DNA of 64,000 nt, from positions 786-64,785 of the forward strand of contig DF237469.1 of the NCBI GenBank assembly GCA_000708835.1, given 5' to 3'. This document shows positions 1-64,000 of the stretch, one piece after another. Source of the stretch: Klebsormidium nitens. Taxonomy: Eukaryota > Plantae > Klebsormidiophyceae. Under the pieces are notes generated by a model. That model saw only the letters and a list, made by a program, of their open reading frames with translations, searched no databases and was not told the origin of the DNA. A program made the translations under genes and the position numbers. Position 1 is the first letter of the stretch. Each line of letters opens with the position of its first letter.

Positions 1-805
1 CATCTCATTTGTCGATCATTTACTTTGCTTTGCGCACTGGTTGAAGGGCCAAGGTAGAAGGCTCGTTTTCTCCTCTCAATTTGAGTGAGACGTTTGACCG
101 GGTGGCTTGGATTTTTGATGCAGGTCGCCTCGGTTCTGAAAGGTGCTCCATTGTTCATCCGCGTTGCGCGGCAATGTGAAGAGCGGCACACTGTTGGCCT
201 AGCAGGCGTGTGCCGGAGGTTTGGTAATCCAGCGGGGTGGCTGGCCTCCTCCATCTTTCAGTGTACTTTCATGCTGCTTGTTGCGGCGGTACCGGAACCT
301 TGCAGGCGTGCGGAATGTCCGAGTTTCTTCCGGTGTTGATCCGCAAGTTGGTTGCGGCTCCGAAGAAACGGTTGTACTTGTTTGTCCTGCACTGCGCAGG
401 CTTGTACTGGACTTCCCTGTTTCAAAGCTGTGAACAATTCTTTTGTTGTTCATCCGCAAGCTTGCGGCAATAAAAGAAACGGCGCTTGAACATCCTGCAC
501 GGTGCAGGCTGGCATCGGAAATGTCCTTTTGCTGATTGTCCGCAGGTGGTTTGCGGCAGCACGGTACCTGAATATCCTGCGAAGTGCGGGCATGTACTCG
601 GTTTGAAAAGCTCTGAATATTTTGATTCAGGTACTTTTTGGAAGTCCGGGCAGCTTGCGGCAAAGCTGACGTCGCGATATCTTCATGATGAGGCGGCCAA
701 AGCTTGGAAAGGCGTGGGTGTCTGGGTCCAAGCGGCACGTAGTACTCGAAGCATGACCTTCTTGACAATCATTGCAGGTACTCTTGGCCTTGGCGAAGCT
801 CAGAC

Positions 806-1693
806 ATGGAGAACCGGGTGGGGCTCGGGAGTGAGTTCCGGCTTCGTCCGTTTGGTGGAGAAGCTGGACGAGCAGCCCAGGTGTGTCTCCAGGAATGGGA
901 GGATTACAGAATCCTTCATAACTTGTCTGATGCACAGGCTTTGGCTTTTGCACGTTTGATGTGCCAGGGTGATTATGCGAAGACCTGGGCCATGGAGGTG
1001 GCCACGGCCAACCTCTCGTGGCAGGATTTCCGCACCCGTTTTGAGCGAGAGTTCTGTAGCGAGCCTTGGCAAGCCTTGAGCTTAGCTCTTCTTGAGGCGA
1101 AGCAGGGTGACTCCTCTATTGGGGAGTATGCCACTCGGTTGAGGCGGCTCTTCGCGGCGTTGGAAATCCCGGAAACACGGAAGTTGGATCACTTCCGTCG
1201 AGGACTGATTCCAGAGCTACGGCTTAGTGCTTGCTGGCACACAGAATTTGAGAGTGCAGTCGAGCATTTGCAACGCTCGGAGAACGAACGGCACATAGAT
1301 GAGTATCTGGTGGAGCCGAGAGTTTCCCGTGTCCACACCTCCAAGGAGGTGAGCGAAGCGGTGGTAGCGCGGTTGAGCAGGAAAATGGCAGTCGATACTA
1401 ATGTTGATCAACCGGCGGTCAGAGAAGCACCGGAACTATCTTCGCATCTCTGTAGACGGTGCCTTCAGAGAGGTCACGTGCTGCGTGAATGCACGAATGA
1501 GGCCAAGGCCCAATGGAACGAGTGCTGCAGCTTTTATGGCCGCCACCGGCGGAGCTGTCGGAGAAAAAGGACGAGGACTTTAGAAAATTCTGAGGCGGCG
1601 GAAGTACTGGTTTGCGAGCCGCCTGCAGGCGAGGTGAGTCGTCTCTTCGCTCAAGCTTACGAGCATGCGGAGGCGGCCGGTTACTTGTCGTAG
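806..1693 (+). mobile_element. gag: Ty3/gypsy-type retrotransposon Gag ORF (Retrotrans_gag-like capsid region plus CCHC zinc knuckle); no pol found downstream
   Basis: ATG at 806, TAG at 1691-1693, 295 aa, no introns. Capsid-like segment WQDFRTRFEREF...LLEAKQGDSSIGEYATRLRRL...FRRGL. Zinc knuckle CRRCLQRGHVLREC fits C-x2-C-x4-H-x4-C. No protease, RT or integrase motifs seen in 1694-3700. Confidence 0.8.
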
Positions 1694-2536
1694 TAAACTG
1701 TTTAGACCGTGCAGTATCCAAGGATGTCTGCGCGGTGTGTGTTCACAGCTGAGGGGAGTTTTGGTCACGGCCAGATTCCGCACAGCTGCGGATGACTTCA
1801 AATGATGGTTTTGTACTGCTCCGCAAGCGGAGCATGCAGATGCGGAAGGTGATCGAAGTTGTGGCCGGGTCAGCCACTCTGTTGCTAGGGGAAGGGACCA
1901 GACCCTACGGGGTCGATCTCGTAAGAAAACAGGTTTGTGGAATGGTCAGAATGGTGGCCGGAGCAGATTGTGACGGGCCTCGCTTTGGTGTGCTTTCAAA
2001 AACCAGCATAAGGATTGTTTGCCTGTGCTCTTACTCACGAGTCTGACTGCATAAGTTGTGAAGGAGGTGAAACTCCAAATCCATCTGGATAAATGGAAAG
2101 CGCGAGCGAGAGTGTGGGCAAGGTGCTTGGGGTTTGAGAAAGGTAACTGATGATACTTCTAGAAGAACGGGTATCCACGGATGCTTGTCCTCTTTTCGGA
2201 ACGTGGAAATTCCCATTAGTTAGCCTGCTTGGCGTGCCCACCGCCGCAGCTAGGTCTCAAGCAGACGTTGTGAAAGTTGGCAGACCTGAGTCATGCAGTC
2301 ATGCAAGCAGCTTACGAGCTGCGGCTTGTCTTCGAAGTTACTTCAGAACGGAGAAGATTTGCGGATCTTTATTGGAAGTGCTTCTGACGAATCAGATGTG
2401 CATATTTTCCGGCCTGCAAGCATCTACGAAGGTTCGTGAATGGGAAGGACTGTCGTTCCGAGGATCGGAGCACTGTTTGTACGAGCAAACGTGCCAAGAT
2501 GGACGTCAGACAACCAACGGACCGAAGTGCACGGGA

Positions 2537-3454
2537 AGCCCACGGGCTGATTAGCGGAGCTGTCGGAATGCCTACGGGCTGATCCGCTTGATTCTGCCAA
2601 AATTTTGGGAAGCTTACGGGCTGATGTGCGAAAAGGCGGGGAGCCTGGGGCTAAAGTGCAGAATCGCGGGGAACCTACAAATCCGATGTGCGGAAAGGCG
2701 GAAAGCCCACTGGTTGTCGCTTAGAAGCAGCGGACGGCCTACAAGCTCAAGAACGGAGCTGCCGGAAAGCCTACGGGTTGATTGGCAGCTTGACTCCGGA
2801 TGACTTGCAGAAGCATCCAAGCGTGAGTGCGGAAACGCGGAGAATCTCTGCGGCCGGGTTGAGGTGCGGAAAGGTGAGAAGTCTGATGGCTGACGCCTGG
2901 AATTGCAGAAAGCCTACAGGCTGACTTTGCGGGACTTTTGGAGGCCTGCGGGTTCGTGTTTTCATTTGCAAAAATTCGAAGCAGACCTGCGGGTCTCGCT
3001 TTGGAAAGCTTTTGCAGGCTTTTGGCGTTGATTCGATTGCGGCACTAGCTCAAGATTCAGTTGCCGGAATTGTCAAAGTCCTTCAGACCGGCCGCCAGAA
3101 GAAGGTGCCGGGCAGGTGCCTGGGCCCAAATACGGAGCTGACCGTAAGCCTACGGGCTCATCGGTTCTATTCTCGAAGGACTTTGCGAAGAGCCCACGGG
3201 CTATGTGCAGGAAAGCGGTCGGAAAGCCTACGGGCTGATCGCTCAGTGTTCTGAGATAATCTGTGGAAAGCCCACGGGCTGTGTGCAGGAAAGCGGAAGG
3301 CCTACGGGCTGATTGCTCAGTGTTCTGAAATAATCTGCGGAAAGCCCACGGGCTGTGTGCAGGAAAGCCGAAAGCTTACTAGTGACAGGCTGACAACGGA
3401 GTTGGCAAACGGTCTACGGGTGAACGAGAAGCGCGTGAGCACCGCCCACGGGCT
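2537..3454. repeat. Degenerate array of a palindromic core AGCC(C/T)ACGGGCT with variable spacers, including a 74-78 bp higher-order tandem unit
   Basis: Cores near 2537, 2570, 2611, 2768, 2910, 3147, 3191, 3226, 3269, 3299, 3343, 3443, plus weaker ones. Near-identical units at 3191-3268, 3269-3342 and a partial one from 3343. Confidence 0.85.
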
Positions 3455-4897
3455 GGCTGCCACGTGGTGGAACCCACAGGAAAGCAGGAAAGCGGCGAGC
3501 TGCGGAACGGAGGGCTGCGGACGGTCGAGTGTACCTTTTCTCCCTATCAGATCATCGAAGTAAGGCAAGCCTGCTTCGAAGGGAGTTTTTAACGGCACCA
3601 CGTTCGCTCGTCTTTGCAGCGGAGAGCAACAATCTTGCAGGAATCATAGACGCGAGGACGCTTTTTTCAACGGGGAGAGCCGTCACAGCTGTGACGAAAT
3701 GATAAGGGTTAGCCGCAAGAGAAAGGGGCACGCGCGCTTTGGCGCGGCCGCCCCTCTTCGGTAAACCTTGTAAACCTCCGGCCGGCGTCGACGGGCATGC
3801 ATGTAACCTCCGGATAAGGTTGACAGGTCGGCAGTCCCGTCCATAGAGCAATCCGGTCCACAGAGTAGACAGTGTATTGTGAATCCGGACATGACTGAAC
3901 TCTAATTCCAATTGACCCAAGGAAGAGGTGTTAGAGAAGTAAGGCGCCTTTGGATGCATCTTCTTGTCCATGGCCACTCACCAACTACTTAAGCATGAGC
4001 ATGATGCAATATGAGAGGCTCCGCAGAGTGCCGGTGAATACGGCTGATGTGCATGGTGCGGCGCCGGAAGCTCCGCCGGAAGTGTACCCCTTTCTTTAGC
4101 GGAGACCCGCGTTAATTTCGTCACACAGGCAGTGCAGTTGATGTGCAACATTAGGAGGCGGCTGATTGTACAGCAGGCCGGCCTCGCGCGCTGGAGCCAA
4201 ACTTGAACTCCGCATGCGGTATCATGCATTGCAACTCGTCGGATCAGCCGCATGCATGGTAGACTAGCTCCCTATCATAGTATGTACGCGGACATGTTTA
4301 ATCGATTGGGGCACACAACGACTGAAAAAAATCTTCATGGCAAGTCGGAACTTAAAGCTATCGATAAATTACCAACCGTAACGGGACCTGGCACACATGC
4401 ACAGTGCGCAAGTTGCAGCGCCATGTCTGACAGTGAGTCATGAAACAATCTGCTCTGGCGAATGTATAATCTTGACTTTGAGTGGTGCCAACCTGCAAAC
4501 TTCGGAATTTGAGACTCGTAGTCACAAGACCTTAGTAAGGACGTTACAACGCCGTCTTGATGACTGTCAAGAATGTGTGCGAATATATTCAGACCGTCAG
4601 TCTACTAGATTAAATGGAAGTGACCGTCGGGTGGCAATATTTCATTGCCCACATACCTGTCCTTGGTGCCCTACATCAACTGCCGCGTCCGGCGCTAAAC
4701 CCGTTGACTTCCTACCCTAGCTGTAGTTGCTTGACGGTCGCTTCCAAACGTTCTCGTGTTGCAAACCAAGATGGTCACCACCTTCTAATTCCTTTCCTCT
4801 CTATCCACAAGTTCGTTTCCTCCAGTCTACTCATACGCCCCCGAGATTGCGATGCACCCTCGCTCCGGTCTGAGCTTCTCTGCCACGAGGAGGGCAT

Positions 4898-7800
4898 CTA
4901 ACTAGCAGTGCCAGTCTCCGGAGAAGACGCCAACGACGATATCGAATAGAGGGTCATAGGGCGCCGCGGAAGACGGGGCACCTCCGTTTCTTGCAAAAGC
5001 ATGTCCGCGCACTCCAGCATGGTGGGCCGGATGCTGGTGGTTGTGTGGACGCACAGGAGGGCAATCTGCGGTCCGAGAAGCAGGGGATGAGACGGCGCTC
5101 ATGATGTGGAGCTGGTTCAGAGCTGGTGAGGAGCTGGTTAGAGCTGATTTAGGTCTCATGATTTAGGCTGGTTAAGGGCTGGTCACAAACTGGTTCACAG
5201 CTAGGTCCAGTCAAATCTCAGCCGTTGTCGAGAAGAGTCTGTAAGGCAGTTTCAGGTTATCTGTTGGTGACGTGCCAGGACCCGGTTGCGTAGTTGCTAG
5301 GAGGAGATGAAAACGGTGGAAGTCAGATTGCGGACGCGTTCTGTCGGCCAGTTTCCCCATCTCATCGGCCCTAATGAAGCGCAGACTGCTGTTGGGATCG
5401 CTGCTGAAGCGTGTTCGAAGCGCAGGGCCTAAAGTTTTGGCACCGTGGAAGATCCGTCTTTCAACACCTCACAAACGCCGGAGACAGGCAACATTACCAC
5501 CGGTGCAGCCAGAGATCCCTGTCAAAGCAAGAAAAAATTGGAACGTGCCATAAACGACGGTTCCAAGTACACAGGACTTAGGTCCGCTCCCCACCGAAAC
5601 CTGGTTAGCGGGTCCCAAAACCAGCACTTTAATTAGTGGGAAGAAAGGCAACTCAACCCATTCAGATCAATCCTTGGTAAAGTCAGATTTCCTGTTGAGC
5701 TTACCCGGGCCATCCGCTCCATGCTTTCCGCATGCTCCTCTCGTTCCGCCATAGATAATTGTCGGTCAAACAGCATCCTAAGTTCGTTCCGTTCCGCCAG
5801 CGTCCATGCCCATTCCGTCAAATGCACCTGAGAGTTATCGGACGGAAGAGTGTTTCAACATCGTCTATGTCGCAAGCACCCAGATCAGCATAGGTTGCAA
5901 ATAATATGAGAACGGACATGAGGATCTGTTAGTTCGGCTCCGCGCACGGTCGAGATGCGTCCGTCACGGATGGAACGGAACGGCGAAACGGATCGAGATC
6001 AGAGCGGAAGGCTTGCCTGCTCTGGAGGAACGTCCTGAACGGTGGGCCGCCTGCCGGCCACCAACGTTAGCAACACCACCCCAAAGCTGTACACGTCACT
6101 CTTATCCGTCAGCTTTCCGGTAGCCACGTACTCCGGGCTCAGAAAGCCCCACGTACCCGCGACCGCTGCGGAGATCGACGATACCGCGGTCAGATTGTGG
6201 AGATTGAAGGAAATTTTTGACCTACAAAAAGCATTGTTGAATTTAGCCAACAATTGGCGGACGGTTTCGGCAGCAAAGTGACGAAGCAGTGTCCTCCTCT
6301 ACTTCTCGTCCCCTTATCTAGAGGGTCGATGACGGCCAGAACATTGAAAGCCACTGTGAGAGTCTACTTCTCGCAGTAATCAAACAATTTCGGCAGCAGA
6401 ATGAACCGACGGCTCATGTCGAACTCCCTGCATTATGCAGATGCGGAGCCTTTTATTCCGGAGCCTTTCTCGTCAAGACGGCCGTGTGACCCGAGACAAA
6501 ACCTGCCTAGATTCCTGCTGACATGACGCTTCTACCTTGCTTATGCGCGAATGTTTCGTCCTTTGTTCTGTTTCCAAGGGCCTTCACGAACTATTCCGGG
6601 GCGCATTTTCGCACGCAGCCGCGGAAAAGCTGCGCCTACCACTGTTCTTCCAACACATTATGCAATGGCCATAAAGACGGCAAGGCCACTAACCCGTTGT
6701 GACGTGTGTGACGTCCGCGTCCGTTTGTTTCGCAAGGCCGAAGTCGGATAGCTTCGCCTCAAAGTCACGCGTGAGCAGGATATTGCTCGGTTTCACGTCA
6801 CGATGTATGCACTGCGGAACGCAATCCTGGAGCACAGTGAGGAGAGGGACGTGGCTTCAGTTGGCTGATGGAAAGATGGTTATTTGTCTCTTTAGAGTGC
6901 ATCTCCCGCTGATGGCTGGCACTCTCAAAAGGAAGAAGAAGGAGCAACTGATTGCTAGCAATCAAAAGCGACAGACTGAGAAATGCTTCTGAATCACGGC
7001 GATGTACCAAACGTCGGCGGTGGATATTTCAGGACCATTGCACAATAAAAGAGAAGTATCGGACGCAGTAACCCGATTGAAACCAAGATTAGACAGCCCT
7101 CTGGGCTGCAAAGTAACAAGACCGAAGCGAAAGTTAGTGACACCTGTTGCTTTCGATCTAAACAGCGGCCCTTCTTGCCGGTCTCACAAATGAACCTTAA
7201 GCCTGAAACTGCAAAAGATCACTCACATTGTGGAGGTAGATCAGCCCGCGAGCAGTCCCGAGCGCGACCTTCTCGCGAGTCGGCCAGTCCAAGAAGCGCG
7301 ACTCCGAACTTCTGAACGACTGCTGAGTGCCGCCTTGTACAGGGTAAAGATGGTCTTCCAGACTGCCTTGCTCCACGAACTCGTAAACGAGGCTGAAAGG
7401 AAACCACAATTGCGACGGAAGTTAGGTCTTCTTCAGACTGCTGCTCGCCAATGAGACACTCTGTAAGCGAAGCTCAACTCGAACCAAGCTTGGTTAACGG
7501 GAATTTTGATCATAACACCAATCACGTACCGGTTTAGCCACGAGGGTAAGGACCGACGCGATGAGCGTATGCATGACGCAAGGGCGTTCTAGACACGGCG
7601 CCTTACACGCCACAAAGAGCCAGGCTTATACATTGGAAGCGATTACCTGCTTGCATAGGGCCTGATCATTCTTGAACGTAAAACCGAGACGACCAAACGG
7701 GTCTCGATACTGTTGAAGAAGAGTTTGGATGGTCCTGCTTACAATCATCGTCTGGTGATCAGTTTAGCGAGCTAACAAATTCTACAACGCAATGTAGATT

Positions 7801-10800
7801 ACTGCTTTATTCATCTAGGCCCGAGGTTTGCGAATGGGCTCAAACAATTTCACCTGCAGTGAGGCTCCAAGAAGCAGCACCCCTTCAAGAACACCAGGTG
7901 GCGATGCCGGTATCGGGCTAAAGTCGCAATCTCGTTCCACGCTTCCTGTCAAACGGACAAAACCCCCGCTGAAAGAAGAGCAGTTGGGATTCATGAGCGA
8001 AGTCCTGATGGCGGAAGATACGCCCCTCGTCTCCAAATTGTCAAATGTCTGGCCGATCACGCGTCTAAATACGTTTCACTTACTCCAGTCGAGCTGCCGC
8101 CTCTCGGAGAAACGTACGTTCAGGTATACCTATTTGCAACTTTTACTGAGCGCGTAATGCATGCGAAGGGCTGAAATGATGTAACAGTCTCACCTTTGCT
8201 CCATTCTTTCCCGTCTTGATGATAGCAACCTTGATTGCAACCACCTCTCCATTGAGCTCACCAACGTACACTTTTCCGGAAGCCCCACTACCCAAAAGTT
8301 GACTGTCATCGAAGTTTCCCGTCGCCTTCTCTAGTTGCTTCCTGCTGTAGATTTGCAACCGCTGCTGTAAGGCGCGTTTTCTTATTGACGACATGCGGCT
8401 CAGCACTGCCAGCTTGGAGTTGTACTGAACTTTGGTGAGAGGAAAGCGCTTGACAACAACTACCGCTAGGATGACCAGGAGGAGAACCATTATTCCGACA
8501 CCGGACAAGGTTCCCACTAGCCACCACTTGATGCCAGCGCTACTCGGAGAAATGGGAGGCGAAAGCGTCAACGGGGGTGGGAACCGGAAGTAGCAGTTCT
8601 GCCAAGCGGTGATCTCGTCCAGGCTAGACAGTGAGGCTGAGAATTGCAGTGCCAGCATAATTGCGCAGGAGCTGAAGTAGCTCGTGTCATCGGTGTTTGC
8701 GAGTTCGTTGGCGACTTCGCCATATAAAGTCGGCCTGCAGCGGCTGCAATCGCTGGTAGAACGGTTGCATGAGGCGGCGATCCGGTTCATATACCGGCTT
8801 GGAACGCGTTGGTAAGCAGTGGTGTAATTGTAGCAGCCAACGCTGATGAGGGGGGTTGCAGCCGACGCGTGGCCGCATGTATCCAGAACAAAGAGCGAAA
8901 CGCCGTGGGCCAAGAGGGCCTCCTTGAACACCGAGAAGCACACTTGGGCCTCTTCCTGCAAACAAGTGTTAATGGACAATGAGAATGAGAAAGACGGGAT
9001 TTGCGGGTCGCCACTCGGGTCTGCTTGTAGCTGCGCTGCACTCGGTGATTTGCCGACTTTAGGCTCTTACAGGAATAGTTGGCGAGGTCAGAGCGAAAGT
9101 CCTCGCAGCAGGTGACAGCTTCTCAACCTTGGCACATGCAATTGGCCAGAGCTGCCAGTCCATTTGGAGTCAAGCAAGGATCGTCGCTTGCATTTTGCAG
9201 ACTCTCTGCATATGTTCCGATTTTTAGAACCTCAACAGTCTGATTGTACTCACCGGCCGGATGAAGCTACCAATGCTCTCAATTACCAGCTTCTCAGTGG
9301 GCCTTTTTGCCAGACCAATGTAACACGGTAAAGTCAGCTACATGAGTAGAAGGGCAGCTTGCTTACCTGAGGGATCGGACTCCCTGTCTTTTGAAAATAG
9401 AACCCGTTCTGCTGGCCAAACATTCCGATAATGAGGTCGCAACAGCGATCCGGGCGGATCTGGGCCGGGCCACAGCTGAGGGCTATGGAGGTAAAGTTTT
9501 GCGCCTCCCAGTCAAACGCCGTGCATTTGGCTGCCGGTATGATGGGAGTGATGTCAACGGCGTGTAGGCACTGGGAGATCCCGTTGGCCATAGCAACAGG
9601 GTAAGCAGCTGCAGTCATCGCAATCTGGGCCAAACCTGCAAGGCATTAAGGAGGTGCATGTGGATTCTCTCTATGTTGCAACGGTGACACAGGAATGTGA
9701 GCCAGAAAGGTTGAATTGCTGCAGATTCAAAGCTTCTTAGCAGGATCCTACAGGGTCTTAGTCTGGATCAATTTAGCAGATTGCAACCAAAACAACTCTT
9801 ATTGCAATACCATTGCCTCCTGAACATTTATGCCGGCCAAGCTTTCCAAGACTGCATTCCATATGTCAAAAATAATCCTTATCAGTCCTCCTAGTACAAA
9901 CGGGTTCAATACACAAGCAGAAAGGCTAAGGACGTTTTTGTCTGGCAATCTCTAGCTGGCATGGAGGCCAGTGAAGCGCTCTGCCAGGCGACCTTACCTT
10001 GGCATGTTGGTGTGCTGAGTAAAGCAGTGGTGCTGCCCCCAAGAGACAAGATCTTGTTTGTGATCAAAGTGGTGCAGAGGCCACAGTTCCCTTGAGTCGC
10101 AACATAGCAGCTGGCACCCACAGTACCTGGATCAAAGTACCAAATACAGTAAGGCTATAAGAGCCTTTGATGCACTTGCAAAAATTTCACGATTGGCTAA
10201 GCCTGCATTTCCTGACAAAGCCTCTTTGCAAGCATGTCCCTTGCCTGAAATAAGAGGTCAAATCAACCTGCACTCTTGCATAGTTTGAAGAGAGAAGCGG
10301 GAGAAAAGTTTCCGCCGTCCGCAACATCATAAACGCGATGTCTGTTTGGCTTTGTATCCCAAGTAAAGGTCCGTTGCTATGTGCCACGTTCAACAATCTT
10401 CTTGCATGATCTAGGGAGCGCACGGCTGCTCCCGCACATGAGATGGCTGATGCTCCCTTTATGTCATTGTGAGTACTTCAAAAACCTGCAGACATGTATT
10501 TTTGGAAGTGTACTATGTCCTCACCTGGAAAAGTGCGGTTTGTTGCAGACCAAAAGTCGTATACGGTTGTGAGGTTGCTTCCACAAGCCTCGCCTGTCTC
10601 CTCAGAGAGTGTTGCACTGGTAATATTGCAGTTTCCAACATCAGGTACTCCAGCCGCCAACAAGGAAGCCTTGAAATTCTGCAGGTCAGGGCTAGGAGTC
10701 GGCATTTGAGGGTTCAAAGCACTACTTGGTTCTTTGCACACCGTGACTGTGATTTTGCTATCAGACACTGCACTTCTCTGATTTGCCAGGCCCTGTTGTT

Positions 10801-11831
10801 CTCCAGTGCGTCCTGGTAATCCAATATAATAGTTCAAGTTCAAGTATCATGAGCAGGAGAGTTGTAAGCAAGACAGGACCAGATTGGATTTTATTGAACA
10901 TTGAGAACCCCAGCAAATGCTTCGCAATGACAAGCACAGCAGCTGGAGAGCACTACCTTCGGACATACATCCCAGCTCTAAAACTCACAAGAAGAACCAG
11001 TCTAGGATACCCTGACAATGAAACATTTACAAGAGATGGCCTGAAACCATACTCTGATCGTGCTTCCAGCTGACTTCCAGGGCGTCCTTCGATACTGTGG
11101 TGAGGGATGAGGCAGTGTGCAAAACGACTGAGACGGGCCTACCTGGACGCATGCATCTGCTGACGCTTGTGGAAGCAGCAGGCGGCCGGTGTCATTTGCA
11201 TAACGCGTCCTTGCTTGGAACAACGCTGCCCGAATCTGATTACAGCACCTGGTTGGAAGGTCTGCTCCATTCGCGGTGGTGGTTGCCACGCCTAAAGCAC
11301 CAGGAGAGCGTTCTTCTTAGGGCGGTCACATAGCTGGTCAATATCAACACATCATATTAATTGAAGACCTCATTTGCTTCTTGGCAGCAGGCAACACTTA
11401 TGCAACCTCAAGAACCAAGATCACACATCTGAATTCTGAGGTCTTGCCTGGCGACCAGCTCGAAAGAAAACAATAGAAGCTTCGTGATACTTTGATGGAC
11501 CCCGGTCTGTCTTTGCTAAAATTGTTGGCGAAGAAAGGAACATTGTTGAGCCTTCTATTTCAAAGCTGCCACTTCTGGACTCTAAGATTGGACAGAAGCA
11601 GCAGCTCACAAAACAAGCCTTTGAATGCAACAGCCACTTACTGGAAGAGCACGCCGAATCCTTGGCATGCCGGATGTCTGATTGCAAGAAAACCAAGGGG
11701 CAATCTCCACGAGAGATTGCTGGAGGAAGGGGGGCGCCTGGTCGAGGTGCGGTCTCTACATAGTCGGCGACACCTCTTCCTAAGAGACCCACTTGAATCA
11801 GCAGAACATAAAGACAGAGGGTATTGATCAT
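4898..11831 (-). CDS. Receptor-like kinase (RLK/Pelle): signal peptide, two tandem Cys-rich SPARK-like ectodomains, TM helix, RD kinase
   Basis: Phase-consistent exons: 11831-11642 (in-frame upstream ATGs at 11864 and 11885 are alternatives), 11291-11143, 10678-10525, 10126-9998, 9635-9367, 8955-8194, 7945-7854, 7392-7227, 6826-6694, 6165-6017, 5827-5705, 5065-4898. Motifs: CPL..CC..YANDTG ectodomain pattern twice; [26 protein letters not shown]; [61 protein letters not shown]. Confidence 0.9.
5109..5205. repeat. Degenerate short tandem repeat (GAGCTGGTT-like) in the last intron of the RLK gene
   Basis: gagctggttca-gagctggtgag-gagctggtta-gagctgattt...ggctggtt...ggctggtc...actggtt. Confidence 0.6.
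5828..6016 (-). other. GC-AG intron in the RLK kinase domain
   Basis: Donor CAG|GCAAGC at 6016, acceptor CTCTCAG|GTG at 5828. Phase 0 on both sides gives [12 protein letters not shown]. Read-through hits TGA after 4 codons. Confidence 0.8.
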
Positions 11832-13063
11832 GTTTGAAGAGACTCCACTTAGGGGCGCTGTCATTTTAGCCTTTTCTTGATGCATTATGATTAGTGTCTG
11901 CTTGTTATAATTGTCAGGCCTCTGCGCATTTCTCGCTCAAGGTAGTCACGATTGTTGTTGGGACGTGCTATTCGTGCGCAGCTGAGCTTCATCAGCTGTT
12001 CATCCCCTTTAATCTCTTGCAGATTATAATCATCCGGTTCTTGACGCTAATTGAAGTCTAGAAGCGAATATCCTTCCGTCGTAACTTCCGCAGCGTTCAC
12101 CTCTTGTGAATAACCGACGCCGCTGGTGCACAGATCGAATGCAAGTTGCGAAGCAGCAAAGGCTACAAAACTTCATGCAGCGAGGATCTTGTGTGGAAGT
12201 TCCCATCTGCTCTGAGGCTGAAAACTCTAGAGTGCATAATTCACCCTAGAGGGCCCTAGCTTGAACCGCAGTTTTGAAGGGTCACGTTGAAGCAGAAGGA
12301 GCTGCATCATGATCACATGTCATTGAGCATGCACCAGCTGCATTATGCAGATTTATATCGAGGTAGGTACCGGTGCCGGTACCCGACTCGAGATGTGGCC
12401 CGAGCCTGGACTGAAATATATAAGCGGCAGGAATATATTAGCTCCCCAGCTCTAAACCGCACACTAAGCTAGGTGGGTTTAATGATCTTTAATCGTTGGG
12501 GGTTGTGGGGTGCAGATGGGTTTATTTCTTTTTTATCGTTAAGCTAAAACTTCTATCGTTTACAAGTTGGGAGGCTGCATATAAGACTATCCTCTCATAT
12601 TTCATTCTTTAAATCCTGGAAATTTCCCCTCTTCATCAGATCAGACCGTCAGACTTGGCCCTTGGGGGGACCCCTCGTGCGGACGGCAGCTTGTACGCAA
12701 ACCTGTGCCAGTGCCGGGATCGGCCTGGCAAGGCGTCCGAAACCACTGAATCTTGATCTACTCAGGCAGCGGCCCGCGAAGGTGTCCGAATTAGGGTTCT
12801 AAATTGAAGCGAGCCTGCCAGCCCTCGCAAAGAAAAGGGGGTCAGGCACACACCGCCCTCACTAGGAAACGTTGAATGCGTCTTCAAGTTCAACTTCGAG
12901 CCCCTTGCATAGATCCGATCAGTCTTAGCAGGCTACACCTTTGCGAGGACTCTGATGGCGATGTTTACATTAGATATCTTGGCTGTGCCGCTTTCTGCAT
13001 CCTGATATTATTTCAGAAGCACAAAGCTGCCTCCGTGGAGGGGAGGAAAAGAGGGCGGCAACC

Positions 13064-15610
13064 ATGAGGATCACACGGAAGACTGGGGTCCTGGTAGGCA
13101 ACAAAGTGATTGCCGCCCAAGATGAGCAGAGAGCTAGGCGGATTCATGAGTCCAAGTTGCAGACAATGAGGCCGTCTGTAGACAATGCGCAGCCGGAACA
13201 CTTTGGAAAGATGAAAGTGAATCGCAAGAGGGCACAATTGGAGGAAGGTGAGGGCGGGCCTGAGATGCAGATGGTTCTGCCTTGTTGAATCTGAATAGTG
13301 CTAGGAATGATGGACTTGCATCCTGGACTGTACATTTCATGGGAGCGATATACAGAGATTCAGCAGTCAGGGATGAAAGGGCAACTGAAGTTTGATGATC
13401 CATCATCTGGGTATGGTCGGCGGAGAATGTTGGCTGCTTTTAGCGGATGACTCTCGCTGGCCACACCCTTAAAGGAGAGAGTCGGGCAAATGTGGAATGA
13501 GGGCAGGGTACTCATTTGTTTCCTTCTCAAGTCAACTGCCATAGCAGCATTGCGCGGACTCCTCTGCAGGGTTGAATTTCATTCTGCTACTCAGAGACTA
13601 TTGTAGCCCCTCGAGGCAGACTACCCATGAGGATTGCATACAGGAACAGACCTGATTTCGATTGAAGTGCTGTGCATGCATGTGGACCCTATTGCTTGCA
13701 AGGAGTGGGTACATAGTGGGGCTCCAAACAAGTCGCTTCAGCTTGGCCCTTCCCAGGGTTGATGTGAAGTTCCCCCAGCCAAACAATATCTGAAAAGTAG
13801 TTGGGATTTGCATCCTGTCGCCTGGATCAGTACTCGATTATAGTCGTGTGGAGCTGCTGCCAGGCATTTTTTCTACTCGCCTTCTTAAGCTGTCTACTCA
13901 TCTGCTGGCTTCCCTTCTTGGGGTACGCATTCCAAAAACTGTCACCTCCGAGCAATTGTTTGAGCGGTCTGGCTGAGAGTTCCGACTGCGACTTTGGTCA
14001 GGGGGAGTGAAGGGACGAAGCGCTGTGCTTACCTGCTTACAGCAGGCAAAGAAGGGCCCTGGCGCTCTTACTCTCATTCTCAGACGGTGCAAAGAACTAA
14101 AAGCTTTGAGCTCCATCCACGTCAGTGGCAATGAGACCTTTGTCCTGCCTGACCCAATTCCAAACGCTTAGGAGACGGGGTGGTTGGTTGTGAAACAGAG
14201 TCGTGGACTGCAGCTCTCTGTTTTCTAGATTCCCCTTCTTTGCCATATACCAGCTCAACAGCCTCAGCATAACCCGGGCAATCGCCAATGATGAGTCCTT
14301 TGCTCATAAACAAAACTGACGGGTTCGCTTCCTAGCAGAGTTCCTGTTTGATATGGGGACGCTGTATGCCTCACTGGAAGGACAAAGACCGCTCCATGCT
14401 CCACCACATCACCACTTTCAGAACTAGCCTTTCTATCCCGCTTTCTAGGAGTCTTATCGAGATTTCGTACCTTTTGCAGAGCGGTTGTGCGAGATTGAGA
14501 AGCAGAACGGGAAGCTGTTGGACAAGCTCACGCAGATTGCCGCCAAGAGAGGAGTCACGGACCTCAAGCCAGTCACAGCGGGGACTGCGCTTCTCAAGGG
14601 GGAGGCCTGCGAGTGAGCAAAACTCTTCTAAGCTTGCAGAATGCCCGTGTGTTCTCCAGTTTCCGATCAAGCTCAATGAGGAGCGGGTCGACCTGGGCGT
14701 ACTTCGGATCGACTCTATGTAACCCTTCCTTGCTCTCTGTTCTTTGGATACAACTTAAGCTGGACTACAGCTGCACAATCCGTGCGAACATTCAAAGTTG
14801 CATGTACCGGTCTGTTCCGCTGCTGGGTGTTCTTGCGAAACAGAAGGAGGCGTTTGAACGAGGAGGCCTGCAAGCTGGATCTCTAACGCATCCAAAACGA
14901 GAAGCTGCAGATCTTGCAGCGAGTCCAACGACCGCTTGAACTTCCTAGCTCAACCCTGACCCGCTTCTTGCAGAACCCGGAGCTTGAACGAGAAGTCGCG
15001 CAAGCTGGAGCTGCAACGCATCCAGAACGAGAACCTGCAGATCTTGAAGCGGATTCAGCAGTCGCAGGAGAAGTCGAGCCCCGAGATCAACCACGCCTCG
15101 CTGGAAAAGGCCTGGAGCGAGACCGCCCGTGAGTGTAACTCACACATGCCAAATGATACTATTTCGAAGCCCCAACTGCTTCAAGGCCGATCTGGCAGTA
15201 TGAGAGAAGGGGACGAGGCCTTGATATGTGCGTTCCTCTGGTCGAGATTTGAATGACCTACCTAAGACGGAAGCCTAATCTGCAAAAGATTGTGGCGCTT
15301 CTTCAGTCCTCAGCCAAAGAATTACCTTGGAACGCTTCTTCTTACTTACGGCAGTGCTTCCAATCACTGGAATCACCTATCAGGAAGCAAGATCAGCCCG
15401 ATACTGCCGAGCAGACTTTAGCAGGCAGCAGTGCTCGGCACGAGACGTCACTTGCACTTGTCGTGAAAGCTGGACCTGTGCTTCTCAAACGCACAGGTCT
15501 TATACTTTCCTTCCTCAGTGGGGCTCAACCGACATCGTAGCACGCCGGGCCTAACATGACTGCGTCCTTTCTCTTCCGCAGGTTATCGGAAGCTTGCTAG
15601 CCAGATCTAG
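13064..15610 (+). CDS. CFAP97: CFAP97/Hemingway (KIAA1430)-family cilia/flagella-associated protein, about 166 aa
   Basis: Exons 13064-13247, 14480-14612, 14974-15128, 15582-15610, all phases consistent. Family-like motifs GNKVIA...HESKLQTMRPSVDN, LEEERLCEIEKQNGKLLDKL, RSLNEKSRKLELQRIQNENLQILKRI. Confidence 0.8.
14830..14928 (+). pseudogene. Decayed intronic duplicate of the CFAP97 exon-3 5' end and its acceptor
   Basis: ttgaacgaggaggcctgcaagctggatctctaacgcatccaaaacgagaagctgcagatcttgcagcg vs real ttgaacgagaagtcgcgcaagctggagctgcaacgcatccagaacgagaacctgcagatcttgaagcg, offset 130 bp. In-frame TAA at 14884-14886; acceptor ttgcag changed to ttgcga. Confidence 0.8.
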
Positions 15611-17354
15611 CTTCCGCGCGCTTGCATTGGACAGTATTTAGGGACAGTGGATGGCTGAGGTTGATGATAGGAAGGAGTGACGGAAACTAGCTACTGTCAC
15701 ACTAGACTGTGTAGTCGGACTAACAGTGACAGAGGCGCTAGGACTGCAAAATGCATGCACACGCTCCGCACACTTTCCAGATTCTTTGTTTCAATCAAGC
15801 ACACTAGGTATGGAGATTGATTCAAGCACTGTACGTAAGATAGCTATATACTAATGACTGGGGCCGCTGACACATACAGATCTGATCAATCATCGTCTTG
15901 CCTAGATCACATTCTGACGTCAAGCGGAATAACCTGTGTATACAAAAGCATCACTGATTTGTATACTTCAAGTTCAGCTCGATCCAATATTGTGGTTACG
16001 GCGCGGCCGACCTGTCAGCTGGCTCGTCGTGTAGCACTGACGGCCGCAGATTTCGTTGTACGTGAGGCCTGGCAATGTTCAATTGTCCTTGCATCCGCCG
16101 AGCAAGGCGAAAGGGGCCGGCTTTATTCAACGTAGAACTGATTACCGTCGGGCAGATTTTGTCAGGACTAAGTTTCATTGAAGACGGTCCGAGTCAGCTG
16201 CAGCTTGTGTAGCGAACCGGACTCACAAGTGATCTGATTAACTCTCTAGCTGACAAGAATTACCGTGCCGGCCCTACTACGCCGATGGGGCGCAGCATGT
16301 GTGGACTATATGATCGACATGTTCACCTTCAATAACCGCTGAGTCAAGCCTCATTCGTGAAGGGTCACTGCGCCTGCGCGCCATAAGTCAGCATATGAGC
16401 TTCCGCATGTGAACCCTAGACGTTGATCGACAGAATCGTACTACAAAGGTAGGTAGCTAAAGCTCTCATGGACCGTTTAATCAACCGCAATTCATCATGA
16501 AGACGGATCACGCCGTATGTAAATGCTGATTCCTCTAACCGGTCAGGCTGGCTAGCTTCTGATGCTCAACTAAACTTAGGCAAATGGACGTTATTTGTCA
16601 TCAGCTGCCCATGCCGCCTGCCACGCGTCAGTGCACACGTTGTCTTCGTACTAAGCTCGTGAATACCGTACGGGTGGGCGGCTCGCTGAGCTCACTGAGC
16701 TCACGCGCACGCATGCATGTCAAGATTTCAGATTTAATACGTACTGATCGTACGTACGTGTAATGTATATAGAGATCAGACCGGCTGTTCTAGTAGATGC
16801 CATGGGACGCCCAATTATATACCACTGCCAATGCAATGGCCGCTGATCCGATAATGAATCCATTTGTTTGAACGAATGGAGCGATCTTGCTGCAGCACGC
16901 CTGGTATAATGGAACGTAATTTATCAGATTTCCCGGTCCAAGTCTGATTGAGGAGCTTATATGCCCGGTAGATGAGCATGTTTTGCGCGTAGCTCGTGAT
17001 CGTGCATTTACACTGAGTGAGCCGAAAGCCAGGCGGCAGACCAACCTAGAAATTGACATGTTCCGGCTCTATCCCCTGTTGGACTTGTCTAAGTGAATGA
17101 CGGTCCATCTCTTCCAAACATTCCGTACCTGTCTTTCATGTCTATCCTGCTCCGCTGAAAATATTTTTGCATCTAGTAGAACGTTGAATCCCTTTTTGAG
17201 AGCCAGCAATAGCGGGAGCTTGTAGCGATCATTGGCCTACATAACGTCCTGATTGGTACGGTAGGCCAGGGGTGCCTAACGCACCTGCTACTCTTTCGAT
17301 TAGCCTGTCAAAAGGCATGCGCCGGTTCTGTCTGATCTCGTCAGTGTTAAACGC

Positions 17355-20300
17355 TCAATCCTTGATCATGGTCCAGAATGCACAGTTATATCGGGTCTGC
17401 AAGTTAAACACGACGGTAAAGGTGAGAGTGAAACCATAGATGCAGATCTGACTGTGGTTTTTCACTGTGCAATCGCTAAGCTGTTGCGAATTCCCTGAAA
17501 GGTAGACGAACCGAAGAAAGCAACCAGATCTGAAAGAACGTCCAAAAGAATCAAGAAGGCGCGGCAGAACGATTGGAAAGCATTGCTACATGTACGGTAG
17601 AGCGCTATCAAAGTCATTCTTGTTGGTCCTGAGTGCCGGCTTTGACGAGAAGGTAAACCGTTCGTTCTTGGCACAAAGCAAGAAAGATACATCAGGAAGA
17701 AGGTGAGTTAACACGGTTGCGGCCCTACCGTCATCATCGAGCGCGGATTGCTTGTGTATGTTGTGGACACAAACTGCGGCTCTCGCTGCATCGATGTGAA
17801 GAGAAGAGAGAGGTATCTCAAGATCGCCTCTGCTGCAGTCTTCCGTAGTCTCGCAAGCAACCACGAAGTTCAGATAGTGGACCCACTTTGCGAATCCAGG
17901 CCATGACTTCACAAGCAAGGGCAATCAAAGACAGAGGTTCCCGTTTTTCCTACTGAGAGGGACACCAAGAAAGTGTTCCTCAGCTTTCAACTCTTTCAAG
18001 GGCGCGTCTGATTCAAGCGGCCATTTGGATTTCACCAGCAGTTCTGTGATTGACATTCTGCGAGCTTAATCAGCGATGCGCTCACCTTCAGCTTGAGGCC
18101 GAACGACCTGGCGATTCGCAGGATAGTCTCGAGGCTCAGCTCGACCGATAGCTCCTGCGCGCAACAGCCACAGACGCGTTTGCTCAGACGCGAAAACGCG
18201 GCAAGCAGTAAGAAGGAGGTTTTGCTGGTCAAATAAGGGCGTGCTTGCGATGTAGGGGGTGGGGAGTGCACGAGAATGAGGGGTTTTGAATACTTGCCGA
18301 CTGTCAGAACGGAGCTTGTCCCGGGTTCAAAGAAAATGCTTAGGGAGCTTGAGAGCGTTCAGAACGAGCCGGCCGCCCGGGAAAGAAAACGTGAAGCCGA
18401 AGAGTCAGCGCGAGTGAGCATTCGTGCTGAAAAAAAGTGCAAATGAAAGGAGCGGACCTCCAATGAAAGGAGCGGATTCCTTGTACGAGATTCTGTCACC
18501 TTGATTCACGCTTCCAGAGAACGCCCGCTTATGCAAGCAATACATGCCCCCCTGTTGCATTACTCTCAACCGACGCGCGGAACATGGGAAAAGTGCAATC
18601 ACCACGGCTTCGGACCTTACACGGGGCACTTACGTCATCCTGCGAGTACTGATGGGCGTCCGCAAAGTGGTACAGCAGCGGTCCGAAGTTGATCCAGACC
18701 TGCAGGGGGTAAAATGCGCCATACTACTTTAAAGCGGAGCAACGATTTCAGGGCTGGTCAGCTCATATGCTAGAGCCAGGTACAAGCACTCGTAGGACTT
18801 TGGTAGCTGCTTGAGGGAGTATTAGCAGCTTCCAGGCAGCATTTAGTTGTTGTAAGATCAAATGCGACTTGTTCGAGATCAGAATGTCGTCGAAAATGCA
18901 ATCCTCGCGCCAACCGACTGCAGACGGGCGCTGTAAACTGGTGTTCGAATACCGTTAAGATTCCAAACGGAAGGTAGCACTAGATTCAATCTTTGAGGCG
19001 TCCAAAAGGGCTGCAATTTCAAAAATTTGCGGGATCGGGTGCAGCAGGGTCCTTGGAAGACATTTCCTTGAGACAGATGGTCCAAGCGCGAGCCGCCTGT
19101 CGCACTTGCCTCTTACTCCAGCTCTTTTCGTAGGTTATGCATCCTTTTCGCGCTTCAACCAAGGTCAGGAAACGACAACCAAAGAATGAGAGAGATAGAG
19201 CCCTTGTTGCGCCTGGTCCACACATCACTCTTGTCCATCACCTCCGCTTCCCAGGAATAGTGCCAATAGGTGGCAAAGCAAACTGAAAAAAGACACGAAT
19301 CAGCCGAATAGCCGGAGAGCAGCAAAAGCACCATTCCTATCTAAGCCTTTCGAACACGCTGTCTCGAAAAAAGTCAAAGAGGCGGACCGATGGGCTCACC
19401 CCTCCGGGCTTCAAAATGCGCGCAATCACCTCCAGGTACGCGATCACGTTGTGCGCGGTGTCGATGAAGAAGCACGTGACCACGCTGTCCCACGCACCTG
19501 AAAACGGGCGGAACAAAAGAGTCGGGCTTCTGCTGACCAGTCTCCATAGTGTCAACTTGATCCAGAGCAGATCAACCAAGTTCTACTTGTGTGTCAACGA
19601 ACGAGCAGATTTTGGTGGTTGGCTCCGCGCTCAAATAGCAAGGACTGACAGGAATTGCTCATCAGCTAGCCAACGTGTGGCTTCCCCGAATTGCTCATTT
19701 GATTGGAATTAGCCCAATCAAATCTGAGAGAAATGATCCTGAAACAGGGGTTTTAACCCTTGGGAACGATAGCAGAACGGTAGTCCCCGACAATTCAAAA
19801 CGAGGGCGCGATTGGCAGCGATATACCAACTGTCTATCAGACGGACGGAAGAAGGCGCCGCCAATTTGTACACGTGCCACAATCCTGTCCTCAGACGCCA
19901 CTCTTGAGACCCGTCAGATCCACAGTTTATCCAAAATCTTACGTTCGCACATTTTGTTCAACTTACCCGCTTGATGGCGGCCCCCGTAGACCTCCAAGAA
20001 GTCGCCCGCACACATTGAGAACCCGTCCGTGATGCCAGCACTGCAAACAGCCATGCACCATTCTCAGCAGGAAGGTCTCGAGCTTGGATAAAGGATCAGT
20101 CGGAGTGCATCACCTTTTTTGAGCCTTGGTGAACGGGTAGCGTAACAACGCAGGCCGGATCTTGTCGTGTACTCAGCCGCTACTCCCTTTCTGTTTCGAT
20201 CTTATGAAGTCACGCCTCAAATTATCCAAGATGGAGTTAGCCTTCTTGCAAACGTGCGCTGAACAACCCACACCGGGGTTATTTTCAAGCCTTTTTCCGA

Positions 20301-23300
20301 CCAGGAACCTGGACGAGCACAGACAAAGCAGCGACTGTCAAGGCAGAGGTAAACGCTCAAATCGACAGCGCAACAATGAAACACGAGTAGAAGGATGGCG
20401 CTTGCCTGCCCGGGTGCAAATCTGGAAGCGTGACGGGCCGAAGCATGTCGTCATCCCGCCGCGTATTGCACTGCGAGTGAATGTACGGGTAGAAGGTCCA
20501 TTCGTGGGCCTGATCAGTCCTGCAGAGGGCAAGTGCGGGTCAAGCACATTCCTTTCTTGCCTTGAAAAGTTTCGGCAGGTATTTCCGGTTTGTGAGCTAC
20601 ATAGATACCGTTTCTATGAAACATGGTGAGGACATTTGCAGGGTCTCCCTCGAAGGTCCATGCTCAAAACTTGGACTAAGGTCTCGTTTCCAAACGCTGA
20701 TGGTAGATGTAACTTAAGGATGCTTTCTTGACACCCAAATCCGGAAATGATAGCATCTGCCTACGCTTTCACCATGCAGATCGAGCCTCACCAAACAGAG
20801 TCCGCGACTCAAAGCCGTCTTTCTTTTCCGCCTGAACAACACCGTTCAGAATTCTGTCTATTACCCTTGCTCACTCTTGATCAGCAAAAGACGCCCACTC
20901 TCGAAGAGTAACAGCACATGGGAGCGGTAACTATCTCAAGAAACAACTATGACAGAACTTTGGATAAAAATCATTCTTGCCCTATATACTTCTGCAAGCA
21001 GCAGGCAACTTCCAATCCCACTTGACTGTACCCTTCGACCAAAAAGCCGAAATAGCTGCAGCACAAATTCAGCTAATCACAGCTGCAAACGCCGCTCTTT
21101 CCTTCGTGGTCGGAAGCCAAACCAGCCCATGTCGGGAACCCAAAGCACACTCATCGAAGTCAATCACTTCTCCAACTATTCAAACGAAATTCAGTTCTAC
21201 CCACATGTTGAAGATGAAGCCCGACACAAATAGCGTTATGAGAAAGCATACGAGAAAGCATCTAATCCTAAAGCAAGAACCCAGAGTCCGAACATCCGCA
21301 AACCCCAGACCACATCTCTACCCACATGTTGAGGATGAAGCTGGACACGATGAGCGTGTAGTACGAGAACTCGTTGCCTTGGACTTCGAAGCCCAGGCGC
21401 GAGATCTCACACGCAAGCCGTGCCAGCCCGGCGCCCGGCACGACGCAGCTAAGGGGCTGGGCGGAGCCGGAATTCCCCTCCGGAAAGCAGCTCCGCAGCT
21501 CCGCCAGGATCGGACCATAGCATGCGGACCTTTCGGCGGCACCCTCGGACGTCCAGTCGCGGACGATGTTCCGCAGGACGCACCGGACCTGGTTTGCAGT
21601 AACCAGCTTTGGTTAGTGCGTACTTATGATGAATCAAAAGGCCAATATGATTTGGATATGGTTATTTCAGCAACCCAGTGGTTGTAACCGTGTCTTATCA
21701 TGTGCAAACCCTCCTGTCTTTGGTCGCAGACAATGTGTCGAGAGTGTAAGGGGTAGTAAGCATTGACGGGCTTAAGGTGAAGTCCCCCCTGGCACTTTGA
21801 TTTCCCAGTAGGTGGAAGAAATTTAAAGTTTAAGAGGATATAAGAGGATATGAAGGGAAATAAGGAAACGGATCTGAAACAGTGACCAAGCTCGAGTGTT
21901 GGACGACGCGGCACGTTCAAGGTGGGGGCAGAAAATTGCAGAGGGGTTATTCCACACTCGAAATCTCTGCACTTGACCTTGAATCAAAAGACAGGCACAG
22001 ACTGCGGACACGAGACGGACCCGGTCTTTCGTATAACTTCCAACACAAGACAAGATAATGACTGCATCACAAGCTTTCGGCCAAACAAGTTTCTTTCACA
22101 AAATTTGACTGATATCCTGGGCGCACAAAGCTGACTGATCCTGGTTCAGGGGGACAAGGGCTCAGAACGGCTCGACAACAGTAAAAAAAAGCAAAAGGGC
22201 ATGGGCCAAAGGTATCGATGCTGATTATCGTTTATCAAAATCATAAGGATTGACCTTATCACCTTTTCGACATCGCTAGGAGGAACACGCCTGTGAAAGT
22301 CTTCGGTCGCCTGCCCATCCCCCCACGCATACGGCAGCCCATTTGTATGGGTGTGAACAGGCCGCCCCTCACCATATGCTTCCATACCCGCGTGAGTGTG
22401 AACAGGCTCTGAGTCTCCGTAACCTCTCGTCCTACCAGGGATGTGAACAAGCTCCCTCCCTTCAACAACAGACACACCACCTTGAGTCCGAACAGGTTCG
22501 GGCTCTCTGCCTGCACCCGCAACATTCTGACTGTGAACAGGCTCCCCCCCTCGGTTCCCATTCACACCAATTCCTGACGTCTCCCAGGGGCCTAGATCCA
22601 CATCACCACTTGCAGCCTCCTCTGAGTGGTCGAGCGATCTCTGATCAGCGGGCCCCAATTTTTGGCCCACTTCTCGGGGCGTCGGCTCTGAGGCGCTTGT
22701 TTCGGGCCTGCTCCTTTTCTGGCCGCTCCACCGGACTGCTTCGATTGGTCCATTTCCCTGAGAAGTTCGCTCGAGCGCCCCCCCCGCTACTTGGTCCCCG
22801 CCGTCTGTTGACTTCTCAGTCACTGTTGCTTCCGGCTGCGGAACAGCGGTGGCTGTCCAAGGGTCCTCAGCTTGTCGAGACTGAAAAGGGGCATCAAACG
22901 ACTGGAGCATGGCGTCAATCAGAAGTGCGTTCTGGTCGGCGCAGCGGCGCAGGGCTGTGTACTTTGAGGGAAGCTCGGGGACGAGGGCGCGGTGAGGGGG
23001 TGTCAGGTGGTGGTACGACCGCTCCCACCTGATGATGTCATCTTCTACGGAGCCCCTGGTAGAGAGAAAGCGACACAGCATATTCTAAATGAAGTCATCT
23101 TCAATTGACCCCTTGGTGAAGGAAAGAGGACCAACATATTGGAACTTGAGAAGTGCTTCTGAACGGGGACTGGAACTGGAGTATCAGCATGGTGGGAAGC
23201 CAAAGGGCGGTTTGTGTGAGCACATTCTTGTCGTCTTTTTTCAGCACAGGCGCATCCAAGCATGACGCCCTGCTGCAGCTTGTACAGGAAGATTGGCAGG

Positions 23301-23664
23301 CCCAAAAGCTGCGGGTAGAAAAGGTTCACATCCCCCGAAGTACCAAATCAAAGGTAGGGTGAAATTATCATAGACATTCTTGGTACCACTTGCCTGTGGT
23401 CCCAGAAAGCAGAACACTTTTGTCGAGTATGACAGAAGAACATTTGGAACAGTTCTGACATACCACCACCTACCATCACTTTGTGATTGTTTGATTCTAT
23501 CTCATTTGATTCTTCATTCTGTGTACAATTGGTCACCTGTACTCTATGTAGGCATCAAGGACACGCTGCAGCGACTTCATCTCCTCTGCTCTGTCAATGT
23601 CGCTGAAGTCTTGCTCCTCTCTACCGCTCCTTCCATTGAGTGCAGTAGCCTCTGCGGCCTCCAT
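17355..23664 (-). CDS. CARNMT1: Carnosine N-methyltransferase-like (N2227 family) class I SAM-dependent methyltransferase, about 567 aa
   Basis: Exons 23664-23537, 23055-22263, 21588-21326, 20519-20406, 20040-19967, 19497-19400, 18699-18634, 18154-18086, 17785-17729, 17396-17355, phases consistent. Motifs [105 protein letters not shown]. Confidence 0.93.
20041..20405 (-). other. GC-AG intron in the methyltransferase gene
   Basis: Donor AG|GCAAGC at 20405, acceptor TTTGCAG|T at 20041. Splicing restores the conserved-looking [20 protein letters not shown]. No nearby GT donor. Confidence 0.85.
22345..22560 (-). repeat. In-frame 42-48 bp minisatellite in methyltransferase exon 2 encoding five (E/R)(P/L)V(H/R)x repeats
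   Basis: + strand cores gtgaacagg or similar near 22352, 22394, 22442, 22488, 22531. Protein: EPVHSQ, EPVRTQ, ELVHIP, EPVHTH, RPVHTH. Confidence 0.7.
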
Positions 23665-25472
23665 GCTGGCCAATTTGAGCCCCTCCAAGCAGATACAATC
23701 TCTAGTTGGACGGCTACTCTGGAAGGTTGCAGTTTATGCAATGCTGTGAGGGCTGTAAAGGTTCATCAGCTGAGCTGCGGCTGAAAGCTGCTTCAGACCC
23801 AAGAAATGCTTTGGCTTGCCCATCGGGATTTCGTGCAGCATGCTTCTGCAATTAGACGCAAGTCCAAAATCCCTTCCCTCCTCCCCCCTTGCCCAGGTGG
23901 TGGTGTTTTCTCTCGTTCTCCAAGTGCCTCCTGTTCTTGCCCGCGTCTGCCGTATTAAAAAGTGAAAGTTGTTCAATATTGATTGCAGAAAAGCGGATGT
24001 TTTTTGCAGCTATTAGTAAGTATAGGCGGGCGTGCCTCCTTCGCAAAACTACGCCAATATGACGTTCCAAGTGACGAGTCACGACCAAGTCGGTCACGAA
24101 CTAGTCCAGTCAGACTGGTTCAGAACTTCTGTGCAGAATTTACCGTGAACATATTGAAAATCAGTTGCGAACGAGGCTCATACGGTCTACGCCAGAGACC
24201 ATTTCGCTTCCTTTAGAAAGTCGTATGAAGTTCGTCAAGCTTCTTCAGCTCAGATGGCCTCAGAGTCGGAGAGCAGCTCAATCATGCTTCCAAGTTCCAT
24301 TGCTTGATGGTTTATCGCAAGGTAGACGCAAGCCACAACAGAACCTTCCCTTCTCATCTTTTTTCCAGCTGATCCTCAAAGATCATCATAGAGCCGGTGC
24401 CGCTTGAGTATGCGGACAGCGGGTCACCATCAAACGGTGATGACGTCCAAGGATTGATGAAGAACGGTGGAAGGCGGTGAGGACAATCGTCTGTTTTTTT
24501 TTAGTGATTAATTTGCAGCTGAAAGCGAGCACGATGCTTTGCAACAGAAGGGCCTCACTTTCAGGAGATTTTGATAGTAGCACGTACTCAAAGCATGGGG
24601 CCTTCTGATCCATTCTGCTGCTAGTAGCGTCCTGCTCCTAAAGACTATTTTTACATGGGAACCCCGATTCTTAGGATATGGCGAAGGTTGGTGGCCCTTG
24701 GTCTTGACATCATGGAACACACATAGTGAAGTGGCAGTCATTCTCAGAGTTTGAAGGTTTGGTGGGAATTCCAAGAAGTCGCATTGATCGATCATCGATC
24801 ATTGAAGAACTGGACCACATCTACATCTTGCCCTGCGCTGATCCAGAGAGTGAAGATACGTGCGAACACCTCAAGTGATCGCATCCCGCATCTGAATTGA
24901 TGCAAAGTGCAAAAAGAAGCAACTTTCCTGACGCGATTGCAGACAATGATGCTGCTTCTATATGTCGTTCTTAAAACCCACCAGCTGACTTCGTTTTTAC
25001 AGGTTCAAGATGCAAGCAGGTTCAAGATGCAAGCACATGGTTCTTGAAAGGCCACAATCAGTTTTGAGCAATCTTTGAAGAAGTCGTGATCAAAGGAAAC
25101 CCCACCTGCAACTTGGGATTCGAAAATCAAGTCTAGAATGTTGATGAAAATTTGATGTTGACACTCGCACATTTGCAGTTAGCAGTTTACACAAAGTGAT
25201 CTTCACAGCCAGAGCAATTTGCTGTGACTCTCTCAACTCACAAGTCTCCTCACGATTTCAGACCTCTATTTTTACGTGCCTTTGCTGGTTGTAAGTCCTC
25301 TGAAAGGATCATATCGGCTCACCACTATCCCCTCTCCCCTCAGATTGCTGACGATCGCAAAGAATTAAGCTAAGACAGCGAAAGTCGCTGATGGAGCTTT
25401 GACTCCACAGAAGTGGTCACATAACCCCTCACGTAACCTCACCCGCACCCCCCCTCCATTCCCCAGGCACAG

Positions 25473-28400
25473 ATGACGTCCCGTTCCAGCCTCTCCCCCC
25501 GCAACAACATCTCCGCCTTCGAGGCCGTCCTCGAGAGCGGGAGCTTCGACACCGGCAGCCCGCGGAGCTCCGGGGGATCCCCCCACCACTCCCCGCGTGC
25601 CGGCGCCCTCTCCTCCCGCGTCGGACGCAGCTCTTTCGGCGGGTACGGCGAAGAATACAGCTCGGATGCTGGAGGGGGGTCCCCCCGAGCTAGCACCGTC
25701 TCCCCCCGGGCAGGGGTCCCGGCTGGCAGCCCCCGGGCGGGGGCAGTGCCGCTGAGGGTGAGCCGGCACCATGTGCGGCAGTCTCCTCTGCGCCGGTCGA
25801 CGAGCACGCGGCCGGCGAGCGTGACGATCCGGCTGAGCTGGCGCGTGTGGTTTCTGGTGGTCAGCGTGTTGGGTATGGCGTTGCTGCTTATCGCGATGCT
25901 GAGGATCGACCCGAAGGCGTACGACGCGGAGCGGGGGAGGGGGTTCGGGTGGGGCGCGGAGAGCCGCGCGATGCTCGAGCAGGTCTGGGAGGGGCGCAAG
26001 GTGAACCTCGGGAGGATGGGGGGGGAGGGGTTTCAGAAGCTGGAAGATACCGGGGAAGTGTGGGAGGAGGACTTTGTCGACGACTTCGTGCATTCTGTCG
26101 GGAATGGAAGCGGGGCGGCGAGCGCACTGAATCGGATGGACATGCCGATGCGGCACATTCACGGGAAGACTGAGCCGTGCCTTCTGCTCTCCCCCCCTGA
26201 AAGAATCGAGAAGCTGCGGCTACCCCCCCCGACCCCGGGGCCTGTAAAGAAGCTGCTCTACTACTCCCTTCCCCCCGAAAAGAAGATTGTGGCGGAGCCA
26301 GGGACTGCAGAAGGGGAGGACTCTGGTCCGGGGGGTTTGGCCTGGATGTTTACAGGAAACCAATCGTTGGAAGAGCGGCGGAGGAGCTTTGAGGTACGGG
26401 AACAGATGGAGGTGTACTGCGGGTTTGCGGATTCCGTGCCTGAGGAGTGGCGGCCGAGCGATGCGGAAGCTGAGGGGGTGGGGAGGGGAGATCGTGTGGC
26501 AGGCAGACGGCTTCTTGCATTGTCGGAGGAGGGAGAAGTCGATTCCGAACAGGCAACGTCTGACTTCGAAGGGTTGCCGTTAGAGAGAGGGGTTGCTGAT
26601 CTGGGGGTTTTTGAAAGCCCTCACCAGGAGAGACGGCCCGTGAGAGGGCTCCTCGAGTTTGATATGGGGGCTGGTGCCATAGGCGAGAGCAACTTAATGG
26701 GGGCAGAGGAAGGGAAAGACGCGAGTAAGGAGGCTGGGGGAGAGGGCGAGAGCGCTGTAAGCGAAAGATTGGCGGGCAGTGGGCCATTCTTTCAAATGGA
26801 CGAGAGGGATATGATCGACATTCGGCGGTGCAAGGTAGCCGTGATTACGGCGGCGTTTGGGGGCGGGGACGAGCTGTACCAGCCGATAGGCGCAACAAAA
26901 GTTGCGCTGAAGAAGGTGTGTTGCTCTGTTTTCCTCATTTTGTGCACAGTTTCGTGCAATTAAGACTGAACTCTGACTGCAACTCTTCAATTGAAGAATT
27001 GCTGCAAGGTCGAGTTTGGTTTTTCTCGTGGTCTCTAATCACCAATCAGTCAGTGACTCACCTTTTGGAGGAGTCTGCTGTTACTCAGGTCATACAATTC
27101 GGATACCATGCGGGTTTCAGAGGTCCCTTCTGCCTCGAGAAGCAAACAGCCAGAGAATCTATGTAGTTTTTGGAGCGTCCGGACTAGCCTGTCTCTACAG
27201 AGTTCCAAAATACACACTCGAAATCAGACTGCCTGGCGGGTGGGCACTCGACTCTCTCGCTTTCCTTGGCCCACCTTCTTTGTATGCGGTGACGTTCGAA
27301 TTCAGTGCTCTTTCGGAGTCCCTTTCACGCTGCACGCGTAACAGATCAAGGGTCTGGCTTGAGGGCAGTTTAACCCAGTACCTCACTCTTCCCCAGGTTT
27401 GCTACATCGCCTTTTGGGACGAGGTGACGTTGGAGGTCCAAGGCGCTGCGGGGTTCGTTCGCGATAGGGACACGCGGAAGATCGGGCGGTGGCGCGTTGT
27501 CGTGGTCTCCAACCTGCCGTTCTCGGACCAGCGGCGCAACGGCAAGATCCCCAAGATGCTCGCGCACCGGGTTATGCCAAACCTTCGGTACTCCATTTGG
27601 GTGGACAGGTCAGTAAACTTGTTTCCCTTCTGCCTGAGGTGATTTGGGCGTCGGATTGCAAGGGTTTCGAAAAAGAGCCCACAGACAGGGTGAAGGCGAA
27701 GATTGGGGTAGGGAGTGCAATTTATTGAAAAGCGAAACTCTTCTGCCCCTTGCACTTCGGCGACCTGTTGGGCGTGCTTTTCCCCTGACCTGACAGGAGT
27801 CTCCACACATCTTCACTTCCAAGACATCGCAATATGTTTAAATACTTGTTACTTCTGTCCCCGCAGTAAAGTCGCAGATTCATTGGGACCCCTGCAATCG
27901 TGGTACAGTGCAAATCAGACATAGCGAATTGTGTCCCGACTGACCAGACAGAAGATTTTCAGTGCAATTGAATCTCCAGGTTATCAACAGTTTGTTGAAG
28001 CACTTTGCAGATGGCAGCGAGCCGCAGTTTCAGCACCTGTTGGGCGTGGCAACATAGACAAAGCCGAAGGTCCATGGGTAAACCTAATAGTATCTTAGTC
28101 AGTCATCTTTGCATGTCAGTGAACCTTTAACCCTTCAGATCGTCAACAGCTTCTTGAAATTAGGAACGTTTCTGCTCCGGAGCAGCCAGTCCTACTTCCG
28201 GCGCGGCTCGCTGGGGGTGCTGGAAGCGCTACTGTGGATGATCAGACATTGTCCAGAATGATCTACTTTGTTGGATCACAAACCCCTTTCGCTCCCTGCA
28301 GCAAGTCGCAATTCGGCAGAATCCTTCGGGCGTGCTTATTTGCCACCCTGACATGCTGAAAGCAACTTGACAGACACATGCCAACCTACAGATCATGCTT

Positions 28401-30720
28401 TTATCAAAAACTGAATCTTCTGCTCCGTGCAGCAAGTCTCAGTTTCGGCGCGACCCGCTGGGCGAGCTGGAGGCGCTACTGTGGATTCTAAGTAAAATCT
28501 TTAGAATTGTTATACTAGTTTCGTTGGTACTATTACTCAGGTCTTTTGGTCCCTTGGCCAGACAAGTCTACGAGGTTTCGGCGCGACCCGCGTGGGCCNN
28601 NNNNNNNNNNNNNNNNNNNNNNNNNNNNNNNNNNNNNNNNNNNNNNNNNNNNNNNNNNNNNNNNNNNNNNNNNNNNNNNNNNNNNNNNNNNNNNNNNNNN
28701 NNNNNNNNNNNNNNNNNNNCGTCCACGTTTTACCGGTTCCGTCGGTACCCGACCTAGGGTCGGTAGTACGTCGGTAGGGACGGTCTACTAGTTCGGTAAA
28801 GTATACGTAAACTACTTACGAATGTTATCAGTTCGTGGACATTCTCAGGCTTTTGTCCCTGCAGCAAGTCTCAGTTTCGGCGCGACCCGCTGGGCGTGCT
28901 GGAAGGCTGCGCTGAAAGGAAAGATGACATCTCAGGCTGTTGTTAGTTTGTTGAAATCCTCATTCTTCTGTCCGCGCAGCAAGTCTCAGTTTCGGCGCGA
29001 CCCGCTGGGCGTGCTGGAGGCGCTGCTGTGGAATACTATGAACAACTCTCAAAATGTTATTAGTTCGTCAAATTCTCAGGCTTCTGTCCCTGCAGCAAGT
29101 CTCGGTTTCGGCGCGACCCGCTGGGCGTGCTGCAAGGCTGCGCTGAAAGGAAAGATGCAATCTTCATATTGTTATCAGTTTGTTGAAATACTCATTCTTC
29201 TGTTCCCGCAGCAAGTCGCAGTTCCGGCGGGACCCGCTGGGCGTGCTGGAGGCGCTGCTGTGGAAGACCGGCAAGCAGCTGGCTATCAGCGAGCACGGCG
29301 CGCGCAGCTGCGTGTACGCCGAGGGGGAGGCCGTCGTGCACAAGCACAAGGCGGGGCCAGAGGAGGTCAAGCGCCAGCTCGATTTTTACCGTGCAGGTGG
29401 GCAGGGGTTTTGTGTGGTTTGCATTTTTTGAGTTCCGCTTTGTCTCCTTTGCAACAAGGGTTTTGAGGTGGGTAGCCTACGGCACATCTTCCGCTACGCG
29501 CCGAGCAATCGTAGGGCCGGAGGAGATCAAGTGCCTGCTCGACTTCTACCGCGCTGGTGGGCAGGGGCTTTGATCTTTCCACTTCCAACTGGAAAGTTTG
29601 TCGTTCCATGATCTTCGTTTCGTCGCTTCGAGGCTAAAAAGATGGACTCCTCTGCCAAGATGAGGGGCTGTTAGGGTCACGTTTGCCTGGATCTTTGCAG
29701 AACGGCAGGTTATCTCGGCTTTTCGTTGTTGTGTTGTTTGGTTGCGGCAAAAAGAATTCGGAGGGGAGGATCCACAGGGCGTCTCCGGGTGATCGTACGA
29801 AGTCTCAGTATGGAATTGCATTATCCAACAAGAAGCTGAGGTTTGACCTCAGCTCGCTTCCTACGGCGCAGGAGCAGGGTTCGTTCTGTTCGCGCTTCTT
29901 TCCTCTGTTTTCGTCCTCTTCTTCTGTTTTTGTGTTGCTTGCGATCGCATCTAGTGTTCAAGGTGGTTGATGCTGGGCATCTCCTGACAAGAAGTGTTTG
30001 TTCTGAGGCTATCATCCGGCGAGCTTGTCACGTGCCCCAGCGGAAGCTCGATTCGAGTAGACACGTTGCGGGACCATTTGACGGTGTAGTAGTGGGTTTG
30101 GTTCAATGATGGTGCATTCTGTGCCCACTGGACCAAAGTGTTGGCAGCATATACCCTCGTCTGCCGGGCATGCCCGTCCGTGCTTTGTGCGAACATTGGT
30201 TGACGTCTTAACTGATCTCCCGCGTTTCTGCAAATGTCTTTCTCGGAATTTAGCGTGTCGAATCTGTCAGTCGGGCTGCGAAGGTCAAGTCTGGGCTCGG
30301 GTTTGGATCATCTCAGCAGGGTTCTTTTAAAAAAGAACGAGGTTTTTCGAGCTTTCAATTTCGCAGCCTTCCTTCCCATATCTGGGGATGACGTTGGTGC
30401 ACGAGTGGTCTCAACAAGTCTCTTGTTTTGATGACGCAGAGGGCTTGCCTGAAAATGCCACATTTGACGGGAAGAAGGCCCTGGCAGAGGCGTCAGTGAT
30501 CGTGCGGGAGCACTCTCCACTGGCCAATCTCTTCATGTGCAATTGGTTCAATGAGGGGGTCCGCTTCACACCTAGAGATCAGTTGAGTTTCGGTCATGTC
30601 CTCAGGAGATTAGACTCGCTTCACATCAAAATGTTCCCTGTGTGCACAAGAAAAGCTCTCGTCAACTCGATAGGGCACACTCGGAAGGCGAAGCCACTAT
30701 CAAAAGTAGAGGATACATAA
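25473..30720 (+). CDS. DUF616 (TOD1/MUCI70-like) putative hexosyltransferase, type II membrane protein, about 706 aa
   Basis: Exons 25473-26915, 27397-27608, 29212-29396, 30440-30720, phases consistent. TM WFLVVSVLGMALLLIAML. Motifs EVYCGF, VITAAFGGGDELYQP, CYIAFWDE, LPFSDQRRNGKIPKMLAHR, RYSIWVDSK, RDPLGVLEALLW, AISEH, CNWFNEGVRFTPRDQLSF. Confidence 0.93.
27850..29211 (+). repeat. Intronic tandem array of at least 9 decayed copies of [3' splice site + 5' part of DUF616 exon 3]
   Basis: Copies of gcag|caagtc(t/g)cagttt/ccggcgcgacccgctgggcgtgctg start near 27867, 28018, 28186, 28302, 28433, about 28562, 28865, 28980 and 29096; the real exon starts at 29212. Monomer about 115 bp, 231-232 bp dimer in the proximal part. 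Confidence 0.92.
28599..28719. other. Assembly gap inside the intronic repeat array
   Basis: 121 N. The flanks (about 28550-28598 and 28720-28820) look like noisy low-quality sequence. Confidence 0.95.
29511..29572 (+). repeat. Decayed duplicate of the DUF616 exon-3 3' end plus 5' splice site in the following intron
   Basis: gggccggaggagatcaagtgcctgctcgacttctaccgcgctggtgggcaggggcttt vs real ggggccagaggaggtcaagcgccagctcgatttttaccgtgcaggtgggcaggggttt; offset about 160 bp. Confidence 0.85.
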
Positions 30721-31759
30721 TGGGGGAAAACCAGTAACGAGGAGTGTAAGATTTATTCGTACAAAAGAAATGAGGTCTTCTTATAGACACAAGTGCGCGC
30801 GCTATTACTTCGTGTTCATCACAAGTACTTGCAACACCTCAAGTTCGGTAGCCACAGCGCTCGAACATACATCCTGATCTAAGCTTTGGCAATCGTGCTC
30901 TACTATTGTCACAACCAGCCACTTATCAAGCAATGGCTCCAGCTGAGTGGCTCACGTTGCATGCGTCAAAAGTCAAGCGTCAACGATCGTATGTATGCCA
31001 TGAGAAGCCTACGGCCGAACTGGCTGGCGTACTTGAAAAGAGACCATCGTCCTACACATGGGATTCGTCCACTTGGCCGGACTTGGCCTAGCTCGATCAT
31101 TTATGCACGGCGGGCCCGCGCCCGGCCGCCGCTAGTTTGCATGAGATGCCGCGAAGCTCTTTGGAAGCTAGGTGTGCACATGGATCTTGCAACATGAGCC
31201 ATGCCTCAATCAAGTGGGCGGCCGCATGCTGCGAATGATCTCTATCTTGTATAAACTAGAATTGAACCGTGCAATTAAAGCCTTGACTAGGCAACCTGGC
31301 ATGCCAACTGTGGGCTCCGGGCATGGCGGCCCTCTTCAATCACGTGGAAACCACTTAGTAGAGCTCGGCGTCCACAATTTTGGCTCACCAAGAGCAGAAT
31401 CAAGGTTTACTTGATTGATTGCATCAACTACCACTGCCAAGAGAAGGAATGGTCTTATGAGGTGTAAGAAACCAGACCTTCGGTTGGCATCCTTATATCA
31501 AGGCCTGTTGTTCCACTTTTTGAGAAAGATCCGGAATCTTATTCATCTGCACGCCCATGAAACATGGATAAAGAACAAAGCCTGTACATATACAGCGACG
31601 GTTGCAGCTACACATCCTTTGAAGTACTCTAGTAGGACCTGGATATGACAAGTGAGTCATGATAGCCGCTTGCTCCTCACGACTGGTTTGTAACGACCAA
31701 AGTTCGTAAATCTACATGATGGTTAGGGATGGTTGCTCACGGACAGATTTTCATAGGAC

Positions 31760-32419
31760 TCAAGTAGGACCTGGAAAAGATTTGAAGTACTCCGTGATAG
31801 CCGCTTGCTTCTCACGACTTGTTCCTTGTGATGATGCATCTTTTGTAGCTTGCTTGTCTCGATCTTTATCCTCCGCTTCCTCCGCTTCCCCTTTCCCATC
31901 ATACACAACTTTGTTGTCTGAAACCCTTCCCCAGGCGGTAAAGTTGTGGTCTTCCTTTCCCCCTGGCCTCAACAAATGTTGTACTCGGACTGGCTTGGTG
32001 GCAAGAAGGGCATCAGAGATGAGAGATCTATGACACATTCTCGGATTCAACTCCGCACACATGACTGCCACCGTTTTCTCTTGTCCAAGATCGACGAGCA
32101 TGTCAAGTGCTTTTTGGAAATCTTCTGTTTGCATGTAATCTGCAAAGCCTCTGAATGACGAACTCCGCCAAGCCGTGTTGAAAGAGTGTTCAATGGGTTT
32201 TCGAAAACCTCCTAATTTCTTTATGTGCTGGTAGGTGATACCTGCTTGTGCCAACAAAGCTGGCATGGTCCCATCTTTGTTGAATTGGGGATTTGTGCGG
32301 GACTTCGGGACAGTCCTCACGTCAAGGAGGACATTTACCCTCACCTCAGACAGCATTTCAATCAGTTCCTCAAGGGACCTCGTTCCATGCCCCACTGTGA
32401 AGACCGTCACCGAGGCCAT
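31760..32419 (-). CDS. Intronless DUF488-family protein of bacterial type, with an acidic/charged linker and C-terminal PIP-box-like motif
   Basis: ATG at 32419 (upstream in-frame ATG at 32452), TGA at 31760-31762. Motifs FTVGHGTRS, DVRTVPKSRTNPQFN, LGG, SFRGFADYMQT, MCAE, CHRSLISDAL are typical of prokaryotic DUF488. Tail ends KQAAITEYFKSFPGPT. Confidence 0.9.
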   Translation of the reverse strand: MASVTVFTVGHGTRSLEELIEMLSEVRVNVLLDVRTVPKSRTNPQFNKDGTMPALLAQAGITYQHIKKLGGFRKPIEHSFNTAWRSSSFRGFADYMQTEDFQKALDMLVDLGQEKTVAVMCAELNPRMCHRSLISDALLATKPVRVQHLLRPGGKEDHNFTAWGRVSDNKVVYDGKGEAEEAEDKDRDKQATKDASSQGTSREKQAAITEYFKSFPGPT

Positions 32420-33125
32420 GCTTCTGGATACCACGGTGCCGCATGCGTGCATTAAACCTGCGCCTTAGATGGTGCTGAACATGCTCAGGAACACTGCGCC
32501 TCCTTTCACCCTACACAGACGATGGTGCACGTCACCCTGCAGTGCAGCATATTTTCCAGGAGATTGAGCTCCACTCAAATCCAGGAAGGCAGCTGACATA
32601 GAGCAGCTAGTACCAGCTCACGACGACGGCCATGTGACCTGTCGAATGCTGTTCAGCAAGGCATGACGCAAATTGCAGTGGCAAAGTCGAAGCCTGATCA
32701 ACGAAGGTGGCAAGAAAGCCTCTGCAGAGAATGCTGCGCTGTCGTCCTCTCGAATCCGTATTTAGACGCCGAAACTAACGAAGTAGAGTTTCAAGATGAG
32801 GTATCGATCGTCATCGAAAGAGGTGCGTCACCTCCACAAAGCTTGATGGCCATGGGCCTGACATTTAACGAGGGAGTTCCTCGTGACTTGAGCAGATCAG
32901 TGCCGAAGGCGCAGAAAGGCGCGCAGCTCCTGGTTGGCATCTGGCAGAGGGTTGGCAGAGCCGCACAGCAAGGCAACTCCGCTTGGACGTGCAGCTTGTG
33001 AAGGTAGATTGTTGCAGACCAGGAGGTCACGCCCCTGCACGCCTGGTCGGGCTGTGTTGCTGAAGTGGCCATCCGGTTCCGAGTCATATCAATCTTGTTT
33101 TGCGGTCCGTTCCGAAATTTGCAAG

Positions 33126-36100
33126 ATGGGGCAGAACATGTCCTTGGAAGAAAAGGTACGCTATTACTCCTGTGAAAGACAAGTGCATGCCTGCTGCGTG
33201 TGATCTTGTCAGCGCAGTAGGGATCTTGTTGCCACTCTGTGCGTTTCTCCAGAATCCTTGCAGTATCTTGATGCAAAGGTGTTCAGACATGACACGCTTG
33301 TAAATACAGACACGCTCCTATGTCTCTGCAGGTGTATGTGTGCACCACCAAGGGGGACATTGCTAACCTTCGCAAGTTGAGAAGCAACGGCGCAGGACTG
33401 GAGGTATGCTTCATCATCAGCTTTCTTGATCTCCCTTGTTCCATCTGACTTGGATTTTCTCAAAATTTCAATCTGCATCGTTCTTGCGGGGGTCCTTTGG
33501 TTTCTCTGTTGAAAATTCAGTCATCGCCTGAATGTTGCATGCACACGAGTCTAGCATATACAAGTCACAGGGCAGCCTCTGTCAAGAAACCCCAAGCATT
33601 TGGAAGCATGGCTGGCAAGAGAGGAGCATTAGGTAGGCCGGCTCCAGTTTCAGCTGATTCACACCTCACCGTGTAAAACTTTTTCCATCTGCCAAATGTC
33701 AGTGGCCATTTACGACTCCATCTTCTGATGAGTTTCCTCATTTGAACCAAGGTTTCTCACTTTTGAAAGTCCAGGGGAAACCCCAGGGTGAGACTATCTA
33801 ATCTCTGAGTCTTGATGTATGTGTTTGCAGTGGACGGATCCTAAGGGTCGCACTTCACTGATGTATGCATGCAATCATGCGGAGCTTTATGAAACAGCGA
33901 AGACCTTGTTGGAGCTGGGAGCAGAGAAAAATGCGTTCCGGCCACGTAAGTACTTGATGAACAACAGGTTAAGATGTTGCAAAAGATCAACTTTGTTTGG
34001 GAATTCTTTTTGAGTAGACTTTGGTGGTCATTTGTGCAATCTTCAATGCACTTGTCCTGTACATTCTGGCATTGTGGCAAATTTTGGCTCCTCCTTTATT
34101 GTGCAAGAATTCCCACTCTGAGAACCTTTCAAAACAAGAAGACATTGAATTAAGAAGACAATAAGACAGGACAGTTGACTTTCTGCATTAGAATCTTATT
34201 AGCTTTTCCCATTGAACCCTAATGCGGGGTTTTTGCCTCCTGTTATTTGCTGTGCTTATATGTTGCACGGTTGGCACTTGCTGATATAAGTCGAAGCAAT
34301 GCTGTTGTTACAGGTGAGGGTGGAGGGACGCCGCTACATCATGCCGCCAGGCAAGGGCAGGAGCGGATTGCTGCTCTGCTGCTTTCATACAATGGTGAGG
34401 AAGTTATCAAGGATCGAGAAGTAGGATAAGATGTGTGGATCCTAGAAGGTAGGAAAATGTAGACGGGTTCAGGCACTAAGAGATCCCGCACCAGGTTGTA
34501 AACTTGGTGCAGGATGTTTGCTCTGAAGGTTGTTCCTAGGCTGGAAGTCGTAAAAAATGGTGATGATGTGACCGACGTCTCTTTAAAGTTCGAAGCTGGT
34601 GCTTCTGCTTCATTGTGAGTTAGGAGGGGCCCTCTGGAGAAGGGACTTGTTTTCAAGACTGGTGTCATCTCCTGGATTGATTAATTTTGGAAGAGCAAAC
34701 TGAACGCAACGACCGTTTTGAAGACAGGCGCTTACCTTCTGATAGCTAGTTACGGACACCGGCCTGGACTTCCCTGTTGAAACTGCAGTGTTGTGTCTTC
34801 TGCAGCGAATCCTTTCGTCGTGAACGATGAGAATGAGACGGCACATGACATTGCAAGGCGATCTGGCTATGTTGGGGTGGTTCGTGCCATTGAGGTAGGT
34901 TTTTGGCTTCACCAGTTTGTCCCTCATTGTTGGAAGACGTTCTTGCTTGTGACTTTGGTGAGGTTGCTGTCGCATTTGCAGCAACCGAGGATTTTGACAG
35001 TAGCATGGCATGGTTGACGTGTACGGACACTCTTTGCAGAAAAAGCAGATATTTTTGGATATCGCATGTGCTTTCTTCTTGTGAGAGCTTGTCATGCACA
35101 TGAAACAGCTCTTCAAACCTGCTTGTATACGAACTCTAGCACATTTGTAGAGGTATCTGGTCTAGGGTGCTCTTGGCCAAGGTTTTCTTTTCACCCGGAA
35201 GTGGCGATGTCTCTGCATCTCAAGCCGTTGCTCTATTTACTGTTGCAGCAAAAGATCTCCTTGTTTGCGGCACCCATGAGGGAGCAGACGGGAAGCGCCC
35301 CAGGGTTTCTGGAGAAGTTTGTGTCGCAGTTCATCTTCACAAACGTGTGAGTTCTCCCTTCTTTCTGATTGTCGCATTGTGTAACACCGTCATCAACATT
35401 ACCATTTCACACTGGAGTGCAGTAATGTTGTCCCCTTCTATGTTATGTAAACTGGTCCTGATCTAAGTACAGGTTCGACCAAGTTTCCACTCGTCTGCGT
35501 AGGTGCAGCACCAAGACTTGCTGATACTCATTCTCAAATGGCATGTCTTTTGAGCTGACTGCTGTAAGTATCGATTTTCAATACTCTGATAATGAAGTGA
35601 AGGCTTTGGTCTCGCTGCAGGTATGTGGTGGTGATCCCCAGCCGGCCTGATATGAACAAGCCTCCAACGTTCATCCTCATGGTGTACCCCTCTGATAGGG
35701 TGAGTCAGCTTCCGCAATCTGTGCACAGTGGGGTACGTCATTTTTCTGATCCGTGTAAGAAAGAGACTGACATGCAGCAAAGCTGCATGACACTGGATCT
35801 GAAAAGTCGAGTGGACAGAGCTTGTCAGATTACATCTTGACCCCGTTGCTTTATGAAAGGACATCAAGTGGGATAGCTGTTCATCTTATAAACATACGTC
35901 GTAGAAGATGAATGAAATTGCTCCGAAAGGCAACCTTGCCTACCAGACACTCTTTATCTGATGACCTGCCCACCACTAGGGTAGCGTCGAAAAGAAGGTG
36001 TGTGAGAGGTTTTTTAGAAAGCCGGGGCAAGAACTGCCTTAAAAGCAGATCCTTTCAAAGTGCTGCTAGAGCTGGTTAGAGGACTCTGTACTTGTACTGC

Positions 36101-39100
36101 AGGTGGCGTCTCCCAAATACCGGGTAATGATCGAGTACGCCCAGCTGACGGTGAAGAAGCCTGATACTCCGGATGCGGTACTAGAAGTTACTGACACGAA
36201 AACAAGTGAGCCTTACATTGAGAGCAGACACTCTCTTCCCAGGCTGGTCCACAAGGAAGGCCACAAGCCTTGATGCTTCTCTTTGTTGGGAATGGGTGCA
36301 GGAACCTTTGCACACAGCAATCGTTCTGCGCCTCTCCCGAGCTTCTCACATCAGCCACGCTAACCGTGGCGAACTTGGTCTCCTTCTGTGCAACGTTGCT
36401 GCCTTCCGTCTCGCATGCACTGACTTAATCAGATGTTACGTCATTGAGGTTTGGAATCTATTGTTGACAACCGTAGCCGCTGTGCTGTCCAGAAACCAAG
36501 TTCAAGCTGCTGGAGGGGCCCGACGACAGGGGTCAGGTTGTGCGCCTGTACAACGCTTGCAAAGGGCTCGTGCCGGTGGGTACCCCTTCTGTGTACGCTG
36601 GGCTCTATTAGAGTACGAACAACTGCTAGGAACCCTGAGCGTACCACATGCTTTTCTTGACAACTGTAACTTTCGGAAACGTCCTGACCACATTGATATT
36701 TTTGATTCACTGCTTTTTCGTGTCGATATCTTGTCGTGTTGGTACTCTTGTCCTCTACACAGTATGAACGGAGAGTTCGTCGGAACAGGATCGGAACAGG
36801 ATGCTGCAACTGGTCTGCGGGTCGAAGCCCTGCTGTTTTACTGAACCCACCTTTACAAACGATGGTTTTTCTAGGAGAATGAATCTAGCAATTTCTGGTC
36901 GGACAGCAGAATCCATCCATAGTTGCTTGGCATCTCTCGCTTCTTTTCAAGACCTTGGTTGTTGTCTAAATTGACGTGAGTCATTGTGTACGGTCAACGT
37001 TTCTAACGAGAGCTGTCGCTAAAAGGCTTGCACTGTGACATTGTCACGAAACGTTTCCCTCTCGGTCCTTCAAGAGGAGGATCACAATGTTGCAGCGGCA
37101 ATCTGCAATGCGTTTGGTGCAAGAACATCGGACTTCGACACTGCACTCAATCTTCGGCCAAGTCGTCAGAGGTCATAGAAAACGCCACATGGCCGTGCGT
37201 CAATTCCCACGCCTCACTTTCGCCCTTCAGGTCGGCGCCCCGGGCACTCCACCGGCTCCTATGAGCGCACCGTTCCCGCCTATCCCTGCCAACTACCTTC
37301 CTCAAGGGGCGTCAGGATCTGCGGCCCCGCCTGCTAGTCGGCCAACGAGTTCTGGGACTCCGCCATCTCAGCGTCCTGACGGGAAGGTCGCAGCCTCGGA
37401 GGACGAAGCGCTCGCAATGGCGATAGCCGCATCCCTTGAGACGGCCAAGCAGGAGCCGGGGGCTGCCGCATCGCATGACAAGTGAGATCGTCTGGGTCTC
37501 TGGTTTGGTTGTTGGTGCTTTCGTGATTGGACCCCGGGAAGGTCCTGGAACCTTTTGGTCTTCGATCTATCGAGGGTACTATGGTTCTTTTTGAAGCTTT
37601 TCATGTATTCTCTTGGCAAAATGAAGATCTTGGTGTCTCATCGTCTCGATATTCGATTCTGGATGCATCAGTCCGGATCGCGAAAGTGCTGTTGTTTGGT
37701 CCTCGTGCTTACTGCACTGGAGCCTCCAACATCCGCCCTGTGCCTACAGCGTCATGTGAATTCCAATCCACAGTCCTCTTCTCCCCTGCCTCCCAGCCCA
37801 TGAATCAAAAGCGTTCGGCAGGTTTTAACCAAAGAGCGAAGGAGATCTTCCAAGACATGCGCCACTATCAGGCCAGATTTTCCTTCTATCCTGTAGCACC
37901 AGTTCCTTTTATTGATGAGCACCTCTCTCTTGCCAGGTACAACGGCTGGGCGGACCAGGAGAGTTCCCAGTATGGCGGCTGGGGCGGTTCCGCAGCTTCC
38001 GCACGCCCGAGAACGCCCCCCGCTGCGAACCACCCCCCAACCGCCGCAGGCCCTGCTGCCGGCGCGGCTGCCGCTTACATGCCCGCCCCGTTGCCATCGC
38101 GCGCCCCGACAGGGCCCAAGGCGGTCACTGCGAACTTGCCTGGGGCAGCGGCGTCGGCACTGCCAGCTGTTCCGGGGCGCCAGCCGAAGCCCCCCGGGTC
38201 GGAGTACGGAGGCTGGGCCGTGGTGGAGGAGGGGCCCGGGGGCTGGGGAGAGGGACGAGGTGAGGGATCCCCTGTCCTCCGTTTGGCTCTTCTTACATGT
38301 TAGGCGTGGTTATGTCATTGCGGTTACGATTGTGAAGAATTGATGCGGCGGAGTTTGACAAATATGGCAGCGATGGCTTGCCTACTGTCGATATAGTTTG
38401 AGACAAACTGACGGGAGTAGATGTTGGCCTGGTTGATAACATGGACCCAATGCCTTACCAGTAATAGACGGACGGTTGCAAAGTGTAGGGCAGAAGAAAC
38501 GGTGGTGTCGTTTGTACGCAAATTACTTCGCGACCTGCCCACACACTCGCCCAGACATGAAGGTGTGATTGGGTTTAAGGTCCATGCCGGATCTCTCCGT
38601 GTCATCAGTTGAGATGCGGATTCTTTGAGAGCGTAATCAGGAGCCGTTTCGTAGGAAGCATATGCACCCATCGGCTCTGTTGCGGCATAAGTGTTCCTGA
38701 TTCTACTCGTTTTGCTTCCATGTTTTGATGTTTTAGACAGGAATCTGAAGATTCAGTTGGGCTGGCGTAACGCCTCACCCCAAGCTCATACAAGCTCTGC
38801 GTTTGTGTCCAGTTGCGTCCACCCCTTCAGCGCCCCCGGCAGCCTCAGCCTCGGCGCCCCCCCTCCCGTCATCGGAAGGCGGCGTCAGTTACGACTACCG
38901 CCCAGGAGGCTCCTCCGACGCCCACCAACGGGCGGCCCAGTACGACTACCGCCCCTCCGCAGGTGGGTCTTCCACCCCCGGGGCAGGTTACGCTGTGGTC
39001 GGGGACACAGCCTCGGGCACTTCTGAGGGAGCCGGTGCGAGCTATAATTATCAACCGGAGGCTCGTACTGGGCGCCCGCAAGGGGCCACGTACGATTACC

Positions 39101-40043
39101 ACCCTGGGGCACACGCCGAGGGCGGGGCTGGCAGGATTGCGTACCCGAGCATCGACCAGTCGCCTGTGACGTATCCGACCATCTCGGCAGAGGATCTGAG
39201 GAAACCCAACTTGGGCGGAGCAGGTTAGTGGACAAGGCGTGTTGCTGAACGTAATGCTGGATTATGGCGCGGTTGGATTAGAACGTAAGTAGTAAATTAG
39301 CGGGTTTTCCCGGTCGGTTGTGGTGGCGCTTTGAGAGCAGCGCGAGGTATGCAAATGGCTTTTTGAATGTGTTAAGACGGATTTTTCGAAAGTCAGCAGC
39401 CGATTTGAGACACTCCTTAGTAACAATCAACTCCGCATCCGTCTTGACGGTGTTCAAAAGCTGCGGGATCTGTCTGCTTGAACATAATCTTGGGCTCCTT
39501 GTCAGAGGCTGGTCTAAGCATGCAAGTCAATTTTGAGTTCTCAGGTTGCTGGGTTCACAAACCCCCGATTTGCTCTTCTAATCTTGTCCGCTTCTGACAC
39601 TCGGTGGCAGTGTCTTAGAAGACTCCGAAGTTGCTCATAGTCCAGTAAAAAGTAGTAGAGCTGTATTGCAGATTATTGATATGGCCTCTTCTGGTTTCTT
39701 TTTAATGGCGGAAATGTTACTGGAGAGCTGTGTTACCACCACTCTGCCTTTTGTACACGTATGGCGTGAAATATAAGATCGTTATGTGCTCAAGACATGG
39801 TGTTCATTAACCAAGTACCGTGTTGAACCTGAACTCTTGTCTGCAGGTGCATCGAGTTTGAAGAGAGCTGGTGAACCCCAATGCGCAGTCTGTATGGATC
39901 AGCCTGCGGAAGCAGTATGCATCCCTTGTGGACATGTTGCAGGCTGCATGGATTGCTTGACGGAGATTAAGAGGAAGGGGATGGGGTGTCCGATTTGCAG
40001 GACGCCCATCAAAGATGTCGTGAAAATATTTCTGCCCAACTAG
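33126..40043 (+). CDS. XBAT35: XBAT34/XBAT35-like ankyrin-repeat RING-HC E3 ubiquitin ligase, about 643 aa
   Basis: 13 phase-consistent exons: 33126-33155, 33332-33403, 33831-33945, 34314-34394, 34806-34894, 35249-35346, 35621-35699, 36103-36205, 36493-36575, 37231-37481, 37937-38259, 38813-39223, 39847-40043. MGQ N-terminus; ankyrin repeats GRTSLMYAC and GGTPLHHAAR; EDEALAMAIAASL; RING CAVCMD...CIPCGHVAGCMDC...CPICR. Confidence 0.93.
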
Positions 40044-42295
40044 CACGGGCCACTTAGCTTTCTTGGAAAGTCTACATCAATGGCAAAAGCGTGGATATGC
40101 AGTCTTTCCTCCACCTACTAAGGTACTTGGCCGGTTTGCACCTGTAGTGTAGGGACTGAAACAGACGTCGTTTACATTGATCCGGTGTTTGTCCCTTGTG
40201 ATGTGATGTTGAAAGCTTAGGACAAGCTAAGAGAACCTGGAAAGCTGGTAGTTGCAAATTGATAAAATAGTTCATTTCTACTTGAGCTTAGGCACTTAGC
40301 CTCCCGTCGGGCCTGTAACTCATGGGTGATCCTGTATCGTTTGGTTTACATAAAACATTTTGTTTAGCTAGCCTGATCGAGTGCGATCATGGTTCAATCT
40401 AAAAAACTCTCTATCTGTAATTGCGATCATGCATTTGTCAAGATCTATACGACCATATATGGATAGTCGTTCCCGTTCAGACAAGGTCACTAGGCACTTC
40501 TCAACGCTTTCGATAGTAGCTGTGCTTTATTGAGATGATTGTCCATAGTAGGCTACCGTCACTTGCCCGGCTCCCCATGGCGGCTCCGGCCGGTGCGCGC
40601 GACTAGCTAGCCCGAGCCTACTACTCAGAGACTCAGCTTTGAACGTCGGCCCGGGTCACGTCCGAGGTTCAGGCGCGCGCGGCCGGGCCGCGGGCCGGCC
40701 CGGCCATGAAACTTGGCCCTGCCGCCGCGGTTTCAAGGTTCGAAAGAGAGATTCTACTAGCTAGCGAGCTTTTGTCGGTGAGACAAACTTGCGAAGGCTA
40801 CACGTGGCGCGATGGGACTGCTTGAACGGTGTTTGCGCGAGCACCAGGAGAAGTTGTCGGACTTTCGAGCTGAGCCTACCGGTACCTAAATTGGTACATC
40901 TGGCAGCTACAGGTGAGTACATGCCAGGCACGTAGGTACAGACGACCGGTACGCAAGCTACCTCGACGCCTCGTAGTACCCACCGTATTTCCTGACAGTC
41001 TGAACCGGCCAGTACAGCAGCGGAATCCGACAGAGGTGGAGATTCCGATCTTACACGCGTGGGCGGACACCGGATCCTCGTGGTCGGAACTCGTTTTCGG
41101 GCCTGTTGAGAGTGACCGGGAGGGCGGGACGGGATTCCTCGAATCGTACTCTCTTCACAGGACGTTAATTCCAACACGGCTTCCGTCACAATTCGGTCAC
41201 TTCAACCGGGACACCCTCCAGGCCCCGGCTAGCTTTCCATTTCCAGCAGCATTTGACATTTTCACCGTCACCATCTAATCTGCCGCTATTTGCTGACTTA
41301 GCACGGCCATGGATGGCCTCCGACGTCGATCAATGGGTTCGAGCAACACAGGTTAAACTAGTCTCACATATGGTGTAAAACAATGTATCTCTCCTAAGGC
41401 TGGGTTTGAGATCGACAGAACTCGGCTAGGCTAAGTACCTGACCGTGGGTTTACTTCTTGCCGAGCACGATACCAAATCGCGACCGTAACAACGTTACCG
41501 CCCGCTCTCTCCGGCGCCCGGCCGTTTCCCTGCAAGTCTCGACACCTAGTACGGTATCTGCGCCAGGACCGCATGCATTTATACGTACTGCAGGGTACGC
41601 GGTGCCTGTGAGGTGAGAACGGTACCTACGGTGAACTTTCGAACCGTGAGTACACTCTAACGGCAATGTACCGTCGCTAGGTACCCGTAGTCCAACGGAA
41701 TGATCCGAATAAATAAATAATCATTTGCAATCTGGAAATCAGAAATTCGGATTGCGCGTTCGCAAAGTGGAGATTCGGAAAGGTTTATTTATTTCTGAAA
41801 TGGTCCTTGGAAGCCAGGAAACGGCCAGAATCGGCCTCAAAACCCCCTGCCTAGTGGGAACATAGGGCATTCGGATTCTTGTGGGAATCAGCATGCTTAT
41901 TTTTAATTATTCTCAGATAAATCCGCTTTTCTGGTCGGATTGTCGGGAAAATCTCCCAAATAAAATCGTTCGGAATCATCACGTTGGACTACGGGTACCT
42001 AATTTTCAGTACACCTTTTCATTTTCCTAGGCGTCCGGGGGTGGCGGAAGGGGTCTCTCTGTGGTGATTTGCAGTGGCGACCCTTTTCCCGGCGCCACAT
42101 TGGTCGCGTTGATGCAAAGACCTCAGGCTACCTAGTTGATAAGCAGAGGGCTGCAGGGCGTTGAAAGCGACTGGGACTAGGGGGAAATGCTGCATTAGCC
42201 TGCGGTTTCTCGGAGTTGATGCTGTCAGCTGCGCTGGAATCCTGAGCTGCTCGCAGCTTTGTCCAACTTGTTAAACGTCCACAAGGCGGAGAGCC

Positions 42296-45200
42296 ATGGG
42301 GGCCAAGTCGGGGCCCTGCACTCACTGCGGAATCACAGGTGAGACGAAATGTTTTTTGAGGTGGCGCCTGAGTTTGGAGCAGCCTGTTGTGGCTCCACTT
42401 CTCCTTTTGTCTGGCCACATTTGGAGCAGTTTTTGGGTTAGCCCTCAGGTACAAGATGCTTGGACATGTTGTGTTCGTGAGCATGTAATAGAATCATACT
42501 TCAGAGTTTGGAGCCGGAAGGAAGAGCTTATGGCAGCATGGATTAGAGCTCACGGCAGCTTAAAATGCTTCCGGGCGGTCCCACATCGGAAACCCCGACC
42601 ATGGTAGCTCGCATCCATAATTTGCATCCTCTTAAGTTGACTCGGAGTGGTGGCAGCATGCGGAGTAGCACTGCGGGGGCTGGCAACAACAAACCCCACG
42701 TTTGGTAGGATCACAATATGTGTACTGTGTTATTATCATTTTGCTATCCTTTGAATTGGCTTGCGGCACGTTTAATCTGTTCTACTCTCAGCTGACCAGC
42801 AAAAGTGAGGAAGCACGGCTCCTGTTTTGCCTTCACAACGGCAGCTGCTTGCATTCTCTGACGGCAGGAGCTCGGACTTGCTTCATTCAAGGAATTTGAC
42901 GGTCGCACAACCACCAAGTGCTACAGTGTTTATAGCAAACGATGTTTGATGAGGAGCCTGTTCTTCCCTCAAGGCCGAGCATGTGCATGAGCGCCCGACG
43001 CCATCCAGGAGTATGTTTAAAAAAAAACCGTTTCCTTTCTTCTCCATGTATGCATGTGGCTTTAATTTGTTGTTGACAAGGATCAGTTTGCTTGTGCATT
43101 CCGCAAGGCTCCTCACACTGGGTTGTTGCAATCTCCAGTGCTGTCAAGAGGTAAATGAGCGATTGCTGCTGCTATGATGCTGAACAGTTTGGAAAGCATG
43201 ATTCTGTTGACAACAGGGCCAACAGAATATGGTTGGTTGGTTAGCTGTGCTTGGCTCAGGATTGATTGGGAGTCTGCGATTGGGAGTGATATAATGGCAG
43301 CTGAGCATGAAAGCTGCCACTGCTCCTTGTCTCTCTGCAATATTTTGGGACAAGCTTGCAGGTTTTACCAAGAGGTCACATGCTATATTCAGTCTGCTCC
43401 TAGTCAAACCTTCATTCCTGGTTGCCACGTCACTGCTGAAACAAAGCTTACCCCCAGTTGCACAAGTTGTCTCTAAGTTTTGCCTGTCGTTCTCGTCAAT
43501 GGGATAAATCGCTGCTCGTGATTGGCCTCAAGAGTCACGAGGGCTCCCCCTCAGGACGTGCTTCCAGCAGCATTGAACCAAGCGAAGCTCCCTTCTTTCA
43601 ACAGCTCCCTCTCTCATCACCAACTGTTCTTCAAGTGTAGAAGTGGTAAAGTCTGCCGGCATTTGCTTTCAGGCCCTGCTCCATTAGACCCCCTGCAGGC
43701 GCGCTTTGCCCAGCCTCTCTCACTGACAGTTCAGTGGATATGATGAAGCTTTCCAGTCACGTCAAATCCTCCATGTAGTCCTTGTCATCAGCCATTAATT
43801 CATCTCTGACGCTCACATTACCTCGATCAATTCAATTTGGATACTTCTCTATCTGTTGATGTATGGATAAGTCTCTTCACCCGCAGCTCCGCTATACACC
43901 CCTCCCCCTAACAGCAGCGAGTCTAGCTGCTGTCCCCCTGCGCGTGACCAAAACAACTGTCCCTCTTCCCTGATTATCCGCTTCTAAGTTTCTGCTCTTC
44001 CCCCCCCTGCAGCTACTCCCTTATGGAGGAGGGGGCCCCCTGAGAAGCCGATCCTATGCAACGCCTGCGGATCTCGATGGCGGCATCGGGGCACTCTGGC
44101 TGGCTACATGCCAATGCAAGTGACAGGCCTCTCGACGTGTCACGTTCCCACTGGGTTTGTAGCTTCAGACGAGCCAGTGATCCCCCGAGTCAAGTCAGCG
44201 GGGAGTCTCAAGCGAAAGGAGCGCTCGGAGAGGGTTGGCCAGGTTAGTGGCTGAAGCACCCTCAGCAGCTGTCTGCTAGTGATAGTTCTGCTAGCTTTGG
44301 GCTTATAGGCAGTGGTCTGAGTGCCCTTGTGCATTGGTTATATCTGATCCCTGATTGATCAGCATTTAGTGTCTGCCGGAGGCATGTGCAAGTTGGTTGA
44401 TGTTGCTGCTAAAAATGTGCTTCTTCTGCGAGCTGGGGCTTTGCAGTCCTCTGGTGGCCTTGGTTCAACATGCTAGTGAGTATATATCAACATCTCAAGT
44501 AGAATGTTGACTTGGCATCCTCCGTTTGCATCTTCTGGTCATCAGATGCTGCAGGTAGCCAGCTGCTGAAACCCTTTGTTTGGGGCACTCATATTTTAGC
44601 TTGACCTGTCTTCTTTTCCTGGTCCGTCTGCACTTTGGTTTTCCCCTCCTGGCAGATCTGTGAGTCCTTTTTGCTCTTTCTTCTAACTTGTTGCTCCCTC
44701 TGTGCTTCTACTATGTGCCTTCAACAGTTTGTGGTGTAGCTAAGAGTGATCCACATTGAAAAAGGAAAAAACCTACATATCCATTATGCACTCGGTTTAC
44801 AGAGCAGGCCAAAACGTTATATGCTTCAGCACGCGCGTTGGGACACTAGCCCTCTCCCAAGTCATGGTCCATGATTTAAAAAGGAAAACAGTAACAGATC
44901 TATTACCCTCCTTCTTTGTCTTTTGCACAGCACAGGCCTCAGCATTGCTCACCGAGACCTCAAACAGCGTCAAGTGTGTGCTAGCTTCTTGCATCTGCTC
45001 AAAAGGTCATACTGCTCACCACTGCTCCGTACCAAGTCTAGCAAGCACCATCTGATGCAGGGGCCACTCTGCTACCCTCAACTGCTCAAGTGACTGCAAA
45101 GAGCAGAGGAACCTTAACAACCAGCAAACAGCGACGTTCATATATGAGAGCATTTTGATGGTAATGAAGAGCTGATCTGACTTCTGTTTGCTGACTGCAG

Positions 45201-48070
45201 GACTCTGAGAGGGGCCTGAGCGACCGGTTGCGGGAGCGGAGGGAAAAGGACGGCTATGAAACGGACGGCTCAGAGGCATCACTGTCAGGGCAGGCGGCCA
45301 GGCGGAAGATGTCCCCCAGTGAGTTTTACGCGGTCATTCTGTAAAGTGTCAGGTGCCGCTGAAGCCCTCACAGAAGAAGGATGATGAAGTCATTCTTGCT
45401 GAGTTTCATCCTTTCTGACAGGTTGGCGACAGGGCTTTTTGTCACTGACCCAGACAGCGTTGTAGCAGGGCCAGTTGCTCTGAAGTTGGGTTTGACTTTA
45501 CAGGAGGGAGGCATTTGGAGCATTTGAGGTTGTCTCCATTTAGTGTTGTTGTGCAAGGTTTAGCGCTGTTGTATCCAACTTTCACATTGTAGTTGATTGT
45601 TCGTCAATCATCTTTCTCCACATCTTGCTTCATATCTCAAGCACCCTCTGCATGATACACGAGCTCTCTTTCTTGAGTTCCCACCTCACGAGCGTTGGAA
45701 TCTTTGTCTCCCTTCACCGCTACTGGTTGATCCATGTTGTTGGTAGCTCTTAAGCCCTTCATGTCTGGAACTTCTGCCCTCCGAAAAGCAGCAAGGGCTA
45801 CAATGACAGCAGGAACTTGGTCAATGCTATAACTGCAAGAGTCTCTCCTCCTCTCTTCCAGGTTATCCCAACTTCATTCTCTCTTCTCAAGATTCCTTCT
45901 TACCAACTTCAAAATGGGCTCTTGCTGATCCTCTTGCTCACACATGGGCTTTTCCCACAAAAAGCACCAAAAACCCTTCTGGTGTCCCTTCCTTGCCGTG
46001 CCCCACACCCCAACCTCCAATGTTTCTTCTTCTCTTCCATCTTATTGGCACCATATCGCTGAAGCGCTGTCTTCTTATGATATTATTCTAGCACCAATAT
46101 AACACTACGTACAACCTTTCTCTTGCAGGCTGTTCCCCCAACTCGGTCCTCCCTCCTCCCCCCCGCCGTGCGCGCCCCCCCTCCCCGGCGCCAACCACGC
46201 GTGGAGTCAAGCCACCGCGCTGCTCTCCGACCTCCACGCCTTCGACCTCGACCTCTCCGACGTGCTGACGTCAGAGGAGCCCTTCGCGGGGCTGGACGAT
46301 GACGTCACCCTGTTTGACGCCCGCCAGGGGGATCCCCCTGCGGCTGAGCAGCCGCTGAAGAGCCTTGACCCTGGCCAGTACATCTGCGGCCTGGTGGTGC
46401 GGACGCGCGTTGAGGCTTTAGCCGGCCCAGGGGCACGAACCAACTTGTAAGTCTTCCTTTTATTTGCCCTTCCTTTCTATTCTTAACTGAGATAGGGGGT
46501 TTGCTTGCCTGACAGGGATGGGAGTGCGGGAGGAATGAGGGGGTTTGACCCCCTTTCCCCTGCCCCAGGAGGTATTTGTGATCTGAAATTAAGATCAAGG
46601 ATTTTCCAAAGACCTCTCTCTACCTGATTGTCCCTGACGAATGTTATGTAGAATTGGTAAGGGGGCAGCGATGGTTATGAAGCAGCAGATGATCGCTGCA
46701 CCTTATCACCCTGAAAATCATTTTGTACAGAAGGTCTGCACAACAGGTGCATCTTAGGATGTATCTCACTTGGACCCTGCTTTGGTTTTGCTTGTGCAAT
46801 TTTGCAACACCGCACATTTGAGCCCTTCTTGGGCTGCTCTAAGACTAATTCATACTCGTATCCAAGTAAATGGTGGCTGCCTGTCTTCACGAGTTTCTTT
46901 GGAGATCGTAAAAAAGGCCGGCTGAAGATCAGTTACCGTCGTGTTCGTAGGGTTCTCGGTAATCTGAAAAAGCCCTGTGAGCCAAAGCCGTGTTCCTTAC
47001 AGTAGCTGAAGTGGAGGCTGAACCTTCCTTTGCAGGGCCCCCACCAACCACGTGGCAGAGCCGCATGCGTTGAGCAGTAAAGTGGATGCCCAGGTAGGTC
47101 CCTGGGTCGCTCTGCGTTGCCTCCATTGAAAAGTATATCGGTGGTTGTGCATACGTCCAGTCCAGTGCCCTCATGCCGGTGACAAGGCAGGTTCAAGGTC
47201 CCTTGAAACGGTCCTCAATGGTATTCTGTTCCTTGTGCCCGCCACCCAACTGGACACTAACACTGCTCCTAGAACCACTCTTTTTGTTTCTCAGTGTCGA
47301 CGGCTGTAACGGCCAATCAACCCTACAATTGTTCAGTTCAAAGTCAAGTAAAGGCCTATGCAGCAGCATGGTGTATTGCTGCTGTAGGAGAAGTCGTTCC
47401 ATGTGATTGGTCGCCTCCGCTGACCTCGCGTCCTAAACCTCCCCCGCTACAGGCACAGAACAGCATGCCGCTGTTCCCGTCCAGCGCGCGTTTCACCCTG
47501 CCCTGTCGGCACGCCCCACCCGTGCCCTCGGCGCAGGTTGCGTGGCCGCCGGCCGCCCCAGGCCTTGCTCAGCTGAACATCGCCAAGTTGCAGGGCTCCG
47601 ACTTCGGCAACGGGAGTCCCCACAGGGCCTCCTTCCCGGACAACCTCCTATTCAAGGGGGCGGCAGGGCCCGAGTCGCTGAACGATTTCATGGCCCGGAC
47701 GGAGGGAGATAAGCGGTTTGGCGAGCTTGCGGGCGCGCACGGCATGCCGGGATCGCACGATAGTCTGGACTCGGGGGCTAGTTTAGTGTTGGATGAGACC
47801 CGGGAGCACCCCATGGTGGATCTGAACCCTCCCCCTGAGCAGCAACTGCCCCTCTCGGGGGGGGAGTATAAGGCGTTGCTTTCGCCCCCTGCCCCGGAGG
47901 TGCCCCTATGGGGGGCAGAGAAGGGGGGGGAGAAAGACTTGCGGGAGCTGCACCGCATGTTTTCGGCGCCGATTTGGGACAGTTTGGATATGGATCCCCA
48001 TGGAGCGGAGAAGGAGTTTGGGCTTGGACGTTTCTCCGTCCCCCCCGCTGAGGCGGGCCGCCCGATTTGA
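42296..48070 (+). CDS. GATA zinc-finger transcription factor, plant class D type (GATA26/27-like)
   Basis: Exon 42296-42338 ([14 protein letters not shown]) plus exon 44013-44119 ([24 protein letters not shown]) gives C-x2-C-x18-C-x2-C. Further likely exons about 45201-45318, about 46129-46446 ([20 protein letters not shown]) and about 47453-48070. Phases among the last three are not fully resolved. Confidence 0.8.
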
Positions 48071-49158
48071 GGTATGAAAGAAATATGCGGTAGGGCAGAT
48101 GATCAAGTATAAGCTCCAGGTCGAGCTAACCATTGTTTGGGGAATAAGGGACGAGCAGCGTGCTCTGCCAATGTCATGGGGGGAGGGGAAATAGACTAAG
48201 GTTAAGCAACATGTTGCCCGCGTTGTTGGCATGCTATAAGGGTGTAGCCACCGTACCGCCAACACGTGGTCAGCCTGACTGGAGTGGGGTAGGGGCCTGC
48301 AACAGCTTGTGAAACTTGGCAGCGCGTAGTGTACTCCCAACGGTTATCTGCTATAAACAGTTGACGACACTTCGTACAATGTTGGACTTCGCTTCAGTGG
48401 ACCGTCTTAGACGAGCCGAGCTTTGTGTTGTGTTGAAAGTAGGGTCCATCACCAGCCCCATGTAAGGAAGGACACTCTTCCAAACCCGGGAAAGGCGATA
48501 AGAAACGGCCCATCTGCTACCGACTCTCAGAAGACCTTGACTAGCCAGATTCTGCCCAGATCGTCTACAGAGCAACGACAATGATCAGTCTAGTGGCATC
48601 GTTGTACTATAATTGCCCTGTAGACAAGTTGCAATCTGGGATATAAGCTGGTTTGACGATCGGATCAGCTAGGCCGCATGCAGACTATACTATGCGTTAT
48701 TTTGTATTCGTTTTTGAACATCCAGGACCCGTTGGCAACGCTGGCAATACATAGGCTGGCCCGCTTTGTGTAACTGAGACGGGTGTATACTTACTCAGGC
48801 GGCTTGAAACAACCAGCAAGCTTTTGGCCCCCATTGGACTCACTTGTTCCTCCAAAAATATTTCTGATACTGAGCTCTTGCACAGGAAATACACTGCCCA
48901 TGGGCATGAATTTGGCCCTTCAATATATATTTCGATGGATCTGCATGCCGTTAGAGTCGCCCCTGGTATTGCCGAGTCTGCATCATGATCATCGGATGGG
49001 GCCAGCGCTACGCCGACGCGGCCTGCCGTTACTTAATGCTGATTTCAAGAAGCGAATTTGCATGCCGGGCCCATGACATGGCGGCCGGATGGTGGCCAGA
49101 GCGAGATCCTAAGTCGATCTAGTTGCATGCTCCAATCATTGCCATGCGCGGCCATGTC

Positions 49159-49359
49159 CCAGGGTTTCCCACAGTGCCGGGAAAGGACCCCAGCTGGTGC
49201 CGGAGGCACCGTCCCCGCCGGCTGGCTAGCAGGCAAAATCGACAGGCACTCAGGTCGTTCCGCTGGCCGGTAGAGCAAAATGCTACTCCCCAGCTGGTAC
49301 CACCGGGGGGCTGCCAATTCAGCTGGCTGGCCGGGACGCAAACCCATGGGAAACCCTGG
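49159..49359. mobile_element. About 200 bp MITE-like element with hAT-like TIRs
   Basis: Perfect 13-bp TIR CCAGGGTTTCCCA (49159-49171) / TGGGAAACCCTGG (49347-49359). Flanking direct repeat CCATGTC at 49152-49158 and 49360-49366 (or 8-bp GCCATGTC if the TIR is 12 bp with one extra C on the left). Internal CCCCAGCTGG repeats. Confidence 0.7.
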
Positions 49360-49871
49360 CCATGTCTCGCTGCGGGCGTCAATTGAGCTAGCTGGATGAC
49401 ATTCAACATTCATGATTGAGCGGCGAGCAATGACGCGCCGCGCTGATTAAGTCTGGCATCAACATGCAGCATGTGCAACTATACTATATGCCATATAGCT
49501 TGTGCACCTGCTTCGATAGACTCGGCGGCGCTAGTGCGGAACGCTCCAACGGCTTAATTTCCAACGCAGCTATACAGTGACCGTCTGCGCTAGCAGACAA
49601 AACTTAAGATATGCCGCGCCCAGTCTATAGACTCGGAAGATGAAACATGTACGCCCGTCGATCTTTGGAGATTTGTCGGATCCCACACATGCTGCCACAC
49701 CGCGTAACGAGACGGTTGGCACTGAGCTAGCGATATGCATGTCACACTAAGGCCATTGCCGTCGACACTAAGGACCGTTGCTAGATGTATCTGTTGCCCG
49801 CTAGCCTGGTGAGCGAGGAGCACGGCCGCGCTGGGGCAAACCATCTTTTCGACGTTCCATGTATGTTAGTA

Positions 49872-50347
49872 TGCTGGCAGCCTTGCACGGGCCCGTGCAN
49901 NNNNNNNNNNNNNNNNNNNNNNNNNNNNNNNNNNNNNNNNNNNNNNNNNNNNNNNNNNNNNNNNNNNNNNNNNNNNNNNNNNNNNNNNNNNNNNNNNNNN
50001 NNNNNNNNNNNNNNNNNNNNNNNNNNNNNNNNNNNNNNNNNNNNNNNNNNNNNNNNNNNNNNNNNNNNNNNNNNNNNNNNNNNNNNNNNNNNNNNNNNNN
50101 NNNNNNNNNNNNNNNNNNNNNNNNNNNNNNNNNNNNNNNNNNNNNNNNNNNNNNNNNNNNNNNNNNNNNNNNNNNNNNNNNNNNNNNNNNNNNNNNNNNN
50201 NNNNNNNNNNNNNNNNNNNNNNNNNNNNNNNNNNNNNNNNNNNNNNNNNNNNNNNNNNNNNNNNNNNNNNNNNNNNNNNNNNNNNNNNNNNNNNCCTTGC
50301 ACGGGCCCGTGCAAGGCTGCCAGCACTATATAGCGGGCCGGCCCGCT
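49872..50347. repeat. Perfect palindrome cluster straddling an assembly gap (N 49900-50294)
   Basis: Left flank tgctggcagccttgcacgggcccgtgca and right flank ccttgcacgggcccgtgcaaggctgccagca overlap by 19 bp and merge into a perfect 40-bp palindrome. An adjacent perfect 16-bp palindrome agcgggccggcccgct lies at 50332-50347. Confidence 0.85.
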
Positions 50348-51085
50348 CAGTCAGTAATCGAGGTATACCCAATCGATCATATCATATACTACATGAAACA
50401 TTTGGAACTTATCATTTGGAGTTCTTTAATGCATGATCCTTAGCCCGCCGGCGGGGCCTGCAGCATGTACCTCAGTTTGCCCCGCTGTTTGAGAGGTGGC
50501 GTGCCAGCCAGCCTCGTCCGACACTAGTTCAATTGAACGCCTGCCAGCCAAGGGCCGGGGGTCGCACTAGCGGCACGGAGCAACTGGAACACTGGCGCGT
50601 GGCACCATGTTTGGGGGCCCGATGGTGCATTTTATCATATACAACCACTTTGCTGTCCGGCCGGCGGCCACCTTCGATTGTTTGAAAGCATTGGCAGTGG
50701 TAAGTTTGATATCGATGCCGTGATGCCGCCAATGCCCACCTGGCCGATCAACCTGGCATGAGCTAGCATATGCACACATTTGATTCAATTGAATCTGCAT
50801 AATCACCACTATGTGCAAACCAAACGACAATTGATGCGGATATGGAAAGGCTACCAAAATTACGACGGAATCCTTCATTTTACAAGCCCTTAAGTGACTA
50901 GTGAACTTGGAACAACGTCGTCAACAGACGACCAATAGCATGATCGCCCGAGAACGTTACTCAGCCGCTACTCCCTGCCAGGTCGCTACACCCAATGCGA
51001 CTTCCTAGATCAAACGGCTCATCTGGTGGCTAATTGTTGCGACCCTATGCAGCTGCATAGACCGTTTCCGCGGGTCGCCAGCAGC

Positions 51086-54000
51086 CTAAACCCTCGCTGT
51101 CAGCTTTGCAGTAAACGCGTTCATAGCTTCCACTTGTTCGTATGCAAGCCGTTTCAGATCCGAGTCCAGCGCGTCTAAATCCTGGGCGCTCTTGATTTGT
51201 AACGCCCGCCCGCCCCCTAAGTCTATGCTGATGGCCAAGTCTGCCCCCGGCTCTTCCGACTGTCCCCGGCCGCGAGGTCTGCTGATTCCGGTCAACATTG
51301 GGGTGGCATGAGGCTGAGGCCGGAACGCCAACGGAGTGAGCAGACCGTCTTGGAAGCTGCCGATGGGGGACCCGTTGAAGGAGAAGACGGCTTCGTTGGG
51401 CCGGGGAAGCCGCACGGTTGCGGGCGTGGCGGCAGTGCTGCTGCTTCCACGGATGTGAGAGCTCTGCACCGCGGAAAGGAGCGGGAGCGTGCATTTAGAG
51501 TCGCCTAAGTTTTGTTTCAATTTCTTCGATCAGATAGACTTTATTGGTAACTTTGCTTCGAAGATGTCAGCAGAGGAAATGCTGATCGTAATGGTCCTCT
51601 CTCGCATCAATAATTGCCAGAGTACCGCACCCTCTATTCTCCTTAACGAAGCAGAAACTGAAAATATATGACCTGTCATATACTTTGATTTCCAATTTTA
51701 CGCTTTCCGCGGAACCATTATCGCTAGCTGTGAACGTTACTAACGAACAGCGAACTTGGACAATCTGACAGGCTGGCTGCAATGTCAAGTGCCAACCCGA
51801 AGTGAAGCCGACCACGACGTCCATGTTCTTCCGCAGAGTCATACACGGCAACCTTACAGAAGCCTCATGGCAAGTCAACTCATGCAAGCGTTGGGTTTTC
51901 ATAAGTAGGTATTGCATAGTGCTTCCAGCTCAGAAGCGCTGCCATTAGCCTGGAGCAGTTCCTCAAGATCTGCCTGACGAGTTGCCCACTAACGAGCTGA
52001 TTTCTGGACATCGATTCTTCCGGGATGGGAGACGAAGCGTAAAGGCAGCCACAGCTTTCAAAGCGGAAACCAACTTTCTCTGTTGATTTGTCGAAGCGAG
52101 GCCTCTCCAAGACGGAAGAAATTTCGAGATGAAAACGGTCAAATGTCTATACCATTCAAGGTAGACTCAGACATTGTAGATTTCGATATTCGATGATGAA
52201 AGATCGTCGGAGGGCTGTGAAGATTCCTGTTGAGTGAACCGCAGAAATAACGTCGATTTAGAGTTGAGAGGAGGCTTGTCTCCTCACCACTGGAGTCGCC
52301 AGGGCTTGACTGTTAGATTGCCGCGGCCGCAGCGTTCGTCCCCCTGTTTCCGGAACTGGTTGCTCAACTGCTCCGGCAGCCAGCTCGCGCGCCCGTTTCT
52401 GTCACACAAACGATGACGGAGCAACGTGTCAGAGAACTGCTTACAATAGAAAGCAACGAGCTGGGGCTTCGTAAGCAAATCCAGACAGTACATAAAACAG
52501 TGGCATATATGATGACGTTAGAGAGCGTTAGAGGTAACGACAGGGGGCCTTCGGCTATCCAACGCCGAGGTGCCAGCTGTCAAGCCCGTTCTTGCTCACA
52601 GATTATGACGAGAAATACGTGTCGGGAATGCATCTAGAAGATTGTGGAACAAGAGGATTGTTTGATACTCTGCTCTGTGCTGAACAGCTTCCAGCAGGCA
52701 AAAGAGGGTTCATTCCACTGGCAGGCGAACGAGCAACGCACAGGCTCCTGATCATGTCATCCGTTATATTAATCAAGAGAAAGAAGAAACCTTCCTGATA
52801 AAGGCTTGCCTTGATCGCCGATGAATCAGTAGAATTGGCGTCTTACAAAAGGGGGATTTTGAAAGGTGGCCCTATTGGGTACTGGTCAAGGTTAGCGGAT
52901 TGCTGCCAGAGTGCCAAAACCTTGGAACTTATTTAAAATGACACCTTGCAATCCTGGAGAAAATATTCACCGAGAACAATGGCGTTGCAAGCAAGTATCG
53001 CTGAGGAAGATCCTGAGCACAACTCACTCTGGTTGTCCTGCCTACAGACGGCATGTCAGCAATTGGTGCTGCAGTCCCTTGGCCGTGCCCGCCTTTACCT
53101 GCAGATGGAAGAAGATGGGACTTCACACGAAAGTGGAAGGGTTATTCTTACCAGATTTTCACTAAGGCGGGTGTAAGTAGCCACTCACCTTAGGTTGGTA
53201 AGTTGCTTGTGCCCCTGCATATGACACATACAATCCAAATACGAACCAGATGGTAACTTTATGCAGTTTAGGTTCCTCGAGTTCAATCCCTGGAGCATGA
53301 AGATGACTGCTTTCTGCGGAGACACAGACAATGTGCAGCCATTGCCCAACCGAAGCCGCAGACTCGTCAACAAATCCTGCTTGTCGTGGCACCGCCCTCT
53401 CCTCAGCGGTTTCATAACATCTCACAGCAGTTGTTGTGCACTATGCCACACTCGCAGCTTACTCTGTGGCTCTGGAGTTGCAGCTACTGAGCCCCCAGTC
53501 GGCATCCGCGCATTGACCTGCCCCATTGTTACTGCAGGCTCGGCACTTTGCTCCCGGAATGCAACCAGCGCCATGCTCCGGGTCTTGCTTGGCAGGCCCA
53601 TAACTAGCGCAGTCAGCCGCTCCCGCAGCTCCTGGATCGCGGTCTGTTCCATGTCCATGATCTTTGCGCACCGCTCCTCAACTGCACATGTAGATGAATG
53701 AACCAGATCTTACCAGGTGTATACTGCCGTTGTCTCGGAAAATGGGCCTTAATCTGATACCAAGCAGGATTGGTCGATGGCGTCCCTTCCTATTTGAGCC
53801 TCTGTTGCTGCCAAGCACACAGCTGAAGGTCTGTTTGCACGTGCAATCACCTGGTTGACAAGGCCCATCGCTTCTTGTGAAACAGTCTCTCTTCACCATC
53901 AAGTCTGGACCTCCTGCGTAATTTTTCTAAAGAACTGAGTCCATGGTTTGATACAAGAAGCATCTTCTTGGCACAGCGGAGATTGCGGGCTCGATTACAG

Positions 54001-54268
54001 AAACAAGCACGGGCAGAGAGGCAGAGAAGGAGTGGCTTGGCAACTATCCAGAGAAGGAGGGCTTGGCAGCTGTCCAAAACTTTCTTCTTGATTCAGGTCA
54101 AGACACCGTGAACAACTTCAAGTTTCATTGCTCACCCTCATGGTCAATTTCTTCCAGAAAGTCTTTGAGGCTCCGAACAAGCCGCTTGTATCCTGCATTA
54201 GAGGCATCTTGACGGCCATCCGGTTCGTTGGTGCTCTTATCAGCTAAAGGAGGCCTGGCCCGAGGCAT
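51086..54268 (-). CDS. BORR: Borealin-related protein (chromosomal passenger complex subunit), about 303 aa
   Basis: Exons 54268-54136, 53681-53463, 53098-53028, 52398-52288, 51463-51086, phases consistent. Borealin-N-like LKDFLEEIDHEVEERCAKI...LPSKTRSMALVAFRE and C-terminal RLPRPNEAVFSFNGSP motif. The true start could lie further upstream. Confidence 0.78.
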
Positions 54269-55273
54269 CCTGCTTTATTGGATACAAATGCCTTTGGGCC
54301 TCAGTCAAAGCTCTGCCTTCCAACTTAGCTGCACGTGGACGGCATATTACCATGCAAAGGGATAAACAGCAATCTTCTGGAGAAGGAGAGGGAGAAAAGC
54401 CAGATCCACAGCTCCTTGTGACAGCAAACAAAGAACAAAGAAGAGCCGCTTGCGGCTTCCTTGCTGCTGGTTTTCGCAAAGACTGGCCTGAATTTCAGCC
54501 TAGGCTGAATCAGATTGAGAGACTCATCTTCTCGCAAGTTTAGGCGAGAGGCTGGGTGCGTTTCCCCGCACTTGAATTCATACTGGACAGGCTCAACCAG
54601 AACTCTGGGATCGTAGCCGTCCAAACGTTGATCGGACGTCCAGAGGTGAGCTTTCGGTTGACGAGTCTGAGAACAGAACGGTTCCAACCCTGAGCGAGAC
54701 GCGTAACGCAGAATCCCATTCCTCAGCGCAGCACTTAGGTACTCTGTTCTGCTTCGTCCTGCGCAATGCGCATTTTCTGCTGCTCACGCGACGCTCAAAC
54801 GCTGATGAGATTTGGCAGTCTCAGGTCGCATTTTCCATTGAGAGTCACAAAAGCATGTACCTGAACATCGGTCTTCATCGCTTCGTGGCTCAGAAGCAAG
54901 GGACGGTGGGCTGCAGGAGATCTTCTCTGAAAAGACTAAAGAGGAGACCTCGTTCTGACTGAAAAAGCGAAGTGCATGGCAAGTCTCTTCTGCACTTGCT
55001 AGGGTTACGAACTCGGATAGCAAAAGATACTTGCCTTGTAGTACATTCGTGCGGCAAATGTACTCCCCTGAGCATGGTGCTGCAATGTACTCCAGGAAGG
55101 AGCGGGCCTATTTTCAAGGGAGAACCCTGGAGTACATTTGTGTGTCTGACTGCAAAGGGCCAGCCATGCTGCAGCATATGTAGCAGAAGTCCCCTGGGCA
55201 CCAGTAGGATAGACTAGGGCCACGTCTTTCGGGGTACAGTTTTCTCAAGACCGGGTTGATCAATGAGCGCGCT

Positions 55274-55292
55274 GGGGTTAGGTTAGGGTTAG
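55274..55292 (+). promoter_or_regulatory. Telomere-like (telo-box-like) TTAGGG-type run just upstream of the kinesin ATG
   Basis: ggggttaggttagggttag ends 7 bp before ATG 55300; imperfect match to the plant telo-box AAACCCTA (reverse complement). Confidence 0.3.
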
Positions 55293-55299
55293 CACAACC

Positions 55300-61928
<6,629 letters not shown>

Positions 61929-62005
61929 TGGTTATGATGAACTTGTTGTATCGGGACTTGGAGAGCCTTGACGCACTTGGTATGACGTCAGTAAGTGATC
62001 CATAA

Positions 62006-62299
62006 GGCCATTCGAAGTTGTATCCCGGTTTCCGGTCCTACCCCCTTTTGGGTGGGTCGGTCGGTCGGGAAAAAATAATAATTATATTATGGTCACATTA
62101 TGCTGATAAGGCGCAAAATCTCGAAAATCCTGGGGCAAAAGCCAAAAAGTTCTCCCGGTTTCCTGGTAACCACATAGAACTTGGACTCAAATCCGAAGAG
62201 TTGAAGACCTGGAAGGGATAATGATCATATTTTTTTCCAAAATCCTTCGGATTTTGGGTCGGTCGGGGACCGGAAACCGGGATTTAACTTCGAACGGCC
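62006..62299. mobile_element. About 294 bp Tourist/PIF-Harbinger-like MITE
   Basis: 33-bp TIRs 62006-62038 and 62267-62299 match at 30/33 (GGCCATTCGAAGTTGTATCCCGGTTTCCGGTCC). Flanks are TAA (left) and CAA (right), compatible with a mutated TAA target-site duplication. AT-rich non-coding interior. Confidence 0.7.
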
Positions 62300-63712
62300 C
62301 AAGGGCACTTTCGTGTGCTCAGTCTGTTTGCAGCCATGCTCGCTCACTTCCTGTTGTACTTCCTCTCCAAACGTTTACGTGCAAGGGATTCGGTGGAGTG
62401 CTTCGGACCTCAGGGTCCGTGCCAGCTCGTAAACCGTATAGATGTTCGTTCTGCTTCCGACAACTGTGAAGAAGCGGTGCTTTTGAAGTGGTGCCAGCTC
62501 CTCGGTCTTGCGGTTATTCGTACAGACTTCTGACCGCTATTTTGAGAGTCACCCTGTTGTTTTCTGCATTATCGGGCTCTTCAGCCCTTGCTTGCTGCTT
62601 TCGTGGCATTGAGATCGGATCAGCCCAATCATGGTTCGGAGAATCCGTTGCTGATCGAGAAGAAGGACTGTTTCCACAGAGCATAGTGGAAACGACTGAT
62701 CATTATCAGGCCTCCCGACATCTTTTGACATGACGCATGGCTATGAATGGCTTTGAGGAATATCGAATCTTGCGAAGGTCGATCTTCCACTGACAAAATG
62801 TCGTTTCTTTATGCAGACAAAGATCTCAAAGCTGAGTGCACCCTCACCTCGTTAGGGGCCTCGACATTCAAAAAGTGGGTGCTGCCAAGAGCCGTTAGTT
62901 ATCGGATGCAAACGGGTAGCCAACTTTAGAAAGGAAGAGATGATCGAATTGAATTGATATCATTGAATCTGAAGATTCTACAACATAGAAGGCTGTGTCA
63001 AAAAAGTGTCAAAAACTGGCTTTGCAACTCTACAGCACTCATCCTTCAACTTAATATCTTCTACTTGTAGTACATGATGAAGCAGAACAGGGTTGTGATT
63101 GTCATTCGACATCATTGCAGCGTGCGTGCGGAGTCGAGTCGTTCTATTTTTCCAAAAAGACTCGATGACAATGTCAATGCAATTGATTACGACAGACAGA
63201 CGTCATTGCAAAATCTAGCGTCCATCAAAGCCGACGTGAAAGCCATGGTAGGACTACATCCGAAGTCTCAGGAATTCAATGGATACCTAATCGATGCATC
63301 GAACTTTTATGGGATGATTAGAGGCCTGCGTCGCTCAGGTTCACACGCTGTTCAAAATTGTCGGGTTAGCTGGGGCCACAGCTTCAAGTTGGTGTCGCTT
63401 GGGCAAGTTCTTACCAATCGTCTGGGTGCGACGTGGCCAACTTCAGCCCTGGAAACTTGTGGGGCAATGTGGGCCGTTTGGGACGGCCTCTCCGGCCCGA
63501 AAATTTATAGATCTGTCAGAAAGACGAGCGAATCAGAGACCTTTGTCGGTCGTGTGGATAGCTCTAACGCAACATGCCGACGACTCCCTACATGAGCTTT
63601 CGACTTAATCCGTACAGGCCGACTGCGCGATCGAAAGAGACTCGGATGCCGGCACACGGCAAATCACGATCTCAGAAAGTGCCAACTGGAAAGTATGATG
63701 CCTTCCGTCCAT

Positions 63713-63972
63713 TCAACGTGATCGACGGTCGAGAAGCTGTGCCTGAAAATCCTGCATTGCCGCCATGTCAGGGGCCGGGCGGGCCAGCCTCCAGGGCGCT
63801 ACATCATGATTCAGGATTGTACTCGCGGGAATCTTTTTGGTCGGCAGGAATCTCCATGCAACGGGCCGGTCCCAATCTGCAGACGGCCGGTACACATCTG
63901 AGGCGGTATCATTATTCCTGGTACGAGCACCTCCGGCTACCGGTACCGCCGTGCGGCCGGGCTCCGGCGCAC
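63713..63972 (-). CDS. Possible terminal exon of a gene extending beyond the window; unknown product
   Basis: Acceptor-like ACAATTCAG| at 63973 followed by an open frame (APEPGRTAVP...DWDRPVAWRFLPTKK...LLDRRSR*). No recognisable domain. Confidence 0.25.
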
Positions 63973-64000
63973 CTGAATTGTACGGCGGAGAAATACGGTG

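Follow-up and report, generated by a model that had tools for sequence, protein, structure and literature searches.

The window analyzed here is a stretch of 64,000 nucleotides of Klebsormidium nitens (contig DF237469.1), which carries, besides the gene under study, a retrotransposon gag ORF and an intron-bearing DUF616 gene. The gene under study lies on the minus strand and encodes a DUF488 protein whose C-terminal tail contains a match to the PIP box, the peptide motif of PCNA-binding proteins. The features of this locus are as follows.

31760..32419, minus strand: coding sequence of the DUF488 protein, 219 aa when read from the probable start MASVTVF (ORF list, Pfam, RNA contigs from four runs)
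31895..32419, minus strand: catalytic core, DUF488 domain with a predicted Cys-phosphatase-like fold (AlphaFold, fold matches, omega 0.125)
31990..32344, minus strand: optional 355-nt GT-AG intron ("exitron") in the core (RNA joint 31989->32345)
31823..31894, minus strand: acidic, fast-evolving linker of 24 aa (omega 0.24, two in-frame indels, pLDDT 55-63)
31784..31822, minus strand: conserved terminal block TSREKQAAITEYF (omega 0.04, predicted helix over the motif)
31784-31807, minus strand: match to the PIP-box core, QAAITEYF (pattern match)
31760..31783, minus strand: nonconserved end of the protein, 7 residues (KSFPGPT), plus the stop codon (orthologue comparison)
31274..31759, minus strand: 3' UTR, no splice joint inside (RNA contigs)
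31618..31688, minus strand: scrambled ghost copy of tail-coding DNA within the 3' UTR (direct repeats D1-D3 and sequence)
32420..32709, minus strand: 5' leader (contig ends reach 32664-32709)
32465-32599, minus strand: upstream ORF of 44 aa in the 5' leader (ORF list)

The open reading frame can be read from two ATG codons. The upstream ATG at 32452 extends it to 230 aa (31760..32452, minus strand), and this translation terminates in KVVYDGKGEAEEAEDKDRDKQATKDASSQGTSREKQAAITEYFKSFPGPT before the stop codon. The second ATG, at 32419 (MASVTVF...), is probably the true start, given that the frame of the orthologous locus described below breaks just upstream of it. Pfam assigned residues 26-149 of the 230-aa ORF to DUF488 (PF04343) with an E value of 2.2e-26 and 93.3 bits, against a cut-off of 22.2 bits and with profile positions 1-121 fully covered, and returned an additional weak match to DUF488-N3a; no further domain was found by Pfam in this ORF. 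The domain begins at residue 4 of the 219-aa protein, so the N terminus carries no targeting extension and is too short to hold an organelle-targeting peptide. Inspection of the protein by eye revealed no K/R-rich cluster suggestive of a classical nuclear localization signal, and its small size means that it could probably enter the nucleus by diffusion.

Expression of the locus was explored using RNA-derived contigs from four runs of four studies, placed on positions 27300-33200. The neighboring DUF616/TOD1 gene displayed clean GT..AG joints at 27605->29209 and 29392->30436, which confirms that the runs are RNA; one run showed an extra, odd joint at 28503->28820, inside the intron. The DUF488 transcript is covered in all four runs, from 31274-31445 up to 32664-32709. 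The 3' ends of the contigs fall at 31274, 31315, 31385, and 31445, corresponding to a 3' UTR of about 315-485 nt, and the 5' leader measures about 250-290 nt from 32419, or about 210-260 nt when counted from the ATG at 32452. Five upstream ATGs occur in this leader between 32482 and 32664. The contigs run colinearly with the genome across the tail and the stop codon, with no joint in the tail or in the 3' UTR, which indicates that the tail and stop codon are translated as the genome reads. At the other end of the gene, a well-expressed different transcript begins or ends at about 32889-32904 and is spliced onward at 33157 (32889-33157), and sequencing-adapter sequence adjoins the contigs at about 32889-32904.

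The 3' UTR contains a ghost copy derived from the last 45 or so coding bases. It comprises a 29-nt piece that is 93% identical to the tail-coding DNA and encodes SREEQAAI, followed by the pieces TCCAGGTCCTACT and GAGTACTTCAAA in swapped order; EYFK is encoded separately, and the copy is out of frame with the ORF. No such copy is present at the orthologous locus. Its position downstream of the tail had raised the idea of a hidden intron from about 31771 to 31629, which would swap the C terminus for a hydrophobic segment, and this was rejected, the contigs of all four runs following the genome without a joint between 31274-31445 and 31991.

Within the core, a splice joint at 31989->32345 was present in four of four runs. 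Its borders are GAG/GTGAGG ... CCAG/TCC, and its use shifts the frame to give a 42-aa stub. The depth of the spliced form was 67.5, 122.8, 14.1, and 98.2 in the four runs, compared with 182.8, 322.2, 35.7, and 109 for the unspliced contig, that is, from roughly a quarter of the unspliced depth up to nearly equal to it. A sizeable share of the DUF488 transcripts is therefore spliced to a noncoding form. Both splice sites occur in the DNA of the orthologue too, and the exitron arose within a gene of bacterial origin.

The closest relative of the protein, obtained with a word search of 5.8 billion protein clusters, is a sequence of 221 aa with 78% identity (P0001) encoded on a 9.5-kb assembly contig. 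Among about 15 billion proteins, no other close orthologue was found. At its locus a TOD1/DUF616 gene is again convergent with the DUF488 gene, showing that synteny is conserved. An exhaustive profile search over 1.84 billion representatives, started from the two eukaryotic sequences with the tail included, scored P0001 at 498 bits and its next match at 184 bits, and thus gave no third orthologue. None bearing the tail was obtained in a tail-only word search with residues 188-230, where one candidate came up and nothing scored. A metagenome scan likewise returned no relative above 54% identity and no third orthologue.

All other relatives share at most 56% identity, measure 170-230 aa, are bacterial or archaeal where named, and lack the tail. 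This indicates that the gene was acquired horizontally, and the bacterial-type domain is in line with the horizontal acquisition already proposed in the original prediction. A tree that included 76 named prokaryotic loci joined the two eukaryotic sequences with full support, on a stem of 1.77 changes per site, without settling where this pair falls among the bacteria. The acquisition is older than the split of the two species. The gene is now a nuclear eukaryotic one, as seen from its UTRs, its GT-AG splice event, its native spliced neighbors, and the conserved synteny. The most likely reading of the tail is that this C-terminal extension of about 45 residues was gained after the transfer.

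The DUF488 family (PF04343) is very widespread in prokaryotes, with 8,518 cluster representatives at E <= 0.001 in a profile search, and includes YeaO of E. coli. No functional study of DUF488 was found in the literature searched, where papers mention it only in passing. The domain in the window is a full-length match that retains all 31 invariant columns of a 120-sequence family alignment, including C121, E123, C129, H130, R131, and S132, and the conserved Cys, His, and Arg residues noted beforehand in MCAE and CHR do lie in such columns. C121 (219-aa numbering) is part of the loop CAELNPRMCHRS, residues 121-132, at window positions 32036-32071. In contrast with the tailless prokaryotic members, the eukaryotic pair has replaced near-invariant residues. 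W127R and R128M fall in this active-site loop, at sites conserved in 95-98% of the prokaryotic homologues, and further changes occur at N86S/A, V125N/H, and P174D, the changed sites being 85-98% conserved in prokaryotes. The loop reads C-x5-R in the plant clade versus C-x6-R in the bacterial family consensus. Together with the long stem, these changes are consistent with a functional change after transfer.

In the AlphaFold model, C121 ends a strand and is followed by the loop and by a helix carrying C129-H-R-S, a phosphatase-like arrangement. The best structural matches were KAP (Z 8.7), laforin (8.4), an archaeal PTP (8.3), and DUF442 (7.8), with rmsd values of 3.4-3.8 over about 127 residues, 8-16% identity, and Foldseek E values of about 1e-3. 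These matches are moderate. Tetrapyrrole methylases score like the phosphatases, and this range of Z is common for models without clear relatives. The predicted core fold most closely resembles that of Cys-dependent phosphatases. It matches PTP/DSP phosphatases with Z values of 7.8-8.7 over about 120-130 residues and has their order of strand, Cys, loop, and helix and, in the plant clade, their C-x5-R spacing; it differs from them in the C-x6-R loop of the bacterial DUF488 consensus and in the low identity of 8-16%. No PDB entry related by sequence was found with single-sequence or profile searches. A comparative-genomics paper on the rhodanese-phosphatase superfamily reportedly treats such domains.

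Gene neighborhoods were examined at 76 prokaryotic DUF488 loci. The 141 flanking genes yielded 147 families, none of them in more than 3 loci, and no association with DNA repair was apparent among these neighbors; HhH-GPD and NUDIX occurred twice each. Redox genes surround two of three inspected prokaryotic loci.

Past the core, which ends in ...KVVYDG, the protein continues with the charged linker, TSREK, QAAITEYF, and finally KSFPGPT, its motif-bearing C-terminal peptide being about TSREKQAAITEYFKSFPGPT. A canonical PIP box behind a charged linker had been proposed from the DNA, and both elements are in place: the eight residues QAAITEYF occupy precisely 31784-31807 and match Q-x-x-[ILM]-x-x-[FY]-[FY], and about 30 residues separate them from the core. 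The published consensus is Q-x-x-psi-x-x-theta-theta (PMC6881253, Prestel et al.; likewise PMC4929162). Written as Q-x-x-[ILMV]-x-x-[FY]-[FY], its four defining positions are all occupied as expected both by QAAITEYF in the window and by QPAITEYF in the orthologue. Positions 5 and 6 are Thr-Glu, which resembles the Thr-Asp pair reported to increase affinity at these positions (PMC6881253).

The surroundings of the motif bear on its capacity to bind. PIP motifs sit in disordered regions, where positive charge within about five residues on either side tunes affinity and negatively charged flanks argue against binding (PMC6881253). The net charge of the +/-5 flanks is +2 in the window protein and +1 in the orthologue. 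The whole tail has a net charge of -2 and -6, respectively, with the flanks within +/-5 staying positive, and the acidic tail overall may weaken PCNA binding. The motif lies 7 residues from the C terminus in the window protein and 3 in the orthologue. With 120 homologues as input, AlphaFold gave the core a pLDDT above 90 and residues 176-219 a pLDDT of 55-63, a low confidence that agrees with the predicted near-terminal disordered placement and is a proxy for disorder only. A short helix is predicted exactly over the eight residues QAAITEYF.

This architecture, with a motif that ends a disordered tail on a small catalytic domain, is that of C-terminal PIP clients such as FEN1, p21, and the archaeal NucS and NreA, which the DUF488 protein also resembles in the mildly positive flanks and the short helical turn predicted over its motif. 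It differs from these clients in having a domain that is not known to be associated with PCNA or DNA and a wider tail that is acidic, and in being known from two species only. The original prediction had drawn a parallel with HMCES, which has a PCNA-binding PIP box in its C-terminal part (bioRxiv 10.1101/2021.07.29.454365). Both are small Cys-dependent enzymes with prokaryotic relatives and a C-terminal motif of the PCNA-binding type. The conserved Cys of the DUF488 protein is, however, internal, at the strand-loop-helix junction, whereas that of HMCES/SRAP is N-terminal. Pfam found no SRAP domain, which defines that family and carries its catalytic N-terminal Cys, and the fold matches were phosphatases and methylases; membership in the HMCES/SRAP family was consequently rejected, and HMCES serves as an analogy only.

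Selection on the tail was assessed by comparing the window gene with its orthologue, at a dS of about 0.8. The core evolved with a pairwise omega of 0.125. The 24-codon linker has an omega of 0.24 and two in-frame indels of 12 and 6 nt, and the 13-codon block TSREKQxAITEYF that follows has an omega of 0.04, with 4 synonymous changes and 1 replacement. The sole replacement is Ala in the window to Pro in the orthologue, at an x position of the motif. Conservation of the motif in orthologues had been set as a check of the prediction, and the key positions are kept in the one orthologue available. The reading frame is preserved across both linker indels as far as the motif, and the DNA similarity stops right after it, where KSFPGPT in the window stands against TAV in the orthologue, each directly before the stop codon. 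By our own arithmetic, about 6 replacements would be expected in the block at the linker rate, and the probability of observing one or none is about 0.02. The synonymous changes in the block point to a constraint on the peptide and not on the RNA. This is suggestive of purifying selection on the PIP block, from one pairwise comparison of two species only.

Tails of prokaryotic members were also compared. In archaea, the extreme C terminus is the usual site of PCNA motifs (MacNeill 2016, PMC4929162). Among 80 prokaryotic genome loci, three Bathyarchaeia genes (L045, L063, and L082) end in TYPLFTKETPQRTLGDFG(T/SG) before the stop codon, the C-terminal peptide of this group being ...KETPQRTLGDFG. 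A word search seeded with one Bathyarchaeia sequence gave 120 cluster representatives (P0124-P0243) with 76-85% identity, all of which end in a near-invariant ...KETPQRTLGDF followed by 1-8 variable residues. Position 8 of the motif, counted from its Gln, is variable, mostly Gly, instead of a second aromatic residue. A relative with 59% identity ends in QKTLFDFS, and the Bathyarchaeia tail is modeled as a low-confidence coil (pLDDT 60-64). These results make the Bathyarchaeia C terminus a candidate archaeal PCNA-binding peptide.

In the tree, Bathyarchaeia form a separate clade nested among bacteria, beside a Desulfobaccales sequence whose tail lacks the motif, and the single Nanoarchaeota DUF488 sequence has no tail. 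A terminal Q-x-x-[LI]-x-x-[FY] is found in two of three lineages with PCNA-using hosts and is absent from all 72 named bacterial loci (Fisher p = 0.001, for a small lineage count and a 7-residue pattern defined after seeing the data). The expectation that archaeal homologues would carry a terminal PIP box and bacterial ones would lack it was thus borne out in part: the Bathyarchaeia clade has Q-x-x-L-x-x-F and the 72 bacterial loci have none, but the second aromatic residue is missing from the archaeal version. As judged from these sequences, the gene seems to have been taken up by PCNA-using hosts on two or more occasions, with the terminal motif following in two of the three lineages.

The reading that we favor, and to which we give about an even chance, is that the acquired DUF488 enzyme is a putative PCNA client, tethered to the clamp by a PIP box that arose once the gene had been transferred. 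The DUF488 domain and the PIP motif are each known, and their combination is not described in the literature searched. A prokaryotic DUF488 gene would have been acquired by an ancestor and would then have gained a flexible tail ending in TSREK-QAAITEYF. The motif would place its Gln in the Q-pocket of DNA-loaded PCNA and its Ile, Tyr, and Phe in the hydrophobic one. Through the acidic linker, the small catalytic core, with its putative Cys-phosphatase-like fold and conserved loop C-x5-R...CHR, could then reach DNA at replication or repair sites. PCNA binding, action in the nucleus, and a substrate linked to DNA, for instance a DNA end that is phosphorylated or bears another modification, are what we infer from this arrangement. 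Taken as a whole, the original prediction is supported in part: the acquired gene, the canonical and conserved PIP match, and the disordered tail stand, HMCES is an analogy only, and the genes flanking 76 prokaryotic DUF488 loci show no association with DNA repair.

Selection on the block shows function and not which function it is, and the block may instead be a functional short linear motif with a partner other than PCNA, or one serving intramolecular regulation, with the PIP likeness being coincidental. We regard this as somewhat unlikely. The conserved stretch includes TSREK, five residues upstream of the PIP core, the gene neighborhoods show no link of DUF488 to DNA, and PIP-like peptides form a broad, overlapping class (PMC6881253). 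The four key positions of a PIP box are nevertheless the ones that were kept, the only change being at an x position, and the AlphaFold model does not show the tail docked on its own core. Moreover, an archaeal clade converged on Q-x-x-L-x-x-F at the same place, which an unrelated eukaryotic partner hardly explains.

It is improbable, in our view, that the match arose by chance in a young, lineage-specific tail without specific function, with an apparent conservation that comes from having two species. Canonical PIP matches may be false positives (PMC6881253), and across all six reading frames of the window the strict pattern has 4 matches, where about 4.2 would be expected; by itself, the motif match is therefore not significant. 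The chance probability of the strict pattern is about 0.007 per 219-aa protein and about 4e-4 in the last 20 residues, at which rate a genome-wide scan meets several such terminal matches by chance. There is a single orthologue, and the contrast between block and linker reaches a P of only about 0.02. Against this reading stand the 13 codons with four synonymous changes and one replacement at that dS, next to a linker with a higher omega and indels, and the reading frame, which both indels leave intact as far as the motif, with the similarity collapsing directly after it. Judged from this alignment, the conservation of the block in the single orthologue, with DNA changes that are mostly synonymous, raises the motif above chance.

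That the motif binds PCNA as a PIP degron, with CRL4-Cdt2-dependent destruction on chromatin in S phase, is highly improbable: the Thr and the acidic residue that occupy positions 5 and 6 are similar to the TD pair in degrons, but the defining basic residue at +4 is absent, being Pro in the window protein and lying beyond the end of the orthologue at +3, and TD without a basic +4 residue causes no degradation (PMC6881253).

If the PCNA-client reading is true, the gene would be a clean example of an acquired enzyme wired into a eukaryotic hub by a motif on a new disordered tail. Should PCNA binding fail, what is left is an ordinary expressed gene transfer with a lineage-specific tail. The clamp peptide on the eukaryotic protein, mirrored in an archaeal clade, makes for a concrete hypothesis, in which the enzyme works on DNA beside the sliding clamp.

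A wider version of this hypothesis would make this DUF488 branch a sliding-clamp client whose docking peptide was re-invented for each host clamp. If true, it would mean that DUF488 has the fold of a Cys phosphatase and acts on the ends or lesions of DNA where replication or repair takes place, and it would offer a first clue to the function of the family. Switching of the peptide with the host has a precedent in the IS1634 transposases, whose bacterial members have the beta-clamp motif QLxLF at the C terminus and whose archaeal members have one of the PCNA type (PMC4549789); the logic is that of a clamp peptide re-invented after transfer between domains of life. In contrast with DUF488, where binding is predicted and the bacterial half of the pattern is weak, the binding of the transposase was shown biochemically. 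We consider the wider version doubtful, and equally doubtful the set of host-specific peptides that would go with it, namely, Q-x-x-I-x-x-Y-F in the plant lineage, Q-x-x-L-x-x-F in Bathyarchaeia, and QLxLF in a few bacteria.

Most bacterial DUF488 members end within a few residues past the core, which indicates that clamp coupling is not family-wide. Among 291 bacterial tails, the beta-clamp pattern Q[LIVMF]x[LIVM][FL] was found 3 times (QMSLL, QLKLF, and QLDLF) versus 0.3 expected, and [LIVM]x[LIVM]F 9 times versus 2.3 expected. This enrichment was not replicated in an independent set of 73 metagenome tails, which gave one poor match per pattern. Beta-clamp-like tails thus appear to be rare in bacteria and are putative clamp motifs. 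One bacterial member (P0327; L087, 5001-5558) has QLDLFG at its C terminus, which fits the beta-clamp consensus exactly. As an anecdote, this gene adjoins those for an Lhr helicase, a PolX polymerase, a GIY-YIG nuclease, and CinA.
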